From NCBI GenBank assembly GCA_964601965.1, contig CAZRPJ010000011.1, positions 221 through 64,220 of the forward strand: a stretch of DNA of 64,000 bases, written 5' to 3'. Position 1 is the first letter of the stretch. Each line of letters opens with the position of its first letter. This DNA is from an uncultured Croceivirga sp. GTDB lineage: Bacteria > Bacteroidota > Bacteroidia > Flavobacteriales > Flavobacteriaceae. Positions 1-64,000 of this stretch are shown piece after piece. Position numbers and translations under genes: made by a program. The notes under the pieces were generated by a model. It was not told where the DNA came from. It saw nothing but the letters and a program-made list of their open reading frames with translations, and ran no database searches.

Positions 1-852
1 TAAAACTGCTACTTTCCTGATAGGTTTGTCTAAGAGTTTGCTATGGCGCACAACGGCAGTATTCATTTTGGTTTTGAGGAATTGTAAAAATGTTTTCTCA
101 TCCATAGCAGTGGGCAATGAGCCAAGCATTCCCATACCAATTTGTTGATTGGTATTTTCTAAGGTGGTTATTTCATAGGCAACTTCTTCATACGGATGAC
201 TGTCAAATAAGGCTCGGATTACCTTAGCTTCTACGGCTGCTTCAAAAGTGAGATGTATTTGAAACTCATCTACTAACTGTGCAGTTCCTTTTTTGCCAAT
301 CGTAGGAATACTTCTTTCTCCAGGGGTAAAACTCCCTGTGCCTTGGTTAGTGAAACTGCAATCGCTATAGTTACCAATCGTTCCTCCACCAGCAGTGAAT
401 AAAGCTTTTCTAACCAATTCTACAGCATCTTTTGGGACATAGGTCACTAGTTTTTTTATGGTTCCTTTTTTAGGAAGTAAAATCTTTGTGTTTTGAAGCC
501 CTAAAACTTCACAAATTTTATTGTTAACCCCTAAATAACTGTTATCCAAGGCAGTATGCATAGAAAATATAGCAATATCATTGGCAAGCGCTTTCATTAC
601 CACGCGTTGCACATAGTTGGCTCCAACGAGTTTTTTGAGACCAGAAAAAATAATTGGATGAAAACTAACGATCATGTTCGCTTTCAAAGCAATAGCCTCG
701 TCCACCACATTTTCTAGTGTGTCTAGCGTGACTAATATCCCCGATACTTTTGTGTCGGGATTGCCTACTAAAAGCCCCACATTATCAAAATCTTCTGCAT
801 AATGCAAAGGAGCCAAAGAATCTAAAAGCTTGGCAACATCAGAAACAGTCAT
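1..852 (-). CDS. Nif3-like dinuclear metal center protein (YbgI/NIF3 family), 3' end runs off the window
   Basis: Not in the ORF track because it is truncated. Manual translation from ATG at 852: MTVSDVAKLLDSLAPLHYAEDFDNVGLLVGNPDTKVSGILVTLDTLENVVDEAI, open to position 1 (..DKPIRKVAVL). Typical NIF3 N-terminus. Confidence 0.9.
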   Translation of the reverse strand, partial: MTVSDVAKLLDSLAPLHYAEDFDNVGLLVGNPDTKVSGILVTLDTLENVVDEAIALKANMIVSFHPIIFSGLKKLVGANYVQRVVMKALANDIAIFSMHTALDNSYLGVNNKICEVLGLQNTKILLPKKGTIKKLVTYVPKDAVELVRKALFTAGGGTIGNYSDCSFTNQGTGSFTPGERSIPTIGKKGTAQLVDEFQIHLTFEAAVEAKVIRALFDSHPYEEVAYEITTLENTNQQIGMGMLGSLPTAMDEKTFLQFLKTKMNTAVVRHSKLLDKPIRKVAVL

Positions 853-897
853 AGAAAGTATTTAAGCTTCTAAGATAAAATATTATATTTTCGTTGG

Positions 898-1917
898 ATG
901 CGCTTTTTACGATATATGGCTTGGCCCATTTCGCTACTCTATGGCTTAATTGTGTATTGTAGAAATCTTTTGTACGATGCGCAATTGTTGAAATCTGCTC
1001 GTTTTTCTACCCCCACAATCTGCGTAGGTAATTTAAGTGTGGGTGGCACGGGAAAAACACCTATGATTGAGTATTTAATCCGACAATTACAGTCCCATTA
1101 TAAGATTGCAGTACTAAGTAGGGGATATAAGAGGAAATCTCAGGGATTTCAACTTGGTGATGAAAATGCTTCTGTGGAAGTGTTGGGAGATGAGCCTTTT
1201 CAATTGTTTGCAAAGTTTCCTTCCATTCCTATCGCAGTTGATGCCAATAGAAGAAACGGGATCACACAATTAGAGGCTAATGTAAAGCCAGAATTAGTTT
1301 TATTAGACGATGCTTTTCAGCATCGGAAAGTAGCACCCACAATTTCCGTGCTCTTAACGACGTACAGCAACCCATTTACTAAAGACTGGTATTTACCTAC
1401 TGGTTCGCTTAGGGATGCTAAAATGGCTTCCAAACGTGCCGATGTTATTGTTGTAACCAAATGTCCTGGAAACATTACCGAAACAGAACAGGAAACGCTT
1501 AAAAAATCTTTACAAAAGGGTACCAATCAACCTGTGGTGTTCTCAGCTTTGCACTACGGAGAAAAGCTACTTGGGTCTAAGGGCGAAATGTTCGTTCAAG
1601 ATTTGAAGAAAATACCTTTTACCTTGGTCACAGGAATTGCCAATCCTGCACCACTTGTACATTTTTTAAAGGACCAGCACTTTCAGTTCTCACATCTCAA
1701 ATTTCCAGATCACCACCAATTTAGTACTAGGGAACTAGAGAAAATACAGAACAGCGGACTGGTGATTACTACGGAAAAGGACTTTGTAAGGCTCCAAGGA
1801 AAAGTTGCAGAACTTTATTATTTGCCTGTAGCACACGTATTTTTAGGAGAAGGAGAAAAGGTCTTTTTAGAAGTATTGCAAGATGGGCTTACACCTTATT
1901 TCCCACATTCGTTTTAA
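898..1917 (+). CDS. lpxK: Tetraacyldisaccharide 4'-kinase
   Basis: VGNLSVGGTGKTP P-loop, SRGY, LDDAFQHR, GSLRD, FPDHH and TTEKD motifs. Confidence 0.95.
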   Translation: MRFLRYMAWPISLLYGLIVYCRNLLYDAQLLKSARFSTPTICVGNLSVGGTGKTPMIEYLIRQLQSHYKIAVLSRGYKRKSQGFQLGDENASVEVLGDEPFQLFAKFPSIPIAVDANRRNGITQLEANVKPELVLLDDAFQHRKVAPTISVLLTTYSNPFTKDWYLPTGSLRDAKMASKRADVIVVTKCPGNITETEQETLKKSLQKGTNQPVVFSALHYGEKLLGSKGEMFVQDLKKIPFTLVTGIANPAPLVHFLKDQHFQFSHLKFPDHHQFSTRELEKIQNSGLVITTEKDFVRLQGKVAELYYLPVAHVFLGEGEKVFLEVLQDGLTPYFPHSF

Positions 1918-4105
1918 AAATGTTCTCCCCAATTTTTTGATAAAAGACTTCTGGCTTAAAGGGTTTGGTAACTACTGCGTTACATCCGGCCGCATAGAAT
2001 TCATCTAAGCTGTCTTCCATGGAAATTGCCGTAAGGGCTATGATAGGTATAGTTTCATTAAACTTACGGATTTGAATGGTGGCTTCGGTTCCGCTAATAC
2101 CAGGCATATGAATATCCATTAAAATACAGGCATATTCATTGGCTTTGGCAGCGTCTATCGCTTCATTACCGTTGTTGGCTATATCACAGGTAATACCTTT
2201 CTTAGAAAGCATCTTTTTAGTAATTACCTGATTAATTTTATTGTCTTCAACTACCAAGACATGCAGACCTTCAAAATCAAAGTCATCAACACTCATTTCA
2301 AAAGGTACTTCTTCTAAGGAGGTTTCTTCTACTTTAAGATCTAAATCGAAGTAAAAGGTGCTTCCTTCTCCCAAGGTACTTTTAAGGTTAATGGAACTAT
2401 CAAAAAGGCCAAGGAGACTTTTTACAATGGTAAGACCAAGACCGGTGCCCCCGTATTCTCGGTTTATTTGAATAGAACCTTGTTCAAAGCTGTCGAATAT
2501 ATTTTTTTGCTGTTGCTCAGATATTCCTATTCCATTGTCTCGCACTTCAAAATAGACGGTAATGTTCTCATCGTCCCTACTTTTAAGCTTGGCTACCACA
2601 TCTACCTGCCCATCTTTAGTAAATTTCAATGCATTGCCAATGAGGTTCATAAAGATCTGTGAGATTTTAAGAGGGTCACCTAATAGATTGTTAGGAATTT
2701 TTTGATCGTAATCTAAAATAACCTTGGTATTGTTCTCTTTGGCATTCTGTTGCAATGAGTCCACCACATCTGCAATAACCTTCTTTAATTTGAATTCAAT
2801 GTTTAGTGGTTCTAATTTGTCGGCATCAATCTTATTTATTTGAAGGATATCATTAATGAAATTCAACAAATAGTCACCAGAAAATTTTAATGACTTCAAG
2901 TGTTCTTTTTGGTGATCTGCCGGGTTTTCATCTAAAAGAAGGTGAGTTAATCCCGTCACGGCGTAAAGCGGAGTTCTTAATTCATGTGTAACGGTAGAAA
3001 GGAAATTACTTTTAGCTTCCATCGCAGAAACCGCCGCATCTCTTGCCTGTTCTAATTCGGAATTTTTGGTCTGCAGTAAGTCGTTGGTTTTAAGTTTAAT
3101 TTGATTATTCCTGAAAAGCGAAATAGATAGAATAGAGATGATCACTAAAAAAGCAGAGGCTAAGATGGCGGTAATTTCAGAACGGTTGGCCGAAGCTTTA
3201 ATTTCCTCCACTTCTGCTTCGAGTTCGTCTATGGTTTTGTTTTGCTGTCTAAAACGTATTTTATCCGCAGTATTAGCTTCTAGTTTTACTTTATCAATCG
3301 TAAAAAGAGAATCTTTTATTTCGATCAGTTCTTTATTTAAAGAAGATGATTTTTCAAAGTCTCCGATGTTTTCATAAACCCCCGCTAAGTAATTACTGGC
3401 TGCTACAATTTCACGAAAGAATTGATTCTTTCTAGCTAACGTAAGCGCAGCCTCACCATGTTTTATACTATCCTCATAGTTCCCTTGTTTATCGTGCATT
3501 CTTGCCAGCCCCATATTGGCCATGGTGGCTAAGTAAGCGCGTTCCATTTCATCAGAGTTCACAATTAAGGCATTGAATTTCACCGAGGCCTCTTCAAACT
3601 TTTCAATATTTAAATAGACATTGGCTTCTGCCAAGAGAATATTGTTAAGTAAATTCTTATCGTTATTTAGTTTTTTAGCTTCCAACAATTCATTGATTGC
3701 TTGGAAATTATTTCCAGAACGGTAGAGAAGGGTAGCATTTATGAATTGATGAACTGCTTCTCCATAGGGGTATTCTGTATCTTTTAGAAGCACACCTGCA
3801 CGATCCCAATAAAAAAGTGTGGTTTCTCTATCATCAATTTCTAAATAGAGCAATGCAAATTTGTGATAAGTGTCTAATAGGGCCTTTAGATCTTCATTGC
3901 GTTCGGCTAAATTGGCTGCTTTTTCCAAAACTTCCATTGCGGGTGCAATTTTATTTTGGTGTCTTAAAGTGAGGGATTGATAGTAGTAATAGTCTAGCGA
4001 GTCCTTGGGGCTATAGGAGGTCTGTGCCATTATCCAAAAAACAGATAAAAGCATAGCGCAATTACACACCAACGCCTTGGTGGTTTTATGTATATGCTCC
4101 AACAT
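1889..4105 (-). CDS. TPR-containing hybrid sensor histidine kinase/response regulator
   Basis: N-terminal helical TPR-like region, one TM segment, H-box THELRTPL, N/G boxes (NLIGNALKFT, DNGIG, GGTGLGL), C-terminal receiver (VEDNKIN, LMDIHMP, KP). Confidence 0.9.
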   Translation of the reverse strand: MLEHIHKTTKALVCNCAMLLSVFWIMAQTSYSPKDSLDYYYYQSLTLRHQNKIAPAMEVLEKAANLAERNEDLKALLDTYHKFALLYLEIDDRETTLFYWDRAGVLLKDTEYPYGEAVHQFINATLLYRSGNNFQAINELLEAKKLNNDKNLLNNILLAEANVYLNIEKFEEASVKFNALIVNSDEMERAYLATMANMGLARMHDKQGNYEDSIKHGEAALTLARKNQFFREIVAASNYLAGVYENIGDFEKSSSLNKELIEIKDSLFTIDKVKLEANTADKIRFRQQNKTIDELEAEVEEIKASANRSEITAILASAFLVIISILSISLFRNNQIKLKTNDLLQTKNSELEQARDAAVSAMEAKSNFLSTVTHELRTPLYAVTGLTHLLLDENPADHQKEHLKSLKFSGDYLLNFINDILQINKIDADKLEPLNIEFKLKKVIADVVDSLQQNAKENNTKVILDYDQKIPNNLLGDPLKISQIFMNLIGNALKFTKDGQVDVVAKLKSRDDENITVYFEVRDNGIGISEQQQKNIFDSFEQGSIQINREYGGTGLGLTIVKSLLGLFDSSINLKSTLGEGSTFYFDLDLKVEETSLEEVPFEMSVDDFDFEGLHVLVVEDNKINQVITKKMLSKKGITCDIANNGNEAIDAAKANEYACILMDIHMPGISGTEATIQIRKFNETIPIIALTAISMEDSLDEFYAAGCNAVVTKPFKPEVFYQKIGENIFKTNVGNKV

Positions 4106-5115
4106 TAAATGTATTGTTTCCTTATCAGCAACTCAATTATGTCAATTAATCTTGAGCTATAGCCCGTTTCATTATCGTACCATCCGATGACTTTTACCAT
4201 TTTACCAATAACAGAAGTCATCTGGGAATCAAACGTACAAGAATAATAACTATTGTTTATATCAACAGAAACTATGGGTTCTTCACAGTAGAAAAGTACA
4301 TCTTTTAGTTCATTCGTTGAAATCTCCTTAAAAGTTGCATTGATTTCTTCAATAGAAGTGGCTTTTTTCACATTAAAGGTGATGTCCGTTAAAGAGCCGT
4401 TTGGCACGGGTACGCGAATGCCACAGCCCCCAATTACTTCTGCTAAATCTGGAAAAATTTTGGTTAATGCCTTTGCGGCTCCAGTAGTTGTTGGAATGAT
4501 TGATTGCGATGCAGCCCTTGCTCTCCTTAAATCACGGTGAGGCTGGTCATGCAAACTCTGGTCTGATGTGTAGGAGTGAATGGTTGTAATATACGCCTGA
4601 TCAATACCGCAGAGTTCCTTTATCACCTTTATCATTGGTGCGGCATTATTAGTGGTACACGAAGCATTTGAAATAATATCGTCCTCTGCCGTTAGGCTGG
4701 ATTCATTAACACCATATACGACCATTTTAATCCTATCGTCTGCTGGTGGTACTGAAAGCAACACCTTTTTTGCACCGTTTTTTAGATGACCTTTTAAGCT
4801 TTCTTTGGTCTTGAATTGACCCGTTGCTTCCAGAACCAAGTCTATCCCATAGTCGCCCCAGGGAATAGATTCAGGTTTTTTAAAATTTAAAACTGGGATA
4901 TTTCTTCCATCCGTTACGATGTTGTCACCTTCGTTCTGTATGCTAGCTCCGTAAATACCGTGGATGCTATCATATTTTACCAAGTGGGCTAAAGTTTTGG
5001 CATCTGCGAGATCGTTAATGAGGACTACTTCAATATTTTGATGTGCCTTAATTAATCTAAAAAAGGTTCTACCAATTCTACCAAAACCATTGATTCCTAC
5101 CCTAAGTTTTTTCAT
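4105..5115 (-). CDS. gap: Type I glyceraldehyde-3-phosphate dehydrogenase
   Basis: GINGFGRIGR Rossmann motif, SNASCTTN catalytic Cys, DLRRARAA, WYDNE. Confidence 0.95.
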   Translation of the reverse strand: MKKLRVGINGFGRIGRTFFRLIKAHQNIEVVLINDLADAKTLAHLVKYDSIHGIYGASIQNEGDNIVTDGRNIPVLNFKKPESIPWGDYGIDLVLEATGQFKTKESLKGHLKNGAKKVLLSVPPADDRIKMVVYGVNESSLTAEDDIISNASCTTNNAAPMIKVIKELCGIDQAYITTIHSYTSDQSLHDQPHRDLRRARAASQSIIPTTTGAAKALTKIFPDLAEVIGGCGIRVPVPNGSLTDITFNVKKATSIEEINATFKEISTNELKDVLFYCEEPIVSVDINNSYYSCTFDSQMTSVIGKMVKVIGWYDNETGYSSRLIDIIELLIRKQYI

Positions 5116-5138
5116 TTGGCGCGTTGCCCTAAAGAGGG

Positions 5139-6017
5139 TTAGTTAATGTGTTTGTGAGCTTTGTAGGAAGAGCGCACTAGCGCACCACTTTCCACATGCC
5201 TGAAGCCCATTTTTAACCCAAGAGTTTCGTACTTCTTGAATTGCTCGGGTAGAATAAATTCCTTGACGGGGAGGTGTTTTTTAGAAGGCTGTAGGTATTG
5301 ACCAATAGTAACCACATCCACCTTAGCTTTACGTAAATCTTCTAAAGTTTCTATTACTTCTTCTTCTAATTCTCCTAATCCAAGCATGATACCTGATTTG
5401 GTTCTATTAGCACCGTTTTCTTTCAAGTAGCGTAAAACCCCTAAACTACGTTCGTATTTGGCTTGAATACGCACTTCACGGGTGAGACGCTTTACGGTTT
5501 CCATATTGTGCGAAATCACTTCGGGGCTTACAGATAAAATACGGTCTAAGTGCGTTTCTATCCCCTGAAAATCGGGAATCAATGTTTCTAAAGTAGTTTC
5601 CGGATTCATTCGGCGCACTGCTTTTACTGTTTCAGCCCAAATAATGGAACCCATATCTTTTAAATCGTCGCGATCTACTGAGGTAAGCACTGCATGCTTA
5701 ATTTGCATGATCTTAATGGAACGTGCTACCTTTTCAGGTTCTTCCCAGTCTACACTTTCTGGCCTGCCCGTTTTTACACCACAAAAACCACAAGAACGGG
5801 TGCAGATATTCCCTAAGATCATAAACGTCGCGGTTCCTTCTCCCCAACATTCGCCCATATTGGGACAACTACCCGAAGTACAAATCGTATGCAGATCATA
5901 CTTATCTACCAAACCACGCAACTGGGTGTATTTTTTACCTGTTGGTAATTTAACCCGTAGCCATTTTGGTTTTCCTTTTTTAGGCGGAATTACATGCGCT
6001 TCAACGGTTTGCGACAT
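5139..6017 (-). CDS. lipA: Lipoyl synthase
   Basis: CX4CX5C (CTSGSCPNMGEC), radical SAM CX3CX2C (CTRSCGFC) and C-terminal VRSSY. Confidence 0.97.
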   Translation of the reverse strand: MSQTVEAHVIPPKKGKPKWLRVKLPTGKKYTQLRGLVDKYDLHTICTSGSCPNMGECWGEGTATFMILGNICTRSCGFCGVKTGRPESVDWEEPEKVARSIKIMQIKHAVLTSVDRDDLKDMGSIIWAETVKAVRRMNPETTLETLIPDFQGIETHLDRILSVSPEVISHNMETVKRLTREVRIQAKYERSLGVLRYLKENGANRTKSGIMLGLGELEEEVIETLEDLRKAKVDVVTIGQYLQPSKKHLPVKEFILPEQFKKYETLGLKMGFRHVESGALVRSSYKAHKHIN

Positions 6018-6034
6018 AACAATTTTTTAAGCTA

Positions 6035-6042
6035 CAAATATA
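6035..6042 (-). promoter_or_regulatory. Bacteroidota housekeeping -7 box (TATATTTG) upstream of lipA
   Basis: Exact TAnnTTTG match 17 nt upstream of the lipA ATG. Confidence 0.6.
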
Positions 6043-6074
6043 CGAAATGATCAGTTTTAAAGTGTCTTCAAAGC

Positions 6075-6635
6075 TTATCGGCTGGCAATGATTGCCGCGA
6101 GGAGTTTTTTGGCCCTTAGCAACTTTACCTTAATGTTATTTACCGGTTCATTTAATGAATTCGCAATTTCGGCATAGCTCATTTCATTAAAATATCGAAG
6201 GTTTAACACCTCTTGGTAGTGTGGTTTTAGTTTTTTAATGTCTGCCAGCAGGGATGCTAGGTTTTGTTCAGTTATGAGGGCATCTTCTACGGTAGGGCTT
6301 TCGTCTAAAATGGCATTTATTTCTTCAGATTTCCCTCTTTCTCGCTCGTCTAGAATATTTCTTTTCCGTTTGCGGATGAGGTCTACATGCAAGTTTTTAG
6401 AAATGGTTATTAACCATGTTCCAAATTGGAAATCCTCATCATAGGTCGCAATTTTATCAAAAGCTCTTGCAAAAGTCTGTATGGAAATATCTTCTGCATC
6501 GTTCTCATTTTTAGTACGTTGCAATTGAAAACCATAAACCTCATTCCAGAAACGATCCAATAATTGACTAAATGCAATCTGGTTGCCCTCTTTTGCCTTG
6601 GCGATGGTTTCCTTTAAATCTGTTGCGGTACTCAA
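6075..6635 (-). CDS. ECF RNA polymerase sigma factor
   Basis: Region 2 (AEDISIQTFARAF, FGTWLITISKN) and region 4 HTH (MSYAEIANSLNEPVNNIKVKLLRAK). TTG start. Confidence 0.9.
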   Translation of the reverse strand: MSTATDLKETIAKAKEGNQIAFSQLLDRFWNEVYGFQLQRTKNENDAEDISIQTFARAFDKIATYDEDFQFGTWLITISKNLHVDLIRKRKRNILDERERGKSEEINAILDESPTVEDALITEQNLASLLADIKKLKPHYQEVLNLRYFNEMSYAEIANSLNEPVNNIKVKLLRAKKLLAAIIASR

Positions 6636-6650
6636 AAAGGTAGCTTTTGC

Positions 6651-6860
6651 CTATTGCGGCTGTATAATGGTGTCTTTTTTGCAATCCTGTTCGTTAGGAA
6701 GTTTTCCACAGAAGCCACAGGCTTCTCCTTCTTTATTTAGAAAAGGATTTTGACTAGCGCAGGTACCTGCAAATTTGCCGTCTTTTTTAGACCAAATTTT
6801 TATAGCAATGCCTGCAAACGCTAAGGCAAGTAACCCAACGGTAAGTAGCACTAATTTCAT
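6651..6860 (-). CDS. Small single-TM protein with four Cys (NqrM-like architecture)
   Basis: Hydrophobic N-terminal helix, then GTC..CGFC..C. Own -7 box TACCTTTG at 6875-6882. Confidence 0.75.
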   Translation of the reverse strand: MKLVLLTVGLLALAFAGIAIKIWSKKDGKFAGTCASQNPFLNKEGEACGFCGKLPNEQDCKKDTIIQPQ

Positions 6861-6874
6861 ACTAAAAATTTATG

Positions 6875-6882
6875 CAAAGGTA
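6875..6882 (-). promoter_or_regulatory. -7 box (TACCTTTG) for the small Cys protein/ECF sigma unit
   Basis: Exact TAnnTTTG match 14 nt upstream of the ATG at 6860. Confidence 0.6.
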
Positions 6883-6929
6883 CAAAAGCAGAAAGGAAAC
6901 AAAGACGAATTAAGACTTCTTTAGAAGTT

Positions 6930-7688
6930 TCAATAATTGATATTTGCAACGATATTTTTTACAGTAGGCGTTTCGTTTCCACCAGTGGGTTCTATAGTAA
7001 TATACCCAATAGCGTTGTCTGCATAAGGAAGCGCCAATAGTTGCTCTTTATCTTCAAATTTTCTAATAACCCCTAAATTAACTAGCTCCCCATTGACTTC
7101 TGCCCACATTTGAAAGCATTGATCTTCTGGTAATTGTGGTAGGTTGCTAACGTTAATGTAGGATAGTTTTTTTACTGGATTAATGTATGCCACCGCTTTA
7201 AGTTCTTTGGCTTTTCTATTCCCATTAACTGTGTAGCGCTTTGTATTAGGATTATTCAATACGATGTATTGATTTCTCAGGTCTTCCAGTTGGACTTTCA
7301 TGTCCATTTCAAGATCCTTTATTTTATTTGTAACAATCGTATTCTTCTGCTGAAGATCCATGTTTTGATTGTAGAAGAAATAAGAAGCTCCAGCAAAAAG
7401 CAGTGCTGCTATACTTGCAGCGATCGCGTATTTGAAAAATTTGCTTCCTTGCCTTTTTTCTTGGCGAATCTTAAGTAAGATTTGCTCTTTTAGTCCTTCT
7501 GGTGCCTTAAGCGCATGCATTTTAGCATAAGACTCCAAGTTTTCTTGTAATTCGTTGTAGGAGGCACGTACTTCTGGATGCATTGCTATATAACGCTCTA
7601 CTTGAAGAGACTCTTCAAGAGAAGTTTCCCCCAAAAGGTATTTTTCAAGTAAATCACCGTCTAAAAAGATGCGTATTTTATCTTTCAT
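6930..7688 (-). CDS. Anti-sigma factor, RskA-type (N-terminal anti-sigma domain, TM, C-terminal RskA domain)
   Basis: LEKYLLG N-terminus, TM helix, coiled coil, LPQLPEDQCFQMWA and ITIEPTGG motifs. Overlaps the sigma stop codon (ATGA). Confidence 0.88.
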   Translation of the reverse strand: MKDKIRIFLDGDLLEKYLLGETSLEESLQVERYIAMHPEVRASYNELQENLESYAKMHALKAPEGLKEQILLKIRQEKRQGSKFFKYAIAASIAALLFAGASYFFYNQNMDLQQKNTIVTNKIKDLEMDMKVQLEDLRNQYIVLNNPNTKRYTVNGNRKAKELKAVAYINPVKKLSYINVSNLPQLPEDQCFQMWAEVNGELVNLGVIRKFEDKEQLLALPYADNAIGYITIEPTGGNETPTVKNIVANINY

Positions 7689-8248
7689 ACTACTATATTT
7701 AATAAGAGCACAAGTACTATTGAACCGTAAATTTTTCTCATTTCCCGCAGCCCTATTTTCAATCGAGATTTAATGGTGCCCAGCGGGATATCTAGCTCAT
7801 CACTAGCCTCTTGCTGAGTCATACCTTCAAAAAACAAGGCTTCTAATACTATTCTATACTTCGGTTCAAGCTTTTCCAGATTTTCTTTTATATCCATGAA
7901 TTCTGGTCTAATGCTCTGCTCACCAAGATTATATACGTCTGAAACGTCTATTTGGATTTCTTTATCGCTTTTTGTGTTAATGCTCCTTAACTTATCTATG
8001 GCTGTATTTCTTGTGATTCGAAATAACCAAGTGAATAACTTGGCCTTTGAAGCATCATAAGAATCAGACTTTTTCCAAATTTTCACAAAACTTTCCTGTA
8101 CGATATCTTGAGCTAAATCTTCATCCTTAACCACTTTGTATGCCACTCCGTATAAGGTGTCAGCGTAATGATCATACAGTAAAGAAATGGCCTTTTCATC
8201 CCTTTCTAACAGAAGTTCAACAATATGTTTTTCGAGAAGTGTGCTCAT
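7685..8248 (-). CDS. ECF sigma factor (SigK-like), cognate of the downstream anti-sigma
   Basis: LAQDIVQESFVKIW, LFTWLFRITRN, IPLGTIKSRLK. Likely start MSTLLEK at 8248; the ORF track starts at 8263. Confidence 0.9.
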   Translation of the reverse strand: MSTLLEKHIVELLLERDEKAISLLYDHYADTLYGVAYKVVKDEDLAQDIVQESFVKIWKKSDSYDASKAKLFTWLFRITRNTAIDKLRSINTKSDKEIQIDVSDVYNLGEQSIRPEFMDIKENLEKLEPKYRIVLEALFFEGMTQQEASDELDIPLGTIKSRLKIGLREMRKIYGSIVLVLLLNIVV

Positions 8249-8286
8249 ATTTCGGCGGGTCATTTTCTCTTTTTATCAAGGAGAAA

Positions 8287-8310
8287 ATCCAAACCAATAG
8301 TTAATGCGTA
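8287..8310 (+). promoter_or_regulatory. Putative ECF-type promoter ATCC-N16-CGTA, divergent from the sigma gene
   Basis: ATCC 8287-8290, 16-nt spacer, CGTA 8307-8310. Resembles the ATCC/CGTA-type cores of SigK- and RpoE-ChrR-type ECF promoters. Confidence 0.45.
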
Positions 8311-8315
8311 TATCT

Positions 8316-8445
8316 AATAACGCTAAAGTATAAAATTGATTATAACGAAGGCGTTTTGCGATAAGAAGTTCTACTTACGATATATATAATTTGGTTAGTT
8401 TGGTTTGGTATAACCCCGGTTTTCTTCCTTAGAGGCCGGGGTTAT
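8316..8445 (+). ncRNA. Candidate small RNA between the ECF sigma gene and murB
   Basis: No credible ORF. Internal hairpins, a TTTGG repeat tract and a strong 3' GC hairpin, downstream of the ECF-like promoter or an alternative TAAAATTG box at 8331-8338. Confidence 0.4.
8410..8445. terminator. GC-rich hairpin at the murB stop (ATAACCCCGG..CCGGGGTTAT)
   Basis: 10-bp perfect inverted repeat plus a G-U pair. Only a weak U-tail on + (TTATCTTAT) and none on -. Confidence 0.55.
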
Positions 8446-9458
8446 CTTATGATGTTTACTTCAGGTGTTAAGGTTATTCCGAAAGTTTTTTGAACAGTTT
8501 TTTGAATCTTTTTAGCTAGTTCTAATAGTTCTTTTCCTGTAGCATTGCCGTGATTTACTAGCACCAATGCTTGTTTGTGATGTACCCCTGCATCCCCGTA
8601 CTTTTTACCTTTAAATCCGCATTGTTCTATGAGCCAACCCGCTGGAATTTTGTACTCATTAGTTTCTAGTGGGTAAAAAGGGGCATTTGGGTGTTTTTTT
8701 TGAAATTTATCGAACGTCTTTTTAGAAATAACGGGATTTTTAAAGAAGCTCCCACTATTACCAATTACTTTCGGATCTGGTAATTTTTCACTTCTTATGG
8801 CTATGACGGCATCGGAAACATTCCGAATGGTAGGATTAATAACATCCATACTTTTAAGCTGCGCTTCAATAGCCCCGTAAAATGTATGTAAAACATGCGG
8901 CTCTTTCGTTAATCTCAATTTAACCGAAGTAATAATGTACTCCCCTTTTACTTCATTCTTGAAAATAGAATCACGATAGCCAAATTTGCAGTCTGCATTA
9001 GAGAATTCCTTTAACTCTAGCGATTTTATATGCATCGCCTCACAGCTTACAAAAACATCTTTTAATTCAACCCCATAAGCCCCGATGTTTTGAATAGGTG
9101 CTGTTCCTGTATTGCCTGGGATAAGGGAAAGATTTTCAAGACCGCCAAACCCTTGATTGAGGCTCCATAGTACCAGATCGTGCCAATTTTCACCAGCCAT
9201 AACCTTGATTACCACAGATGTATCATCTTGTTCTAAGACACGAATGCCCTTTAAGTTTATGTGCATGACTAGGGCGTCTATGTCTTTAGTTAGTAGCATA
9301 TTGCTTCCACCACTTATGATGAAGCGCTCTGGATAGGCAGACAGCTCCAAAAGCTTTTGTAGTTGTGCTAGCCCATTAACTTCCACAAAGTGCTTTGCTA
9401 AGACATCGATGCCAAAGGTGTTGTATTTTTTTAAGGAAACATTCTCTCTAATTTCCAA
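8442..9458 (-). CDS. murB: UDP-N-acetylenolpyruvoylglucosamine reductase
   Basis: GGGSN-like SGGSNML, LSLIPGNTGTAPIQNIGAYG, FGYRDSIFK, GNSGSFFKNP, HALV-like QALVLVN. Confidence 0.96.
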   Translation of the reverse strand: MEIRENVSLKKYNTFGIDVLAKHFVEVNGLAQLQKLLELSAYPERFIISGGSNMLLTKDIDALVMHINLKGIRVLEQDDTSVVIKVMAGENWHDLVLWSLNQGFGGLENLSLIPGNTGTAPIQNIGAYGVELKDVFVSCEAMHIKSLELKEFSNADCKFGYRDSIFKNEVKGEYIITSVKLRLTKEPHVLHTFYGAIEAQLKSMDVINPTIRNVSDAVIAIRSEKLPDPKVIGNSGSFFKNPVISKKTFDKFQKKHPNAPFYPLETNEYKIPAGWLIEQCGFKGKKYGDAGVHHKQALVLVNHGNATGKELLELAKKIQKTVQKTFGITLTPEVNIIR

Positions 9459-10647
9459 GGCTCTTATACTTTTTAAGTCCTTCCTCTAATATAGCTACGG
9501 CTCTTTTAAGTGCTGGGGCTTCTAAAACATACGCAATTCTAATCTGATTTCTACCTAGATTGGGGGTCGCGTAAAACCCTCCTGCTGGGGCCACCATGAC
9601 CGTTTCATTATTTATTTGAAATTCCTCTAACAACCATTGTGCAAAATTATCAGCATCAACAATAGGAAGTTCTGCAACGCAATAAAAGGCACCACTTGGT
9701 CTTGCAATACGTACTCCCTCAATGTTTTCAAGCGCTGCCACTAAAAGATCTCTTCTGGCAACATATTCTTCTTTTACTTCTTCAAAGTAACTGGCAGGAG
9801 TATCTAGCGCGGCTTCACTTGCAATCTGTGCCAGGGTAGGGGGTGATAATCTTGCTTGGGCAAATTTCAATATGGCTTCCATTACTTGGCTATTTCTTGA
9901 GACAACGCAACCAATGCGGGCGCCACACATGCTGTAGCGTTTAGAAACCGAATCTACAATAATGGCATGTTCCTCCATATTTGGTTCTCTTAAAATGGAG
10001 AAATGTTCTTTATTGTCGTATGCAAATTCACGGTATACTTCGTCTGCCACCAAGAAAAGGTCGTGCTTCTTTGCAAGGGCTGTTAATTGAATGATTTCTT
10101 CATGGGTATATAAGTATCCCGTCGGGTTTCCCGGATTACAAATGAGAATTGCCTTTGTTTTATCGGTAATGACTTTCTCAAATTCTGAAATAGGCGGTAG
10201 GGCGAAATTTGTAGAAATCGAAGAGGGAATAGGAATGACCTTCACACCATTGGCCTGTGCAAACCCATTGTAGTTTGCGTAAAAAGGCTCTGGAATTATT
10301 AATTCATCTCCATCGTCTAAAATAGCTCCTAACGTAAAGGAAAGAGCTTCCGAACCGCCTGTTGTGACAATAATTTGATCGGCGGTTACATTAATTTCAT
10401 GTTTTGCATAGTAGGCTGCAATTTTTTCCCGGTAAACTTCGGATCCTTCAGTTCTGCTATACGCTAATACATCAATCTCTGCATTTTTAACGGCGTCAAT
10501 AGCAATTTTTGGAGTTTTAATATCAGGTTGTCCAATATTCAAATGTATCACATGAACTCCTCTCTTTTTAGCGGCTTCTGCGTACGGCACCAACTTACGA
10601 ATAGGCGATGCGGGCATGTTTTGACCCTTAACGGAAATTTGTGGCAT
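9448..10647 (-). CDS. PLP-dependent class I/II aminotransferase
   Basis: LNIGQPD, CNPGNPTG, DEVY, SVSKRYSMCGARIG (PLP Lys). Likely start MPQIS at 10647. Confidence 0.9.
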   Translation of the reverse strand: MPQISVKGQNMPASPIRKLVPYAEAAKKRGVHVIHLNIGQPDIKTPKIAIDAVKNAEIDVLAYSRTEGSEVYREKIAAYYAKHEINVTADQIIVTTGGSEALSFTLGAILDDGDELIIPEPFYANYNGFAQANGVKVIPIPSSISTNFALPPISEFEKVITDKTKAILICNPGNPTGYLYTHEEIIQLTALAKKHDLFLVADEVYREFAYDNKEHFSILREPNMEEHAIIVDSVSKRYSMCGARIGCVVSRNSQVMEAILKFAQARLSPPTLAQIASEAALDTPASYFEEVKEEYVARRDLLVAALENIEGVRIARPSGAFYCVAELPIVDADNFAQWLLEEFQINNETVMVAPAGGFYATPNLGRNQIRIAYVLEAPALKRAVAILEEGLKKYKSLGN

Positions 10648-10725
10648 TCCTCTAATTTTTGGCAAAAATGGTGAAACTCACCAAAGAATACAACCCAAAA
10701 GTGAATGGGAGAGTGGTAAAAGAGA

Positions 10726-12150
10726 ATGTTAAAGGCAAGATGGTACTGCCAAATAATTACTATATTTAAGAAAGACAACCCACTAATAATAAGCTATTTG
10801 AAATCAATAGGTTCTCTTGTTGTTCTATTTTCCGCCTTTTTCATATTCAATGTAGGGTCGGCTCAGCACTTTCATATTTCTACGAAAAAAAAGTTTGAAA
10901 AAGTTCGTTTTGAATTGGTAAACAACCTCATGGTAGTGCCCGTAGAATTAAATGGGACCAAGCTAAAATTTATACTAGATAGTGGGGTAAACAGCCCTAT
11001 TTTATTCAATCTTACTCAGGAAGATTCTATTCAAATTAATAAGGTATCACAGATAAGTTTAAGAGGGCTAGGAGAAGGAGAACCCATAGAAGCCTTAAAA
11101 TCTGTAGAGAATACTTTTAAAATAGGAGGAGCGGTATCCTATGATCAAATGCTTTATGTAGTTTTAGATAAAGACCTAAACTTCTCTACTTCTCTTGGAA
11201 TCCCTGTACACGGTATTATTGGCTATGATCTTTTTAAAGACTTTGTTGTAGAAGCGAACTATGCCAAGCAGACCCTAAAGTTTTATAATCCAGAAAATTA
11301 TGAATATAAACCCTCTAACAAACGGGAAACCATTCCTTTATCAATCATTGGGAATAAAGCTTTCGTGGATGGGGCTATCACTAGGGAAGATGATACTGAA
11401 ATTCCAGTAAAATTATTGGTAGATACTGGTAGTAGTGATGCACTATGGTTGTTTCATGACCCAGAAAAGGGATTAGAAATTCCGGATATTAATTATGAGG
11501 ATTTTTTAGGCAAGGGTTTAAGTGGGAATATATTTGGAAAACGTACAAAGTTGAAAGGAATGCGTATTGGAAGTTTTGAATTTAATGAGGCCAAGGCTGC
11601 GTTTCCCTACGAAGCTTCCTTTTATGCGATTAAAAATTTAGGAGATAGAAATGGTAGTGTAGGAGGAGAGGTGCTGAAACGTTTCAATATTATTTTTGAC
11701 TACCCGAACAACAAAATTTCCCTTACCAAGAATGCTAGTTTTAATGATCCATTTCAATACAATCTTGCCGGTATAGACTTGCAGCATAATGGGGTACGTT
11801 ACATCTCCGAGCAAATTACAGATCCAAGAGGTGTAGTAAATTCACAGCCTAAAGAAACCTTTGGAAACGTTCAAATATTAATGCAAAACAGAACCAGACT
11901 AAGTTTGGTGCCAGAAATAATCGTTTCTGGTATCCGGGCGGGTAGTCCAGCGGCCGAAGCAGGTCTTAAAGAAGGGGATGTCATTCTTGCGGTGAACGGG
12001 AAACGCGTTCATGATTATAAACTGCAAGAGATCTTAGAGATGTTAAATGAAAGGAAAGGTAAACGTGTACGCGTTCTCATTGAACGCTATGACCGAGATA
12101 TATTATACTCCTTTGTTTTAAAAGACTTATTTGAAACAAAAAAGCCCTAA
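10726..12150 (+). CDS. Aspartyl protease family protein with two retropepsin-like domains and a C-terminal PDZ domain
   Basis: FILDSG and LLVDTGS catalytic motifs, GIIGYD and GSVGGE flap-like motifs, GSPAAEAGLKEGDVILAVNG PDZ. True start uncertain. Confidence 0.85.
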   Translation: MLKARWYCQIITIFKKDNPLIISYLKSIGSLVVLFSAFFIFNVGSAQHFHISTKKKFEKVRFELVNNLMVVPVELNGTKLKFILDSGVNSPILFNLTQEDSIQINKVSQISLRGLGEGEPIEALKSVENTFKIGGAVSYDQMLYVVLDKDLNFSTSLGIPVHGIIGYDLFKDFVVEANYAKQTLKFYNPENYEYKPSNKRETIPLSIIGNKAFVDGAITREDDTEIPVKLLVDTGSSDALWLFHDPEKGLEIPDINYEDFLGKGLSGNIFGKRTKLKGMRIGSFEFNEAKAAFPYEASFYAIKNLGDRNGSVGGEVLKRFNIIFDYPNNKISLTKNASFNDPFQYNLAGIDLQHNGVRYISEQITDPRGVVNSQPKETFGNVQILMQNRTRLSLVPEIIVSGIRAGSPAAEAGLKEGDVILAVNGKRVHDYKLQEILEMLNERKGKRVRVLIERYDRDILYSFVLKDLFETKKP

Positions 12151-12167
12151 CATCTGTCAGGGCTTTT
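12138..12167. terminator. Bidirectional intrinsic terminator between convergent genes
   Basis: AAAAGCCCT-N10-AGGGCTTTT with A and T tracts on both sides. Confidence 0.75.
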
Positions 12168-12184
12168 AGTTATTTCTTTGGTGC

Positions 12185-12571
12185 TTATTTGGCACCGTCT
12201 GCTTTCACGTTTCCTTTAATCTTAAGAACCTTTGTTGGAGTATCTGCATTAGAAGTTACTGTGATCGCTTTTCTAATAGGCCCTACACGATTGGTATCGT
12301 ACTTTACCTGAATTTCGCCAGTTTCTCCAGGCATGATAGGAGCGTCTGGTTTTTTAGGAATCGTACAACCGCAACTAGATTTCACATTGCTAATCACTAA
12401 TGGGGCTTCCCCATTGTTAGTGAATTCAAAAACGCGAACACCATCGCTACCTTTTGCAATTTCACCATAGTCAATAGTCTCGCTTTTAAATTCAATTTTG
12501 GCCGTTTTTTCTTGAGCGCTTACGCTTAAAGTAACAAGCCCAACAAACAATAAAAGTATTACTCTTTTCAT
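12185..12571 (-). CDS. DUF1573 domain-containing secreted protein
   Basis: Signal peptide, then FEFTNNGEAPLVISNVKSSCGCT..PGETGEIQVKYD. Confidence 0.88.
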   Translation of the reverse strand: MKRVILLLFVGLVTLSVSAQEKTAKIEFKSETIDYGEIAKGSDGVRVFEFTNNGEAPLVISNVKSSCGCTIPKKPDAPIMPGETGEIQVKYDTNRVGPIRKAITVTSNADTPTKVLKIKGNVKADGAK

Positions 12572-12767
12572 TTTTTTAGTATTTGGGTAACATCAAAAGT
12601 AGACCATTTGTGTCTACCTCCAAAATTCTTTTGTAATCTTATAACGTTACTTATTTTTGTTTCGTATTACTTGGATTGGTTAATCATGAAAGCTTAACAC
12701 TGTCCATTTTGGCAGCTTTCATTTTTATCCGGTCCTTTCTCGTTTTAGACAAAAATCATACCACACT

Positions 12768-15392
12768 ATGGACATTCCATCGAAATACGAGCCCAAAACG
12801 GTTGAAGAGCGTTGGTACAACTATTGGGAAACCAATGATTATTTTACCTCTACTCCTGATGATCGGGAACCCTATACCATTGTAATTCCACCGCCAAATG
12901 TTACTGGAGTGCTTCATATGGGACATATGCTTAATAACACTATTCAAGACGTTTTAATAAGAAAAGCGCGTCTTGAAGGTAAAAATGCATGTTGGGTACC
13001 TGGGATGGACCACGCCTCAATTGCAACAGAGGCCAAAGTGGTTGCAAAACTTAAGGAACAGGGGATCTCAAAAGCAGAATTAAGTAGAGAAGAATTCCTT
13101 AAACACGCCTGGGATTGGACCAACGAATACGGGGGCGTTATCTTAAAACAGTTACGACGCTTAGGAGCTAGTTGCGATTGGAAGCGTACCAAGTTTACAA
13201 TGGACGATGACATGTCTGCATCGGTCATAAAAGTATTCGTGGATTTATACCGTAAAGGACTTATTTATCGCGGACACCGTATGGTAAACTGGGATCCAGA
13301 AGCCAAAACAACATTGTCTGATGAAGAGGTAATTTATGAAGAAAGGCAGGGATTACTGTATTATTTGTCCTATTCCATTGAAGGGTCAGATGAAAAGGTA
13401 ACTATAGCCACCACGAGACCAGAGACCATCCTTGGGGATACTGCTATTTGTATTCATCCAGATGATGAGCGCTACCAACATCTTAAAGGGAAAAAAGCAA
13501 TTGTTCCTATTTGTAATAGGGTAATCCCAATCATAGAAGATACCTATGTAGATATTGAGTTTGGAACCGGTTGCTTAAAAGTAACTCCCGCACACGATGA
13601 GAATGATAAAAACCTTGGCGAAAAGCATCAGTTAGAGTTTATTGATATCTTCAACGAAGATGCTACCCTAAATTCTTTCGGACTTCATTACCAAGGTAAA
13701 GACAGATTTGTGGTTCGGAAGGAAATTGCCACGGAACTTCAAGAAAAAGGATTTCTAGTTAAGACCGAACAACACACAAACAAGGTTGGTACCTCCGAAA
13801 GAACCAAAGCGGTCATTGAACCCCGTCTTTCAGATCAGTGGTTTTTGAAGATGGAAGAGTTATCAAAGCCTGCGCTAAAAGCGGTGATGGAAACGGAAGA
13901 GGTTAAACTCTATCCGGAGAAATTTAAGAATACATACCGCCATTGGATGGAAAATATTCGAGACTGGAATATTTCACGTCAGTTGTGGTGGGGGCAGCAA
14001 ATACCTGCCTACTATTATGGTCCTGGTAAGGAAGAATTTGTGGTTGCAGAAAATATTGATGCGGCATTAGAGTTAGCACAGAAACAGAATCCTGGCGTTG
14101 CTAAGGAAGATTTAAGACAAGATCCTGATGTTTTAGACACATGGTTTTCTTCCTGGTTATGGCCAATAAGCGTTTTTGGTGGAATTTTAGAGCCGGATAA
14201 TGAAGAGGTCACGTATTATTACCCTACCAATGATTTAGTAACTGGCCCAGATATTTTATTCTTTTGGGTGGCTAGGATGATCGTGGCGGGGTATGAATTC
14301 CGTGATGAGCGTCCTTACCAAAATGTTTACTTAACTGGATTAGTGAGGGATAAGCAACGTCGCAAAATGTCTAAGTCCCTCGGAAATTCTCCAGATGCCT
14401 TGCAACTCATTGATACTTTTGGTGCCGATGGCGTTCGTGTGGGCTTATTGTTGAGTTCTGCTGCCGGAAATGATCTCTTATTTGACGAAGCGCTCTGCCA
14501 ACAAGGTGCCAATTTTGCCAACAAAATCTGGAATGCCTTTCGATTGGTTAAGGGATGGGAGGTGGCTGATTTAGATCAACCCAAAGCGGCAAAACTTGGA
14601 ATTTCCTGGTATACAGCACGTTTTAACCAGGTGTTGATAGAAGTAGAAGATCATTTTTCTAAGTATCGCATTTCAGACGCTTTGATGGCGATTTACAAAT
14701 TAATTTGGGACGATTTCTGTTCTTGGCTTTTAGAGATTGTGAAACCAGCCTATCAACAGCCTATTGATAGTACTACTTTAAACGAGGTTATCCATTTATT
14801 CGAGTTAAATCTTAAGATTTTACATCCTTTTATGCCCTTCCTAAGTGAAGAAGTATGGCAGCATATGGCAGAAAGAACCAAAGAAACGGCATTATGTATC
14901 GCGGCTTGGCCAAATTCTGAAGAGTTTGATGCCTCACTTATTCATCAATTTGAAGATGCTGCTGAAGTAATTGCAGGGATTAGAACCATCAGAAAAGAAA
15001 AGAATATTCCTAATAAAGAGCCGTTGCAATTGAAAGAACTGGCCTCGGTAGAGAGCACTTCAAGATTTGACGCGATTATTAAAAAGTTGGGCAATATTGA
15101 AGAAATAGAATCAGTTTCAGATTCAGTTTCAGGAGCGCTTAGTTTTAGGGTAAAAAGCAATGAATATTTTATACCAATCTCGGGTGCGGTAGATGTGGAT
15201 GCTGAAATTGAAAAAATCACCGAAGAATTAAACTACACAAAAGGTTTTTTAACCTCTGTACAGAAAAAGTTATCGAATGAGCGCTTTGTGAACAATGCCC
15301 CTCCCAAGGTAGTTGAGCTTGAACGCAAAAAAGCGGCCGATGCCGAGGCTAAAATTGAAACCTTAGAAAAAAGCTTGGCGTCTTTAAGCTAG
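12768..15392 (+). CDS. valS: Valine--tRNA ligase
   Basis: [13 protein letters not shown] (HIGH), [16 protein letters not shown]-terminal coiled coil. Confidence 0.97.
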
Positions 15393-15436
15393 AAGAATCA
15401 CAAAGTTTGTGTGATTTACGGTTGCCAATCAATTGA

Positions 15437-17740
15437 TTATGGAAGTCCGTATTTCTCTGTTCTTTGGTCCTTAATGGTACCGTCCCAATTTAGTCCGAAG
15501 GCAAAATCGTAGGTATTGCCTTCGGAATCAACATATGCCTCCATGTCATGTGGAACATCTTCAAATTGTGCTTCTACGGTTTCCATATTAATAGGTAATT
15601 GCATAGGTAAAAGTCCAGAAGGTTCCTCATTTCCCGCAATGATTTCAAAGAAAGCTTGATCTTGAATTTCAAATCCTAATAAAATGGCGTCAGCAAAGGG
15701 CTCAATTTCTGACATGACCATAGGGTTTGTAATGGAGATTCCCACAATAACAGGTTTGTCTTTCATTATCGCCTTCGTGTCTTCAACAAGTTTGGCATCC
15801 GTGGCATTTAAGGTTTTAACCTTCTTATTTCGGTAGGAACGATTGGTAAAATCTTCGAGCGGATCGCCCCCTGCTATACTTTGTTCACGTGCCGTTGCTG
15901 CAGTATAGGGTCCATATTGCAAGCTCATAGGAAAATAGCCATTGCCACCGTTTTCAGTATCAGATTTATCATAGCCAATTCCTGTTTTTGGATTTTCGAT
16001 AAAAACCATAGCAAAGGCCGCTTCATTGGGATCCTCTACAACTTCAAAATATTTTTCCAATAGGCCGATATTTACTGGATGCTCATTTTTTTCTGGAATT
16101 TCCATTCCCAAAAAATTACGTGAAGCTGGTACAAATCGTTTTGGTACATATACTTTCGACTTTTCTTTAACAGGCAATACTTTTTCTTTGTTTTTAAGCA
16201 TTACAACAGATCGCAGTTGGGCCTCAAATCCACGTTTCATAAACTCTGGACTACCCACAACTTCAGTTGTTTTAGTGGGGTCTAAATATGGATTTTCAAA
16301 AATTCCAACTTGAAAAATATTACGAAGTAATCGAACAGCAGATTGCTCCATCCTTTCGCGCATCTTTTCTTCCCCAATTTCTTTTACACCCATTTCAAAA
16401 GCTTCTAAAATAGGTGTCGCATCATTATTACCTCCAAACTGGTCAATACCTACCATCAGGGCCTTGTAATGGCGTTCTGACTCATTTAAATGTTCTATTC
16501 CCCAAGGTTTTCCATCTATAAAATTGTCCATAACCGTATGGTTACGCGTCACACCCCAGTCTGTACAGATCACCCCATCGTAATTATAGGTACCTCTTAA
16601 AAGATCTTTTATGATATATTCATTGTAGGCATTTCCAACATTTTCTCCGTGAATACTGTCTTGACCCCAGGAGATAGTGTAATAAGGCATCACTGCTGAC
16701 GCACTTTCAGTGCCGCGTTTTAGTTTAAATGCACCTTCCGTAAATGGTAAAAGTTGTTCCTTAAAATTATTTCCAGGATAAACTGCATATTTTCCCGCGC
16801 CATAATGTGCATCGCGCCCTGCTTCACCGGTACCGCCGCCTGGCCAATGCTTTACCATCGTGTTCACACTAGTTGCACCCCATCTATTCCCTCTTGTTGT
16901 TTGGAAACCATCTACGTAGGCCCTTGCAAAATCTGTAGATAAGGTAGAATTTTCGCCAAAAGTACCGTTGAATCGACCCCATCTTGGATCTGTGGCCATG
17001 TCTACTTGTGGAGAAAGTGCTGTGGTAATTCCTAAAGCTCTATACTCTGCAGAAGCAATTCGTCCAAAACGTTCCACCCATCTTGGATTAAAGGTTGCTG
17101 CTAACCCCAATGGACTAGGCCACATTGAAATTTCTCCACCAGCAGCTGCATCGTATTCCATTCTTGCTACGGTGCCATGTCTTGGGTCAGAACTGTTATT
17201 AGCAGGAATTCCCAAACCAATACCCTCGCATAAGGCTTGGAGATTATTGTTCCAGCGCGCTGCTGTCTCAGGATTTTTTACAGAAGTAATTAATACATGC
17301 CGCAAATTGTCTTCTACTATAAACTGTTTTTGTTGATCTGTTAATGAAGCGGCATCTATTTTTCCATCTTCATACGGAGCTCCGTTGTACGTACCAGCAA
17401 AATAACCTTGACTCCGTGCTGGGATTGATTGGTGCGCAGAATACAACATTAAACCAGCAATCTGTTCTTTATTCATTTTAGAAGCAAGGTCTACAGCTCT
17501 TTCTTGTGCGGATAGTCGCCAATCTTCGTAAGGATCTAACTGATCGTTCCTATTTAAATCTTTAAAAGCCATCCTATCAACCGTAAGAAGTTTCAATCCA
17601 GATTCAGGATGGTACCCTAAGGTTTTTCCACCATGATTTACGATGAGCGTGAAATTGTCATTTTCTAATTTGCTCCATTTAGGCCCGCATGAAAAAATTA
17701 AAAGGCTTAATAGTACCGGAAGTGCAGTTTTAATTCTCAT
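15437..17740 (-). CDS. Glycoside hydrolase family 3 lipoprotein (beta-glucosidase-like)
   Basis: Lipobox LIFSC, SPQVDMATDPRWGR, KHWPGGG, nucleophile in CTDWG. Confidence 0.9.
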   Translation of the reverse strand: MRIKTALPVLLSLLIFSCGPKWSKLENDNFTLIVNHGGKTLGYHPESGLKLLTVDRMAFKDLNRNDQLDPYEDWRLSAQERAVDLASKMNKEQIAGLMLYSAHQSIPARSQGYFAGTYNGAPYEDGKIDAASLTDQQKQFIVEDNLRHVLITSVKNPETAARWNNNLQALCEGIGLGIPANNSSDPRHGTVARMEYDAAAGGEISMWPSPLGLAATFNPRWVERFGRIASAEYRALGITTALSPQVDMATDPRWGRFNGTFGENSTLSTDFARAYVDGFQTTRGNRWGATSVNTMVKHWPGGGTGEAGRDAHYGAGKYAVYPGNNFKEQLLPFTEGAFKLKRGTESASAVMPYYTISWGQDSIHGENVGNAYNEYIIKDLLRGTYNYDGVICTDWGVTRNHTVMDNFIDGKPWGIEHLNESERHYKALMVGIDQFGGNNDATPILEAFEMGVKEIGEEKMRERMEQSAVRLLRNIFQVGIFENPYLDPTKTTEVVGSPEFMKRGFEAQLRSVVMLKNKEKVLPVKEKSKVYVPKRFVPASRNFLGMEIPEKNEHPVNIGLLEKYFEVVEDPNEAAFAMVFIENPKTGIGYDKSDTENGGNGYFPMSLQYGPYTAATAREQSIAGGDPLEDFTNRSYRNKKVKTLNATDAKLVEDTKAIMKDKPVIVGISITNPMVMSEIEPFADAILLGFEIQDQAFFEIIAGNEEPSGLLPMQLPINMETVEAQFEDVPHDMEAYVDSEGNTYDFAFGLNWDGTIKDQRTEKYGLP

Positions 17741-17835
17741 AATTTGAAAGTCATTCTAGGCTTAATTTAAACATTTAAGGTCAAAAAAGAGTAGAAGTCA
17801 ATTTGTGTATCTTTAAAGGATAAGAGAATTACAAT

Positions 17836-18720
17836 ATGCAAAAGGTTACCTCATGGGTTTTTTTACTAGTATTTATAACGGTTAATGCCCAGCGCGATTG
17901 GAGTAAGGTAGAAATTACTTCGGAGAAACTAACCGATAATATCTATGTGCTTTTTGGTGCTGGCGGTAATATTGGCTTGGCATTAGGAAATGAAAAAGCC
18001 TATGTCATTGACGATCAATTTGGCCCCTTAACTGATAAAATTTTAGCTCACATTAAAACGATCACTTCAAAACCGGTTTCTTTTGTTCTAAATACCCATT
18101 GGCACGGCGATCACACGGGGGGTAACGAGAACATGGCCAATCAAGGCGCATTGGTCATCGCACATGACAATGTTCGTAAACGAATGGCTTCCCCGCAAGA
18201 TAGGGGTGGAGGGCGTATTTCTGATCCTTCGCCTGATGCAGCCCTTCCGGTGATTACCTTCGATGAAAATATGACAGTATACATAGATAAAGCCAATGCT
18301 ATGCATGCTATGTATGTAAATCCAGCCCATACAGATGGAGATGTTTATTATTATTTCCCAGAGGAAAATGTGATTCATATGGGTGATAATTTTTTCGTTG
18401 GACGCTACCCTTATATCGATTTAAACTCTGGTGGTGATATAGATGGCTTAATTAGCAACGTAACCATGGCTTTAGGACTGGTAGATGAGGCAACTAAGAT
18501 TATTCCGGGACATGGTCCCGTTGCGAGCAAAAAGGATTTAGAAGCGTATAAGGAGGTTCTCGTTGCGCTACGTTCAAGGGTGGTAAAAGCCAAAGAGGAA
18601 GGCAAGAATTTAGAGGAAGTACAAAAAATGGGCCTTTCTAAAGAATGGGATGCCTCCCACGGAACCGGATTTATTAATCCGAATAGAATTATAGAATTCA
18701 TATACAAATCAGCTGATTAA
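17836..18720 (+). CDS. Secreted MBL-fold metallo-hydrolase (cyclase-like)
   Basis: Signal peptide, THWHGDH, HTDGD, MGD and IPGHG motifs. Confidence 0.88.
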   Translation: MQKVTSWVFLLVFITVNAQRDWSKVEITSEKLTDNIYVLFGAGGNIGLALGNEKAYVIDDQFGPLTDKILAHIKTITSKPVSFVLNTHWHGDHTGGNENMANQGALVIAHDNVRKRMASPQDRGGGRISDPSPDAALPVITFDENMTVYIDKANAMHAMYVNPAHTDGDVYYYFPEENVIHMGDNFFVGRYPYIDLNSGGDIDGLISNVTMALGLVDEATKIIPGHGPVASKKDLEAYKEVLVALRSRVVKAKEEGKNLEEVQKMGLSKEWDASHGTGFINPNRIIEFIYKSAD

Positions 18721-18731
18721 ATAGGAACACC

Positions 18732-19616
18732 ATGAAAAAACTAAAACGAGAAGACGTCAAGCAAGAAGTGTTTGATCTCTATGATGATTATGCACATAAT
18801 AAATTACAGCGAAGGGAATTTATTGAGCGACTTTCAGTCTACGCTGTAGGTGGTATCACAGTGGCTTCTTTAATGAGTTTTATGATGCCAGATTATGTGA
18901 ACACACTGCTGGTAGATCCTAATGATCCTGAGCTAGATTCTAATTTTATTACCTATGCTTCTCCAAAAGGAGGAGGAGAAATAAAAGGATTACTATCTAA
19001 ACCCAAGAATGCCACCGGAAAATTGGGCGGGATTGTGGTAGTACACGAAAATCGCGGACTCAATCCTTATGTAGAAGATACCGCTAGACGCGCCGCACTT
19101 GACGGTTTTATAACCCTCGCTCCTGATGCTTTAAGCCCGCTCGGAGGATATCCTGGCAATGATGATGAGGGACGAGCCATGCAACGTAAACGGGACCGTA
19201 ATGAAATGTTAGAAGATTTTATTGCGGCTTTTGAATATTTAAAAAACCACCCTGATTGTTCTGGAAAAATTGGCGTTGTAGGCTTTTGTTTTGGCGGATG
19301 GATCTCTAATATGATGGCGGTGAAAGTACCAGATTTGGCTGCAGCAGTCCCTTTTTATGGAGGGCAACCAAAAGAAAATATCGATAAGATTAATGCACCC
19401 TTGATGCTTCAGTTCGCTGGTTTAGATGAACGTGTAAATGCGGGTTGGCCAGCTTACGAAGCGGCTTTAAAAGAAAACAATAAGGAATATGAAGCTTATG
19501 TTTATCCAGATGTAAATCATGGTTTTCATAATACCTCAACTCCTAGGTATAATAAGGAAGCAGCGGAGCTAGCTTGGAGTAGAACTGTTTCATTCTTTAA
19601 GAAGCATTTAGGATAA
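18732..19616 (+). CDS. Dienelactone hydrolase family protein (YghX-like)
   Basis: VHENRGLN, GFCFGG nucleophile elbow, HGFHN. Confidence 0.9.
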   Translation: MKKLKREDVKQEVFDLYDDYAHNKLQRREFIERLSVYAVGGITVASLMSFMMPDYVNTLLVDPNDPELDSNFITYASPKGGGEIKGLLSKPKNATGKLGGIVVVHENRGLNPYVEDTARRAALDGFITLAPDALSPLGGYPGNDDEGRAMQRKRDRNEMLEDFIAAFEYLKNHPDCSGKIGVVGFCFGGWISNMMAVKVPDLAAAVPFYGGQPKENIDKINAPLMLQFAGLDERVNAGWPAYEAALKENNKEYEAYVYPDVNHGFHNTSTPRYNKEAAELAWSRTVSFFKKHLG

Positions 19617-29389: not shown

Positions 29390-31372
29390 TTAATTGGTCT
29401 CTTCTTGTACTTCTTCTGTCTGGTCTGCTTCAGGGGTATTCTCTTCTACTTCTGCCGCCTTCTTAAATGGGCGTTCCCCAAAAATTTTCTCTAAATCGTC
29501 TTTAAAGATTACCTCTTTTTCTAACAGTCTATCTGCCAACTGCGTTAGCTTGTCTTTATTTTTCTCAAGGATTGAGATTGCTCTTTTATATTGTTCCTCG
29601 ATTATTTTAGAAATTTCCTCGTCTATTTTCTGAGCAGTTTCTTCACTGTACGGCTTGGAGAATCCATACTCATTTTGGCCAGAAGAATCATAATAGGTGA
29701 TGTTGCCAAGCTCATCATTAAGACCGTAAATGGTTACCATGGCTCTCGCTTGCTTAGTTACCTTTTCAAGATCACTTAAGGCACCAGTAGAGATTTTATT
29801 AAAGATTACCTTTTCGGCCGCCCTACCTCCCATGGTGGCACACATTTCATCTAACATCTGCTCTGGACGTACTATGAGACGTTCTTCTGGTAAATACCAA
29901 GCCGCTCCTAATGATTGGCCACGAGGAACAATAGTTACTTTCACTAAAGGGGCCGCATGTTCTACCATCCAACTTACCGTAGCATGTCCGGCCTCATGAA
30001 AAGCAATTGTTTTCTTTTCTTCTGGCGTAATAATTTTATTCTTTTTCTCTAGACCTCCTACAATTCTATCTACAGCATCCAAGAAATCTTGCTTAGTTAC
30101 CGCCTTGCGCTCTTTTCGAGCAGCAATGAGCGCTGCTTCATTACATACGTTTGCAATATCTGCTCCAGAAAATCCTGGAGTCTGCTTAGCAAGGAAGTCT
30201 AAATCCAACGTCTCTGCGGTCTTAATGGGTCTAAGGTGAACCTCAAAGATTTCTTTTCGTTCGCGAATATCTGGTAAGTCTACATAGATCTGTCTATCAA
30301 ATCTACCAGCCCTCATTAAGGCTTTATCTAAAACGTCTGCACGGTTGGTGGCAGCAAGAACGATAACATTTGTGTTGGTCCCAAAACCATCCATTTCTGT
30401 CAACAGCTGGTTTAAGGTGTTTTCACGCTCGTCGTTAGATCCTGTAAAGTTATTTTTACCTCTTGCTCTACCAATGGCATCGATCTCATCAATAAAGATG
30501 ATAGCAGGAGATTTGTCTTTCGCTTGTTTAAAAAGATCACGTACTCTAGAGGCTCCTACACCTACGAACATCTCCACAAAATCTGAACCTGAGAGCGAGA
30601 AAAATGGCACTTTGGCTTCACCGGCAACTGCTTTCGCTAGCAAGGTTTTACCAGTTCCCGGAGGACCTACCAAAAGAGCTCCTTTAGGAATTTTACCTCC
30701 CAAAGAGGTGTATTTGTCAGGATTCTTAAGGAATTCCACAATTTCTTGTACTTCTTCCTTAGCTCCTTCTAAACCAGCAACATCTTTAAAGGATGTTCTA
30801 GTATCTGTTTTTTCATCAAATAATTTCGCTTTGGATTTTCCAATATTGAAGATCTGACCGCCTGCTCCTCCGCCTGCGCCGCCAGACATTCTTCTCATGA
30901 GGTAAATCCAGATTCCAATAATTAATACAAAAGGCAACAATGAAAGTAGAAGATCTCCTAGGACATTCGATTCTGTATCAAACTCAACAATGGTATCAAG
31001 GTTGTTTTCCTTTTTGATCTCGTTTATTTCATTCTGAAAAATTTGCATATCCCCGTAGTTCAGAATGTACTGTGGGACTAGGCCGGTAGTTGGAAGCATG
31101 GGCTTGTCTGCCACCCCTTTGTGAACATCCTTGCTTAGCGCTTCATCTGTTAGAAAGATCTTTGCTTTTCTGGTGTTGGTGATGATAACGATTTTATCAA
31201 TATCGCCGTTTCTCAGAAATTCTTGCATTTCTGAGGTGGTGGTCTTTTCTGTGTTAGAAAAGGTTGCACTACCAAAAAATTGAAAGCCCAAAATAAGGGC
31301 TATAATTACACCATAAATCCACCAAGAACTAAACCTTGGTTTTTTGGGGGTATTTGAATTTTCTTTTGCCAT
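29390..31372 (-). CDS. ftsH: ATP-dependent zinc metalloprotease FtsH
   Basis: Two TM segments, GPPGTGKT, FIDEID, SRH motif, HEAGH. Confidence 0.97.
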   Translation of the reverse strand: MAKENSNTPKKPRFSSWWIYGVIIALILGFQFFGSATFSNTEKTTTSEMQEFLRNGDIDKIVIITNTRKAKIFLTDEALSKDVHKGVADKPMLPTTGLVPQYILNYGDMQIFQNEINEIKKENNLDTIVEFDTESNVLGDLLLSLLPFVLIIGIWIYLMRRMSGGAGGGAGGQIFNIGKSKAKLFDEKTDTRTSFKDVAGLEGAKEEVQEIVEFLKNPDKYTSLGGKIPKGALLVGPPGTGKTLLAKAVAGEAKVPFFSLSGSDFVEMFVGVGASRVRDLFKQAKDKSPAIIFIDEIDAIGRARGKNNFTGSNDERENTLNQLLTEMDGFGTNTNVIVLAATNRADVLDKALMRAGRFDRQIYVDLPDIRERKEIFEVHLRPIKTAETLDLDFLAKQTPGFSGADIANVCNEAALIAARKERKAVTKQDFLDAVDRIVGGLEKKNKIITPEEKKTIAFHEAGHATVSWMVEHAAPLVKVTIVPRGQSLGAAWYLPEERLIVRPEQMLDEMCATMGGRAAEKVIFNKISTGALSDLEKVTKQARAMVTIYGLNDELGNITYYDSSGQNEYGFSKPYSEETAQKIDEEISKIIEEQYKRAISILEKNKDKLTQLADRLLEKEVIFKDDLEKIFGERPFKKAAEVEENTPEADQTEEVQEETN

Positions 31373-31376
31373 TTTC

Positions 31377-31751
31377 TTAATTGTAGCTGCTCTCTACCAA
31401 TGTGACTTTGGCATCGCCCCAAAGTCCTTCAATATCATAAAATTCCCGAACGTGTTTTTGAAACACATGTACGACCACATTCACATAATCCATTAATACC
31501 CATTCAGCATTATCGGAACCTTCAATATGCCAAGGTTTGTCTTTAATAGCTTTGCTAACCGTTTTTTGAATGGAAGATACAATAGCGTTTACGTGGGTGT
31601 TGGATGTTCCGTTACAAATAACAAAGTAGTCGCAAACCGTATTGTCAATTTCCCTTAAGTCTAAAAGATTAATATCTACTCCTTTGACCTCTTCTACTCC
31701 AGCAATTATTAGGGCAATTAGTTCATCTGCGCTCGCTTTGTTTTTCTGCAT
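31377..31751 (-). CDS. rsfS: Ribosome silencing factor
   Basis: DYFVICNG, WVLMDYVNVVVHVF..REFYDIEGLW. Confidence 0.95.
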   Translation of the reverse strand: MQKNKASADELIALIIAGVEEVKGVDINLLDLREIDNTVCDYFVICNGTSNTHVNAIVSSIQKTVSKAIKDKPWHIEGSDNAEWVLMDYVNVVVHVFQKHVREFYDIEGLWGDAKVTLVESSYN

Positions 31752-31769
31752 CCAAAAATTTTAGTTTTA

Positions 31770-31777
31770 CAAAGTTA
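31770..31777 (-). promoter_or_regulatory. -7 box (TAACTTTG) for the rsfS-ftsH-LUD-cdsA-psd-ACBP run
   Basis: Exact TAnnTTTG match 18 nt upstream of the rsfS ATG. Confidence 0.65.
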
Positions 31778-31841
31778 TTACTTTTTTGTTTTGACTAACC
31801 GCGTTTTTAACATAACATTGAGCGGTAAAAAGCATAGTTAT

Positions 31842-32573
31842 ATGCAGTTAATCAAACTTAGTGCCACCCGTTCTACAAATGACTACCTCAAAGAATTAAT
31901 GTTGCACGAGGTGGTAGACGATGGAACCGTAGTGGCATGTGATCATCAAACTCAAGGAAAAGGCCAACAAGGAAACACCTGGGAGGTGGAAGCAGGTAAG
32001 AATCTTACATTCAGCCTTTTAAAGACTTTTAGTGGCGTAAGAGCGCTGCGTAGCTTTGATATCAACTGTTTGGTTTCATTGGCTTTATTTAATGTATTAG
32101 AGCGGTTGTCAGTACCAGCACTTCGCGTGAAATGGCCTAACGACATAATGTCAGGTACTCAAAAGCTTTGTGGAATTTTAATAGAAAACAGCTTAAAAGG
32201 AGCTCACATTCAACACAGCATCATAGGAGTTGGGTTAAATGTTAATCAGACTACGTTTAGCAACCTACCAAAAGCAACTTCTGTTTCCCTTAAAACAGGA
32301 ATAAAGTATGATTTATCCCTAATCTTAACAGATTTAGTGAACGAGTTGAATATGCAGTTACAACTATTGAACACTTTAAAAAGCACACAAATTAGGCAGT
32401 TTTACGAGGCCGTTTTATTTCGAAAAGGAGTCCCCAGTTCTTTTAAATCTAAAGACGGGAATACTTTTAATGGAATTATTCAAGGAATCAATGAAGTGGG
32501 CCAACTCGTTTTAGAAAAAGAAGATGGCGCTCATGTTCCTTTTGCTGTAAAGGAATTAGAATACCTCTATTAA
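31842..32573 (+). CDS. birA: Biotin--[acetyl-CoA carboxylase] ligase (no N-terminal HTH)
   Basis: STNDY, QTQGKGQQG, VKWPND, KLCGILIE, IGVGLN. Likely start MQLIKL at 31842. Confidence 0.92.
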   Translation: MQLIKLSATRSTNDYLKELMLHEVVDDGTVVACDHQTQGKGQQGNTWEVEAGKNLTFSLLKTFSGVRALRSFDINCLVSLALFNVLERLSVPALRVKWPNDIMSGTQKLCGILIENSLKGAHIQHSIIGVGLNVNQTTFSNLPKATSVSLKTGIKYDLSLILTDLVNELNMQLQLLNTLKSTQIRQFYEAVLFRKGVPSSFKSKDGNTFNGIIQGINEVGQLVLEKEDGAHVPFAVKELEYLY

Positions 32574-32965
32574 GATATTCCAGCCAAATTAGTAGATAGG
32601 GTTTCCATGAAATTGGTGATGGGTCCCTTGATCATCATGGCCATCATAGCATTAAATTCTCCAGCAAAGGATAAGGCAACCTCGCTAGTTTCTGCATCAA
32701 CTTCAGAAATATCTGCCGTTAGCGTAAAGGGTAACTTATCACTAGCAGCTCCTAAAACCAACTGGCTATATGGAGTTTGTTCTTTTAAGCGAAGTACAAT
32801 TTCTGGCATTCCTTTTAGGGCAAACTTGAAGGTTTTTTCATCTAATACCTCGAAGGTTTGAATGTTTTCTGGCATTAATTCTTCAAAATTCTTGATATCG
32901 CTTAAAAAGGTGAAGACTTCTTCTGAACTTTTATTTACCTGTCTTTTAGGAGATTCTATATGCAT
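32570..32965 (-). CDS. SRPBCC/START-like protein downstream of pyrE
   Basis: VFTFLSDIKNFEELMP and a fold-typical pattern; 3 nt after the pyrE stop. Confidence 0.7.
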   Translation of the reverse strand: MHIESPKRQVNKSSEEVFTFLSDIKNFEELMPENIQTFEVLDEKTFKFALKGMPEIVLRLKEQTPYSQLVLGAASDKLPFTLTADISEVDAETSEVALSFAGEFNAMMAMMIKGPITNFMETLSTNLAGIS

Positions 32966-32968
32966 ATT

Positions 32969-33610
32969 TTATGGTTTCCATTGGTCTGGAGCAGCGCTCC
33001 ATTCCGTTAAAGCATTTAATTGGGATTCTTTGATGTACTTCGTAGCCACCGCCTGAGATAATAGATGCGGATAATCACTTAGGGTATTTAATGCAACCTT
33101 GTGAGATTCAAAGTTCTCTGTTGCTGCTTCAAAACCGTAGGTAAAGATAGCCAACATGCCTTTGACGTCTGCTTGCGCTGCCTGTAAGGCTTTCACGGCA
33201 TTTAAACTGCTATTCCCGGTACTTATTAGGTCTTCTATTACAACCACAGTTTGATGCGGTTCTAGGTGTCCTTCTATTTGATTTTGTCTTCCATGCGATT
33301 TGGGTTGCGGTCGCACATAAACAAAAGGGAGGTCTAAAGCTTCGGCAACCAAAACTCCCATACCAATGGCTCCAGTAGCCACACCAGCAATTACGTCTGG
33401 TTTTCCATAAAGTTCGGTAACTTGTCTTGCCAGTTCATCCCTCACAAAATTTCGTACTTTCGGAAAAGATAGAAGGATTCGATTATCGCAATAAATTGGG
33501 GATTTCCAGCCAGATGCCCATGTAAATGGACTTTCAGGACTCAACTTAATTGCATTAATTTGCAGCAGTAGCTCCGCTGTTTTTTTAGCGCTATTCGTGT
33601 CCAAAATCAT
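32969..33610 (-). CDS. pyrE: Orotate phosphoribosyltransferase
   Basis: WASGWKSPIYCDNR, VVIEDLISTG PRPP motif. Likely start MILDT at 33610. Confidence 0.95.
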   Translation of the reverse strand: MILDTNSAKKTAELLLQINAIKLSPESPFTWASGWKSPIYCDNRILLSFPKVRNFVRDELARQVTELYGKPDVIAGVATGAIGMGVLVAEALDLPFVYVRPQPKSHGRQNQIEGHLEPHQTVVVIEDLISTGNSSLNAVKALQAAQADVKGMLAIFTYGFEAATENFESHKVALNTLSDYPHLLSQAVATKYIKESQLNALTEWSAAPDQWKP

Positions 33611-33614
33611 TGCG

Positions 33615-33622
33615 CAAATGTA
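33615..33622 (-). promoter_or_regulatory. -7 box (TACATTTG) of pyrE, overlapping the start codon of the divergent NUDIX gene
   Basis: Exact TAnnTTTG match 4 nt upstream of the pyrE ATG. Confidence 0.6.
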
Positions 33623-34214
33623 TAAAGTTTTTGTAAATGAGTCTCCGTTGATTTTAACCAATGAACGCCCAGACAATTCGCAAGGCAACGTGTTTACCTT
33701 AGACGATAATGCAATTAACTATGCGGTAACTTCCTTAGCCAAGAACTTGTTAGAAAAGGCATATATTTTTGAGCCAGGCAATGATATACTTGATAAGTTT
33801 TCTAGCAAAATACCCATGATTGTGGCAGCGGGAGGTCTTGTAAAAAACAAGAAGGGAAAAGTCTTGTTCATTTTTCGGGAAGGAAAATGGGATCTTCCAA
33901 AAGGCAAATTAGATAAGGGCGAGTCTATGGAGGATGCTGCCATTCGTGAAGTGGAAGAAGAAACTGGGGTAAAAGGATTAAAAATTGTTCGTTACCTACA
34001 AACCACCTATCATATTTTTAAGCGAAGCGGTCGATACAAATTAAAAAAAGTTATTTGGTTTGAGATGGTCACAGATTTTGACGGCGATTTAATCCCACAG
34101 CATAATGAAGGGATAACCAAAGTAAAATGGAAAGGTCCCAAAAAAACCAAAAAAGCCTTAGAAAACTCCTATCGAAATATTAGAATTTTATTCGAGGAGA
34201 ATCTTATCTTCTAA
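33618..34214 (+). CDS. NUDIX hydrolase
   Basis: Nudix box GKLDKGESMEDAAIREVEEETGV. Likely start MYKVFVN at 33618. Confidence 0.9.
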   Translation: MYKVFVNESPLILTNERPDNSQGNVFTLDDNAINYAVTSLAKNLLEKAYIFEPGNDILDKFSSKIPMIVAAGGLVKNKKGKVLFIFREGKWDLPKGKLDKGESMEDAAIREVEEETGVKGLKIVRYLQTTYHIFKRSGRYKLKKVIWFEMVTDFDGDLIPQHNEGITKVKWKGPKKTKKALENSYRNIRILFEENLIF

Positions 34215-35978
34215 ATAGGTATGCGCCTCAGAGTCTTTCATTACTCGGTAAACAGGATACTGTAAATGCACCTTTTCGTAATAAGGAGAGTTTTTAAAGA
34301 TCCAATTAAGTTGTGCATACCAATTGTTGGCAAAACCTTCATCCCTCATTTTTTGAGCATTTAAGCTGTCTAAAACAGCAGGATTTTCTTCTAAATAGGA
34401 GAGGGCAAGATCTTCAAAAACATACGGTGAAAATCCTTCCTTTTGTTGTAAAACGGTGTCAAAATAATTCCAATTAAAAAAAGAGTCAACCGCTTCGGGC
34501 TCAAGGGTTTCCATGATATAGCGTAGTCCATTTTGGCGTACAGGAACTAGTAAGTCTCCTTTTTCTAGTTGTATTTCTGCTAAGGCACTTGAAACAATCG
34601 TATTGTAATGAGGGTAATGACCCTCATACGGTCTTTGATAGGTTTCAAACGACTCTATTCTGTACGATTCTAAAGTTAAAACAGTATCTGTCTCTAGACT
34701 AACATATTCTACATTATTCGCACTAAGCATGTTAGCAATATGACTCCATCCTTTTTTTATAATGTACGCTTCAGGTATAGTAATGGTATCCTTAGGTACA
34801 AAATGGTCGTAGTAAGTGACTGGTTTTTCAAAAGGAGCCTCCAGATTATATTTTAATCGAGGGCTTCCCGTAATTTCACTAAGGATGGTATCTGCTTCAA
34901 AGCCTTTGAAATTAAGTGTTCTAGATTTTGTAGAATCTACTGTCCAACCATGAAAAAACGAATCCGCTTCCATTGTTTTTTGAATAGCTTCCGTTCTTAT
35001 TTTTCGTATATCCTTATGATTAGCATCCACTATGGCTACCATTTGTTCCATGAGCTCTAAAGTGCCTAATACCCTGTCTTGGTAAGGTTTAAGCATATGT
35101 GTTTCTACCATCATCCCTAGGGTATGCCATAAGGTTGTATAACCGGTAGAGTACCTAGGATGGTCCATAAATTGTGTAAATCCGCCATCTGGCGGCCTGT
35201 TAAAAACGTTCACATAAGGAGTTATGGCCCAGCCTTCCTGTTCTAAGGCACTTTCCAGGGAGGGTCTTAATTCATCGTGTAAATACGCTCCTAACGACCC
35301 TTGCAATTTATTATGCTGGGTAAATAAGTGGGTAAGAACATACTGATAATCTGCCCCATTACTTACATGATTATCAATAAAAACATCAGGTTGAACCAAA
35401 TGAAAGATAGAAGCAAATGTTGCTGCATTTTTGGTATCCATTTTCACAAAATCCCTGTTAAGGTCATAATTACGCGCATTGCCTCGAAATCCATAAGCCT
35501 CTGGTCCGTTTTGGTTTGCACGAGACGTGCTATTTCTATTGAGCATTCCTCCAACATTGTAAACGGGGATGGTAGCCACCACTAAATTGGAAGGGGTTGG
35601 TATACTGTCTAAGACTAAATTTCTAAATAACATCATTGTGGCATCAATGCCATCTGGTTCTCCAGGATGTATGCCGTTATTGATGAGGAGTACATTCTTT
35701 TCTTCCCTAATTTTTTGAAAATTGAAATTACCATCTGGATTATAGGTGACTAAGTGCAATGGGTTTCCACTATCTGTTTCCCCGATGGTCTGAACATTTA
35801 TTTCTGGAAAAGTCTTTGCTAATTGTAGATAGTAGTCAATAACCTCACTGTAGGTAGCTGTGGTATTCCCCGTGGACTTTTCAAAAGCAGTCGCAAAGGA
35901 TTTCTCATCTTCCGTAATGGTTTCCTCGCAGGACAGAAGAAAAAAAATGGAAGCTAAAAGGTAAAAATAGTGTTTCAT
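34188..35978 (-). CDS. M14 family zinc carboxypeptidase lipoprotein
   Basis: Lipobox LLSC, GIHPGEPDG (HxxE), DLNRD, DNHVS. Confidence 0.88.
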   Translation of the reverse strand: MKHYFYLLASIFFLLSCEETITEDEKSFATAFEKSTGNTTATYSEVIDYYLQLAKTFPEINVQTIGETDSGNPLHLVTYNPDGNFNFQKIREEKNVLLINNGIHPGEPDGIDATMMLFRNLVLDSIPTPSNLVVATIPVYNVGGMLNRNSTSRANQNGPEAYGFRGNARNYDLNRDFVKMDTKNAATFASIFHLVQPDVFIDNHVSNGADYQYVLTHLFTQHNKLQGSLGAYLHDELRPSLESALEQEGWAITPYVNVFNRPPDGGFTQFMDHPRYSTGYTTLWHTLGMMVETHMLKPYQDRVLGTLELMEQMVAIVDANHKDIRKIRTEAIQKTMEADSFFHGWTVDSTKSRTLNFKGFEADTILSEITGSPRLKYNLEAPFEKPVTYYDHFVPKDTITIPEAYIIKKGWSHIANMLSANNVEYVSLETDTVLTLESYRIESFETYQRPYEGHYPHYNTIVSSALAEIQLEKGDLLVPVRQNGLRYIMETLEPEAVDSFFNWNYFDTVLQQKEGFSPYVFEDLALSYLEENPAVLDSLNAQKMRDEGFANNWYAQLNWIFKNSPYYEKVHLQYPVYRVMKDSEAHTYLEDKILLE

Positions 35979-36027
35979 GGAGGACGATTGATGTTCTAGA
36001 TGTACATCAAAAGTAGAAAATCCCTGC

Positions 36028-36441
36028 TTAGGAGGCTAGGTCCATATTTCGGGTAACGTCTTCCAAGTTTAATTCGTAGATAGGTTTGGTAATAAAATCG
36101 ATATGATGTCCCGTCTTGCGCACATAGGCTTGCCATTTATGACGGTCCCTAACATCAATAGAGGAAGTAATTATTTTTATATGAACTCCGGAGGCATTTG
36201 GCAATTTCAAAAATTCATCAAGGAATCCCCAACCGTCCATTACGGGCATATTAATATCCAGAAAGATTACTTCCGGTAAGGGTAGTTGGTGGTCTAAAAG
36301 ATGAAAAATAGCATCTAGCGCCTGTTTCCCATTGCGGAATTCTTCCACCTCTAGGGTTGTGCTATATTTTGCCAACAATTTTCGAAGCCCGAAAATTGTA
36401 ATGCTATCATCATCCACTATGTAGACCGAGTTAATCTTCAT
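36028..36441 (-). CDS. Stand-alone response regulator (receiver only)
   Basis: IVDDD, FLDINMPVMDGW, ITSS, TKP. Likely start MKINS at 36441. Confidence 0.88.
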   Translation of the reverse strand: MKINSVYIVDDDSITIFGLRKLLAKYSTTLEVEEFRNGKQALDAIFHLLDHQLPLPEVIFLDINMPVMDGWGFLDEFLKLPNASGVHIKIITSSIDVRDRHKWQAYVRKTGHHIDFITKPIYELNLEDVTRNMDLAS

Positions 36442-38278
36442 CGTTAAAATAAACACTAAATATGGATCCTTTATCAACTTCACTTTCTGCCTGGATGGAT
36501 CCGCCCATGGCTTCAATCTGATTTTTTGTGATATACAATCCTATACCACGTGCATCTTTGTTATTATGGAAGGTTTTGTACATGCCAAAAAGCTTATTTC
36601 CATACCGTTCCATATCAATTCCAATTCCATTATCACTAACGGAAAAAACTATTAAATTATTTTCCTTTTTAGTACGTAAGGTAATTTCTGCAGGCCTGTC
36701 TGGATGCCTGTATTTCACAGAGTTAGTCAATAGATTAAGAATAATACTTTCTAAATAAGCAGGTACCGCTCGCACGTAGACTTTGTCTGAAATTGTATTG
36801 TTAATAACCACATGATTCTGATGTAAAAATGCGGCAAGATTTTCTTTTACCCGTTCAATCTGCTCGTTGAGGTTGAGGGGCTTAATTTCTAAGTTAATGT
36901 TGGTGTTTATATCTACCACCTCATTAAGATTTTCTAGGGTATCCATTAGATTATCCGAGGCTTTTGTAAGCATCTCCATGATGCGTTCCTTTTCAGATTC
37001 TTGGTCTTCTTTTACTAAGAAGTTTACCAACATTGAGAAATTGGCGGTATGTGAACGCAAGTTGTGTGATACAATATGGGCAAAGTTGATCAGCTTTTTA
37101 TTCTGTACGGCTGTAACATTAATTAAATCGTTTAGCTGATTTTCTTTTTGGATAATCTCTGAGATATCCATACTAATTCCCATTAAACCTTTACAATCAC
37201 CTTCTAAATTTAAAAGTGGAATTTTAGAGGTTAGAAAAGACGTAGCCGTGCCATCTTTCTTGATATTCACGGTGCGTTTTCCAATAATGGGTTTTTTCGT
37301 CTTCATGACTTGCAAGTCCTCGTCTCTGGAGATTTGCGCAATATTTTCAGGGAATAAATCAAAATCAGATTTTCCAATCAAGCTTTCCGGAGAAGCAGCC
37401 TCTAAATAGTCGCACTCTGATTGATTCACTAAGATTTTTCTGGATTCTGTATCCTTGATATATAAGTTTAAAGGAAGGTTGTCTACTAGTGTTCTTAATA
37501 GTTGTTCACTTTCTTTGGTCTTGTTCTCTTGAGCTACCTGTTCGGTAATATCTTGAATAGTACCCATTAAACGTGTTACCTTACCTTCTTTGTAGAGCGG
37601 CTTTCCAGCAGCAATTACCCACTTTTCTGCCCCACTTTCAGTAACCAATTGCAATTTCTGCGACCAGCTTTCGCCCCGGTTTATACCGTTATGCGCTAAC
37701 ATGGCCATAGTATTTCTTGAATGACCCTGTTTGTAGAAACCTATAGCTGCATCGAGATTGGGCACATAGGAATCAGGAACGCCGTGAATTTTTTTAGTTT
37801 CTTTAGACCAATGCAAGCTGTCTGAAACAATATTGTATTCCCAAGTACCTAGCTTCGCAATTTCAGATTGGTCTTTTAAAAGGCTTTCTAGCTTCTCTAA
37901 TTGTATTTCGTTTTCTAAGCGTTTCGTAATATCTTCCACTTGGATAATGACTCCAACAACATTTTCATCTTCATCCATCCAAGGAAGGTTGGTCCATTCA
38001 AACCACTGATCTTTATTCGATGTATTGGATTGACATTGAATGCCAAATTCTTTTTCGCCCTTCAAACATCTTTGAAGACATTCTTGCCAATGGTCTTGTT
38101 TGTCTGTAATAAACAGATCCATAATATTTTTACCAAGAGTTTCAGCAAATGATACATTAAAATACTCGAGCCAAGTGTCTGAAACGAATACCACTTCCAA
38201 TGCTGTATTTATAAATACGGTGGGTTGTGGCAATTGCTTTACCAGGTGGTTGGGGGCGTAGGTTTGAATTGTTTTCAA
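36431..38278 (-). CDS. Cytoplasmic multi-PAS sensor histidine kinase
   Basis: Three PAS-like segments and no TM. SHNLRSH H-box, NLLTNSVKY, DNGIG, GIGLY. TTG start. Confidence 0.9.
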   Translation of the reverse strand: MKTIQTYAPNHLVKQLPQPTVFINTALEVVFVSDTWLEYFNVSFAETLGKNIMDLFITDKQDHWQECLQRCLKGEKEFGIQCQSNTSNKDQWFEWTNLPWMDEDENVVGVIIQVEDITKRLENEIQLEKLESLLKDQSEIAKLGTWEYNIVSDSLHWSKETKKIHGVPDSYVPNLDAAIGFYKQGHSRNTMAMLAHNGINRGESWSQKLQLVTESGAEKWVIAAGKPLYKEGKVTRLMGTIQDITEQVAQENKTKESEQLLRTLVDNLPLNLYIKDTESRKILVNQSECDYLEAASPESLIGKSDFDLFPENIAQISRDEDLQVMKTKKPIIGKRTVNIKKDGTATSFLTSKIPLLNLEGDCKGLMGISMDISEIIQKENQLNDLINVTAVQNKKLINFAHIVSHNLRSHTANFSMLVNFLVKEDQESEKERIMEMLTKASDNLMDTLENLNEVVDINTNINLEIKPLNLNEQIERVKENLAAFLHQNHVVINNTISDKVYVRAVPAYLESIILNLLTNSVKYRHPDRPAEITLRTKKENNLIVFSVSDNGIGIDMERYGNKLFGMYKTFHNNKDARGIGLYITKNQIEAMGGSIQAESEVDKGSIFSVYFNDED

Positions 38279-38450
38279 AATGAGGTTCTAAGATTTGGGA
38301 TTCTTAAAAATACAGTAATTTCTTACAAAACTATAAGTATATAACTATATATACTCGTTTATGTTGTGTAGGATGCAAAAGATGTGGTAAGCACGCCTTT
38401 TGGCGCACTTTTAATAGTTGAAATGCATTTTAGTGAAGGTAAAATCCCAA

Positions 38451-38918
38451 TTATGACCGTTGATCTGTAATTCGAACGGTGTCGGGAACAAGTCCAGTGT
38501 AATCCCCTCCATTGCGAATCACATCTCGGACAATAGAAGAACTGATATAAGATTTCCCAGAAGAGGTAAGTAAGAACACAGTTTCTATTTCCGATAATTT
38601 TCTATTGGTATGGGCAATGGCCTTTTCAAACTCAAAATCTGCTGGATTACGCAGGCCTCTTAGAATAAAATCAGCACCCACTTCTTTGCAGAAATCAACA
38701 GTTAGTCCTTCGTATGTGACCACTTTTATTTTAGGCTCATCCTTAAAAGCTTCTTCAATAAATCGTTTACGTTCTTCCAAAGAGAACATGTATTTCTTAT
38801 CGGCGTTTATTCCAATGGCGATGAGCAATTCATCAAATAAAGTAACCCCACGATTAATAATATCTGAATGTCCCAGGGTTAAAGGATCAAAAGAGCCAGG
38901 AAAGATTGCACGCCTCAT
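38451..38918 (-). CDS. coaD: Pantetheine-phosphate adenylyltransferase
   Basis: FPGSFDPLTLGH, RGLR, ISSS. Confidence 0.96.
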   Translation of the reverse strand: MRRAIFPGSFDPLTLGHSDIINRGVTLFDELLIAIGINADKKYMFSLEERKRFIEEAFKDEPKIKVVTYEGLTVDFCKEVGADFILRGLRNPADFEFEKAIAHTNRKLSEIETVFLLTSSGKSYISSSIVRDVIRNGGDYTGLVPDTVRITDQRS

Positions 38919-38952
38919 GAATAAATGGAATTTTAATAAAAATAAGCAGAAT

Positions 38953-39927
38953 TTAGGGTTTTAAAGCTTCTATAAGGGCGCTTTCAAAAAGTTCTCCTAA
39001 AGAAATACCGGCAGCTTGTGCTTGCTGTGGTAAAATACTTTCTTCTGTAAGACCTGGTGTGGTATTGACTTCTAATAAATACGGTTGGTCTCCTTGGAAA
39101 ATAAATTCACTGCGTGTGTATCCTTTTAGCTTCAATATATGGTAGATCTTTTGAGCTACTTCAGTGACATTTTTTAATCGAATCTCCGATATTCTTGCAG
39201 GTGTTATTTCTTGAGATTTCCCCTGGTATTTTGCTTCATAATCAAAGAAATCGTTTTCACTTACAATTTCTGTAATTGGCAATACAGTACATTTCCCTTG
39301 GTAGGTAATAACCCCCACAGAGACCTCGGTGCCTTCTAAAAAAGATTCAATTAAAACCTCATCATCTTCTTTAAATGCAGAGGCCAAGGCGGCATCAATT
39401 TCGTCTTTGTGGTAGACTTTGCTTATGCCAAAACTACTACCAGCTCTATTGGCCTTTACAAAGCAGGGCAGTCCCACCTTTGCGACAATGGCTTCTTTAT
39501 CTATGGTGTCTCCTTTGTTTACGTAGTAAGAAGTAGCGCATTTAATATCAAAAGGTTGAAGTACGGATAAAAGATCACGCTTATTAAAAGTTAAGGCAGC
39601 TTGGTATGCATTACAGGAGGTATGGGGGATCGCTAATAATTCAAAATAAGCTTGTAGTAACCCATCTTCACCAGGCGTCCCATGAATGGCATTAAAAACA
39701 CAGTCGAAAGAAATTTTCTGCCCATTAAGGTTTAAACTAAAATCGGCTCTATTCACTTCATGCCGCGTTTCTTTATTTTGGTAATACCAAGAATCTCGCT
39801 CAATTGTAATTGGATAAAGCTCGTACTTTTCAGGGTCTAGATGGCGATATACTACGTTTCCACTCTTTAAGGAAATGTTGTATTCACTGGAGTAGCCTCC
39901 CATGATTATTGCAATGTTCTTCTTCAA
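38953..39927 (-). CDS. ddl: D-alanine--D-alanine ligase
   Basis: MGGYSSEYNISLKSG, HGTPGEDG, GSSFG, LEVNTTPG. Likely TTG start at 39927. Confidence 0.95.
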   Translation of the reverse strand: MKKNIAIIMGGYSSEYNISLKSGNVVYRHLDPEKYELYPITIERDSWYYQNKETRHEVNRADFSLNLNGQKISFDCVFNAIHGTPGEDGLLQAYFELLAIPHTSCNAYQAALTFNKRDLLSVLQPFDIKCATSYYVNKGDTIDKEAIVAKVGLPCFVKANRAGSSFGISKVYHKDEIDAALASAFKEDDEVLIESFLEGTEVSVGVITYQGKCTVLPITEIVSENDFFDYEAKYQGKSQEITPARISEIRLKNVTEVAQKIYHILKLKGYTRSEFIFQGDQPYLLEVNTTPGLTEESILPQQAQAAGISLGELFESALIEALKP

Positions 39928-40000
39928 GTTGGTCGAATAAGCGCTACCAAAGTAATTAAAAAAGGGCTGTTTTTCTATATTTGCCTCCAAACTCCTAGGT

Positions 40001-40591
40001 ATGAGGAATTTTTTAGATTTTCTCCGAAGTAAAACATTTTTTATCCAATTAGGATTGGCAGTACTTGTACTTATCGCCGTGTGCTTTCTTACGTTGCGAT
40101 GGTTAAAGAGTACTACCAACCATGGTGAATTTGTAGCTGTACCAGACTTTTCTAAGATGTCTGTGATGGAGATGAGAAAAGCAGCGGAAGATGCAGGATT
40201 GCGCTATGAAGTGCTGGACTCTACCAATTTCAATCCAGAGTATCCAAGATTTTCAATTTTGGAACAAAACCCACCAGCGGGAACCAAGGTGAAAGAAAAC
40301 CGGAAAATTTACTTCACAGTAAACCCTTCTGGGTATAAAAAAGTAACAGTTCCTAAAATTATACAAGTAACGCAGCGCAACGCTACTTCTATGTTGCGGG
40401 CCGTAGGTTTAGATGTGCAACGGGTCACCTATATCAATGAATTAGGAAAAGATATGGTGTACTACATCAAGTTTAAAGGCCAAGAGGTAAACCCTGGAGA
40501 CAAGTTGCCTAAAACTTCTAAAGTTGAACTCATTTGTGGCAATGGTACTATCCCAGGAAGTGCAATTATTAAAGCAGAATCTCAGCAATAA
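40001..40591 (+). CDS. PASTA domain-containing membrane protein
   Basis: N-terminal TM, VPDFSKM and VPKIIQV PASTA repeats, -7 box TATATTTG at 39976-39983. Confidence 0.88.
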   Translation: MRNFLDFLRSKTFFIQLGLAVLVLIAVCFLTLRWLKSTTNHGEFVAVPDFSKMSVMEMRKAAEDAGLRYEVLDSTNFNPEYPRFSILEQNPPAGTKVKENRKIYFTVNPSGYKKVTVPKIIQVTQRNATSMLRAVGLDVQRVTYINELGKDMVYYIKFKGQEVNPGDKLPKTSKVELICGNGTIPGSAIIKAESQQ

Positions 40592-41613
40592 TGGAACATG
40601 CTGAAGGCGAAGATATTTCGCAAGACGAACTCTTTGAACATTACAGATTTGAGGCTTCTAAGGGGCAAGATCCGCTTAGAGTAGATAAATTTTTAATGAA
40701 CTTCATAGAAAATGCTACTCGAAATAAAATTCAGCAAGCCGCAAAGCAAGGCCATATTTGGGTAAATGGGACTCAGGTAAAACAAAATTATCGCGTTAAA
40801 GCAGGGGATGAGGTAAAAGTTCTTTTTGAGCATCCACCCTATGAATTTTTATTAACTCCTGAAGACATCCCCTTAGATATAGTCTATGAAGACGAGGTTG
40901 TACTGGTGGTGAACAAACCAGCGGGGATGGTTGTACACCCAGGCCATGGAAATTATTCGGGTACTTTAATAAATGCTTTAGTACATCACTTTAAAGAATT
41001 GCCAAACAATAGTTCGGGTAGGCCGGGATTGGTGCATAGGATAGACAAGGATACCTCTGGGCTATTGGTAATTGCAAAAACAGATGAGGCCATGACCCAC
41101 CTGGCACAACAGTTTTTTGAAAAATCAACCCAACGCGAGTATCTGGCATTGGTATGGGGCAACCTAACAGAAGATGAAGGGACCATTGAAGGCCATTTAG
41201 GAAGGAACCCCAAGAATAGATTACAGATGACAGTTTTTCCAGAAGGAGATCATGGAAAAGAGGCTATTACCCATTACAAGGTGGTGGAACGTTTGGGGTA
41301 CGTCACCTTAATTACTTGCCAATTAGAAACCGGCCGAACGCACCAAATAAGGGCGCACATGAAATATTTGGGACATACCCTATTTAACGATGAGCGCTAT
41401 GGAGGGAACAAAATTTTAAAGGGCACCACCTTCACAAAATACAAGCAGTTTGTAGAAAACTGTTTTAAACAGCTCCCACGGCAGGCATTACATGCTAAAA
41501 CCTTGGGATTTGTACACCCAATCTCTGGGGAGTCTATGTCTTTTAATTCGGACATTCCCGAAGATATGGCCGGCTGTATTGAAAAGTGGCGAAACTATGC
41601 CAAGCATGCTTAG
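40591..41613 (+). CDS. rluD: RluA-family pseudouridine synthase with S4 domain (RluD-like)
   Basis: RVDKFL S4 domain, VNKPAGMVVHP, VHRIDKDTSG, TGRTHQIR. Confidence 0.88.
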   Translation: MEHAEGEDISQDELFEHYRFEASKGQDPLRVDKFLMNFIENATRNKIQQAAKQGHIWVNGTQVKQNYRVKAGDEVKVLFEHPPYEFLLTPEDIPLDIVYEDEVVLVVNKPAGMVVHPGHGNYSGTLINALVHHFKELPNNSSGRPGLVHRIDKDTSGLLVIAKTDEAMTHLAQQFFEKSTQREYLALVWGNLTEDEGTIEGHLGRNPKNRLQMTVFPEGDHGKEAITHYKVVERLGYVTLITCQLETGRTHQIRAHMKYLGHTLFNDERYGGNKILKGTTFTKYKQFVENCFKQLPRQALHAKTLGFVHPISGESMSFNSDIPEDMAGCIEKWRNYAKHA

Positions 41614-41981
41614 CTCCAAATAGCTTTATATTTAGGCCAATGGTCTAAGAGTACCCAGCAATTAATTGCCAAAATTACAATGCCAATAACGAGCCCTGTT
41701 GGTTCATGCACTATATGATGTACAAGTATACCCACACTAACAGGCAGCATGACCAAGGCACCAAGCGCTCTAAGTTTTGGGAGTATAAAAAATAGTCCAC
41801 CTACAATTTCGGCTAGAGCAACTAGGGGTAGAAGCCATTTAATGGCCATAAAATGACCGAACATTTCTAGTTGTGCTTCTGTAAGTTCTGGCATTGGCAA
41901 ATACTGTAAGAGCTTGTTTAGTCCTGAATTGAGCATAAAAAGCCCAAATAGAACGCAGATAATTCCTTTTACTATTTTCAT
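41610..41981 (-). CDS. DoxX family membrane protein
   Basis: Four hydrophobic helices, SGLNKL, AEIVGG. Likely start MKIVKG. Confidence 0.8.
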   Translation of the reverse strand: MKIVKGIICVLFGLFMLNSGLNKLLQYLPMPELTEAQLEMFGHFMAIKWLLPLVALAEIVGGLFFILPKLRALGALVMLPVSVGILVHHIVHEPTGLVIGIVILAINCWVLLDHWPKYKAIWS

Positions 41982-42049
41982 CTTATTGGTACTTAGGTAC
42001 TTCAATGTAATTAAAAAACCCAGTATTTTTGCAAGTAAATTGCAATTGA

Positions 42050-42811
42050 ATGAAGATCGTTATTTCTCCAGCGAAATCGTTGGACTTTGAAACTTCCTTA
42101 CCAACGGATCGTTATAGCTTACCAGGGTTTCTGGAAAAGTCAGAAAAATTAAACAAGGTATTGGCCAAAAAGAGCCCAAAGTCCTTGTCTAAATTAATGA
42201 GCATATCAGATAGCTTAGCGCAGTTAAATTGGGAACGTAACCAAGCGTTTTCTTTACCCTTTACCACAGAGAATGCAAGGCCTGCTGTTTTTGCGTTTGA
42301 TGGAGATGTTTACCAGGGCTTGGATGCTTATTCAATCGCTCAAGAAGATCTAGACAGACTTCAATCCATGTTGCGCATTCTTTCTGGTTTGTATGGTATT
42401 TTAAAACCGCTAGATCTTATGCAACCCTATCGCTTAGAAATGGGTACAGCTCTAAAAATAGGGAGGAAGAAAAATCTATATGAATTCTGGAAAAAGGAAG
42501 TGACTGATTCCTTAAATGCAGAGTTGGAACCTGGAGAACTGTTCATTAATCTGGCAAGTAATGAATATTTTAATGCCATTGATGCTAAAGGATTAAAAGT
42601 CCCAGTAGTCTCTCCCATATTTAAAGATTGGAAAAACGACCAGCTCAAAGTAATTAGTTTCTTTGCTAAAAAAGCACGTGGATCTATGGTGCGTTATATC
42701 CTAGACAGCAAAGCACATAGTTTAGATGATATTAAAGGTTTTAACTACGATGATTACGAGTTTAGTCCTGAACATACTTTAGATCCTAATAAACCAGTTT
42801 TTATTCGATAG
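42050..42811 (+). CDS. yaaA: Peroxide stress protein YaaA
   Basis: [39 protein letters not shown]. Confidence 0.94.
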
Positions 42812-42854
42812 AATATTTTTTGTTGGAAAGCGTTCCATAAATAAACGCTTTGTA

Positions 42855-43220
42855 ATGAAAACTTTAGTTCCGGCCTTTGCCCTCTTAGTTTTAGGTATTC
42901 TTCTGTCATCTTGCAGTGATAGGGATGACAATCTCACAAGCCCTAATATTAGGATTCAAAACCTTAGTAATCAGAATTTTGTTTCTGTGGTGGTACGTAC
43001 CGATACATTGGTTTTCGAAAATGTAAACGCCGATAGTTTTTCTGAATACCTCGCGTTTGAGGTAGCCTATGAACAAGATACCCTTAGAATAGAAGCAGAC
43101 TCCACAAGTTTGGTATTTATTCCAGATACTATTACTAGTCCCTTACCAATAGGATTATACACCTATCAGCTAAATATTGATGAGGAAGGGGAACTACTTT
43201 TTAATTTTAAAATAGACTAG
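42855..43220 (+). CDS. Hypothetical lipoprotein
   Basis: Lipobox LLSSC followed by an acidic, beta-rich domain. Confidence 0.75.
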   Translation: MKTLVPAFALLVLGILLSSCSDRDDNLTSPNIRIQNLSNQNFVSVVVRTDTLVFENVNADSFSEYLAFEVAYEQDTLRIEADSTSLVFIPDTITSPLPIGLYTYQLNIDEEGELLFNFKID

Positions 43221-43221
43221 G

Positions 43222-43350
43222 CTATTTCGCCTTTTCTACTGCTACTTTTTCTTCAACAGAGGTTCGCTTCTTAATTTTTCTTTTTCGGCGAGCCCCAAAT
43301 GAATTGTTTGCTATTTTTCCCCGTCGTGTTTTAAGATCTCCTTTTCCCAT
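43222..43350 (-). CDS. 30S ribosomal protein bTHX (below the ORF-track size cutoff)
   Basis: MGKGDLKTRRGKIANNSFGARRKRKIKKRTSVEEKVAVEKAK. Matches the MGKGDxxT.RGKI..G.R THX signature. -7-like TATCTTTA at 43365-43372. Confidence 0.9.
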   Translation of the reverse strand: MGKGDLKTRRGKIANNSFGARRKRKIKKRTSVEEKVAVEKAK

Positions 43351-43430
43351 AAATAGTTGAATTTTAAAGATATAAGGTACTAAAACGAACGCAGTTTTAA
43401 AAGTGGGTAAAAGCGGTACCTTTAGGGATT

Positions 43431-44090
43431 ATGTTTGTACATCAACATCCCTATACTCCCTTTTTATTTAAAGGCGTTCAAAAACTTATTGTAGGGACCT
43501 TACCACCTCCCAGATTTACTACGGGTGAATTAAAAGATGGAGATGTGGACTTTTGTTATGGGAGTCGAAATGGACAGCTTTGGCCCATTCTGAATAGAAT
43601 CTTTGACCTGCACTTAAAATTTGAAACTACGGAGGCTGCAGCACTGCAGCGGAAGAACTTTTTAGTGCAACAGAAAATAGGGGTAGTAGATATTGTAGAA
43701 AAAGCCTACCGCACCAAGATAGACGCCTCCGATCTAGGAATGCAAGATCCGGAATTACGCGATCTAATCAGTTATTTAGAACAATATCCAACGGTGCATA
43801 CGCTATTATTTATGGGAGGTAATAGTAAGAATGGGCCGGAATATTTTTTTAGAAAGCTTATAAAGCCTTATGGAATAAAGCTGCAAGTAGTAGTGGACCA
43901 GGTGCCAAGAATACATCAATTTACACACCCTTTAACCAATAAAATAGTAAAAACGGTTTCCCTCACCGCGCCTTCTGGGGCGGCTAACAGAGCTGTAGGA
44001 AGTTTAGACGCCTATAAAAAATTAAAAGATCAGGATCCCAATTTTAATACCTTAGATTTTAGAGTACAGCAGTACCAGAAGTTTTTTTAA
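43431..44090 (+). CDS. Uracil-DNA glycosylase superfamily protein (hypoxanthine DNA glycosylase-like)
   Basis: IVGTLPP, YGSRNGQLW and TAPSGAAN correspond to UDG-superfamily motifs. Confidence 0.75.
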   Translation: MFVHQHPYTPFLFKGVQKLIVGTLPPPRFTTGELKDGDVDFCYGSRNGQLWPILNRIFDLHLKFETTEAAALQRKNFLVQQKIGVVDIVEKAYRTKIDASDLGMQDPELRDLISYLEQYPTVHTLLFMGGNSKNGPEYFFRKLIKPYGIKLQVVVDQVPRIHQFTHPLTNKIVKTVSLTAPSGAANRAVGSLDAYKKLKDQDPNFNTLDFRVQQYQKFF

Positions 44091-44211
44091 GAAACCTGCC
44101 TTCATTGTTAGGTTTCCACAAGTCCTATCCTTAATTTGTGAGCAGCTTAACGAACGCTTTCAATTAGCAAATCAATTACGACCTTTAGGTAAGAATTAAA
44201 AGGAATACTGA

Positions 44212-46767
44212 ATGAACAAGATGCATCGGTCCAGGCGATTGGACGAATTTAAAAGATCTGTTACCAATAAGTTCAATATTTATAACAGCCTATTTTTAAG
44301 TCTGCCCTATGCAGATATGGAAAACGTAGGAATGTTAGTTCCTTTGCTTTTTGAGCAGTGTGAAAAAGGGCTTGCGGCAGGTAAAAAACCGCAGGACATA
44401 ATGGACAATTTCTTCACCCATTTTGCTGAAATTGACAGCGAACAGGACCGCATTGATTTTATGTTCCGGATCATTCAATACGTGGAACGCCAAGTGGTAT
44501 TATTTGATAGCGTCGAGGATTCTGCCTTTCCGAAATTGCAAGAATATACAGAGTCACTTTCTATAAAAGATTATTTCGAGCTTGTTGGGCAAAACAAAAA
44601 CTGGGATAAAATAAGTAAGCAATTAGCTTCTTTTAGTGCGCGAATTGTGTTAACTGCGCATCCCACACAGTTTTATACCCCCTCTGTATTGGATATTATT
44701 TCTGAACTACGTGCACTAATTGACGAGAACAGAGTAGATGATATTGATATTACATTGCAACAATTAGGATTAACCTCTTTAATCAATACGAAAAAGCCAA
44801 CACCCCTAGATGAAGCAAAGAACATCATTCACATTTTAAGGCACACGTATTATGATGCAATTGGAGAGCTTTTTCAGTATATAAAAAGCAATATTAGAAA
44901 TGCGAGCTTCGATAATTACGGCATTATAAAACTTGGTTTTTGGCCGGGGGGAGATCGTGATGGGAATCCTTTTGTAACGGCTTCTATTACAAGGAATGTA
45001 GCAGATGAACTGCGCATAACTCTTATGAAATGCTATTACAACGAGCTTAAAGTGCTTCGTAAAAAGCTAACATTTAAAGGTATTCAAGAACCCATTAATT
45101 CCTTGAATGAAAGCCTTTATCGTGCAATGTTTCAGAAGAATTTTGTGATCTCCTATGCAGAGATTGTTGAGAAGCTAACGGCGATTAAAGAAATTTTAAT
45201 TGCCGACTATCATTCGCTCTACATAGATGAGTTAAACATGTTGTTAGATAAGGTGCATATTTTTAAAACACACTTTGCAACCTTAGACATACGACAGGAC
45301 CATAGCAAGCACTACCTAGTAATTGAAACCATTTTAAAGAAGCAGGGTGTAATTAAAGAAGGCTTAGACGAACTCTCTAAAGACCAATTAAAAAAGCTGC
45401 TTCTAGAAGAATCCTTTCAGTTGAACCCAGAAGATTATGAAGAGGAGATTGTGCGTGATACAATTACTAATATCTCCCAATTAAAAGCGATTCAGGAAGC
45501 GAATGGGGAAGAAGGATGCAATAGATACATCATTAGTAATTCCGAAGATATCTTTTCTGTCTTGTTTGTCTTTGGACTCTTTAGATGGTGCGGCTGGGAA
45601 GCAGATGCCATTTCTTTTGATATTATTCCGCTTTTTGAAACCATGCGGGGTATGGAGGCTTCTGAAGAAGTCATGCAGGCCCTATTTGACACCCCAGTAT
45701 ATCGCCAGCATTTAGAACAGCGGGCTGATACGCATACCATTATGCTTGGTTTTTCTGATGGTACTAAAGATGGTGGCTACTTAAAGGCCAATTGGAGTAT
45801 TCTTAAGACCAAAGAAACTTTAAGTAAGGTCTGTAAAAAGAATGGAATTAAAGCGATTTTCTTTGATGGTAGGGGAGGACCGCCGGCCAGAGGAGGTGGA
45901 AAGACGCATCGTTTTTATGCTGCGCAAACCAAGGATGTTGCCAATCATGAAATACAGTTAACTATTCAAGGACAAACCATTACCAGTACCTACGGCACTA
46001 CTGCACAGTTTATACACAATGCAGAGCAGATGCTTACAGCTGGGTTAAGTAATAACCTGTATGGTAAACAGCACGTAATTTCTACCAAGCAACGTAAGCT
46101 AATAGAAGAACTATCAGAACTGGGATATGCCAAGTATGAGGCCTTAAAACAGCATGAGAAGTTTATTCCTTATTTAGAGAACCGCAGCACACTCAAGTAT
46201 TATTCCAACGCCAATATTGGGAGCAGGCCTGGCAAGCGAGGAAACAAAAAGCAATTGACATTATCTGATTTAAGAGCAATCTCTTTTGTTGGTTCTTGGA
46301 GTCAGTTAAAACAAAATGTGCCGGGGTATTTTGGGTTGGGCACAGCTATAGAAAAGTATAAGAACGAAGGAAAACTTAATGAAGTTAAGAAGTTATACAA
46401 AGAAGTTCCATTCTTTAGAGCTTTAATGCATAACAGCATGATGTCCTTAGCAAAGACTAACTTTAAACTCACCAGCTATATGAAGGATGATCCTGAATTT
46501 GGTGAGTTTTGGAATATATTACACCAAGAGTTTTTGCTTTCTAAAAAGATGCTTTTGCTTATTTCAGGGAACACCATTTTAATGGAAGACGAAGCCGTTT
46601 CCAGAGAATCTGTACGTATTAGAGAACGCATAGTATTACCGCTTTTGGTAATACAACAAAATGCACTCTATCATATTACACAAAACTCAGATAATAAATC
46701 GCTCTATGAAAAAATAGTGACGCGATCACTCTATGGAAACATTAACGCGAGTAGAAACTCTGCTTAA
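44212..46767 (+). CDS. ppc: Phosphoenolpyruvate carboxylase
   Basis: VLTAHPT, GGDRDGNP, MLGFSDGTKDGG, GRGGPPARGGG, LRAISFV. Confidence 0.96.
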   Translation: MNKMHRSRRLDEFKRSVTNKFNIYNSLFLSLPYADMENVGMLVPLLFEQCEKGLAAGKKPQDIMDNFFTHFAEIDSEQDRIDFMFRIIQYVERQVVLFDSVEDSAFPKLQEYTESLSIKDYFELVGQNKNWDKISKQLASFSARIVLTAHPTQFYTPSVLDIISELRALIDENRVDDIDITLQQLGLTSLINTKKPTPLDEAKNIIHILRHTYYDAIGELFQYIKSNIRNASFDNYGIIKLGFWPGGDRDGNPFVTASITRNVADELRITLMKCYYNELKVLRKKLTFKGIQEPINSLNESLYRAMFQKNFVISYAEIVEKLTAIKEILIADYHSLYIDELNMLLDKVHIFKTHFATLDIRQDHSKHYLVIETILKKQGVIKEGLDELSKDQLKKLLLEESFQLNPEDYEEEIVRDTITNISQLKAIQEANGEEGCNRYIISNSEDIFSVLFVFGLFRWCGWEADAISFDIIPLFETMRGMEASEEVMQALFDTPVYRQHLEQRADTHTIMLGFSDGTKDGGYLKANWSILKTKETLSKVCKKNGIKAIFFDGRGGPPARGGGKTHRFYAAQTKDVANHEIQLTIQGQTITSTYGTTAQFIHNAEQMLTAGLSNNLYGKQHVISTKQRKLIEELSELGYAKYEALKQHEKFIPYLENRSTLKYYSNANIGSRPGKRGNKKQLTLSDLRAISFVGSWSQLKQNVPGYFGLGTAIEKYKNEGKLNEVKKLYKEVPFFRALMHNSMMSLAKTNFKLTSYMKDDPEFGEFWNILHQEFLLSKKMLLLISGNTILMEDEAVSRESVRIRERIVLPLLVIQQNALYHITQNSDNKSLYEKIVTRSLYGNINASRNSA

Positions 46768-47208
46768 GCGTTTTCTAGTTTTTTTTTGAAACACGTTGGG
46801 TTTGCGTACCAAATACCTTTTATGAAAATAGGTCTTTTTACGTATCTCTGCTTCTAAGGAGTGCAATACATCGTTTACTGCAATTTCAAACTCATCTTTG
46901 CGCATAGGTTTCATTAAAAAGCGTGCAATGTTGTATTCTTTTGCGCGTTCAGAGAATTTTTTCCAAGAAGAATTTAAGATGATTTTTGATGGAATGTCAA
47001 TTTCATCTAATACATCAAAAGCGGTGACATCTTCCAAAAGAACATCTAGGAATACAATGTCTACTTTATGTTTTTTAATAGCTTCAAATCCTTCATAAGG
47101 ATCTGCAAATGCTCCAACAAATTCTAACTGTGGATGATTTTTAATGAGGAAAGTAATGGCAAGACGATGCACAGAAGAATCGTCTATAACGATAGCTTTG
47201 TAGGTCAT
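46726..47208 (-). CDS. Orphan response regulator; LytTR-type receiver without a DNA-binding domain
   Basis: VIDDS, FLDV, MKP, then a short basic tail. Likely start MTYKA at 47208. Confidence 0.8.
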   Translation of the reverse strand: MTYKAIVIDDSSVHRLAITFLIKNHPQLEFVGAFADPYEGFEAIKKHKVDIVFLDVLLEDVTAFDVLDEIDIPSKIILNSSWKKFSERAKEYNIARFLMKPMRKDEFEIAVNDVLHSLEAEIRKKTYFHKRYLVRKPNVFQKKTRKRLSRVSTRVNVSIE

Positions 47209-47539
47209 GGTTTGTGTTTTAGTGTTACCCAAAGCTACCAAGCTTTTTTAGGGTGCCTTAAAATTGGGGTTAAAGCCCAAATTATTTCGATAAAGCACCA
47301 TTATCACCTAACTACTTAAGGAAGAATGAATAACATGCTAGACGAACGGATTGTTTTTATCGAGCTAAGAACACGTTTATTGTTTTTTGAAAAATTTGAC
47401 CGTATTAAAACCGGCCTGAACCCAGTATTTGGGTGGATTGATCTTTCCAATGAGCGGTTAGTTCCTTTCATGGTTGCTATTTTAGCCTTGAGGCAACCTA
47501 CTTTAAGATGAAGTCGTCTTTTAAACAAATGGGTATACC

Positions 47540-48739
47540 ATGAAAACAAGACTTTATTACATAGATTGGTTACGGGTATTGGCGTTCCTAACCCTCATTT
47601 TGTTTCATTGTGCGGTTCCATTTGTAGCGGATTATACTTGGGAGATAAATAACAAAGAAACCTCTCCTTGGATAACCAGAATAATTTGGTGGGTACATCA
47701 ATGGCGTTTGCCCTTGCTATTTTTTATAGCTGGAGTAGGGGTGCGATTTTCTTTAAAAAAGCGAAGCATTCCAAAATTTTTTGGTGAACGTGTGGTACGA
47801 TTATTCATTCCTCTTGTGTTTGCCATCTTTTTTATAACTCCTATCCAAGTGTATTTCGAATGGTTACAGAACGGCCGAATTTCAATGGGATACTTGGAAT
47901 TTTATCCTTCCGTTTTTGAAATAGTTCCGTATCCAGATGGCTCCTTTACTTGGAGTCATATGTGGTTTGTTGCCTATCTCTTTGTTTTTACCATTTTGCT
48001 ATTGCCATTATTTGCGCTCAGTAAAGTAAAGGGCACCCAAAAAATTCAAGGTAAAATTGATTCGATGTTTAAAAAACCAATCCTCCATTTTATACTTGCC
48101 ATCCCTTTTGTTGCATTAATTTATGGGTTGTATCTAGATTGGCCCGAGCAAGGCAGCTTAATTGATGATTGGTATGTATTTTGTTCTTCGATTGCCTTTT
48201 ATTTCCTAGGTTTCATAGTTAGTGCTCTCCCTAATTTTTGGCAAACCTGTCTTGAGAAAAGACGACTGTTTCTTTCGTTTGCTTTGGGTATTGCCTTGGT
48301 ATTATTTATTCAGTTTTTTTGGAATTGGGAAGCCTCTAAACCAACTCAACGAACTTTGCAATTTTATTGGTTTGGTCTTTTAAGCGGCATTCATACTTGG
48401 ATGATTATTTTAAGCTGTATAGGCTATGCCATGCGCTATTTAAACTTTTCTAGTCGGCGACTTCAATATTTAAATTCGGCCGTCTATCCGTTTTATATTT
48501 TGCATCAAGCTGTGATTGTGGCTTCGGGCTATTACTTATTAGCGTTGCCACTTCCTATTTTAGTCAAGTTCATCCTTTTGGTGGTAGTTTGTACAGGAGT
48601 TATTGTTCTGTTGTACCATTTTATAATTCGCAAAACGATGATAACTCGCGTACTTTTTGGTATGCGTTGGAATCAACAAATTATTGATCGAAAAAAGGAA
48701 ATCACCAACTACTCCGGAGCCGCAGATAAGATTCCATAA
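47540..48739 (+). CDS. Acyltransferase-3 family membrane protein (OpgC-like)
   Basis: RLYYIDWLR, RLPLLFFIAG, RLFIP, HMWFVAYL, YPFYILHQ. Confidence 0.87.
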   Translation: MKTRLYYIDWLRVLAFLTLILFHCAVPFVADYTWEINNKETSPWITRIIWWVHQWRLPLLFFIAGVGVRFSLKKRSIPKFFGERVVRLFIPLVFAIFFITPIQVYFEWLQNGRISMGYLEFYPSVFEIVPYPDGSFTWSHMWFVAYLFVFTILLLPLFALSKVKGTQKIQGKIDSMFKKPILHFILAIPFVALIYGLYLDWPEQGSLIDDWYVFCSSIAFYFLGFIVSALPNFWQTCLEKRRLFLSFALGIALVLFIQFFWNWEASKPTQRTLQFYWFGLLSGIHTWMIILSCIGYAMRYLNFSSRRLQYLNSAVYPFYILHQAVIVASGYYLLALPLPILVKFILLVVVCTGVIVLLYHFIIRKTMITRVLFGMRWNQQIIDRKKEITNYSGAADKIP

Positions 48740-50211
48740 AATGCTTCTATCCCATAGGCCAATTGCCCTATGCGTAAGTTTTCATTAGGACTGTGTTGGT
48801 TGTTGTCCGGATTCACCATTGGAATTATAAAGGCTGGTACTTTAAGCTCATTAATAAAGGGCGCAATGGGTACTGTTCCTCCCATGATACGTATTTGTAC
48901 CAAGTCTTCACCAAAAGTTTTAGAAAGAACTTGGATAAGATAATTGCCATATGGCGTACCCAAGGATGTTCTAAAGGCATCCGTAACCGCGCCTTCTTTG
49001 ACCATTATAATATGGTCATGGGTGGTTCTTTCCTCTTTGGTAGGTTCTTTGTCTGTAATATAAAAACCTTGTTTTTTAATATGATTCTTCACCAATTGTT
49101 TTAGTCTATTTCCATCGGTTTCCGGAACCAACCTCAGGTCTAATTCTGCGGTAGCGCTTTCAGGCACTATAGTTCGTGCCTGATCACCAATCCATCCAGA
49201 ACCTAATCCGCGAATGTTTAAACTGGGAAATTGAAGCGACTCTTGGTAAAAACTTCCCACTTTTTCTGGAGTTTTAAATTGCAGATTATTAGCAATGGTG
49301 GTTGCATTGTCCGGAACGCTTTTTAGCACTGCTAAGGCTTCTTCTGAAATATTGATCCCGTCATAATACCCAGGTATTAATACGCGTCCCTCTTTGTCTT
49401 TCATCGTAGCCAAAAGCTGTGCTAATTTAAACCCAGGATTAGGTGCATAATTTCCATAATGCCCACTATGCTGCGGTTTAATAGGTCCGTATGTGGTAAG
49501 TGATAGCGTGGTAATTCCACGACATCCATAAATTAAGGTTGGTTTTCCAGATGGATGCATAGGACCATCATGAATTAATAAAAAGTCTGCTTCCAGTAAA
49601 TCACGGTATTGTTTGACCGCTTTTGGCAAGGGTTTGCTGCTTCGTTCTTCTTCCCCATCAATTATTACTTTTAAATTCATGGGAAGAACCACTTCATTCT
49701 TTTTTAGAAGATCTAAGGCATGCAAAAGCATAATTATGGGGCCTTTATCGTCTGATGTAGATCGCCCAAACAAACGCCAGTCGAAATTAATGTCGTCTCC
49801 AAGCGCATCAAAAGAAACGCGTTCGAAACCGCTGTCGGTAGGTTTTTTTAGTACAGTTAGGTAGGGATTAGGCTGGTCCCATTTACTGGGTTCTACAGAT
49901 TGTCCATCTAAATGCATATACAGTAAAACAGTTGGCTTCGCGTCATCCATTGGCAAAGCAGCAAAAAACAAGGGTAAATTTTCTGTTTCCAAAGTAGCCG
50001 TATTAAAGCCCCTTTCTTCAAACTGTTTCTTAATCCAAAAAATATTGTCTTCAATATCATCACGGTTTAGTGCATCGTTAGGGATGGCAACAAATTCGCG
50101 TAAGTCATTAATAGCCTCTGCTACTTGAGATTTTATAATCACAGAATCTAATTCTTGTGCTTGTAAACCACTAAAAAACAAAAGGACTGTACTTAAAAAA
50201 ATGCGTTTCAT
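48709..50211 (-). CDS. Secreted M20/M25/M40 family metallo-hydrolase
   Basis: Signal peptide, HLD, GRSTSDDKG, GEEE, HSPNE. Confidence 0.88.
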   Translation of the reverse strand: MKRIFLSTVLLFFSGLQAQELDSVIIKSQVAEAINDLREFVAIPNDALNRDDIEDNIFWIKKQFEERGFNTATLETENLPLFFAALPMDDAKPTVLLYMHLDGQSVEPSKWDQPNPYLTVLKKPTDSGFERVSFDALGDDINFDWRLFGRSTSDDKGPIIMLLHALDLLKKNEVVLPMNLKVIIDGEEERSSKPLPKAVKQYRDLLEADFLLIHDGPMHPSGKPTLIYGCRGITTLSLTTYGPIKPQHSGHYGNYAPNPGFKLAQLLATMKDKEGRVLIPGYYDGINISEEALAVLKSVPDNATTIANNLQFKTPEKVGSFYQESLQFPSLNIRGLGSGWIGDQARTIVPESATAELDLRLVPETDGNRLKQLVKNHIKKQGFYITDKEPTKEERTTHDHIIMVKEGAVTDAFRTSLGTPYGNYLIQVLSKTFGEDLVQIRIMGGTVPIAPFINELKVPAFIIPMVNPDNNQHSPNENLRIGQLAYGIEAFYGILSAAPE

Positions 50212-50276
50212 CTAAAATTCTATCAAAAAAGTAAGAAAATACATCGTAGTTCGTTTGTACTCCAGAAATCATCGTT

Positions 50277-51590
50277 TTGCATACATCTCCAGAATCGTCC
50301 GTTAAAGATAAACAAGTGCTTGTAGCAATTACTCGCTCCAGCATAATTTTTCATGTTCTTATCCTGTTAATTTTAGCAGGTTTGGCCACCAATTTTTTCA
50401 CAGAATACCAGCTTGGAGGATTTACAAAGTACGCGGTAAAACATTTAGTGGTTTTTGGAACTATCTTAGTTTCGTCCGTGCTATGGAAATTGAAAACGAT
50501 GTCTACCAGTTGGTTGTTCATTATCATGGTTTACATTAACATCTTGTCTTCTACGGTGTACTTACCTTTTCGATTGGATGATCCTAACTTAAATTTTGAA
50601 GCTTATTTTTCTAGAGTAGAAATGATCATTTTTGTGATGGGATTACTACTCGCTGTTTTTGAGAAACCTTGGCACCAATTTATAGTTATTGGGTACAACA
50701 CCCTTTTTATAATAGCCTGTGCCATGCTCTATCCGGAGCTTTCCTTAGGAAAATACGTCCTAGCTTTTATTCTTATTTCTTCCGTAGGTGCTATTAGTTT
50801 TTTTGTTTTTGATAAAGTAATACGCCTGCAAAATGAACTGCAACGCCAAAACGATATTGTACGCATACAGAATGAAGAATTACTGGAGCTTACGGCATTT
50901 AGGCAGGATATTATGAAGATTATCGCCCATGACCTAAAGACACCTATTCATCAGATTTCAATGCTAACGACCATCACTAAAAACTCGAACTCTGAAAAGG
51001 ATAGAAACAACTATTTAGAGCTATTGCAGCAATCTATTGATAAGACGTATGGGATGTTAGATAATTTATTGAATTGGTCCATGCAGAATGATGATACCCT
51101 AAAATCCTATATGGACATAAACATACATGAACTTATAGAAGAAATACGAGGGCAGTATGACCAAAATTTAGAGGGAAAAGGTTTAAAATTAATTAATGAA
51201 GTAGCAACAGATTTTAACTTATTCTACTCTAAAGAAGTGTTCCAGACAGTCATAAGGAACCTCATTACAAATGCGGTTAAATTTTCACCAAAACAAGAGA
51301 AAATAGTGATTGATAATAAGGACGAAGCAGAACATTTTAGCTTACGTGTTCACAATATGGTGAAAGAAGTGGATGAGGCCAAGTTGGCTAAAATAAATAC
51401 GGGACAGATTGTAACCAGTTCCTTGGGAACAGAAAAAGAAAAGGGTACTGGAAAAGGGTTGTTTATTTGTAAACGTATGCTTAAAAACAACAATGCTACC
51501 CTAACACTTTCCAAACAAAATGGAGGAGTCCTGGCCGAGATTAAGATTTTTAAATCTATTCCGATGCGTCCGGTACTGAACGCCTCTTAA
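50277..51590 (+). CDS. Orphan membrane-bound sensor histidine kinase
   Basis: About six TM segments, AHDLKTP, RNLITNAVKF, GTGKGL. Start codon uncertain (TTG). Confidence 0.85.
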   Translation: MHTSPESSVKDKQVLVAITRSSIIFHVLILLILAGLATNFFTEYQLGGFTKYAVKHLVVFGTILVSSVLWKLKTMSTSWLFIIMVYINILSSTVYLPFRLDDPNLNFEAYFSRVEMIIFVMGLLLAVFEKPWHQFIVIGYNTLFIIACAMLYPELSLGKYVLAFILISSVGAISFFVFDKVIRLQNELQRQNDIVRIQNEELLELTAFRQDIMKIIAHDLKTPIHQISMLTTITKNSNSEKDRNNYLELLQQSIDKTYGMLDNLLNWSMQNDDTLKSYMDINIHELIEEIRGQYDQNLEGKGLKLINEVATDFNLFYSKEVFQTVIRNLITNAVKFSPKQEKIVIDNKDEAEHFSLRVHNMVKEVDEAKLAKINTGQIVTSSLGTEKEKGTGKGLFICKRMLKNNNATLTLSKQNGGVLAEIKIFKSIPMRPVLNAS

Positions 51591-52351
51591 CTTCTTATTT
51601 TACCTATAAATTCGCCGATAGAAGCAACTCCCTTTGCAGTCAATTGTTTTATAAAGGCAGAACCAATGATGGCTCCTTTGGTGTTTTTGGTTGCTGCTTG
51701 AAAAGTGGCAGCATTGCTAATACCGAAACCAACAATCTGCGGGTTCTTTAAATTTAAGGCTGCAATTCTATTAAAATAATCTTGTTGCTCTTGGCCAAAC
51801 CCTTCTTTTGCGCCCGTTGTACTGGCAGAACTAACCATGTAGATAAAACTGTCTGTGGCTTGGTCTATGGCTTTAATTCTTTGATCGCTAGTTTGTGGTG
51901 TAATTAAGAAAATGTTGCTGAGGCCATATTTTTTATAAATAGCCTCATATTCTTCTTTGTAAACATCTAAAGGGAGATCGGGCATAATAATACCATCAAT
52001 ACCAATTTCAGCACATTTAGCGCAAAAGGCTTCCACACCATACTGCAACATGGGATTAAAGTATCCCATTAGAATTAAGGGAATAGATACCGTTTTACGA
52101 ATATCCTTTAATTGTTCAAACAGCAGTTCTGTATGCATACCATTTCTAAGTGCGGCAGTAGAACTTTCTTGGATGGTTGGGCCATCTGCCAAAGGATCAC
52201 TAAACGGCAAACCTATCTCAATCATATCTACCCCAGCTGCTTCCAGTCCTTCAATAACCGGAACGGTATCTGTTAACTCAGGATACCCTGCCGTAAAATA
52301 AATAGAAAGCAATTTTTTGTCTTCTTTGAGCTTTGTTTGTATTCTATTCAT
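51587..52351 (-). CDS. trpA: Tryptophan synthase alpha chain
   Basis: IEIGLPFSDPLADGPTIQ, VGFGI. Confidence 0.97.
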   Translation of the reverse strand: MNRIQTKLKEDKKLLSIYFTAGYPELTDTVPVIEGLEAAGVDMIEIGLPFSDPLADGPTIQESSTAALRNGMHTELLFEQLKDIRKTVSIPLILMGYFNPMLQYGVEAFCAKCAEIGIDGIIMPDLPLDVYKEEYEAIYKKYGLSNIFLITPQTSDQRIKAIDQATDSFIYMVSSASTTGAKEGFGQEQQDYFNRIAALNLKNPQIVGFGISNAATFQAATKNTKGAIIGSAFIKQLTAKGVASIGEFIGKIRS

Positions 52352-52384
52352 GAATGTATTCTTTAAACGCTCGAATTTTAGTAA

Positions 52385-53566
52385 TTATAGTTTGAAATAA
52401 TCGATATAGGTCTGCAGATCCTTATCACCTCTGCCCGATAAGTTAAAGACCACCACGTCGTCTTTTTTAAAGGGGTGATAATCAAAAATCGCAAAAGCAT
52501 GACTGGTCTCTATTGCTGGGATAATCCCTTCTAATTGCGACAACTCCAAGCCAGCGGTCATGGCCTCATCGTCTGTAATAGAGATAAATTTGCCACGGCC
52601 ACTTTTAAAAAGATGTGCGTGCATGGGACCCACTCCTGGATAGTCTAATCCAGCCGAAATAGAATAGGGTTCCGTTATTTGGCCATCGTTTGTTTGCATA
52701 AGAAGTGTTTTGCTGCCATGGATAATACCAACTTTGCCTAGTGCGGAGGTAGCTGCGCTTTCTCCAGAATGTACACCCTTTCCAGCAGCTTCTACAGCAA
52801 TGATTCCTACATCTTCGTTATCTAAGTAATGGTAATAGGCTCCAGCCGCATTGCTCCCGCCTCCTACGCACGCCACCACATAGTCTGGGTTCTCTTTCCC
52901 TTCTTTCTCTTTCAACTGCCATTTAATTTCTTCTGAAATTACCGATTGAAATCTTGCAACCATATCCGGGTAAGGATGCGGACCCACCACGGAACCTATG
53001 ATATAATGTGTATCTACTGGATTGTTTATCCAATCACGAATGGCTTCATTGGTAGCATCTTTAAGCGTTCTACTTCCGGATTTTGCAGCTCTTACTTCTG
53101 CACCTAGCATTTTCATACGAGCTACATTGGGCGCTTGTCTAGCAATATCTATTTCTCCCATATAAACCACACATTCAATACCCATGAGCGCGCAGACTGT
53201 TGCAGTGGCAACCCCGTGCTGTCCTGCACCTGTCTCTGCAATGATGCGATTTTTACCTAGGCTTTTGGCCATAAGAATCTGGCCAATTGTATTATTTACT
53301 TTGTGGGCCCCTGTATGGCATAGATCTTCCCGTTTTAGGTAGATTTTAGTCTGATGTTTTTCAGACAGACGTTCTGCAAAGTAAAGTGGGGTAGGTCTCC
53401 CAACATAATCTTTTAATAACTGACGAAATTCTTTCTGGAATTCCGCTGTTTCCATGATGCGTACATAATTTTCACGAAGTTCTTCGCAATTAGGATACAG
53501 CATCTCGGGAATAAATGCTCCCCCAAATTCTCCGTAATATCCTCTCTCATTGGCGTGATAACTCAT
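52385..53566 (-). CDS. trpB: Tryptophan synthase beta chain
   Basis: [35 protein letters not shown]. Confidence 0.97.
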
Positions 53567-54176
53567 CTTGCAATCTTTTTTTAAATTCTTGTAATTTTTC
53601 TATATCCTTTTTCCCGGGACTAACTTCAAACCTACTATTGACATCAATGGCGTGGCAGTATTTTGATTCTGGGCGGTATAAAAAGGTTAATATTTCGTCT
53701 ATATTTTCCAGTCCAATACCACCACTTAAAAAGAAAGGTTTGGTAGAGGGGTAGTGCTCTAAAACTTCCCAATCAAATACATAACCGTTGCCGCCTGGGA
53801 GTTTTCCTTTCGTATCAAAAAGGTAAAAGTCGCACACTTTTTCATAAGGTTCAAGAATAGAAAAGTCAAAGGAGTCGTCCACTCCAAATACTTTAATGAC
53901 TTTAATTCCTAAGTCTTGTAGCTTTTTGCAGAGTTCAGGAGATTCGCTCCCGTGAAGTTGTACAAATTGCAGGCCATATGAAGCTACTTTTTGCAGGATT
54001 TCTTCAATTGTAGCATTTACAAAAACCCCCACCTTCTTTATTTTGAGTGATATGGAAGGAATAACGGTATCAAGGTATCGCGGTGATTTTTTCCAGAAAA
54101 TAAAACCCATGTAGTCTGGTTGTAGGGCCTCCACCTCTACTGGATTGTATTTCATACCACAGACCTTCAGTTTCAT
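53547..54176 (-). CDS. trpF: Phosphoribosylanthranilate isomerase
   Basis: KVCGM, VQLHGSE, LFDT..GG.G..FDW, LSGG, DVNSRFE. Confidence 0.95.
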
Positions 54177-54958
54177 TTTATCACCTCTTTTATAAAGTTC
54201 ATAGCACTTATACCGGGATTTTCCGTTTTCATAAAATTCTCACCTATTAAGAACCCTTGGTACCCAAATGGTTTTAGTTCTTTAATAGCGGCAACCGAAC
54301 TAATGCCGCTTTCCGAGACTTTTACAAAGTCATCTGGGATTTTATTGGCGAGCGACTTGCTGGTTTCAAGACTGACTTCAAAGGTCTTAAGATCCCTATT
54401 ATTTACACCCAAGAGGTTTAAACTTGGCATCATAGATTTTTCTAGCTCCTCTTGATTATGAACTTCAAGAAGTACTTCCATACCTAGGCGCTGCGTAAAT
54501 TCGGATAACTGTTTTATTTGGGATCTATCAAGAACTGCGGCAATGAGCAATATAACGTCTGCTCCATGTGCTTTTGCTTCTAAAATTTGATATTCGTCAA
54601 CTATAAATTCTTTACGCAGTAACGGAAGCTTAGAAACTGCTCTTGCTAACAGCAAGTCTTCTAAAGAGCCTCCAAAATATTTAAGATCCGTTAATACACT
54701 CATTCCGCATGCTCCAGCCTGTTCATAGCCTTTTGCAACTTGGGCAACATTGGTGTTCTGATTAATGGTTTGTTTGGAAGGAGATCTTCTTTTATGTTCT
54801 GCTATGATGCCAGAATCACTAGCCCGAAGTCTTTTAGAAATGGAATGACATTCTCGTGTGAATAGGACAGATTTTTCCCATTGGTTAGCCGGAATCAGTG
54901 ACGATTTTAAAGCGACCTCTTTTCTTTTATCTGCGATGATTTTGTCTAGAATATTCAT
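54173..54958 (-). CDS. trpC: Indole-3-glycerol phosphate synthase
   Basis: IAEHKRRSPS, LRKEF, GVNNRDL, SESGI. Likely start MNILDK at 54958. Confidence 0.96.
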   Translation of the reverse strand: MNILDKIIADKRKEVALKSSLIPANQWEKSVLFTRECHSISKRLRASDSGIIAEHKRRSPSKQTINQNTNVAQVAKGYEQAGACGMSVLTDLKYFGGSLEDLLLARAVSKLPLLRKEFIVDEYQILEAKAHGADVILLIAAVLDRSQIKQLSEFTQRLGMEVLLEVHNQEELEKSMMPSLNLLGVNNRDLKTFEVSLETSKSLANKIPDDFVKVSESGISSVAAIKELKPFGYQGFLIGENFMKTENPGISAMNFIKEVIK

Positions 54959-54975
54959 TGCCTTACCAGAGCGTT

Positions 54976-55971
54976 TTAATTGTTGCTTAATGCCTGTAAT
55001 TTTTTTAAGGCTTCCCAACCTTTAAGGGTATGTAAAGATTCTTGTGCTTTTTCAAATCCTTCTTTTGGACTAATACCTTCGGCTGTAGCAATAGCGACAC
55101 CGGCATTGGCACATACCACGTCTTGCTGTGCCTGCGTTCCTTTGCCTTGTAAAATGTCTACAAATAATTTGGCAGAACCTGCAACGTCATCTCCTCCAAC
55201 AATAGCGGAAGCGTTTATTTTCCTAACCCCAAAATCTGAAGGTTGAATGATTCCTTCAGAACCATTGGAAATAGTTTTCGTGGCACCCGTTAAACTTATT
55301 TCATCGTATCCATCCAACGCATGCAAAATTGTAAAGTTCTTATCGGTATTCTGATAAAGATAGCCATACATCCTTGCCAGTTCTAGATTAAATACCCCAA
55401 CCATTTGATTTTTTGGAAAGGCCGGATTCACCATAGGGCCAAGCATATTAAAGAATGTTTTAACCGCTAATTCTCTACGAATAGGGGCTACGTTTTTCAT
55501 GGCTGGGTGAAACAAAGGGGCATGCAGCACACAAATACCGGCTTCTTCAATAGATTTTTTTAGAAAGTCTGCTTCGTTGCTAAATTTTATGCCCAAAAAC
55601 TCCATGACATTGCTACTACCACATTTAGAAGAAACGCCATAATTGCCATGTTTGGTTACTTTAATTCCGGCACCCGCCGTAACAAAAGAGGCTAGGGTAG
55701 AAATATTAAAAGTGTCTTTACCATCTCCGCCGGTACCGCATAAATCAATGGGGTTGTAGTCGCTTAGGTCTACTGCAAGACAGAGTTCTAAAAGGGCATC
55801 TCTAAACCCTTCTAATTCTTCTATGGTAATGCTACGCATCATGTAAACCGTTAAAAAGGCAGCTATTTGGCTCGTATTGTATTCGCCCTTCGCAATATTT
55901 ACCAATATTTGCTTGGCATCATCCTTTTCTAGGATCTCGTGATTAATTAATTTATTTAAAGTCGCTTTCAT
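54976..55971 (-). CDS. trpD: Anthranilate phosphoribosyltransferase
   Basis: DLCGTGGDG, NISTL, KHGN, DEIS. Confidence 0.96.
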   Translation of the reverse strand: MKATLNKLINHEILEKDDAKQILVNIAKGEYNTSQIAAFLTVYMMRSITIEELEGFRDALLELCLAVDLSDYNPIDLCGTGGDGKDTFNISTLASFVTAGAGIKVTKHGNYGVSSKCGSSNVMEFLGIKFSNEADFLKKSIEEAGICVLHAPLFHPAMKNVAPIRRELAVKTFFNMLGPMVNPAFPKNQMVGVFNLELARMYGYLYQNTDKNFTILHALDGYDEISLTGATKTISNGSEGIIQPSDFGVRKINASAIVGGDDVAGSAKLFVDILQGKGTQAQQDVVCANAGVAIATAEGISPKEGFEKAQESLHTLKGWEALKKLQALSNN

Positions 55972-56534
55972 TGATCCAGCCAGTTTTTTAATAATTGTTT
56001 GCCATAGGGGGTTAGCACCGATTCGGGATGGTATTGCACCGCTCTCACATCGTATTCTTTGTGTTTTAAAGACATAATTTGTCCGTTTTCATCTACCGAT
56101 GTGGCAATCAAAGTATCTGGTAGCTTTTGGTCTACCACCCAGGAATGATATCTGCCTACTTCTATGTTTTTGGGCATTCCCTCGTAGATGTAATCGTCTT
56201 CAATTATGGTAATGGAAGTAGCAACGCCGTGGTAAACTTGATCCAAATTCACCAATGTACCGCCAAATACTTCACCAATAGCTTGTTGTCCAAGGCATAC
56301 ACCAAAAATTCTTTTGGTGGGCGCATAGGTTTTTATAATGGGTTTTAAGAGACCGGCTTCATCCGGAATTCCGGGTCCAGGAGACAATACAATTTCATTA
56401 AATTCATCTACTTCTTCCAGCGATAATTGATCATTTCGTTTTACCGTAACCTCGCAATTTAGATCCTCTAAATAGTGCACCAGATTGTAGGTGAAGCTAT
56501 CGTAATTATCCAACATTAAAATCTTTCGTTTCAT
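55968..56534 (-). CDS. trpG: Anthranilate synthase component II (glutamine amidotransferase)
   Basis: DNYDSFTYN, SPGPG, GVCLGQQ, QYHPES. Confidence 0.95.
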   Translation of the reverse strand: MKRKILMLDNYDSFTYNLVHYLEDLNCEVTVKRNDQLSLEEVDEFNEIVLSPGPGIPDEAGLLKPIIKTYAPTKRIFGVCLGQQAIGEVFGGTLVNLDQVYHGVATSITIIEDDYIYEGMPKNIEVGRYHSWVVDQKLPDTLIATSVDENGQIMSLKHKEYDVRAVQYHPESVLTPYGKQLLKNWLDQ

Positions 56535-57932
56535 CTAAATCTTTTCTGCGATTTCTAATGCCTTATTTAAAGCACCCAGTTTATTGTAGGTTTCTTGTAA
56601 TTCATCATCAGCATCGGAGGCTGCCACTAATCCTGCTCCCGCCTGAAAATGTAGCTCATGGTTTTTACTTAAAAAGGTTCTAATCATAATCGCATGGTTA
56701 AAATTTCCATGGAAATCCATAAAACCAATAGCACCACCATAATAGGCTCTGCTTGTTTTTTCGTAGCGTTCAATAAGTTGCATTGCCTTGTGTTTAGGTG
56801 CACCACTCAAAGTACCTGCAGGAAAAGTATCTGCAACAATTTTTAGCGTAGAAATAGCGGGTTTTTTGTGTCCTGTGACCTTCGATACCAAATGAATCAC
56901 GTGCGAGAAATATTGTACTTCTCTATAGGTTTCTACATTAACGAGGTTTCCATTTCTACTTAAGTCATTTCTAGCCAGATCTACAAGCATTACATGCTCG
57001 CTATTCTCTTTTTCATCCGAGGCTAACTTTTTTGCGAGTTCCGCATCTTTTTCATCATTGCCGGTTCTTTTGTAGGTGCCTGCTATGGGATGAATTTCTG
57101 CCTTTCCATCTTTTACAATGAGCTGCGCTTCTGGCGAACTTCCAAAGATTTTAAAATCACCGTAATCAAAATAAAACAAATAGGGTGATGGGTTTATAGA
57201 ACGGAGCGCACGGTATACGTTAAACTCGTCTCCTTTAAAACCTTGGGAAAACCTTCGTGATAATACCAATTGAAACACATCGCCACGCTGGCAGTGCTTT
57301 TTGGCCAATTCTACATGCTCTTTGTATTCTTCATCCTCTAAATTGGAACTGGCCTCACCGCTCTTAGAAAAGTTATACGTTGCAAAACTGCGTACTCGCA
57401 AAAGCTGCTCTATTTCTGCTATATTGGCGTCCCGTTCATAACAATGTGCAAAAATGTAGGCCTCATTTTTAAAATGATTAATTGCTATGATGTTTTGGTA
57501 GACCGCATAAAATATGTCGGGAATGGCAATGGAGTTGGGTTTTTTTGAAAGCGCTACAGTTTCAAAATAACGCACCGCGTCGTAAGCGAGGTAACCAAAT
57601 AACCCGTTCGTTATAAATTTAAAATCGTTGTTTTCTACTTTAAATTTCTTCGCAAAGGCATCCAAAAGATCTGTAACTACTACTTCTTTTGTAATGTTTG
57701 TTTCAACAGAAGTTCCATCTGGAAAGGTTTCCAATGCCACTTCATTTTCAATTTTTATTGATGCAATAGGATTGCAACAGATGTACGAGAAGCTGTTATC
57801 ATTGGCATGATAATCACTACTCTCTAAGAGAATACTGTTGGGATACTTGTCTCTAATTTTTAGGTAGACACTAACAGGGGTAATGGTATCTGCTAGAATC
57901 TGTTTGTAATGTGTTTTTAAATTGAATTGCAT
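56535..57932 (-). CDS. trpE: Anthranilate synthase component I
   Basis: LLES, NPSPY, PIAGT, EHVMLVDLARND, TLSGAPK. Likely start MQFNL at 57932 (alternative 57947). Confidence 0.95.
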   Translation of the reverse strand: MQFNLKTHYKQILADTITPVSVYLKIRDKYPNSILLESSDYHANDNSFSYICCNPIASIKIENEVALETFPDGTSVETNITKEVVVTDLLDAFAKKFKVENNDFKFITNGLFGYLAYDAVRYFETVALSKKPNSIAIPDIFYAVYQNIIAINHFKNEAYIFAHCYERDANIAEIEQLLRVRSFATYNFSKSGEASSNLEDEEYKEHVELAKKHCQRGDVFQLVLSRRFSQGFKGDEFNVYRALRSINPSPYLFYFDYGDFKIFGSSPEAQLIVKDGKAEIHPIAGTYKRTGNDEKDAELAKKLASDEKENSEHVMLVDLARNDLSRNGNLVNVETYREVQYFSHVIHLVSKVTGHKKPAISTLKIVADTFPAGTLSGAPKHKAMQLIERYEKTSRAYYGGAIGFMDFHGNFNHAIMIRTFLSKNHELHFQAGAGLVAASDADDELQETYNKLGALNKALEIAEKI

Positions 57933-57945
57933 CTTAAATTGATTC

Positions 57946-57978
57946 AAAAAATTAAGGCTTGTCGTGATGACAAGCCTT
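57946..57978 (-). terminator. trp attenuator terminator hairpin
   Basis: On the - strand: AAGGCTTGTC-ATCAC-GACAAGCCTT-AA-TTTTTT. Perfect 10-bp stem with a U6 tract, upstream of trpE. Confidence 0.9.
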
Positions 57979-58040
57979 TATATAAAATTTGGGATAGAAG
58001 GACTAGCTCACGATATCGTAAGTATGCTTTTCCACCACCA
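57946..58040 (-). promoter_or_regulatory. Ribosome-dependent transcription attenuator of the trp operon
   Basis: Trp3 leader codons, mutually exclusive 1:2 and 2:3 pairings found by hand, and the 3:4 terminator. Confidence 0.85.
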
Positions 58041-58061
58041 AGTTGTATTTGTGTTTTTCAT
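58008..58061 (-). CDS. trpL: trp operon leader peptide MKNTNTTWWWKSILTIS
   Basis: ATG 58061, TGG TGG TGG at 58040-58032, TGA at 58010-58008; 29 nt before the terminator stem. Confidence 0.9.
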   Translation of the reverse strand: MKNTNTTWWWKSILTIS

Positions 58062-58066
58062 TTGCT

Positions 58067-58097
58067 CAAATATAGTGATGTAATTAATCATTACAAA
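58067..58097 (-). promoter_or_regulatory. trp promoter: TTTG (-33), 19-nt spacer, TATATTTG (-7)
   Basis: Exact match to the Bacteroidota housekeeping consensus and spacing. Confidence 0.8.
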
Positions 58098-58105
58098 CAA
58101 AAATT

Positions 58106-58138
58106 AAAAAATCCCGCTGGTAGGGTACCAACGGGATT
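58106..58138 (-). terminator. Intrinsic terminator of the marR-nitroreductase-yceI unit
   Basis: AATCCCGTTGGTA-CCC-TACCAGCGGGATT followed by a T tract on the - strand. Confidence 0.85.
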
Positions 58139-58178
58139 GTACACTTAAACTAATTTTCTTTTTCTAAGCTCGGTTCAA

Positions 58179-58754
58179 TTAGAATTCTAAGTCAACCACT
58201 AGGTCAAACTCATCATAAATAGTTTTATCTCCTAAGTTGTCAAAAAAGCTTCCAGATCCATAACGTACATCATAAGCAGCTCTATCTACTTTTAACGTAG
58301 CTGTTGCTTTGCTTCCGTAAATAGATACATCAAAAGTTACCGGTTTAGTAATTCCTTTGATAGTTAAATCTCCAGTTACTTTGTATGAATTCTTACCAGA
58401 GGCTTCCACCTTAGTGAACTTCATTGTAGAAGTAGTATGGGTGTCTACACCAAAGAAATCGGCAGACTTTAAATGTCCGTCTAATTTGTTTTTGTAATCG
58501 CCTTCTAGATCGGTGGTATTAATAGAGGTCATGTCTACTGTAAACTCGCCTCCTGTAAGTGTATCACCATCAAAGTCTAAGGCACCAGATTGTAAAGTCA
58601 CAGTCCCAGTATGAGAACCTGTTACTTTATAAGCCTTCCATGTTACTGTACTTTTTTCGGCGTTTACTTCTTTTCTGTCGTCCTCAGTTAAATTAGCAGT
58701 GGCTGTGAATCCAAAAACTAAGGTTAATGCAATGCTTAAAATGCTCTTTTTCAT
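58179..58754 (-). CDS. YceI family polyprenyl/lipid-binding protein
   Basis: Signal peptide, SVTW-like STVTW..HTG, LDGHLKSADFF, GDLTIKGITKPV. Confidence 0.92.
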   Translation of the reverse strand: MKKSILSIALTLVFGFTATANLTEDDRKEVNAEKSTVTWKAYKVTGSHTGTVTLQSGALDFDGDTLTGGEFTVDMTSINTTDLEGDYKNKLDGHLKSADFFGVDTHTTSTMKFTKVEASGKNSYKVTGDLTIKGITKPVTFDVSIYGSKATATLKVDRAAYDVRYGSGSFFDNLGDKTIYDEFDLVVDLEF

Positions 58755-58794
58755 GATTTAATAATTTGTAAATGTTTAAAAATGATTTTATGAT

Positions 58795-59427
58795 CTATAT
58801 GTGTGTAAATAATTCCTCTGTAGATTTTCTAACCTTCGCATAGTGCTGGGTGTCATCTTCTGATGCTCTATAACCCACTGCTAATACTACTGCAGCGTTA
58901 AGGTTTTTGTCCGTAAGGCCTAAAATTTCATTGTATTTTTCAGGCTCAAATCCTTCCATGGGGCAGGTGTCAATTTCCAGTTCTGCGGCTGCTTGCATGG
59001 CATTTCCTAAAGCTAGATATACTTGTTTAGTAGTCCATTCACCTTTCACTTCAGCAGGAAATTCTAAAAGTTTCGATTTCATAAAATCGCCATAACCTTT
59101 TAGGGCATCTGCGGGCAAATTTCTTGTAGCGCTAACATTTGATAGGTAATCATCAATTAGACTTTCATCGAAATCTGTTTCATTCGCAAATACAATAATG
59201 TGAGAAGCATCTGTGAGTTGTGATTGCCCCCAACTAGCAGGTTTAAGCTGCTCTTTAATGGCTGAATCTGTGATAACATATATGTGGTATGGTTGCAAAC
59301 CATAGGAAGAAGCGCTTAATCTTGTTGCTTCTAACAGGGTTTCCAGATCTTGTTCTGAAACTTTTTTAGTGGCGTCGAACTTTTTAGTCGCATAACGCCA
59401 ATTTCTAATGTCTAAGGTGTTGTTCAT
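58795..59427 (-). CDS. NAD(P)H-dependent nitroreductase family oxidoreductase
   Basis: WRYATKKFD, SASSYGLQPY, DTCPMEGF, AVGYR. Confidence 0.92.
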   Translation of the reverse strand: MNNTLDIRNWRYATKKFDATKKVSEQDLETLLEATRLSASSYGLQPYHIYVITDSAIKEQLKPASWGQSQLTDASHIIVFANETDFDESLIDDYLSNVSATRNLPADALKGYGDFMKSKLLEFPAEVKGEWTTKQVYLALGNAMQAAAELEIDTCPMEGFEPEKYNEILGLTDKNLNAAVVLAVGYRASEDDTQHYAKVRKSTEELFTHI

Positions 59428-59428
59428 T

Positions 59429-59875
59429 TTAAAATTTATGAAGTAATTGATTTAATTCTTTTAACTCGTCTTGATTGAATTCTTTTAAAAGTTGATTTTC
59501 TGTCTTTTCCATTACCGTGTCTAGTTCACTTAATATGTCTAAACCTTTTGCGGTAATGGTAATTTCAACTTTTCTACGGTTGGTTGGGCATACCATTCTA
59601 TCTACAAAGCCTTTGTTAATTAATTTATCTACAAGTCGAGTGGTATTGCTCATTTTTGTGACCATCCGTTCGTTGATTGTAGAAAGATTTGCAGGATTGC
59701 CTTTTTGGCCTCGAAGAATGCGTAGCACATTAAACTGTTGTTCGGACATATCATACGGCTTCAGAGCTATCCCAAACGCCTCTCTAATTTTATTACTTAC
59801 CAAGGCAAAATGAATCATAGTCCTTTTTGGTAAGGGCAATCTTTTATCCGTTTTAATAATTTCCTCTACATTCAT
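59429..59875 (-). CDS. MarR family transcriptional regulator
   Basis: QFNVLRIL, NTTRLVDKL, NRRKVEITIT. Confidence 0.92.
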   Translation of the reverse strand: MNVEEIIKTDKRLPLPKRTMIHFALVSNKIREAFGIALKPYDMSEQQFNVLRILRGQKGNPANLSTINERMVTKMSNTTRLVDKLINKGFVDRMVCPTNRRKVEITITAKGLDILSELDTVMEKTENQLLKEFNQDELKELNQLLHKF

Positions 59876-59880
59876 GTTAT

Positions 59881-59927
59881 TACAACAATTGTATATACAA
59901 ATGTATATCCATCTTTTGCCAACTCAA
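59881..59927 (-). promoter_or_regulatory. marR promoter (TTG-N19-TACATTTG) with overlapping palindromic operator
   Basis: -7 box at 59898-59905, TTG at 59925-59927, perfect palindrome TTGTATATACAA at 59889-59900. Confidence 0.75.
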
Positions 59928-60011
59928 TCTTTAAGAGCGATAAATTTTTGTTAAAAAAATTAGGCTGGGTTGGGGCATTGGCTACTTTTAAGGTGTCTAA
60001 ATCAATGTAGT

Positions 60012-60560
60012 ATGCGTTCCGGTTGGTTCTTACCTCTCATGCTTTGTCTAATAGTAGCTTGTGCCGATGGTCCTAAATCCGAAAAAGCCCTGGCTAACGC
60101 TTCTAATAAAGAAACTGCTGCAACTGCTGCAAAAAGCGAACTCCCCTTTCCTGTATATAATTATGATGGTTTGGCACCCCTGCTCAATAGGAACGATGAT
60201 AAGACCTATATAGTTAACTTCTGGGCTACCTGGTGCAAGCCATGTTTGGAAGAAATGCCTTATTTTCAAAAGACCTATGAAGAGCAAAAAGCCAACAACG
60301 TAGAATTGATTTTGGTCAGTTTAGATATGCCTTCGATGTGGGAAAAAAGATTGGTGCCCTATGTTGAAGAGAAAGAATTAAAAGGGCAGGTCGTGATTCT
60401 AGACGATCCCAAGATGAACGACTGGATTCCAAAAATCTCAGAAAACTGGGGAGGAGGTATACCTGCAACCCTTATATATAATAAAGACAGTAGGAACTTT
60501 TATGAACAGGGTTTCACCTACGAAGAATTAAACGAAGAGTTGAAAAAATTTATTCCATAA
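60012..60560 (+). CDS. TlpA-family thiol-disulfide oxidoreductase lipoprotein
   Basis: Lipobox IVAC, NFWATWCKPC, IPAT. Likely start MRSGW at 60012. Confidence 0.9.
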   Translation: MRSGWFLPLMLCLIVACADGPKSEKALANASNKETAATAAKSELPFPVYNYDGLAPLLNRNDDKTYIVNFWATWCKPCLEEMPYFQKTYEEQKANNVELILVSLDMPSMWEKRLVPYVEEKELKGQVVILDDPKMNDWIPKISENWGGGIPATLIYNKDSRNFYEQGFTYEELNEELKKFIP

Positions 60561-60562
60561 TT

Positions 60563-61156
60563 ATGAAAAATATACTAGTACTTGCCCTATTCATGATAGG
60601 TCTTATTGAAACGCCTGTGCAGGGCTATAAGGTAGGAGATATTGCCACAGATTTTTCCTTAAAAGATATAAACGGTAAAACGGTTTCTTTAACGGATTAT
60701 GAAGATGCTAAGGGCTTTCTAGTCATCTTCACCTGCAATACATGTCCCTACGCCATAGCCTATGAAGACCGTGTTATTGCACTAAATGATAAATACAGCG
60801 AACAAGGGGTACCTGTAATTGCTATCAACCCTAATAATCCATCATCAAAACCTGGTGATAGTTATGAGGCCATGCAAAAACGCGCCAAAGAAAAAGGTTT
60901 TACGTTTCCTTATTTGGTAGATGAAGGACAAAAGATCTATCCACAATATGGGGCCACCCGCACTCCACACGTCTATCTTTTAGAAAAAACCCCCAAAGGC
61001 AACGTAGTGCGTTACATCGGTGCCATAGATGATAACTATCAAGATGCTTCTCAAGTAGAAGAAAAGTACGTAGAACAAGCCGTAGACGCTATGCTAGCTG
61101 GCGAAACTATAAAAGTCACCACCACACGCGCTATTGGATGTTCAATAAAAGTGTAG
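60563..61156 (+). CDS. Thioredoxin/AhpC-TSA family protein
   Basis: FTCNTCPY, GATRTP, YIGAIDD, AIGCSIK. Confidence 0.9.
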   Translation: MKNILVLALFMIGLIETPVQGYKVGDIATDFSLKDINGKTVSLTDYEDAKGFLVIFTCNTCPYAIAYEDRVIALNDKYSEQGVPVIAINPNNPSSKPGDSYEAMQKRAKEKGFTFPYLVDEGQKIYPQYGATRTPHVYLLEKTPKGNVVRYIGAIDDNYQDASQVEEKYVEQAVDAMLAGETIKVTTTRAIGCSIKV

Positions 61157-61179
61157 CTTTTAGAAAGAAAAAATCATTT

Positions 61180-61215
61180 AATAAGGTCTGAAGTTCAACT
61201 TCGGACCTTATTTTT
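61180..61215 (+). terminator. Intrinsic terminator after the thioredoxin-family gene
   Basis: AATAAGGTCTGAAG-TTCAA-CTTCGGACCTTATT followed by TTT (one G-U pair). Confidence 0.85.
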
Positions 61216-61242
61216 ATCATGCTAAAACTAATTTAAATTACT

Positions 61243-61551
61243 ATGGATTTAAGTCAAGAAGAATGGGCTGCGCAATTAGCAGAAGATGATAATGCGGTAG
61301 TTCTTGATGTACGAACAACAGAAGAACTAGAAGAAGGCTATATTCCTAATGCAATGAATATCGATATTTATCTAGGGCAAGGTTTCTTAGACGAAGTTGA
61401 AAAACTAGACAAATCTAAAAACTACTACGTGTATTGTAGATCTGGAAATCGCAGTGGCCAAGCATGTGCCATTCTAAATAGTATTGGTATAGAAAATGCG
61501 TATAATTTAGAAGGTGGATTTATGAATTGGGACGGTGATATTGTAGAATAA
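61243..61551 (+). CDS. Single-domain rhodanese
   Basis: LDVRT..E..GYIPNA, YCRSGNRS, NLEGG. Confidence 0.92.
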   Translation: MDLSQEEWAAQLAEDDNAVVLDVRTTEELEEGYIPNAMNIDIYLGQGFLDEVEKLDKSKNYYVYCRSGNRSGQACAILNSIGIENAYNLEGGFMNWDGDIVE

Positions 61552-61556
61552 TATCT

Positions 61557-62066
61557 ATGAATCCTGAAACAATTATAAACAGGTTAGAAGCTAATTCGTT
61601 GGTTTTTGCTTCTCTTTTGCAAGGATTACCGCGGGAGATGTATCTCTATAAAATTACGGAAGAATCTTGGTGTCTATTAGAAGTGGCGGCTCACCTACTA
61701 GATGAAGAAGTGGAAGATTTTAGAGCACGAGTACAGCACATACTAACCACCCCTGATTTACCTTTAAAAGCAATAGCCCCTCACAAGTGGCCGGAAGAAC
61801 GTGCGTACCTTCAAAAGGAATATAATAGCACGGTAGCCGCTTTTTTAAAGGAACGAGAGCAATCTATTGCATGGTTACGCTCGTTAAGTAACCCGCCTTG
61901 GCAAAATGCTGTGGATCATCCAGAAGTTGGACCTAGAACGGCGCTAAAATTCTTGGTGAACTGGTTGGCACATGATTACCACCATATACGCCAAATTAAT
62001 CGCATTCATCATGGGTATTTGATGGCCACTACAAAGGACGATTTGACTTACGCAGGAAATTGGTAG
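61557..62066 (+). CDS. DinB/YfiT-like four-helix metalloprotein
   Basis: W.LLEVAAHLLDEE, WLAHDYHH. Confidence 0.85.
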   Translation: MNPETIINRLEANSLVFASLLQGLPREMYLYKITEESWCLLEVAAHLLDEEVEDFRARVQHILTTPDLPLKAIAPHKWPEERAYLQKEYNSTVAAFLKEREQSIAWLRSLSNPPWQNAVDHPEVGPRTALKFLVNWLAHDYHHIRQINRIHHGYLMATTKDDLTYAGNW

Positions 62067-62087
62067 AAAATAGTCTACTTTTATTGA

Positions 62088-63377
62088 ATGCGAGAAGAAT
62101 TGTTGCATTTTATTTGGAAGGCACAAAAATTTTCTAAAACCGATTTAAAAACTACAGATGGTGAACCCATTGAAATACTATCTGTGGGATTTCACAATAC
62201 AGCAAGTGGTCCTGATTTTTTTAATACTCGGTTGCTTATAGCTGGCCAAGAATGGGCTGGGAACCTAGAAATTCATTTAAAATCTTCCCATTGGTATGCT
62301 CATGGACATGAAAAGGATCATGCTTATGACAATGTAATTCTTCATGTAGTTTGGGAAGATGACATTGCGGTTTTTAGAAAAGATGGCACTAAAATTCCTT
62401 CCTTAGAATTAAAGTCCAGAGTATCTGTTTCCTTATTCACCTTTTACGAGCAGCTACTAAAAAATAAGCGGCAACAATTCATTAACTGTGAATCACAACT
62501 ATCTGAGGTGCCAGACATTGTGGTGTTCGCATGGCTAGAGCGATTATATGTCTCACGTTTAGAACGCAAAGCGACCCAAATTGAGATACTCCTAAAAAAG
62601 ACAAAAAACGATTGGGAGGCTGTGCTTTTTATGATGCTCATGAAAAATTTTGGTCTTAATAAGAATGGCACTGCTTTTTTAGAACTTGCAAGTTTTTTAG
62701 ACTTTAAAATGGTTCAAAAGCTGGCGACAAAACCATTACAATTAGAGGCACTCTTTATGGGAACATTGCATTTTTTTCAAAAAGAAGCTTCTACGGATGC
62801 CTATTTCCAAAAATTAGATAAGGCATTTCAAGGGCTACGTCATAAATTTCAGCTTCAGGCATATCATGGTGAACAACCTCAATTTTTTGGTTTGCGTCCT
62901 TCCAATTTCCCTAGCATACGACTATCGCAAATAGCCAGTCTTTATGAAAAACATCCCAAACTGTTTTCCATACTCATGGATTGTAAGACTTTAAAAGATT
63001 TTTACAAGGTTTTAGAAACCCAGGCCAGTGCTTACTGGGATACGCATTACACCTTTGGAAAGGTTTCTCCTAAACGTGTAAAGAGCGTTTCTAAAAGTTT
63101 TATAGAGCTACTTATTAGTAACACTATTATTCCTTTAAAATTTGCATACAATCGTTCTTTGGGGAATTCCGATGTGGAGGGCATTTTAGCCTTATCAAAT
63201 ACATTACCACCGGAAAAGAATAAAATTCTTGAGGGTTTTAATAGCTTAGGACTATCAAGCCATTCTGCTTTAGAAAGCCAAGGGAAGATTGAATTATTCA
63301 AGAATTATTGCGAAAAGAATAAATGTATTCAATGCCAAATAGGCATTCATTTATTGGGAAGAAAAGGCTACTTTTAA
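62088..63377 (+). CDS. DUF2851 family protein
   Basis: GPDF..GNLEIH..HGHEKD..YDNVILHVV, RPSNFP, terminal C..C..C. Confidence 0.85.
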   Translation: MREELLHFIWKAQKFSKTDLKTTDGEPIEILSVGFHNTASGPDFFNTRLLIAGQEWAGNLEIHLKSSHWYAHGHEKDHAYDNVILHVVWEDDIAVFRKDGTKIPSLELKSRVSVSLFTFYEQLLKNKRQQFINCESQLSEVPDIVVFAWLERLYVSRLERKATQIEILLKKTKNDWEAVLFMMLMKNFGLNKNGTAFLELASFLDFKMVQKLATKPLQLEALFMGTLHFFQKEASTDAYFQKLDKAFQGLRHKFQLQAYHGEQPQFFGLRPSNFPSIRLSQIASLYEKHPKLFSILMDCKTLKDFYKVLETQASAYWDTHYTFGKVSPKRVKSVSKSFIELLISNTIIPLKFAYNRSLGNSDVEGILALSNTLPPEKNKILEGFNSLGLSSHSALESQGKIELFKNYCEKNKCIQCQIGIHLLGRKGYF

Positions 63378-63379
63378 GC

Positions 63380-63607
63380 ATGCGTTGGTTCTACGATTTG
63401 CTGTATTATTTTCAGAAAAGAGGGTTTGAAGTTTGCGAACGGATCGCAGAACGTTGGGGAATACGGGCGCGTGTAGTAAGAACCACTTTCATTTACTTAA
63501 CCTTTGTAACCTTAGGCTTTGGATTTGCCTTGTATTTATTTATTGCCTTCTGGCTTAAAATAAAGGATTTGGTATACACGAAAAGGACTTCGGTTTTTGA
63601 TTTATGA
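63380..63607 (+). CDS. PspC-like small membrane protein
   Basis: VCERIAERWGI..VRTTFIY plus a TM segment. Likely start MRWFY at 63380. Confidence 0.8.
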   Translation: MRWFYDLLYYFQKRGFEVCERIAERWGIRARVVRTTFIYLTFVTLGFGFALYLFIAFWLKIKDLVYTKRTSVFDL

Positions 63608-64000
63608 TAAAGTTATTTAGGTCAAAATTGGCGCTTGCACTATCGCTCATGGTGCTTGTTTTCATTATAGGTGTACTAGGGTATAAACTAGTGGCATCCT
63701 ATTCTTGGGTAGAAGCCATATACATGACCATCATAACGGTAACTACCGTGGGCTTTTCCGAAGTGCGTCCCTTAGACCAGAATGCTCAAATTTTCACTAT
63801 TTTTCTTATCGTAAGTAGTGTTTTTATCTTCGGGTTTGCCATTTCTGTGGTTTCCGAATATGTGCTGAGTAGAAATTCATTACAATTATTAAAGAAGAAG
63901 AAGGTGAAAAATACCATTAACAGCTTAAGAAATCATGTGGTGGTTTGTGGGTATGGAAGAAACGGACAACAGGCTGCTCATAAATTAAAGATGTATCACA
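63604..64000 (+). CDS. Potassium channel (2TM + RCK/TrkA-N), truncated by the window end
   Basis: Manual translation MIKLFRSKL..TVTTVGFSEV (K+ filter TVGF)..HVVVCGYGRNG (NAD-binding RCK start). Confidence 0.9.
   Translation, partial: MIKLFRSKLALALSLMVLVFIIGVLGYKLVASYSWVEAIYMTIITVTTVGFSEVRPLDQNAQIFTIFLIVSSVFIFGFAISVVSEYVLSRNSLQLLKKKKVKNTINSLRNHVVVCGYGRNGQQAAHKLKMYH

What the first reader, a model, noticed from the sequence alone, without database searches (positions are those of the whole stretch)
8287..8445. Candidate ECF-sigma-driven small RNA divergent from the SigK-like sigma/anti-sigma pair
Seen in sequence: the ~190-bp gap between the sigma gene and the murB stop has no credible ORF but is structured. 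It holds ATCC-N16-CGTA pointing away from the sigma gene, small hairpins (AACG-aagg-CGTT; TAAG..CTTA), a repeat tract TTTGGTTAGTTTGGTTTGG (8390-8408) and an 11-bp GC hairpin overlapping the murB stop. Established: SigK/RskA-type and RpoE/ChrR-type ECFs use ATCC-containing -35 and CGWA-type -10 elements, and often control a divergent neighbour. Inference: here the divergent target is a ~105-130 nt sRNA whose U/G-rich single-stranded tract could pair with the A/C-rich 5' UTRs typical of Bacteroidota or bind an RNA-binding protein. That would be a sigma/anti-sigma/sRNA module. The alternative is a structured murB 3' UTR on the - strand.
Basis: partly seen in the sequence, partly recalled or inferred. 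Interest (0 to 1): 0.7.

Follow-up and report, generated by a model that had tools for sequence, protein, structure and literature searches.

The report
Conserved small RNA beside ECF sigma
The gap between murB and an ECF sigma-factor gene holds a small non-coding RNA gene, about 133 nt long and not in Rfam. It is conserved across many genera of marine Flavobacteriaceae and sits behind the promoter type that this kind of sigma factor reads, so it is probably the RNA arm of that stress response.

Summary
On its own, ATCC-N16-CGTA is not enriched in the window (4 matches against 2.6 expected). Comparison with about 200 related loci shows the interval is under strong selection.

- **Promoter.** ATCCAA-N14/15-CGTATAT keeps both boxes and its spacing while the spacer sequence varies.
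- **Second copy.** The same motif, with the same spacing, lies inside the sigma gene in the sense direction. It occupies the only six synonymously frozen codons among 133 testable ones.
- **Known match.** The motif equals the published RpoE/ChrR-type consensus TGATCC-N16-CGTA. RpoE of R. sphaeroides and SigK of M. tuberculosis are the sigma's closest solved relatives.
- **RNA body.** Downstream lie a conserved 5' box, a covarying stem-loop, the invariant tract UUUGGUUAGUUUGGUUUGGUAUA, and a covarying GC hairpin with a U-rich tail.
- **Strand.** Wobble pairs fit the + strand only (73 G.U cells against 4 A.C), so the "murB 3' UTR" alternative is rejected.

The element is single-copy, always adjacent to this sigma, has no ORF of 20 aa or more, and matches no Rfam family.

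Not shown: the transcript ends, dependence on the sigma, and the targets. I file it as a new member of a known kind, the ECF-dependent sRNA.

The parts
8287..8292 (+). -35 box ATCCAA of the candidate ECF-type promoter; it lies 39 nt from the sigma ATG on the other strand and points away from sigma
   Evidence: ATCCAA in 105 of 136 distinct sequences; the variants are ATCTAA, ATCCGA and GTCCAA
8307..8313 (+). -10 box CGTATAT; the spacer from ATCC to CGTA is 16 nt
   Evidence: CGTATAT in 120 of 136 sequences, and the spacer is 16 or 17 nt in all 136. It matches TGATCC-N16-CGTA of RpoE/ChrR-type promoters
8318..8452 (+). Predicted sRNA, about 133 nt. The 5' end is inferred at 8318-8321 and the 3' end after the U-rich tail at about 8450-8453
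   Evidence: Covariance model R1, built only from another clade, matches 8314-8450 on the + strand at 79.7 bits, E 4e-14, and this is the only significant hit in the window. No ORF of 20 aa or more. The ends are inferred, not measured
8319..8343 (+). Conserved 5' box AACGCUAAAGUAUAAAAUUGAUUAU, a candidate seed or apical loop; it starts 5 nt after the -10 box
   Evidence: ACGCU, UA, GAUU and other columns are invariant or at least 90% conserved. The enclosing stem (AACGC 8319-8323 with GCGUU 8351-8355) is not supported by covariation (helices 1 and 2)
8356..8389 (+). Variable middle segment. In other clades it holds an 11-bp covarying stem-loop (SL2); in this clade it is shortened
   Evidence: helix 3: 95.1% of cells paired and 6 pairs with changes on both sides; 25 model positions are replaced by 7 nt in the window
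8390..8409 (+). Invariant U/G tract UUUGGUUAGUUUGGUUUGGU, predicted single-stranded, directly 5' of the terminator
   Evidence: unique in the window, identical across all 74 aligned genome sequences, and present as an exact 23-mer in more than 120 metagenome contigs
8410..8445 (+). Terminator hairpin (ATAACCCCGG with CCGGGGUUAU, 16-nt loop) overlapping the murB stop codon at 8442-8444
   Evidence: helix 4: 97.7% of cells paired and 6 pairs with changes on both sides. G.U on the + strand in 48 cells against 1 A.C. More stable on the + strand in 167 of 176 sequences
8446..8453 (+). U-rich tail CUUAUGAU (UUAUUUUAU or UUAUUUUUU in most relatives)
   Evidence: the tail is kept as TTATTTTTT or TTATTTTAT in loci where the murB stop lies 60-100 nt away, so it is not only a by-product of murB codons
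7931..7957 (-). Second copy of the promoter motif, ATCCAA-N14-CGTATAT, inside the sigma gene (codons 98-106) in the sense direction; presumed internal promoter towards the anti-sigma gene
   Evidence: of 133 testable codons, only I98, Q99, V102, D104, V105 and Y106 have relative synonymous entropy below 0.1, against a gene mean of 0.76
7685..8248 (-). ECF sigma factor gene; the conserved start codon is at 8248
   Evidence: Pfam Sigma70_r2, Sigma70_r4 and Sigma70_ECF. Closest solved structures are RpoE of R. sphaeroides (2q1z) and SigK (4nqw). 80-96% amino-acid identity in the 80 genome loci
6930..7688 (-). Anti-sigma factor gene with a C-terminal RskA domain; its start overlaps the sigma stop
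   Evidence: Pfam RskA_C at 46.3 bits against a cut-off of 29.4
8442..9458 (-). murB, convergent with the sRNA
   Evidence: Pfam MurB_C and FAD_binding_4

Best explanation
Window 8287-8453 on the + strand is a small-RNA gene. It has three parts: an RpoE/SigK-type ECF promoter (ATCCAA-N14-CGTATAT), a non-coding transcript of about 133 nt, and a Rho-independent-type terminator whose stem overlaps the murB stop codon.

The gene lies back to back with the ECF sigma / RskA-type anti-sigma operon. When the anti-sigma factor releases the sigma factor, I infer that the sigma fires two promoters of identical design. One drives this sRNA. The other lies inside its own coding sequence and reads into the anti-sigma gene, which would give negative feedback.

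I infer that the sRNA then acts post-transcriptionally as the non-coding arm of the response. It would use its two invariant unpaired segments: the 5' box ACGCUAAnnUAUAAAAUUGAUU and the 3' tract UUUGGUUAGUUUGGUUUGGUAUA. One would pair with mRNAs. The other, next to the terminator, would serve as a platform for an RNA-binding protein.

- **Shown by sequence comparison:** selection on the promoter boxes and their spacing; the RNA structure and its strand; the fixed linkage to the sigma gene.
- **Inferred:** transcription itself and the transcript ends; which sigma reads the promoter; the mode of action.
For: 1. **Promoter.** Both boxes and the 16/17-nt spacing are conserved in 136 distinct sequences while the spacer is free. 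The motif equals TGATCC-N16-CGTA, documented for RpoE/ChrR-type sigmas, including one that drives the sRNA Pos19. The adjacent sigma's best solved relatives are RpoE of R. sphaeroides and SigK.
2. **Second copy.** An independent copy with the same spacing sits in the sigma gene. It coincides exactly with the only six synonymously frozen codons of 133. The refined motif occurs nowhere else in the 64 kb.
3. **Structure.** Two helices are 95-98% paired, each with 6 pairs changed on both sides, and no shuffle of 500 reaches the observed values. RNAalifold recovers the terminator.
4. **Strand.** There are 73 G.U cells against 4 A.C cells. The hairpin is more stable on the + strand in 167 of 176 sequences, Wilcoxon p = 2e-29.
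5. **Terminator tail.** The U-rich tail is retained where murB ends elsewhere.
6. **Linkage.** The murB / element / sigma / anti-sigma order holds in the 77 of 80 genome loci with enough flank. The 17-nt core of the tract is exact in 76 of the 80, one copy per locus. In the 120 metagenome contigs with the exact 23-mer, the sigma lies about 150 nt away wherever the flank suffices, apart from the degraded locus L124. The element stays with the sigma in L078, where a 386-bp tandem repeat separates it from murB.
7. **Homology across clades.** A covariance model built without this clade finds the window copy at E 4e-14.
8. **Not coding, not described.** There is no ORF of 20 aa or more and no Rfam family at gathering score.
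9. **Close-range conservation.** Between two Zobellia species, no substitution and one single-base insertion are listed over 275 nt (L036 3744-4019) spanning the intergenic region. The surrounding 1.8-kb stretch differs at 42 positions, about 2.3%.
Against: - No strand-resolved expression data could be obtained. The public RNA runs that hold the interval are available only as strandless contigs. These run through the interval at depths like the neighbouring genes and show no discrete abundant small transcript.
- The bare ATCC-N16-CGTA motif is not enriched in the window.
- The window's own terminator fails a strict consensus scan because it has a 16-nt loop and only 4 U in the 8 nt after the stem.
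- The single-sequence folding z-score on the + strand is only -1.48.
- The 5' stem (SL1) has no covariation support.
- No candidate target stands out among 63 translation-initiation regions of the window. None stands out among conserved neighbouring genes across 65-73 genomes either.
- A second ECF sigma gene lies 1 kb away and could in principle read the CGTA -10 box.
Confidence: 0.72

Rival explanations
1. The same + strand RNA exists but acts in cis as an antisense RNA. It is fully complementary to any murB-to-sigma read-through transcript. Its sigma-dependent synthesis would cleave or occlude that transcript, or collide with it, and so feed back on sigma expression rather than regulating distant mRNAs.
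For: RNA-derived contigs run without a break from murB through the gap into sigma in several runs (contig 17), so sense transcription across the gap is possible. On the - strand the hairpin is followed by UUAUACCAAACC, a poor terminator tail. No trans target was found.
Against: Cis-antisense pairing needs no sequence conservation, yet a tract of at least 20 nt and the 5' box are invariant across genera. The contigs are strandless and may include DNA. Contig breaks recur between the sRNA start and the sigma start at L036 3903-3992.
Confidence: 0.15
2. The RNA works mainly as a protein-binding decoy or sponge. The triple UUUGG repeat (UUUGG-UUAG-UUUGG-UUUGG) next to the terminator would titrate a single-strand RNA-binding protein, in a phylum that mostly lacks Hfq and CsrA.
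For: Invariance of the tract over all 74 aligned genome sequences and more than 120 metagenome contigs is more typical of a protein site than of a seed. The tract has an internal repeat structure. No complementary C/A-rich site was found in nearby leaders.
Against: No protein partner is known or testable here. There is only one tract per RNA, whereas known sponges carry many sites. The tract may simply be the chaperone-binding module of an ordinary base-pairing sRNA.
Confidence: 0.15
3. The functional strand is the - strand. The hairpin and the C/A-rich ACCAAACCAAACUAACCAAA would then be a structured murB 3' UTR or a long 5' leader of the sigma mRNA.
For: The hairpin overlaps the murB stop. 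The - strand folds with a better single-sequence z-score, -2.65. Contigs from RNA runs cross the region.
Against: Wobble asymmetry is 73 G.U on the + strand against 4 A.C. The hairpin is weaker on the - strand in 167 of 176 sequences. The element is kept when the murB stop is 60-100 nt or 2.3 kb away. The conserved promoter is oriented towards +.
Confidence: 0.05
4. There is no discrete RNA. The interval would be a DNA-level control region, with transcription-factor sites made of TTTGG direct repeats and a bidirectional terminator for convergent reading.
For: Primary-sequence invariance without covariation in the 5' box and the tract is also what DNA-binding sites show. No small transcript has been demonstrated.
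Against: A covarying stem-loop (SL2) with strand-specific wobble pairs lies between the promoter and the tract, which a DNA site does not explain. The promoter-body-terminator order and distances are conserved.
Confidence: 0.05

Closest known systems
Pos19, the RpoE/ChrR-dependent sRNA of Rhodobacter sphaeroides (PMC5036791)
   Same: It is driven by the same promoter type (TGATCC-N15-GCGTA, that is ATCC-N16-CGTA), ends in a stem-loop terminator, and is induced when an anti-sigma factor releases an RpoE-type ECF sigma.
   Different: Pos19 is 219 nt, carries a translated 150-nt ORF, is Hfq-dependent, is not next to rpoE-chrR, and is confined to R. sphaeroides strains. There is no sequence similarity. 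The present RNA has no ORF of 20 aa or more, is linked to its sigma gene, and spans many genera of another phylum.
sigmaE-dependent sRNAs MicA, RybB and MicL of enterobacteria (from my own knowledge)
   Same: These are the 'non-coding arm' of an envelope-stress ECF response: short RNAs with ECF promoters and intrinsic terminators that repress abundant envelope-protein mRNAs.
   Different: They are unlinked to rpoE, Hfq-dependent, use a different promoter consensus (GGAACTT...TCAAA), and are unrelated in sequence. Targets of the present RNA are unknown.
Rfp11, Rfp31 and Rfp74, sRNAs behind ECF-type (SM6) promoters in Flavobacterium psychrophilum (PMC9723704)
   Same: They come from the same bacterial family and are experimentally mapped small transcripts assigned to an ECF-type promoter class.
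   Different: SM6 promoters are of the AAC...CGT type, for example GTAAC-N17-CGTA, not ATCC...CGTA. The Rfp11 sequence is unrelated. In that genome murB is followed by an ABC-transporter gene, not by this sigma.
SigK/RskA (M. tuberculosis) and RpoE/ChrR (R. sphaeroides) sigma/anti-sigma pairs
   Same: They are the sigma's closest solved relatives (E 1e-17 to 8e-19). The anti-sigma has an RskA_C domain. The -35 box contains ATCC.
   Different: The sigma scores 107 bits against a cut-off of 226 for the SigK subfamily model. It has no cysteine at all, so the redox Cys pair described for ECF18/19 is absent. No sense-oriented cognate promoter lies upstream of the sigma gene; the sense copy is inside it.
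sigmaE-dependent promoter inside rpoE that transcribes rseA in E. coli (from my own knowledge)
   Same: It is a cognate ECF promoter embedded in the sigma coding sequence and reading into the anti-sigma gene.
   Different: It is known from Proteobacteria with a different consensus. Here the promoter is inferred only from synonymous-site conservation.

Membership tests
Any described RNA family (Rfam 15) | Match to a covariance model at its gathering score | tested here: not met
   No match in the whole window at gathering thresholds. The best sub-threshold hit is RgsA at 19.6 bits against 88.4.
RpoE/ChrR- and SigK-type ECF promoter | -35 box containing ATCC, -10 box CGTA, and 16 (to 17) nt between them | tested here: met
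   8287-8310 is ATCC-N16-CGTA. The spacer is 16 or 17 nt in all 136 distinct sequences. Published sites read TGATCC-N16-CGTA.
RpoE/ChrR- and SigK-type ECF promoter | Transcription initiates there and depends on the cognate sigma | not testable with these tools
   Only strandless contigs of RNA runs were available.
Rho-independent terminator | GC-rich stem followed by a U tract | tested here: inconclusive
   The stem is strong and covaries. The window copy fails the strict scan because of its 16-nt loop and CUUAUGAU tail. Most relatives have UUAUUUUAU or UUAUUUUUU.
Trans-acting base-pairing sRNA | Discrete non-coding transcript with its own promoter and terminator | tested here: inconclusive
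   The promoter, the terminator and the absence of an ORF are shown by sequence. The transcript itself was not observed.
Trans-acting base-pairing sRNA | Conserved unpaired seed complementary to mRNA targets | tested here: inconclusive
   Two invariant unpaired segments exist. No target exceeds the 1% background level among 63 initiation regions of the window or among conserved neighbours. Whole genomes were not available.
SigK/RskA group (ECF19-like) | Anti-sigma factor with an RskA C-terminal domain | tested here: met
   PF10099 at 46.3 bits against a cut-off of 29.4.
SigK/RskA group (ECF19-like) | Sigma passes the SigK subfamily model | tested here: not met
   NF007228 at 107 bits against a cut-off of 226. 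Only the general ECF superfamily model TIGR02937 passes.
SigK/RskA group (ECF19-like) | Conserved redox-sensing cysteine pair in the sigma (PMC7826278) | tested here: not met
   The 187-aa sigma contains no cysteine (translation).
Cis-antisense RNA | Substantial overlap with a gene or transcript on the opposite strand | tested here: inconclusive
   Overlap with the murB coding sequence is only about 10 nt (8442-8452). Overlap with a possible murB-sigma read-through transcript cannot be judged from strandless contigs.

The most novel reading that the evidence does not exclude
The locus would be a self-contained three-part stress module of sigma, anti-sigma and sRNA. In it, one ECF sigma fires two identical promoters placed back to back around its own 5' half. 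One makes the anti-sigma from inside the sigma coding sequence. The other makes an sRNA. The sRNA's invariant 23-nt U/G tract would be the docking site of a still unknown Hfq-like RNA chaperone or global RNA-binding protein of Flavobacteriaceae. The RNA would then be a direct handle for finding how sRNAs work in a phylum that mostly lacks Hfq and ProQ.
Probability: 0.2. Interest if true: 0.8.

Novelty: new member of a known kind. Interest (0 to 1): 0.6.

Why it matters
Very few regulatory sRNAs are known in Flavobacteriia, and none in Rfam corresponds to this one. This candidate is present, single-copy and almost unchanged, in at least 76 species-level genomes of many genera (Croceivirga, Croceitalea, Zobellia, Maribacter, Eudoraea, Flagellimonas/Muricauda, Kriegella and others). 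It is also present in more than 120 marine and sediment metagenome contigs.

It comes with a clear regulatory hypothesis: an RpoE/SigK-type ECF promoter next to the cognate-looking sigma gene. It also defines that sigma's likely recognition sequence, which can now be used to predict the regulon in complete genomes.

The invariant U/G tract offers bait for finding the RNA-binding partner in a phylum whose sRNA machinery is poorly known. The promoter copy hidden in the sigma coding sequence is a clean example of a non-coding signal that constrains synonymous sites.

Tried and rejected
1. **Rfam.** Nothing matched at gathering score. The RgsA hit (19.6 bits) was dismissed as chance.
2. **Consensus scans.** Sigma-70-like sites occur at the chance level and no terminator is called. 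The scan does not model Bacteroidota or ECF promoters.
3. **Expression.**
   - The window interval is in no listed RNA run.
   - RNA runs of a Zobellia-like 'organism A' and of sediment metatranscriptomes hold orthologous intervals, but only as strandless assembled contigs. Their ends coincide with assembly branch points: the 30-nt overlap at L066 3904-3933 continues in a variant strain.
   - These data therefore give neither strand nor transcript ends.
   - In one metatranscriptome (X37) a contig at about three times higher depth begins about 10-15 nt downstream of the -10 box of the internal promoter (contig match from L066 4336; motif at 4295-4321). Other runs do not repeat this, so I do not count it.
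4. **Targets.** RNAduplex of both conserved segments against 63 initiation regions of the window found nothing beyond the 1% background level. The same test against seven conserved neighbour genes in 65-73 genomes gave medians equal to background.
5. **Other loose ATCC...CGTA matches.** Those at 24979 and 34788 lie inside genes, antisense to them, and were treated as chance. Recurrent ATCC...CGTAAA matches in the related loci fall in conserved lipA codons (IIWAETVK) and were also discarded.
6. **TTGGAT as a Bacteroidota -7 box on the sigma strand.** Rejected because the required TA is not conserved.
7. **A sigma4-only protein from the internal promoter.** Rejected because Met118 is not conserved; for example it is Leu in L078.
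8. **F. psychrophilum transcriptome paper.** Its ECF-type promoters and its sRNA Rfp11 are different, and that genome lacks the murB-sigma arrangement.
There is no covariation, so they are not claimed.
Full report
**Layout**

All protein genes around the finding lie on the - strand:
- an aminotransferase gene (9448-10665);
- murB (8442-9458);
- a gap;
- an ECF sigma gene (7685-8248);
- an anti-sigma gene with an RskA_C domain (6930-7688), whose start overlaps the sigma stop;
- a 69-aa ORF, a second ECF sigma gene (6075-6635) and lipA.

In relatives the conserved start of the sigma is the ATG at 8248, not 8263. The gap is therefore 8249-8441, 193 nt.

**The observation**

- ATCC-N16-CGTA at 8287-8310 (+);
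- the two small hairpins;
- TTTGGTTAGTTTGGTTTGG at 8390-8408;
- the hairpin ATAACCCCGG/CCGGGGTTAT across the murB stop codon.

No ORF of 20 aa or more lies in 8318-8441.

Taken alone, the motif is not remarkable. ATCC-N15-17-CGTA occurs 4 times in the window against 2.57 expected, and a simple scan calls neither a sigma-70 promoter above chance nor a terminator. Rfam has nothing at gathering score; the best weak hit is RgsA at 19.6 bits against 88.4.

**Relatives**

The sigma protein recovered 80 loci from species-representative genomes, out of 538 confirmed relatives. They have 80-96% amino-acid identity and come from Croceivirga, Croceitalea, Zobellia, Maribacter, Eudoraea, Flagellimonas/Muricauda, Kriegella, Aurantibacter and others.

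- murB, sigma and anti-sigma keep the same order in all 77 loci with enough flank, with a gap of 176-276 nt.
- The sigma (80-96%) is more conserved than MurB (60-79%).
- The aligned gaps contain blocks that are identical in all sequences.

On the window's + strand the order is: ATCCAA; about 14-15 free nt; CGTATAT; 5-7 nt; AACGCTAAnnTATAAAATTGATT; a variable part; TTTGGTTAGTTTGGTTTGGTATA; a hairpin; TTATTTTAT.

**The promoter**

Among 136 distinct sequences the -35 box is ATCCAA in 105, and the -10 box is CGTATAT in 120. The distance from ATCC to CGTA is 16 nt in 50 sequences and 17 nt in 86, and never anything else. The spacer sequence itself varies freely. Conserved boxes with fixed spacing and a free spacer are what a promoter looks like.

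The decisive support is a second copy. Inside the sigma gene, in the sense direction (window 7957-7931, codons 98-106), lies ATCCAA-N14-CGTATAT with the same spacing.

Across 79 orthologues, 133 codons have a conserved, degenerate amino acid. Their mean relative synonymous entropy is 0.76. Only six codons fall below 0.1: ATC (I98), CAA (Q99), GTT (V102), GAC (D104), GTA (V105) and TAT (Y106). These are the two boxes plus one spacer codon. The codons between them vary freely.

A refined pattern ([AG]TC[CT]-N16-17-CGTA[ATG]A) occurs at exactly these two places in the 64-kb window. It also occurs at these same two places in nearly every locus.

The motif equals the published consensus of RpoE/ChrR-type ECF sigmas:
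- TGATCC-N16-CGTA at ChIP-supported sites in Pseudomonas syringae (PMC5507510);
- TGATCC(N15)GCGTA upstream of the RpoE-dependent sRNA Pos19 in Rhodobacter sphaeroides (PMC5036791).

The adjacent sigma's closest solved relatives are that RpoE (2q1z, E 7.5e-19) and SigK of M. tuberculosis (4nqw, E 1.4e-17).

I therefore regard the element as the cognate promoter of the neighbouring sigma. This step is an inference from motif, homology and linkage; it has not been demonstrated.

**The RNA and its strand**

In the larger clade, two helices are well supported:
- an 11-bp stem-loop (SL2), with 95.1% of cells paired and 6 pairs changed on both sides;
- the terminal hairpin, with 97.7% of cells paired and 6 pairs changed on both sides.

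None of 500 shuffles reaches the observed values, and sliding the partners drops pairing to 36-46%. RNAalifold finds the terminal hairpin on its own.

The strand follows from wobble pairs. A G.U pair on one strand is a C.A mismatch on the other. In these two helices, 73 cells are G.U on the + strand and only 4 are A.C.

Intermediates such as CCCUCG/CGGGGG link CCCCCG/CGGGGG to CCCUCG/CGAGGG, and they pair only on the + strand. Folded alone, the hairpin is more stable on the + strand in 167 of 176 distinct sequences. The mean difference is 4.7 kcal/mol (Wilcoxon p = 2e-29).

On the + strand the hairpin is followed by UUAUUUUAU or UUAUUUUUU. This tail is kept in about twenty loci where murB ends 60-100 nt away, so murB's last codons do not explain it.

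In L078 a 386-bp tandem repeat (3.4 copies) lies between murB and the element, which stays next to the sigma gene. The - strand reading as a murB 3' UTR is therefore rejected.

A covariance model built only from the larger clade matches the window at 8314-8450 (+) with 79.7 bits, E 4e-14, and nothing else in the window. In the window's own clade SL2 is shortened, with 25 model positions replaced by 7 nt. The RNA is about 133 nt here and about 150-165 nt elsewhere.

The 5' box is conserved as sequence.

**Distribution**

It occurs once per contig. Wherever the flank is long enough, the sigma gene lies about 150 nt away in divergent orientation and murB is convergent.

More AT-rich lineages have ATCTAAAA-N-CGTAAT, and a 5' stem that changes GUAAC/GUUAC to GUAGC/GCUAC.

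Between two Zobellia species, no substitution and one single-base insertion are listed over 275 nt (L036 3744-4019) spanning the 202-nt gap. The surrounding 1.8-kb stretch shows 42 differences.

**What could not be shown**

*Expression.* No RNA run is listed for the window's own interval. Runs of a Zobellia-like organism and sediment metatranscriptomes contain orthologous intervals, but only as strandless contigs. Their ends reflect assembly branch points, so they show at most that the region is transcribed.

*Targets.* Duplex energies of the two invariant segments were computed against 63 initiation regions of the window. The same was done against seven conserved neighbouring genes in 65-73 genomes. 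Neither set exceeds background.

*The sigma's own basal promoter.* No sense-oriented ATCC...CGTA lies upstream of the gene. A T-rich box about 25 nt before the ATG is the only conserved feature there.

**Mechanism proposed**

1. Release of the sigma from the RskA-type anti-sigma activates two promoters of the same design.
2. The internal promoter reads into the anti-sigma gene and gives negative feedback. E. coli has a sigmaE-dependent rseA promoter inside rpoE (my own knowledge).
3. The other promoter makes the sRNA.
4. The sRNA has two invariant unpaired segments. By analogy with other ECF-dependent sRNAs, I propose that one pairs with mRNAs. The analogues are Pos19 and MicA, RybB and MicL (my own knowledge).
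5. The U/G tract lies directly 5' of the terminator, where Hfq-type modules sit in other phyla. I propose that it binds a protein.

Cis-antisense action on a murB-sigma read-through transcript, or a pure protein-sponge role, cannot be excluded.

**Comparison and novelty**

The sigma is RpoE/SigK-like but not a SigK member. It scores 107 bits against a 226-bit cut-off and has no cysteines. The anti-sigma does carry RskA_C.

The RNA belongs to no Rfam family. It is unrelated to the ECF-type-promoter sRNAs mapped in F. psychrophilum, whose promoters are of the AAC...CGT type and whose genome lacks this arrangement.

It is best filed as a new member of a known kind, the ECF-dependent sRNA. Three features are unusual:
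- fixed back-to-back linkage to its sigma gene;
- a twin promoter inside that gene;
- an invariant 23-nt U/G tract.

Noticed in passing
window 7931-7957 (- strand), inside the sigma gene: A second copy of ATCCAA-N14-CGTATAT is embedded in codons 98-106 of the sigma gene. These are the only synonymously frozen codons of the gene across 79 orthologues. It is presumably an internal cognate promoter reading into the anti-sigma gene.
   Followed up: yes
window 8248 versus 8263: The longest ORF of the sigma gene starts at 8263. The start codon conserved in 76 relatives corresponds to 8248 (MSTLLEKH...), so the upstream ATG is probably not used.
   Followed up: partly
window 6075-6860 (- strand): Directly downstream of the anti-sigma gene lie a 69-aa hydrophobic ORF with no family match and a second, SigW-like ECF sigma gene with no adjacent anti-sigma. 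I did not examine whether they belong to the same operon or regulon.
   Followed up: no
window 7685-9458 and loci L001-L080: This ECF sigma is unusually conserved for its family, at 80-96% amino-acid identity across genera. That is more than the essential enzyme MurB next to it (60-79%).
   Followed up: partly
L078:2216-3540: A 386-bp tandem repeat (3.4 copies, 99% identical, no tRNA and no real ORF) is inserted between murB and the sRNA terminator in one metagenome-assembled Flavobacteriaceae genome.
   Followed up: partly
L124 (metagenome contig Ga0163217_1093908), around 3200-4730: In this contig sigma, anti-sigma and murB appear only as low-identity fragments (27-47%) in shifting frames, and the -10 box reads CGATAC. 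The U/G tract, SL2 and the terminator are intact. I cannot tell whether this is a decaying locus, a noisy assembly or a distant lineage.
   Followed up: partly
L036:3744-4019 against RNA-run contigs of 'organism A': No substitution and one single-base insertion (after 3909) are listed over 275 nt spanning the intergenic region between two Zobellia species. The surrounding 1.8-kb stretch differs at 42 positions, about 2.3%.
   Followed up: yes
L066:4295-4340, metatranscriptome run X37: One contig at about three times higher depth begins about 10-15 nt downstream of the -10 box of the internal promoter (contig match from L066 4336), and no contig covers the 230 nt before it. Other runs do not repeat this, so it is only a hint.
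   Followed up: partly
window 8322-8327 with 8399-8404 (+ strand): In the minimum-free-energy fold of the window RNA, the invariant GCUAAA of the 5' box pairs with UUUGGU of the invariant U/G tract. Both sides never vary, so covariation cannot test this long-range helix.
   Followed up: no

What the first reader, a model, noticed from the sequence alone, without database searches (positions are those of the whole stretch)
57946..58097. Complete trp attenuator with an unannotated, probably leaderless WWW leader peptide
Seen in sequence, on the - strand in order: TTTG-N19-TATATTTG promoter, 5 nt (AGCAA), ATG of MKNTNTTWWWKSILTIS*, and a 10-bp terminator with U6. Pairings found by hand: 1:2 GGAAAAGC (58033-58026) with GCUAGUCC (58007-58000), capped by UUACG-AUAU-CGUGA; 2:3 AG(U)CCUU(C)UAU (58004-57994) with AUAAAGGCU (57981-57973), which removes the 5' arm of the terminator. 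This geometry fits classical E. coli-type attenuation. Inference: the Bacteroidota -7 box lies only a few nt before the TSS, so the leader AUG is at or within about 2 nt of the 5' end. That would give attenuation by a leaderless uORF in a phylum that largely lacks Shine-Dalgarno initiation.
Basis: partly seen in the sequence, partly recalled or inferred. Interest (0 to 1): 0.8.

Follow-up and report, generated by a model that had tools for sequence, protein, structure and literature searches.

The report
Tryptophan operon attenuator, probably leaderless
This is the known Bacteroidota tryptophan-sensing leader (a tiny Trp-Trp-Trp peptide gene plus a terminator) in front of trpEGDCFBA; the less ordinary point is that its promoter sits so close to the start codon that the peptide is probably translated from an mRNA with almost no 5' leader.

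Summary
The sequence features are real. On the minus strand lie TTTG-N19-TATATTTG, 5 nt, an ATG opening MKNTNTTWWWKSILTIS*, a 10-bp terminator with a U-run, then trpE 14 nt on and the whole trpEGDCFBA operon.

It is a divergent member of Rfam family RF01692 (Bacteroid-trp). The window scores 43.3 bits against a cut-off of 49, while 10 of 15 orthologous leaders in relatives pass.

In 77 related leaders the frame is strictly kept: Trp codons to UGA stop is always 30 nt, with no in-frame stops. Folding with ribosome footprints reproduces classical attenuation. The real antiterminator is larger (about -10 kcal/mol) and includes UCGUGA (stop codon) pairing with UCACGA (terminator loop and 3' arm).

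The leaderless idea is supported but only inferred. Published Flavobacterium data put the start site 3-5 nt after the -7 box, giving a 0-2 nt 5' UTR here. The box-to-ATG gap is 4-8 nt in 78 of 79 relatives and never under 4 in about 180 leaders. Other family members have leaders of roughly 10-16 nt. No start-site data could be obtained.

Leaderless attenuator peptides are already known in Deinococcus and Actinobacteria. Modest novelty.

The parts
58094..58097 (-). -33 promoter element TTTG
   Evidence: Sequence. It lies 19 nt upstream of the -7 box. A TTTG or TTG at this spacing occurs in most relatives. Function is inferred from the Bacteroidota consensus (PMC6847099, PMC7366714).
58067..58074 (-). 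-7 promoter element TATATTTG (TAnnTTTG)
   Evidence: Sequence. It is one of two full TTTG-N19-TAnnTTTG matches in the window. It is conserved in 79 of 79 leaders examined.
58061..58063 (-). Predicted transcription start (A, A, or the A of AUG), giving a 5' UTR of 2, 1 or 0 nt
   Evidence: Inferred. In F. johnsoniae the box G is at -5, with 4-5 nt to the start site. F. psychrophilum start-site table entries show gaps of 3-5 nt. There is no direct data.
58008..58061 (-). Leader peptide ORF MKNTNTTWWWKSILTIS, including the stop TGA at 58010-58008
   Evidence: The frame is conserved in 77 leaders: AUG to WWW is 21, 24 or 27 nt, and WWW to stop is always 30 nt. Frame 0 has 0 stops in 494 codons, against 65 and 32 in 423 codons in the other frames.
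58032..58040 (-). Three consecutive Trp codons (UGG UGG UGG), the regulatory codons
   Evidence: The only TGGTGGTGG in the window. Invariant in alignment A1.
58030..58041 (-). Segment 1: 5' arm of the large 1:2 hairpin, containing the Trp codons
   Evidence: Minimum-energy fold. The same arrangement appears in the RF01692 consensus structure. The helix is 89% paired across A1.
58007..58022 (-). Inner hairpin CUUACG-AUAU-CGUGAG at the top of 1:2; its 3' arm holds the stop codon
   Evidence: -6.0 kcal/mol. Recovered by RNAalifold, with a CG-to-UA compensatory change in 3 sequences.
57989..58005 (-). Segment 2 (3' arm of 1:2): UAGU 58005-58002 and UUCUAUCCCAA 57999-57989
   Evidence: Minimum-energy fold. 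It overlaps the antiterminator 5' strand, so the two structures exclude each other.
57998..58013 (-). Antiterminator 5' strand: UCGUGA, GC, AG, CCUU
Evidence: Constrained folds with a ribosome on the Trp codons: 14 pairs, -9.8 to -10.1 kcal/mol.
57962..57978 (-). Antiterminator 3' strand, which is the terminator 5' arm, loop and first 2 nt of the 3' arm (AAGGCUUGUCAUCACGA)
   Evidence: The GUGA:UCAC helix is 100% paired in A1. 88 of 96 metagenomic terminator loops end in UC[A/G]C.
57946..57978 (-). Intrinsic terminator: 10-bp stem at 57978-57954, loop AUCAC, tail AAUUUUUU
   Evidence: About -15.4 kcal/mol. The stem is 100% paired in 77 sequences, with 4 compensatory UA-to-CG changes.
51587..57932 (-). 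Regulated operon: trpE 57932-56535, trpG 56534-55968, trpD 55971-54976, trpC 55018-54173 (ORF as listed), trpF 54176-53547, trpB 53566-52385, trpA 52351-51587
   Evidence: NCBIfam matches. tblastn of TrpE residues 1-465 matches relatives from the ATG at 57932.
58101..58138 (-). Strong terminator of the upstream YceI-family gene (13-bp stem plus T-run), ending 4 nt before the -33 element
   Evidence: It leaves no room for another promoter between the upstream gene and this one.

Best explanation
This is a ribosome-mediated transcription attenuator of the trpEGDCFBA operon. It belongs to the Bacteroidota 'Bacteroid-trp' leader family.

RNA polymerase starts at a TTTG-N19-TATATTTG promoter. The 17-codon leader ORF begins 0-2 nt from the 5' end, so the ribosome most likely loads on a 5'-terminal AUG.

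Three outcomes are predicted:
- Trp-tRNA plentiful: the ribosome runs to the UGA at 58010-58008. There it covers the antiterminator 5' strand (58013-57998). The terminator (57978-57954 plus U-run) forms and transcription stops before trpE.
- Trp-tRNA scarce: the ribosome stalls on UGG UGG UGG (58040-58032). This holds segment 1 away from segment 2. Segment 2 (UCGUGA...AG.CCUU) then pairs with the terminator's 5' arm, loop and first 3'-arm bases (AAGGCU...UCACGA), and polymerase reads through into trpE.
- No ribosome: the 1:2 hairpin forms and the terminator forms.

Shown here: the sequence elements, family resemblance, conservation of frame and geometry, and computed alternative folds.

Inferred: the start site, translation of the ORF, the Trp response, and termination itself.

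My confidence is about 0.9 for the attenuator and about 0.65 for a 5' UTR of 0-2 nt.
For: Operon identity.

Family:
- RF01692 is the top match, at 43.3 bits and E = 5e-4 in the local search, covering the full model 1-131.
- 10 of 15 orthologous leaders pass the cut-off at 49.8-73.9 bits.

Conservation:
- 78 of 80 related loci have the WWW ORF.
- WWW to stop is 30 nt in 77 of 77, and AUG to WWW is a multiple of 3.
- There are no in-frame stops.

Structure:
- z = -4.45 for the leader fold.
- The termination-state and antitermination-state helices are each 93% paired across 77 sequences, against 20-56% when partners are slid.

Switch:
- With a ribosome at W2 or W3, the terminator 5' arm is paired upstream in 76-77 of 77 sequences (mean -9.6 to -9.9 kcal/mol).
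- With a ribosome at the stop, this holds in 11 of 77 (mean -1.85).
- The window's antiterminator is -10.1 kcal/mol.

Experimental support for the family: in F. psychrophilum the element maps upstream of trpE-pabA-trpDCFBA, read-through depends on conditions, and expression peaks in minimal medium (PMC9723704 supplement).

Leaderless part:
- The -7 box lies at -12 to -5, with 3-5 nt to the start site.
- The box-to-ATG gap is 4 (5 cases), 5 (42), 6 (2), 7 (25), 8 (4) and 30 (1) in 79 genomic leaders.
- In 103 metagenomic leaders, 46 have 4-8 nt and none has fewer than 4.
- The upstream gene's terminator ends 4 nt before the -33 box.
- The first 25 nt are unpaired in the minimum-energy fold.
- There is no alternative in-frame start codon between the ATG and WWW.
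Against: - No start-site, Term-seq or Ribo-seq data exist for this organism or a close relative. The RNA runs found were metatranscriptome contigs with no usable 5' ends, and one search found nothing.
- The window is below Rfam's gathering score.
- Covariation is thin because the sequences are highly conserved. Only 3-4 pairs per conformation show double changes. The tested structures were derived from one member, which biases the slid-partner control.
- Leaderless or near-leaderless mRNAs are rare in Bacteroidota (3.7-5.5%).
- Other family members, including F. psychrophilum, have 14-21 nt between box and ATG, so a 5'-terminal AUG is not required for the mechanism.
- A 1-2 nt UTR is not strictly leaderless, and how Bacteroidota ribosomes handle it is untested.
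- The U-run is separated from the stem by AA.
- Ribosome footprint limits used in the folds are assumptions.
Confidence: 0.8

Rival explanations
1. The attenuator is the same, but the mRNA has a normal leader. Transcription would start further upstream, by read-through from the YceI-family gene or from an unrecognised promoter. TATATTTG would then be a transcribed A/U-rich element that helps initiation in a phylum without Shine-Dalgarno sequences.
For: - Most Bacteroidota mRNAs have leaders, with median 24-32 nt.
- About 40% of metagenomic family members have 14-21 nt between box and ATG, so the leader ORF can be translated from a leadered mRNA.
- No start-site data are available here.
Against: - The full -33/-7 consensus is present with the canonical 19-nt spacer, and it is conserved across genera while the spacer sequence varies.
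- A 13-bp terminator plus T-run ends 4 nt upstream of the -33 box.
- The sharp lower bound of 4 nt in about 180 leaders is what a promoter predicts and has no explanation under this rival.
- The upstream in-frame ATG at 58091 is not conserved.
Confidence: 0.2
2. The conserved peptide (N-T-W-W-W-x-N-L-R-x-x-S-UGA) is a TnaC-like arrest peptide. It would sense free tryptophan in the exit tunnel and stall at the invariant UGA, rather than sensing Trp-tRNA supply.
For: Several residues, the peptide length after WWW (7 residues) and the UGA stop are invariant or nearly so.
Against: The conserved residues are explained at the RNA level:
- The third base of codon 13 covaries with the base after the stop (CG to UA, 3 sequences).
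- Leu14 to Ser arises from a U-to-C change that strengthens a pair.
- The last codon varies in its first base (Ser, Thr, Ala, Pro) while keeping CG in the stem.
- UGA lies in two alternative helices.

The direction of regulation would also be wrong for a biosynthetic operon, because stalling at the stop blocks the antiterminator. An intrinsic terminator is present, not a Rho site.
Confidence: 0.03
3. The terminated leader is mainly a small RNA or small peptide gene acting in trans, as rnTrpL and peTrpL do in Sinorhizobium. The near-invariant terminator would reflect that role.
For: - The terminator stem and loop are unusually invariant across genera.
- Attenuator-derived trans-acting RNAs and peptides are documented in Sinorhizobium (PMC6614838, PMC7298713; listed).
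Against: - The invariance is accounted for by dual pairing of these bases in terminator and antiterminator.
- No target or second copy was found in the window.
- This would be an added function, not a replacement for cis attenuation.
Confidence: 0.05
4. Control is by a protein or tRNA (TRAP-like or T-box-like), and the short ORF is incidental.
For: Other phyla control trp operons in these ways (general knowledge).
Against: - No T-box or other riboswitch match appears, even at E up to 10.
- The leader holds only two (G/U)AG triplets rather than a TRAP array.
- The ORF frame is strictly conserved.
Confidence: 0.02

Closest known systems
Bacteroid-trp RNA motif, Rfam RF01692 (Weinberg et al. 2010, PMC2864571); mapped in Flavobacterium psychrophilum (PMC9723704)
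   Same: - Same position, 5' of trpE in a Bacteroidota trp operon.
- Short ORF with UGG UGG UGG.
- Hairpin whose 5' arm holds the Trp codons.
- Inner CUUACG/CGUGAG hairpin carrying the stop codon.
- Conserved AAAGGCUUGUC at the 3' end.
- Orthologous leaders in relatives pass the Rfam cut-off.
   Different: - The window scores 43.3 bits, below the cut-off of 49.
- Its ORF is one codon shorter before WWW (7 codons instead of 8).
- Its inner hairpin is shifted, with a 4-nt loop.
- The small hairpin between 1:2 and the terminator, seen in most relatives, is missing.
- The Rfam model stops at the terminator 5' arm, so it does not describe the stop-codon-to-loop antiterminator pairing or the promoter spacing.
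- F. psychrophilum has 16 nt between TTTG and ATG, not 5.
E. coli trpL attenuator (Rfam RF00513 Trp_leader; Yanofsky model)
   Same: - The logic matches: regulatory Trp codons in segment 1, alternative 1:2, 2:3 and 3:4 pairings, and an intrinsic terminator before trpE.
- The distance from AUG to the end of the terminator is similar: 116 nt here, against about 114 nt in E. coli by my recollection.
   Different: - There is no sequence relationship; RF00513 does not appear in the list.
- E. coli has a Shine-Dalgarno-led ORF behind a 5' UTR of about 26 nt, 2 Trp codons in 14 residues, and a TrpR repressor as well.
- Here there are 3 Trp codons, no Shine-Dalgarno sequence, and a promoter abutting the AUG.
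Leaderless attenuator peptides of Deinococcus deserti (14 cases; trpEGD start site at -1; PMC4007540), Corynebacterium glutamicum (trp WWW, ilvB, leuA; PMC4046766 and Morbach 2000 cited there) and mycobacterial polycysteine uORFs (bioRxiv 10.1101/834739)
   Same: The leader peptide is translated from a 5'-terminal or near-terminal AUG without a ribosome-binding site, and it controls a downstream amino-acid operon. C. glutamicum also uses three Trp codons.
   Different: - Those phyla have abundant leaderless mRNAs (25-60%) and sigma-70 type -10 promoters, and their start sites were measured.
- Here the phylum rarely uses leaderless mRNAs, the promoter is the Bacteroidota -33/-7 type, and the start site is only inferred.

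Membership tests
Bacteroid-trp (Rfam RF01692) | Covariance-model score at or above the curated gathering score (49 bits) | tested here: not met
   There is no match at gathering threshold. In the local search the score is 43.3 bits, E = 5e-4, with full-length model coverage.
Bacteroid-trp (Rfam RF01692) | Located in the 5' region of tryptophan biosynthesis genes of a Bacteroidota genome | tested here: met
   trpEGDCFBA follows directly. The nearest TrpE relatives are Flavobacteriaceae such as Flagellimonas and Maribacter, at 77-84% identity.
Bacteroid-trp (Rfam RF01692) | Short ORF with consecutive Trp codons lying in the 5' arm of a conserved hairpin | tested here: met
   The ORF has WWW at codons 8-10. 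The minimum-energy fold pairs 58041-58030 with 57999-57989.
Bacteroid-trp (Rfam RF01692) | Orthology with accepted members (same locus, alignable sequence) | tested here: met
   It aligns with 76 leaders from the same locus, with mean column identity 75%. 10 of 15 of those tested pass the Rfam cut-off.
Classical ribosome-mediated (leader-peptide) transcription attenuator | Translated leader ORF enriched in codons for the pathway's amino acid | tested here: inconclusive
   The ORF and its frame are strongly conserved, with 0 in-frame stops in 494 codons. Translation itself was not observed.
Classical ribosome-mediated (leader-peptide) transcription attenuator | Intrinsic terminator between the leader ORF and the first structural gene | tested here: met
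   A 10-bp G+C-rich stem with a U-run lies at 57978-57946, 14 nt before the trpE ATG.
Classical ribosome-mediated (leader-peptide) transcription attenuator | Mutually exclusive 1:2, 2:3 and 3:4 structures whose choice depends on ribosome position | tested here: met
   This was tested in silico only. Constrained folds on 77 sequences and on the window show the switch, and pairing is conserved.
Classical ribosome-mediated (leader-peptide) transcription attenuator | Read-through responds to Trp or charged tRNA-Trp | not testable with these tools
   The only indirect evidence is condition-dependent read-through in F. psychrophilum (PMC9723704 supplement).
Leaderless mRNA | Primary 5' end at, or within a few nt of, the A of the start codon | not testable with these tools
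   This is inferred from promoter geometry and from conserved spacing with a lower bound of 4 nt. The RNA runs gave no 5' ends.
Leaderless mRNA | AUG start codon and an unstructured 5' end | tested here: met
   An ATG was found at the expected distance in all 79 WWW leaders (the search looked only for ATG). The first 25 nt are unpaired in the minimum-energy fold.

The most novel reading that the evidence does not exclude
In a large part of the Flavobacteriaceae, the trp leader peptide is translated from a truly or nearly leaderless transcript, with the AUG at +1 to +3. Ribosome loading for attenuation would then depend on the 5' end rather than on any upstream mRNA signal.

The family exists in two forms that have interconverted repeatedly. 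One has a box-to-AUG gap of 4-8 nt. The other has 14-21 nt, corresponding to a leader of roughly 10-16 nt. Near-identical peptides occur with either spacing.

This would make the family a natural test bed for how ribosomes of a phylum without Shine-Dalgarno sequences find start codons.
Probability: 0.6. Interest if true: 0.5.

Novelty: new member of a known kind. Interest (0 to 1): 0.33.

Why it matters
The attenuator itself adds little. It confirms that a curated family (RF01692) misses divergent members at its threshold.

Two by-products are more useful:
- Promoter-to-AUG spacing across about 180 leaders is bimodal and never below 4 nt. This is comparative evidence that many Bacteroidota trp leader peptides start at the very 5' end of the mRNA. 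If start-site mapping confirms it, leaderless attenuator uORFs would extend from Deinococcus and Actinobacteria to a phylum where leaderless mRNAs are rare. It would also give a compact reporter for 5'-end-dependent initiation without Shine-Dalgarno pairing.
- The near-invariant terminator loop is explained by pairing of UCACGA with the stop-codon region UCGUGA in the antiterminator. The Rfam model does not include this feature.

Tried and rejected
- An Rfam search at gathering threshold over the whole window found nothing. Only the permissive local search found RF01692.
- Direct RNA evidence for the start site was not obtainable. RNA runs holding the window are low-depth metatranscriptome contigs; one covers 57793-57965 but gives no 5' end. 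Rhizosphere 'RNA-Seq' contigs for a Flavobacterium-like relative with a 4-nt gap (L143) span the whole intergenic region and probably contain DNA. No RNA run was found for the Zobellia locus L078.
- The F. psychrophilum start-site table is truncated in the stored copy and lacks the trpE row.
- The B. thetaiotaomicron supplements hold no trp leader entry.
Whether such peptides are annotated anywhere stays unknown.
- RNAalifold on the MAFFT alignment recovered only the inner hairpin and the terminator. The outer helix and antiterminator had to be tested with structures mapped from one member, which biases the control.
- A scan of the window for other short ORFs with amino-acid runs plus a terminator found only this one.
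- TnaC-like, TRAP-like and T-box-like readings were considered and rejected, as set out under the rival explanations.
Full report
**1. What is in the sequence**

On the minus strand the order is as follows:
- TTTG at 58097-58094.
- A 19-nt spacer.
- TATATTTG at 58074-58067.
- AGCAA.
- ATG at 58061.
- A 17-codon ORF, MKNTNTTWWWKSILTIS, ending in TGA at 58010-58008.
- A hairpin AAGGCTTGTC-ATCAC-GACAAGCCTT at 57978-57954.
- AATTTTTT up to 57946.
- After 13 more nt, the ATG of a 465-aa ORF at 57932.

That ORF and the six after it match TrpE, TrpG, TrpD, TrpC, TrpF, TrpB and TrpA. Upstream lies a YceI-family gene whose own 13-bp terminator and T-run end four bases before the TTTG.

TGGTGGTGG occurs only here in 64 kb, against 0.24 expected. 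The full promoter pattern occurs twice, against 0.79 expected. The 127-nt leader folds at -34.1 kcal/mol, z = -4.45. The features are real and are not chance.

**2. What it is**

At Rfam's curated thresholds nothing in the window matches. A permissive search of 351 nt puts RF01692, 'Bacteroidete tryptophan peptide leader RNA', first. It scores 43.3 bits against a cut-off of 49, with E = 5e-4 and model positions 1-131 all aligned.

TrpE-anchored loci from 80 Flavobacteriaceae species were fetched, with 77-84% TrpE identity (Flagellimonas, Maribacter, Arenibacter, Zobellia and others). Of these, 78 carry a homologous leader with a 17-19 codon ORF, consensus M-K-N-x-x-x-N-T-W-W-W-x-N-L-R-x-x-S. 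Ten of fifteen tested pass the RF01692 cut-off at 49.8-73.9 bits.

The window's element is therefore a divergent, sub-threshold orthologue of a described family (Weinberg et al. 2010, PMC2864571). In Flavobacterium psychrophilum the same element was mapped upstream of trpE-pabA-trpDCFBA. There the operon shows condition-dependent read-through and highest expression in minimal medium (PMC9723704 supplement).

**3. Evidence that the ORF is read**

In 77 distinct leaders:
- The distance from AUG to the first UGG is 24 nt (72 cases), 21 nt (4 cases, including the window) or 27 nt (1 case).
- The distance from the first UGG to the stop is 30 nt in all 77.
- The stop is always UGA.

Codons 2-6 vary freely. 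Even so, frame 0 holds no stop in 494 codons, while the other two frames hold 65 and 32 in 423. No locus was discarded for lacking an open frame.

The conserved residues after WWW are explained by RNA pairing rather than peptide function:
- The third base of codon 13 covaries with the base after the stop (C-G to U-A in three sequences).
- Leu14 to Ser arises from a U-to-C change that turns a G-U pair into G-C.
- The last codon varies in its first base (Ser, Thr, Ala, Pro) but keeps the paired CG.

**4. Structures**

The predicted free fold of the window pairs UUGG.GGUGGAA (58041-58030, all three Trp codons) with UUCUAUCCCAA (57999-57989). GC.UA (58027-58023) pairs with UAGU (58005-58002). The fold is capped by CUUACG-AUAU-CGUGAG (58022-58007, -6.0 kcal/mol), whose 3' arm contains the stop codon.

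This is the arrangement of the RF01692 consensus.

Folding with a ribosome footprint on the Trp codons, and the transcript extended to the first two bases of the terminator's 3' arm, gives a larger antiterminator of 14 pairs at -9.8 to -10.1 kcal/mol:
- UCGUGA (58013-58008) with UCACGA (57967-57962).
- GC (58007-58006) with GU (57971-57970).
- AG (58004-58003) with CU (57974-57973).
- CCUU (58001-57998) with AAGG (57978-57975).

The terminator itself is about -15.4 kcal/mol.

Across the 77 leaders:
- A ribosome placed at the second or third Trp codon leaves the terminator's 5' arm paired upstream in 76-77 sequences (mean -9.6 to -9.9 kcal/mol).
- A ribosome at the stop codon does so in only 11 (mean -1.85).

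Both conformations are 93% paired across the alignment, against 20-56% for slid partners. True covariation is sparse, and the structures were taken from one member.

The pairing of the stop region with the terminator loop explains why that loop is almost invariant. GUGA:UCAC is paired in 77 of 77, with five U-G wobbles where the loop is UCGC. In a wider metagenomic sample, 88 of 96 loops end in UC[A/G]C although loop length varies.

**5. How it most likely works**

This is classical attenuation.
- With ample charged tRNA-Trp, the ribosome reaches UGA and covers 58013 to about 57997, the whole antiterminator 5' strand. The terminator then forms.
- With scarce tRNA-Trp, the ribosome stalls on 58040-58032 and keeps segment 1 (and, at the third codon, the inner hairpin's 5' arm) single-stranded. 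The stop region and the bases after it pair with the emerging terminator 5' arm and loop, and polymerase continues into trpE.
- Without translation, 1:2 forms and termination follows.

These steps are inferred from sequence, conservation and energy calculations. None was observed.

**6. The leaderless question**

In F. johnsoniae the -7 element occupies T-12 to G-5, with 4 or 5 nt to the start site (PMC6847099). F. psychrophilum places the box at -12 to -5. Four start-site table entries I could read show gaps of 3, 4, 4 and 5 nt.

With the G at 58067, the start site would be 58063, 58062 or 58061, all adenines. The AUG would then be at +3, +2 or +1.

Comparative data agree:
- The gap between box and ATG is 4 nt (5 cases), 5 (42), 6 (2), 7 (25), 8 (4) and 30 (1) in 79 genomic leaders.
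- A pattern scan of metagenome contigs returned 120 stretches. Of these, 103 distinct leaders carry a recognisable box. The gap is bimodal: 4-8 nt in 46, 9-12 in 14, 14-21 in 40, and 27-34 in 3.
- In neither set is the gap below 4. That is the smallest value that still leaves the AUG inside the transcript.
- Near-identical peptides occur with either spacing. For example, MKTILNNTWWWNNLRQTS occurs with 4 and with 18 nt. Both forms therefore appear workable and have interconverted.

In the window there is no room for another promoter between the upstream terminator and the -33 box. There is no alternative in-frame start before WWW, and the first 25 nt are unpaired.

Against this, leaderless mRNAs are uncommon in the phylum (5.5% in F. 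psychrophilum; 3.7% of 5' UTRs under 10 nt in B. thetaiotaomicron). F. psychrophilum's own trp leader has 16 nt after its TTTG. I could obtain no 5'-end data.

I put the probability of a 0-2 nt 5' UTR here at about 0.65.

**7. Comparison with what is known**

- The element works like the E. coli trpL attenuator but is unrelated in sequence.
- It belongs by orthology to Bacteroid-trp, although it fails that family's score cut-off.
- Attenuator peptides translated from leaderless transcripts are documented in Deinococcus deserti (14 cases, with the trpEGD start site at -1; PMC4007540), in Corynebacterium glutamicum (PMC4046766) and in mycobacteria (bioRxiv 10.1101/834739).
- My literature searches found no statement of this arrangement for Bacteroidota. 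That is absence in the searched library only.

**8. Verdict**

One helix is mis-drawn and the antiterminator is incompletely described. The leaderless inference is reasonable, is strengthened here by comparative spacing, and is still unproven. If confirmed it would be a modest extension of a known phenomenon to a new phylum.

Interest is 0.33. Novelty: a new member of a known kind.

Noticed in passing
L005:2161-2445 and L053:2146-2439 (probably also L016, L022, L025, L068): In several relatives a 94-97 aa ORF sits between the trp attenuator's terminator and trpE. Its sequence (...YIGYTNNLEKRMKQHKSG...) looks like a small GIY-YIG-type nuclease gene by eye. It pushes the leader 320-580 nt away from trpE. 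Its family was not checked.
   Followed up: partly
window 32969-33610 (-): A 213-aa phosphoribosyltransferase-domain ORF (Pfam PF00156) starts 4 nt after a TACATTTG box (TACATTTG-CGCA-ATG), with no clear -33 element. It is a second candidate for a leaderless transcript in this window.
   Followed up: partly
L081-L200 (metagenome loci): Across Bacteroid-trp leaders, the distance from the -7 box to the ATG is bimodal (4-8 nt and 14-21 nt) and never below 4. Near-identical leader peptides occur in both classes, which suggests repeated switching between leaderless and short-leader forms.
   Followed up: partly
L013:2300-2370 (Pareuzebyella sediminis): This is the only one of 79 close relatives with a long gap (30 nt) between the -7 box and the leader ATG. 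It looks like an insertion just downstream of the box.
   Followed up: no
window 57954-57978 and alignment A1 columns 99-125: The terminator stem and loop (GGCTTGTC-ATCAC-GACAAGCC) are nearly identical across many genera, in F. psychrophilum and in the Rfam consensus. That is unusual for a terminator. It is explained here by dual use of these bases in the antiterminator, but a further role is not excluded.
   Followed up: yes
window 58089-58091 (-): An in-frame ATG lies between the -33 and -7 boxes and would give MINYITIFEQM-KNTNTTWWW... Similar ATGs occur in about 14 relatives (MISIFEPM...), but they are not conserved and lie upstream of the predicted start site. They are probably a by-product of the promoter sequence.
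   Followed up: yes
window 56535-57947 (-): The mechanical ORF list starts trpE at a TTG at 57947, inside the terminator's U-run. The ATG at 57932 is the likely start, because relatives align from residue 1 of that reading.
   Followed up: yes
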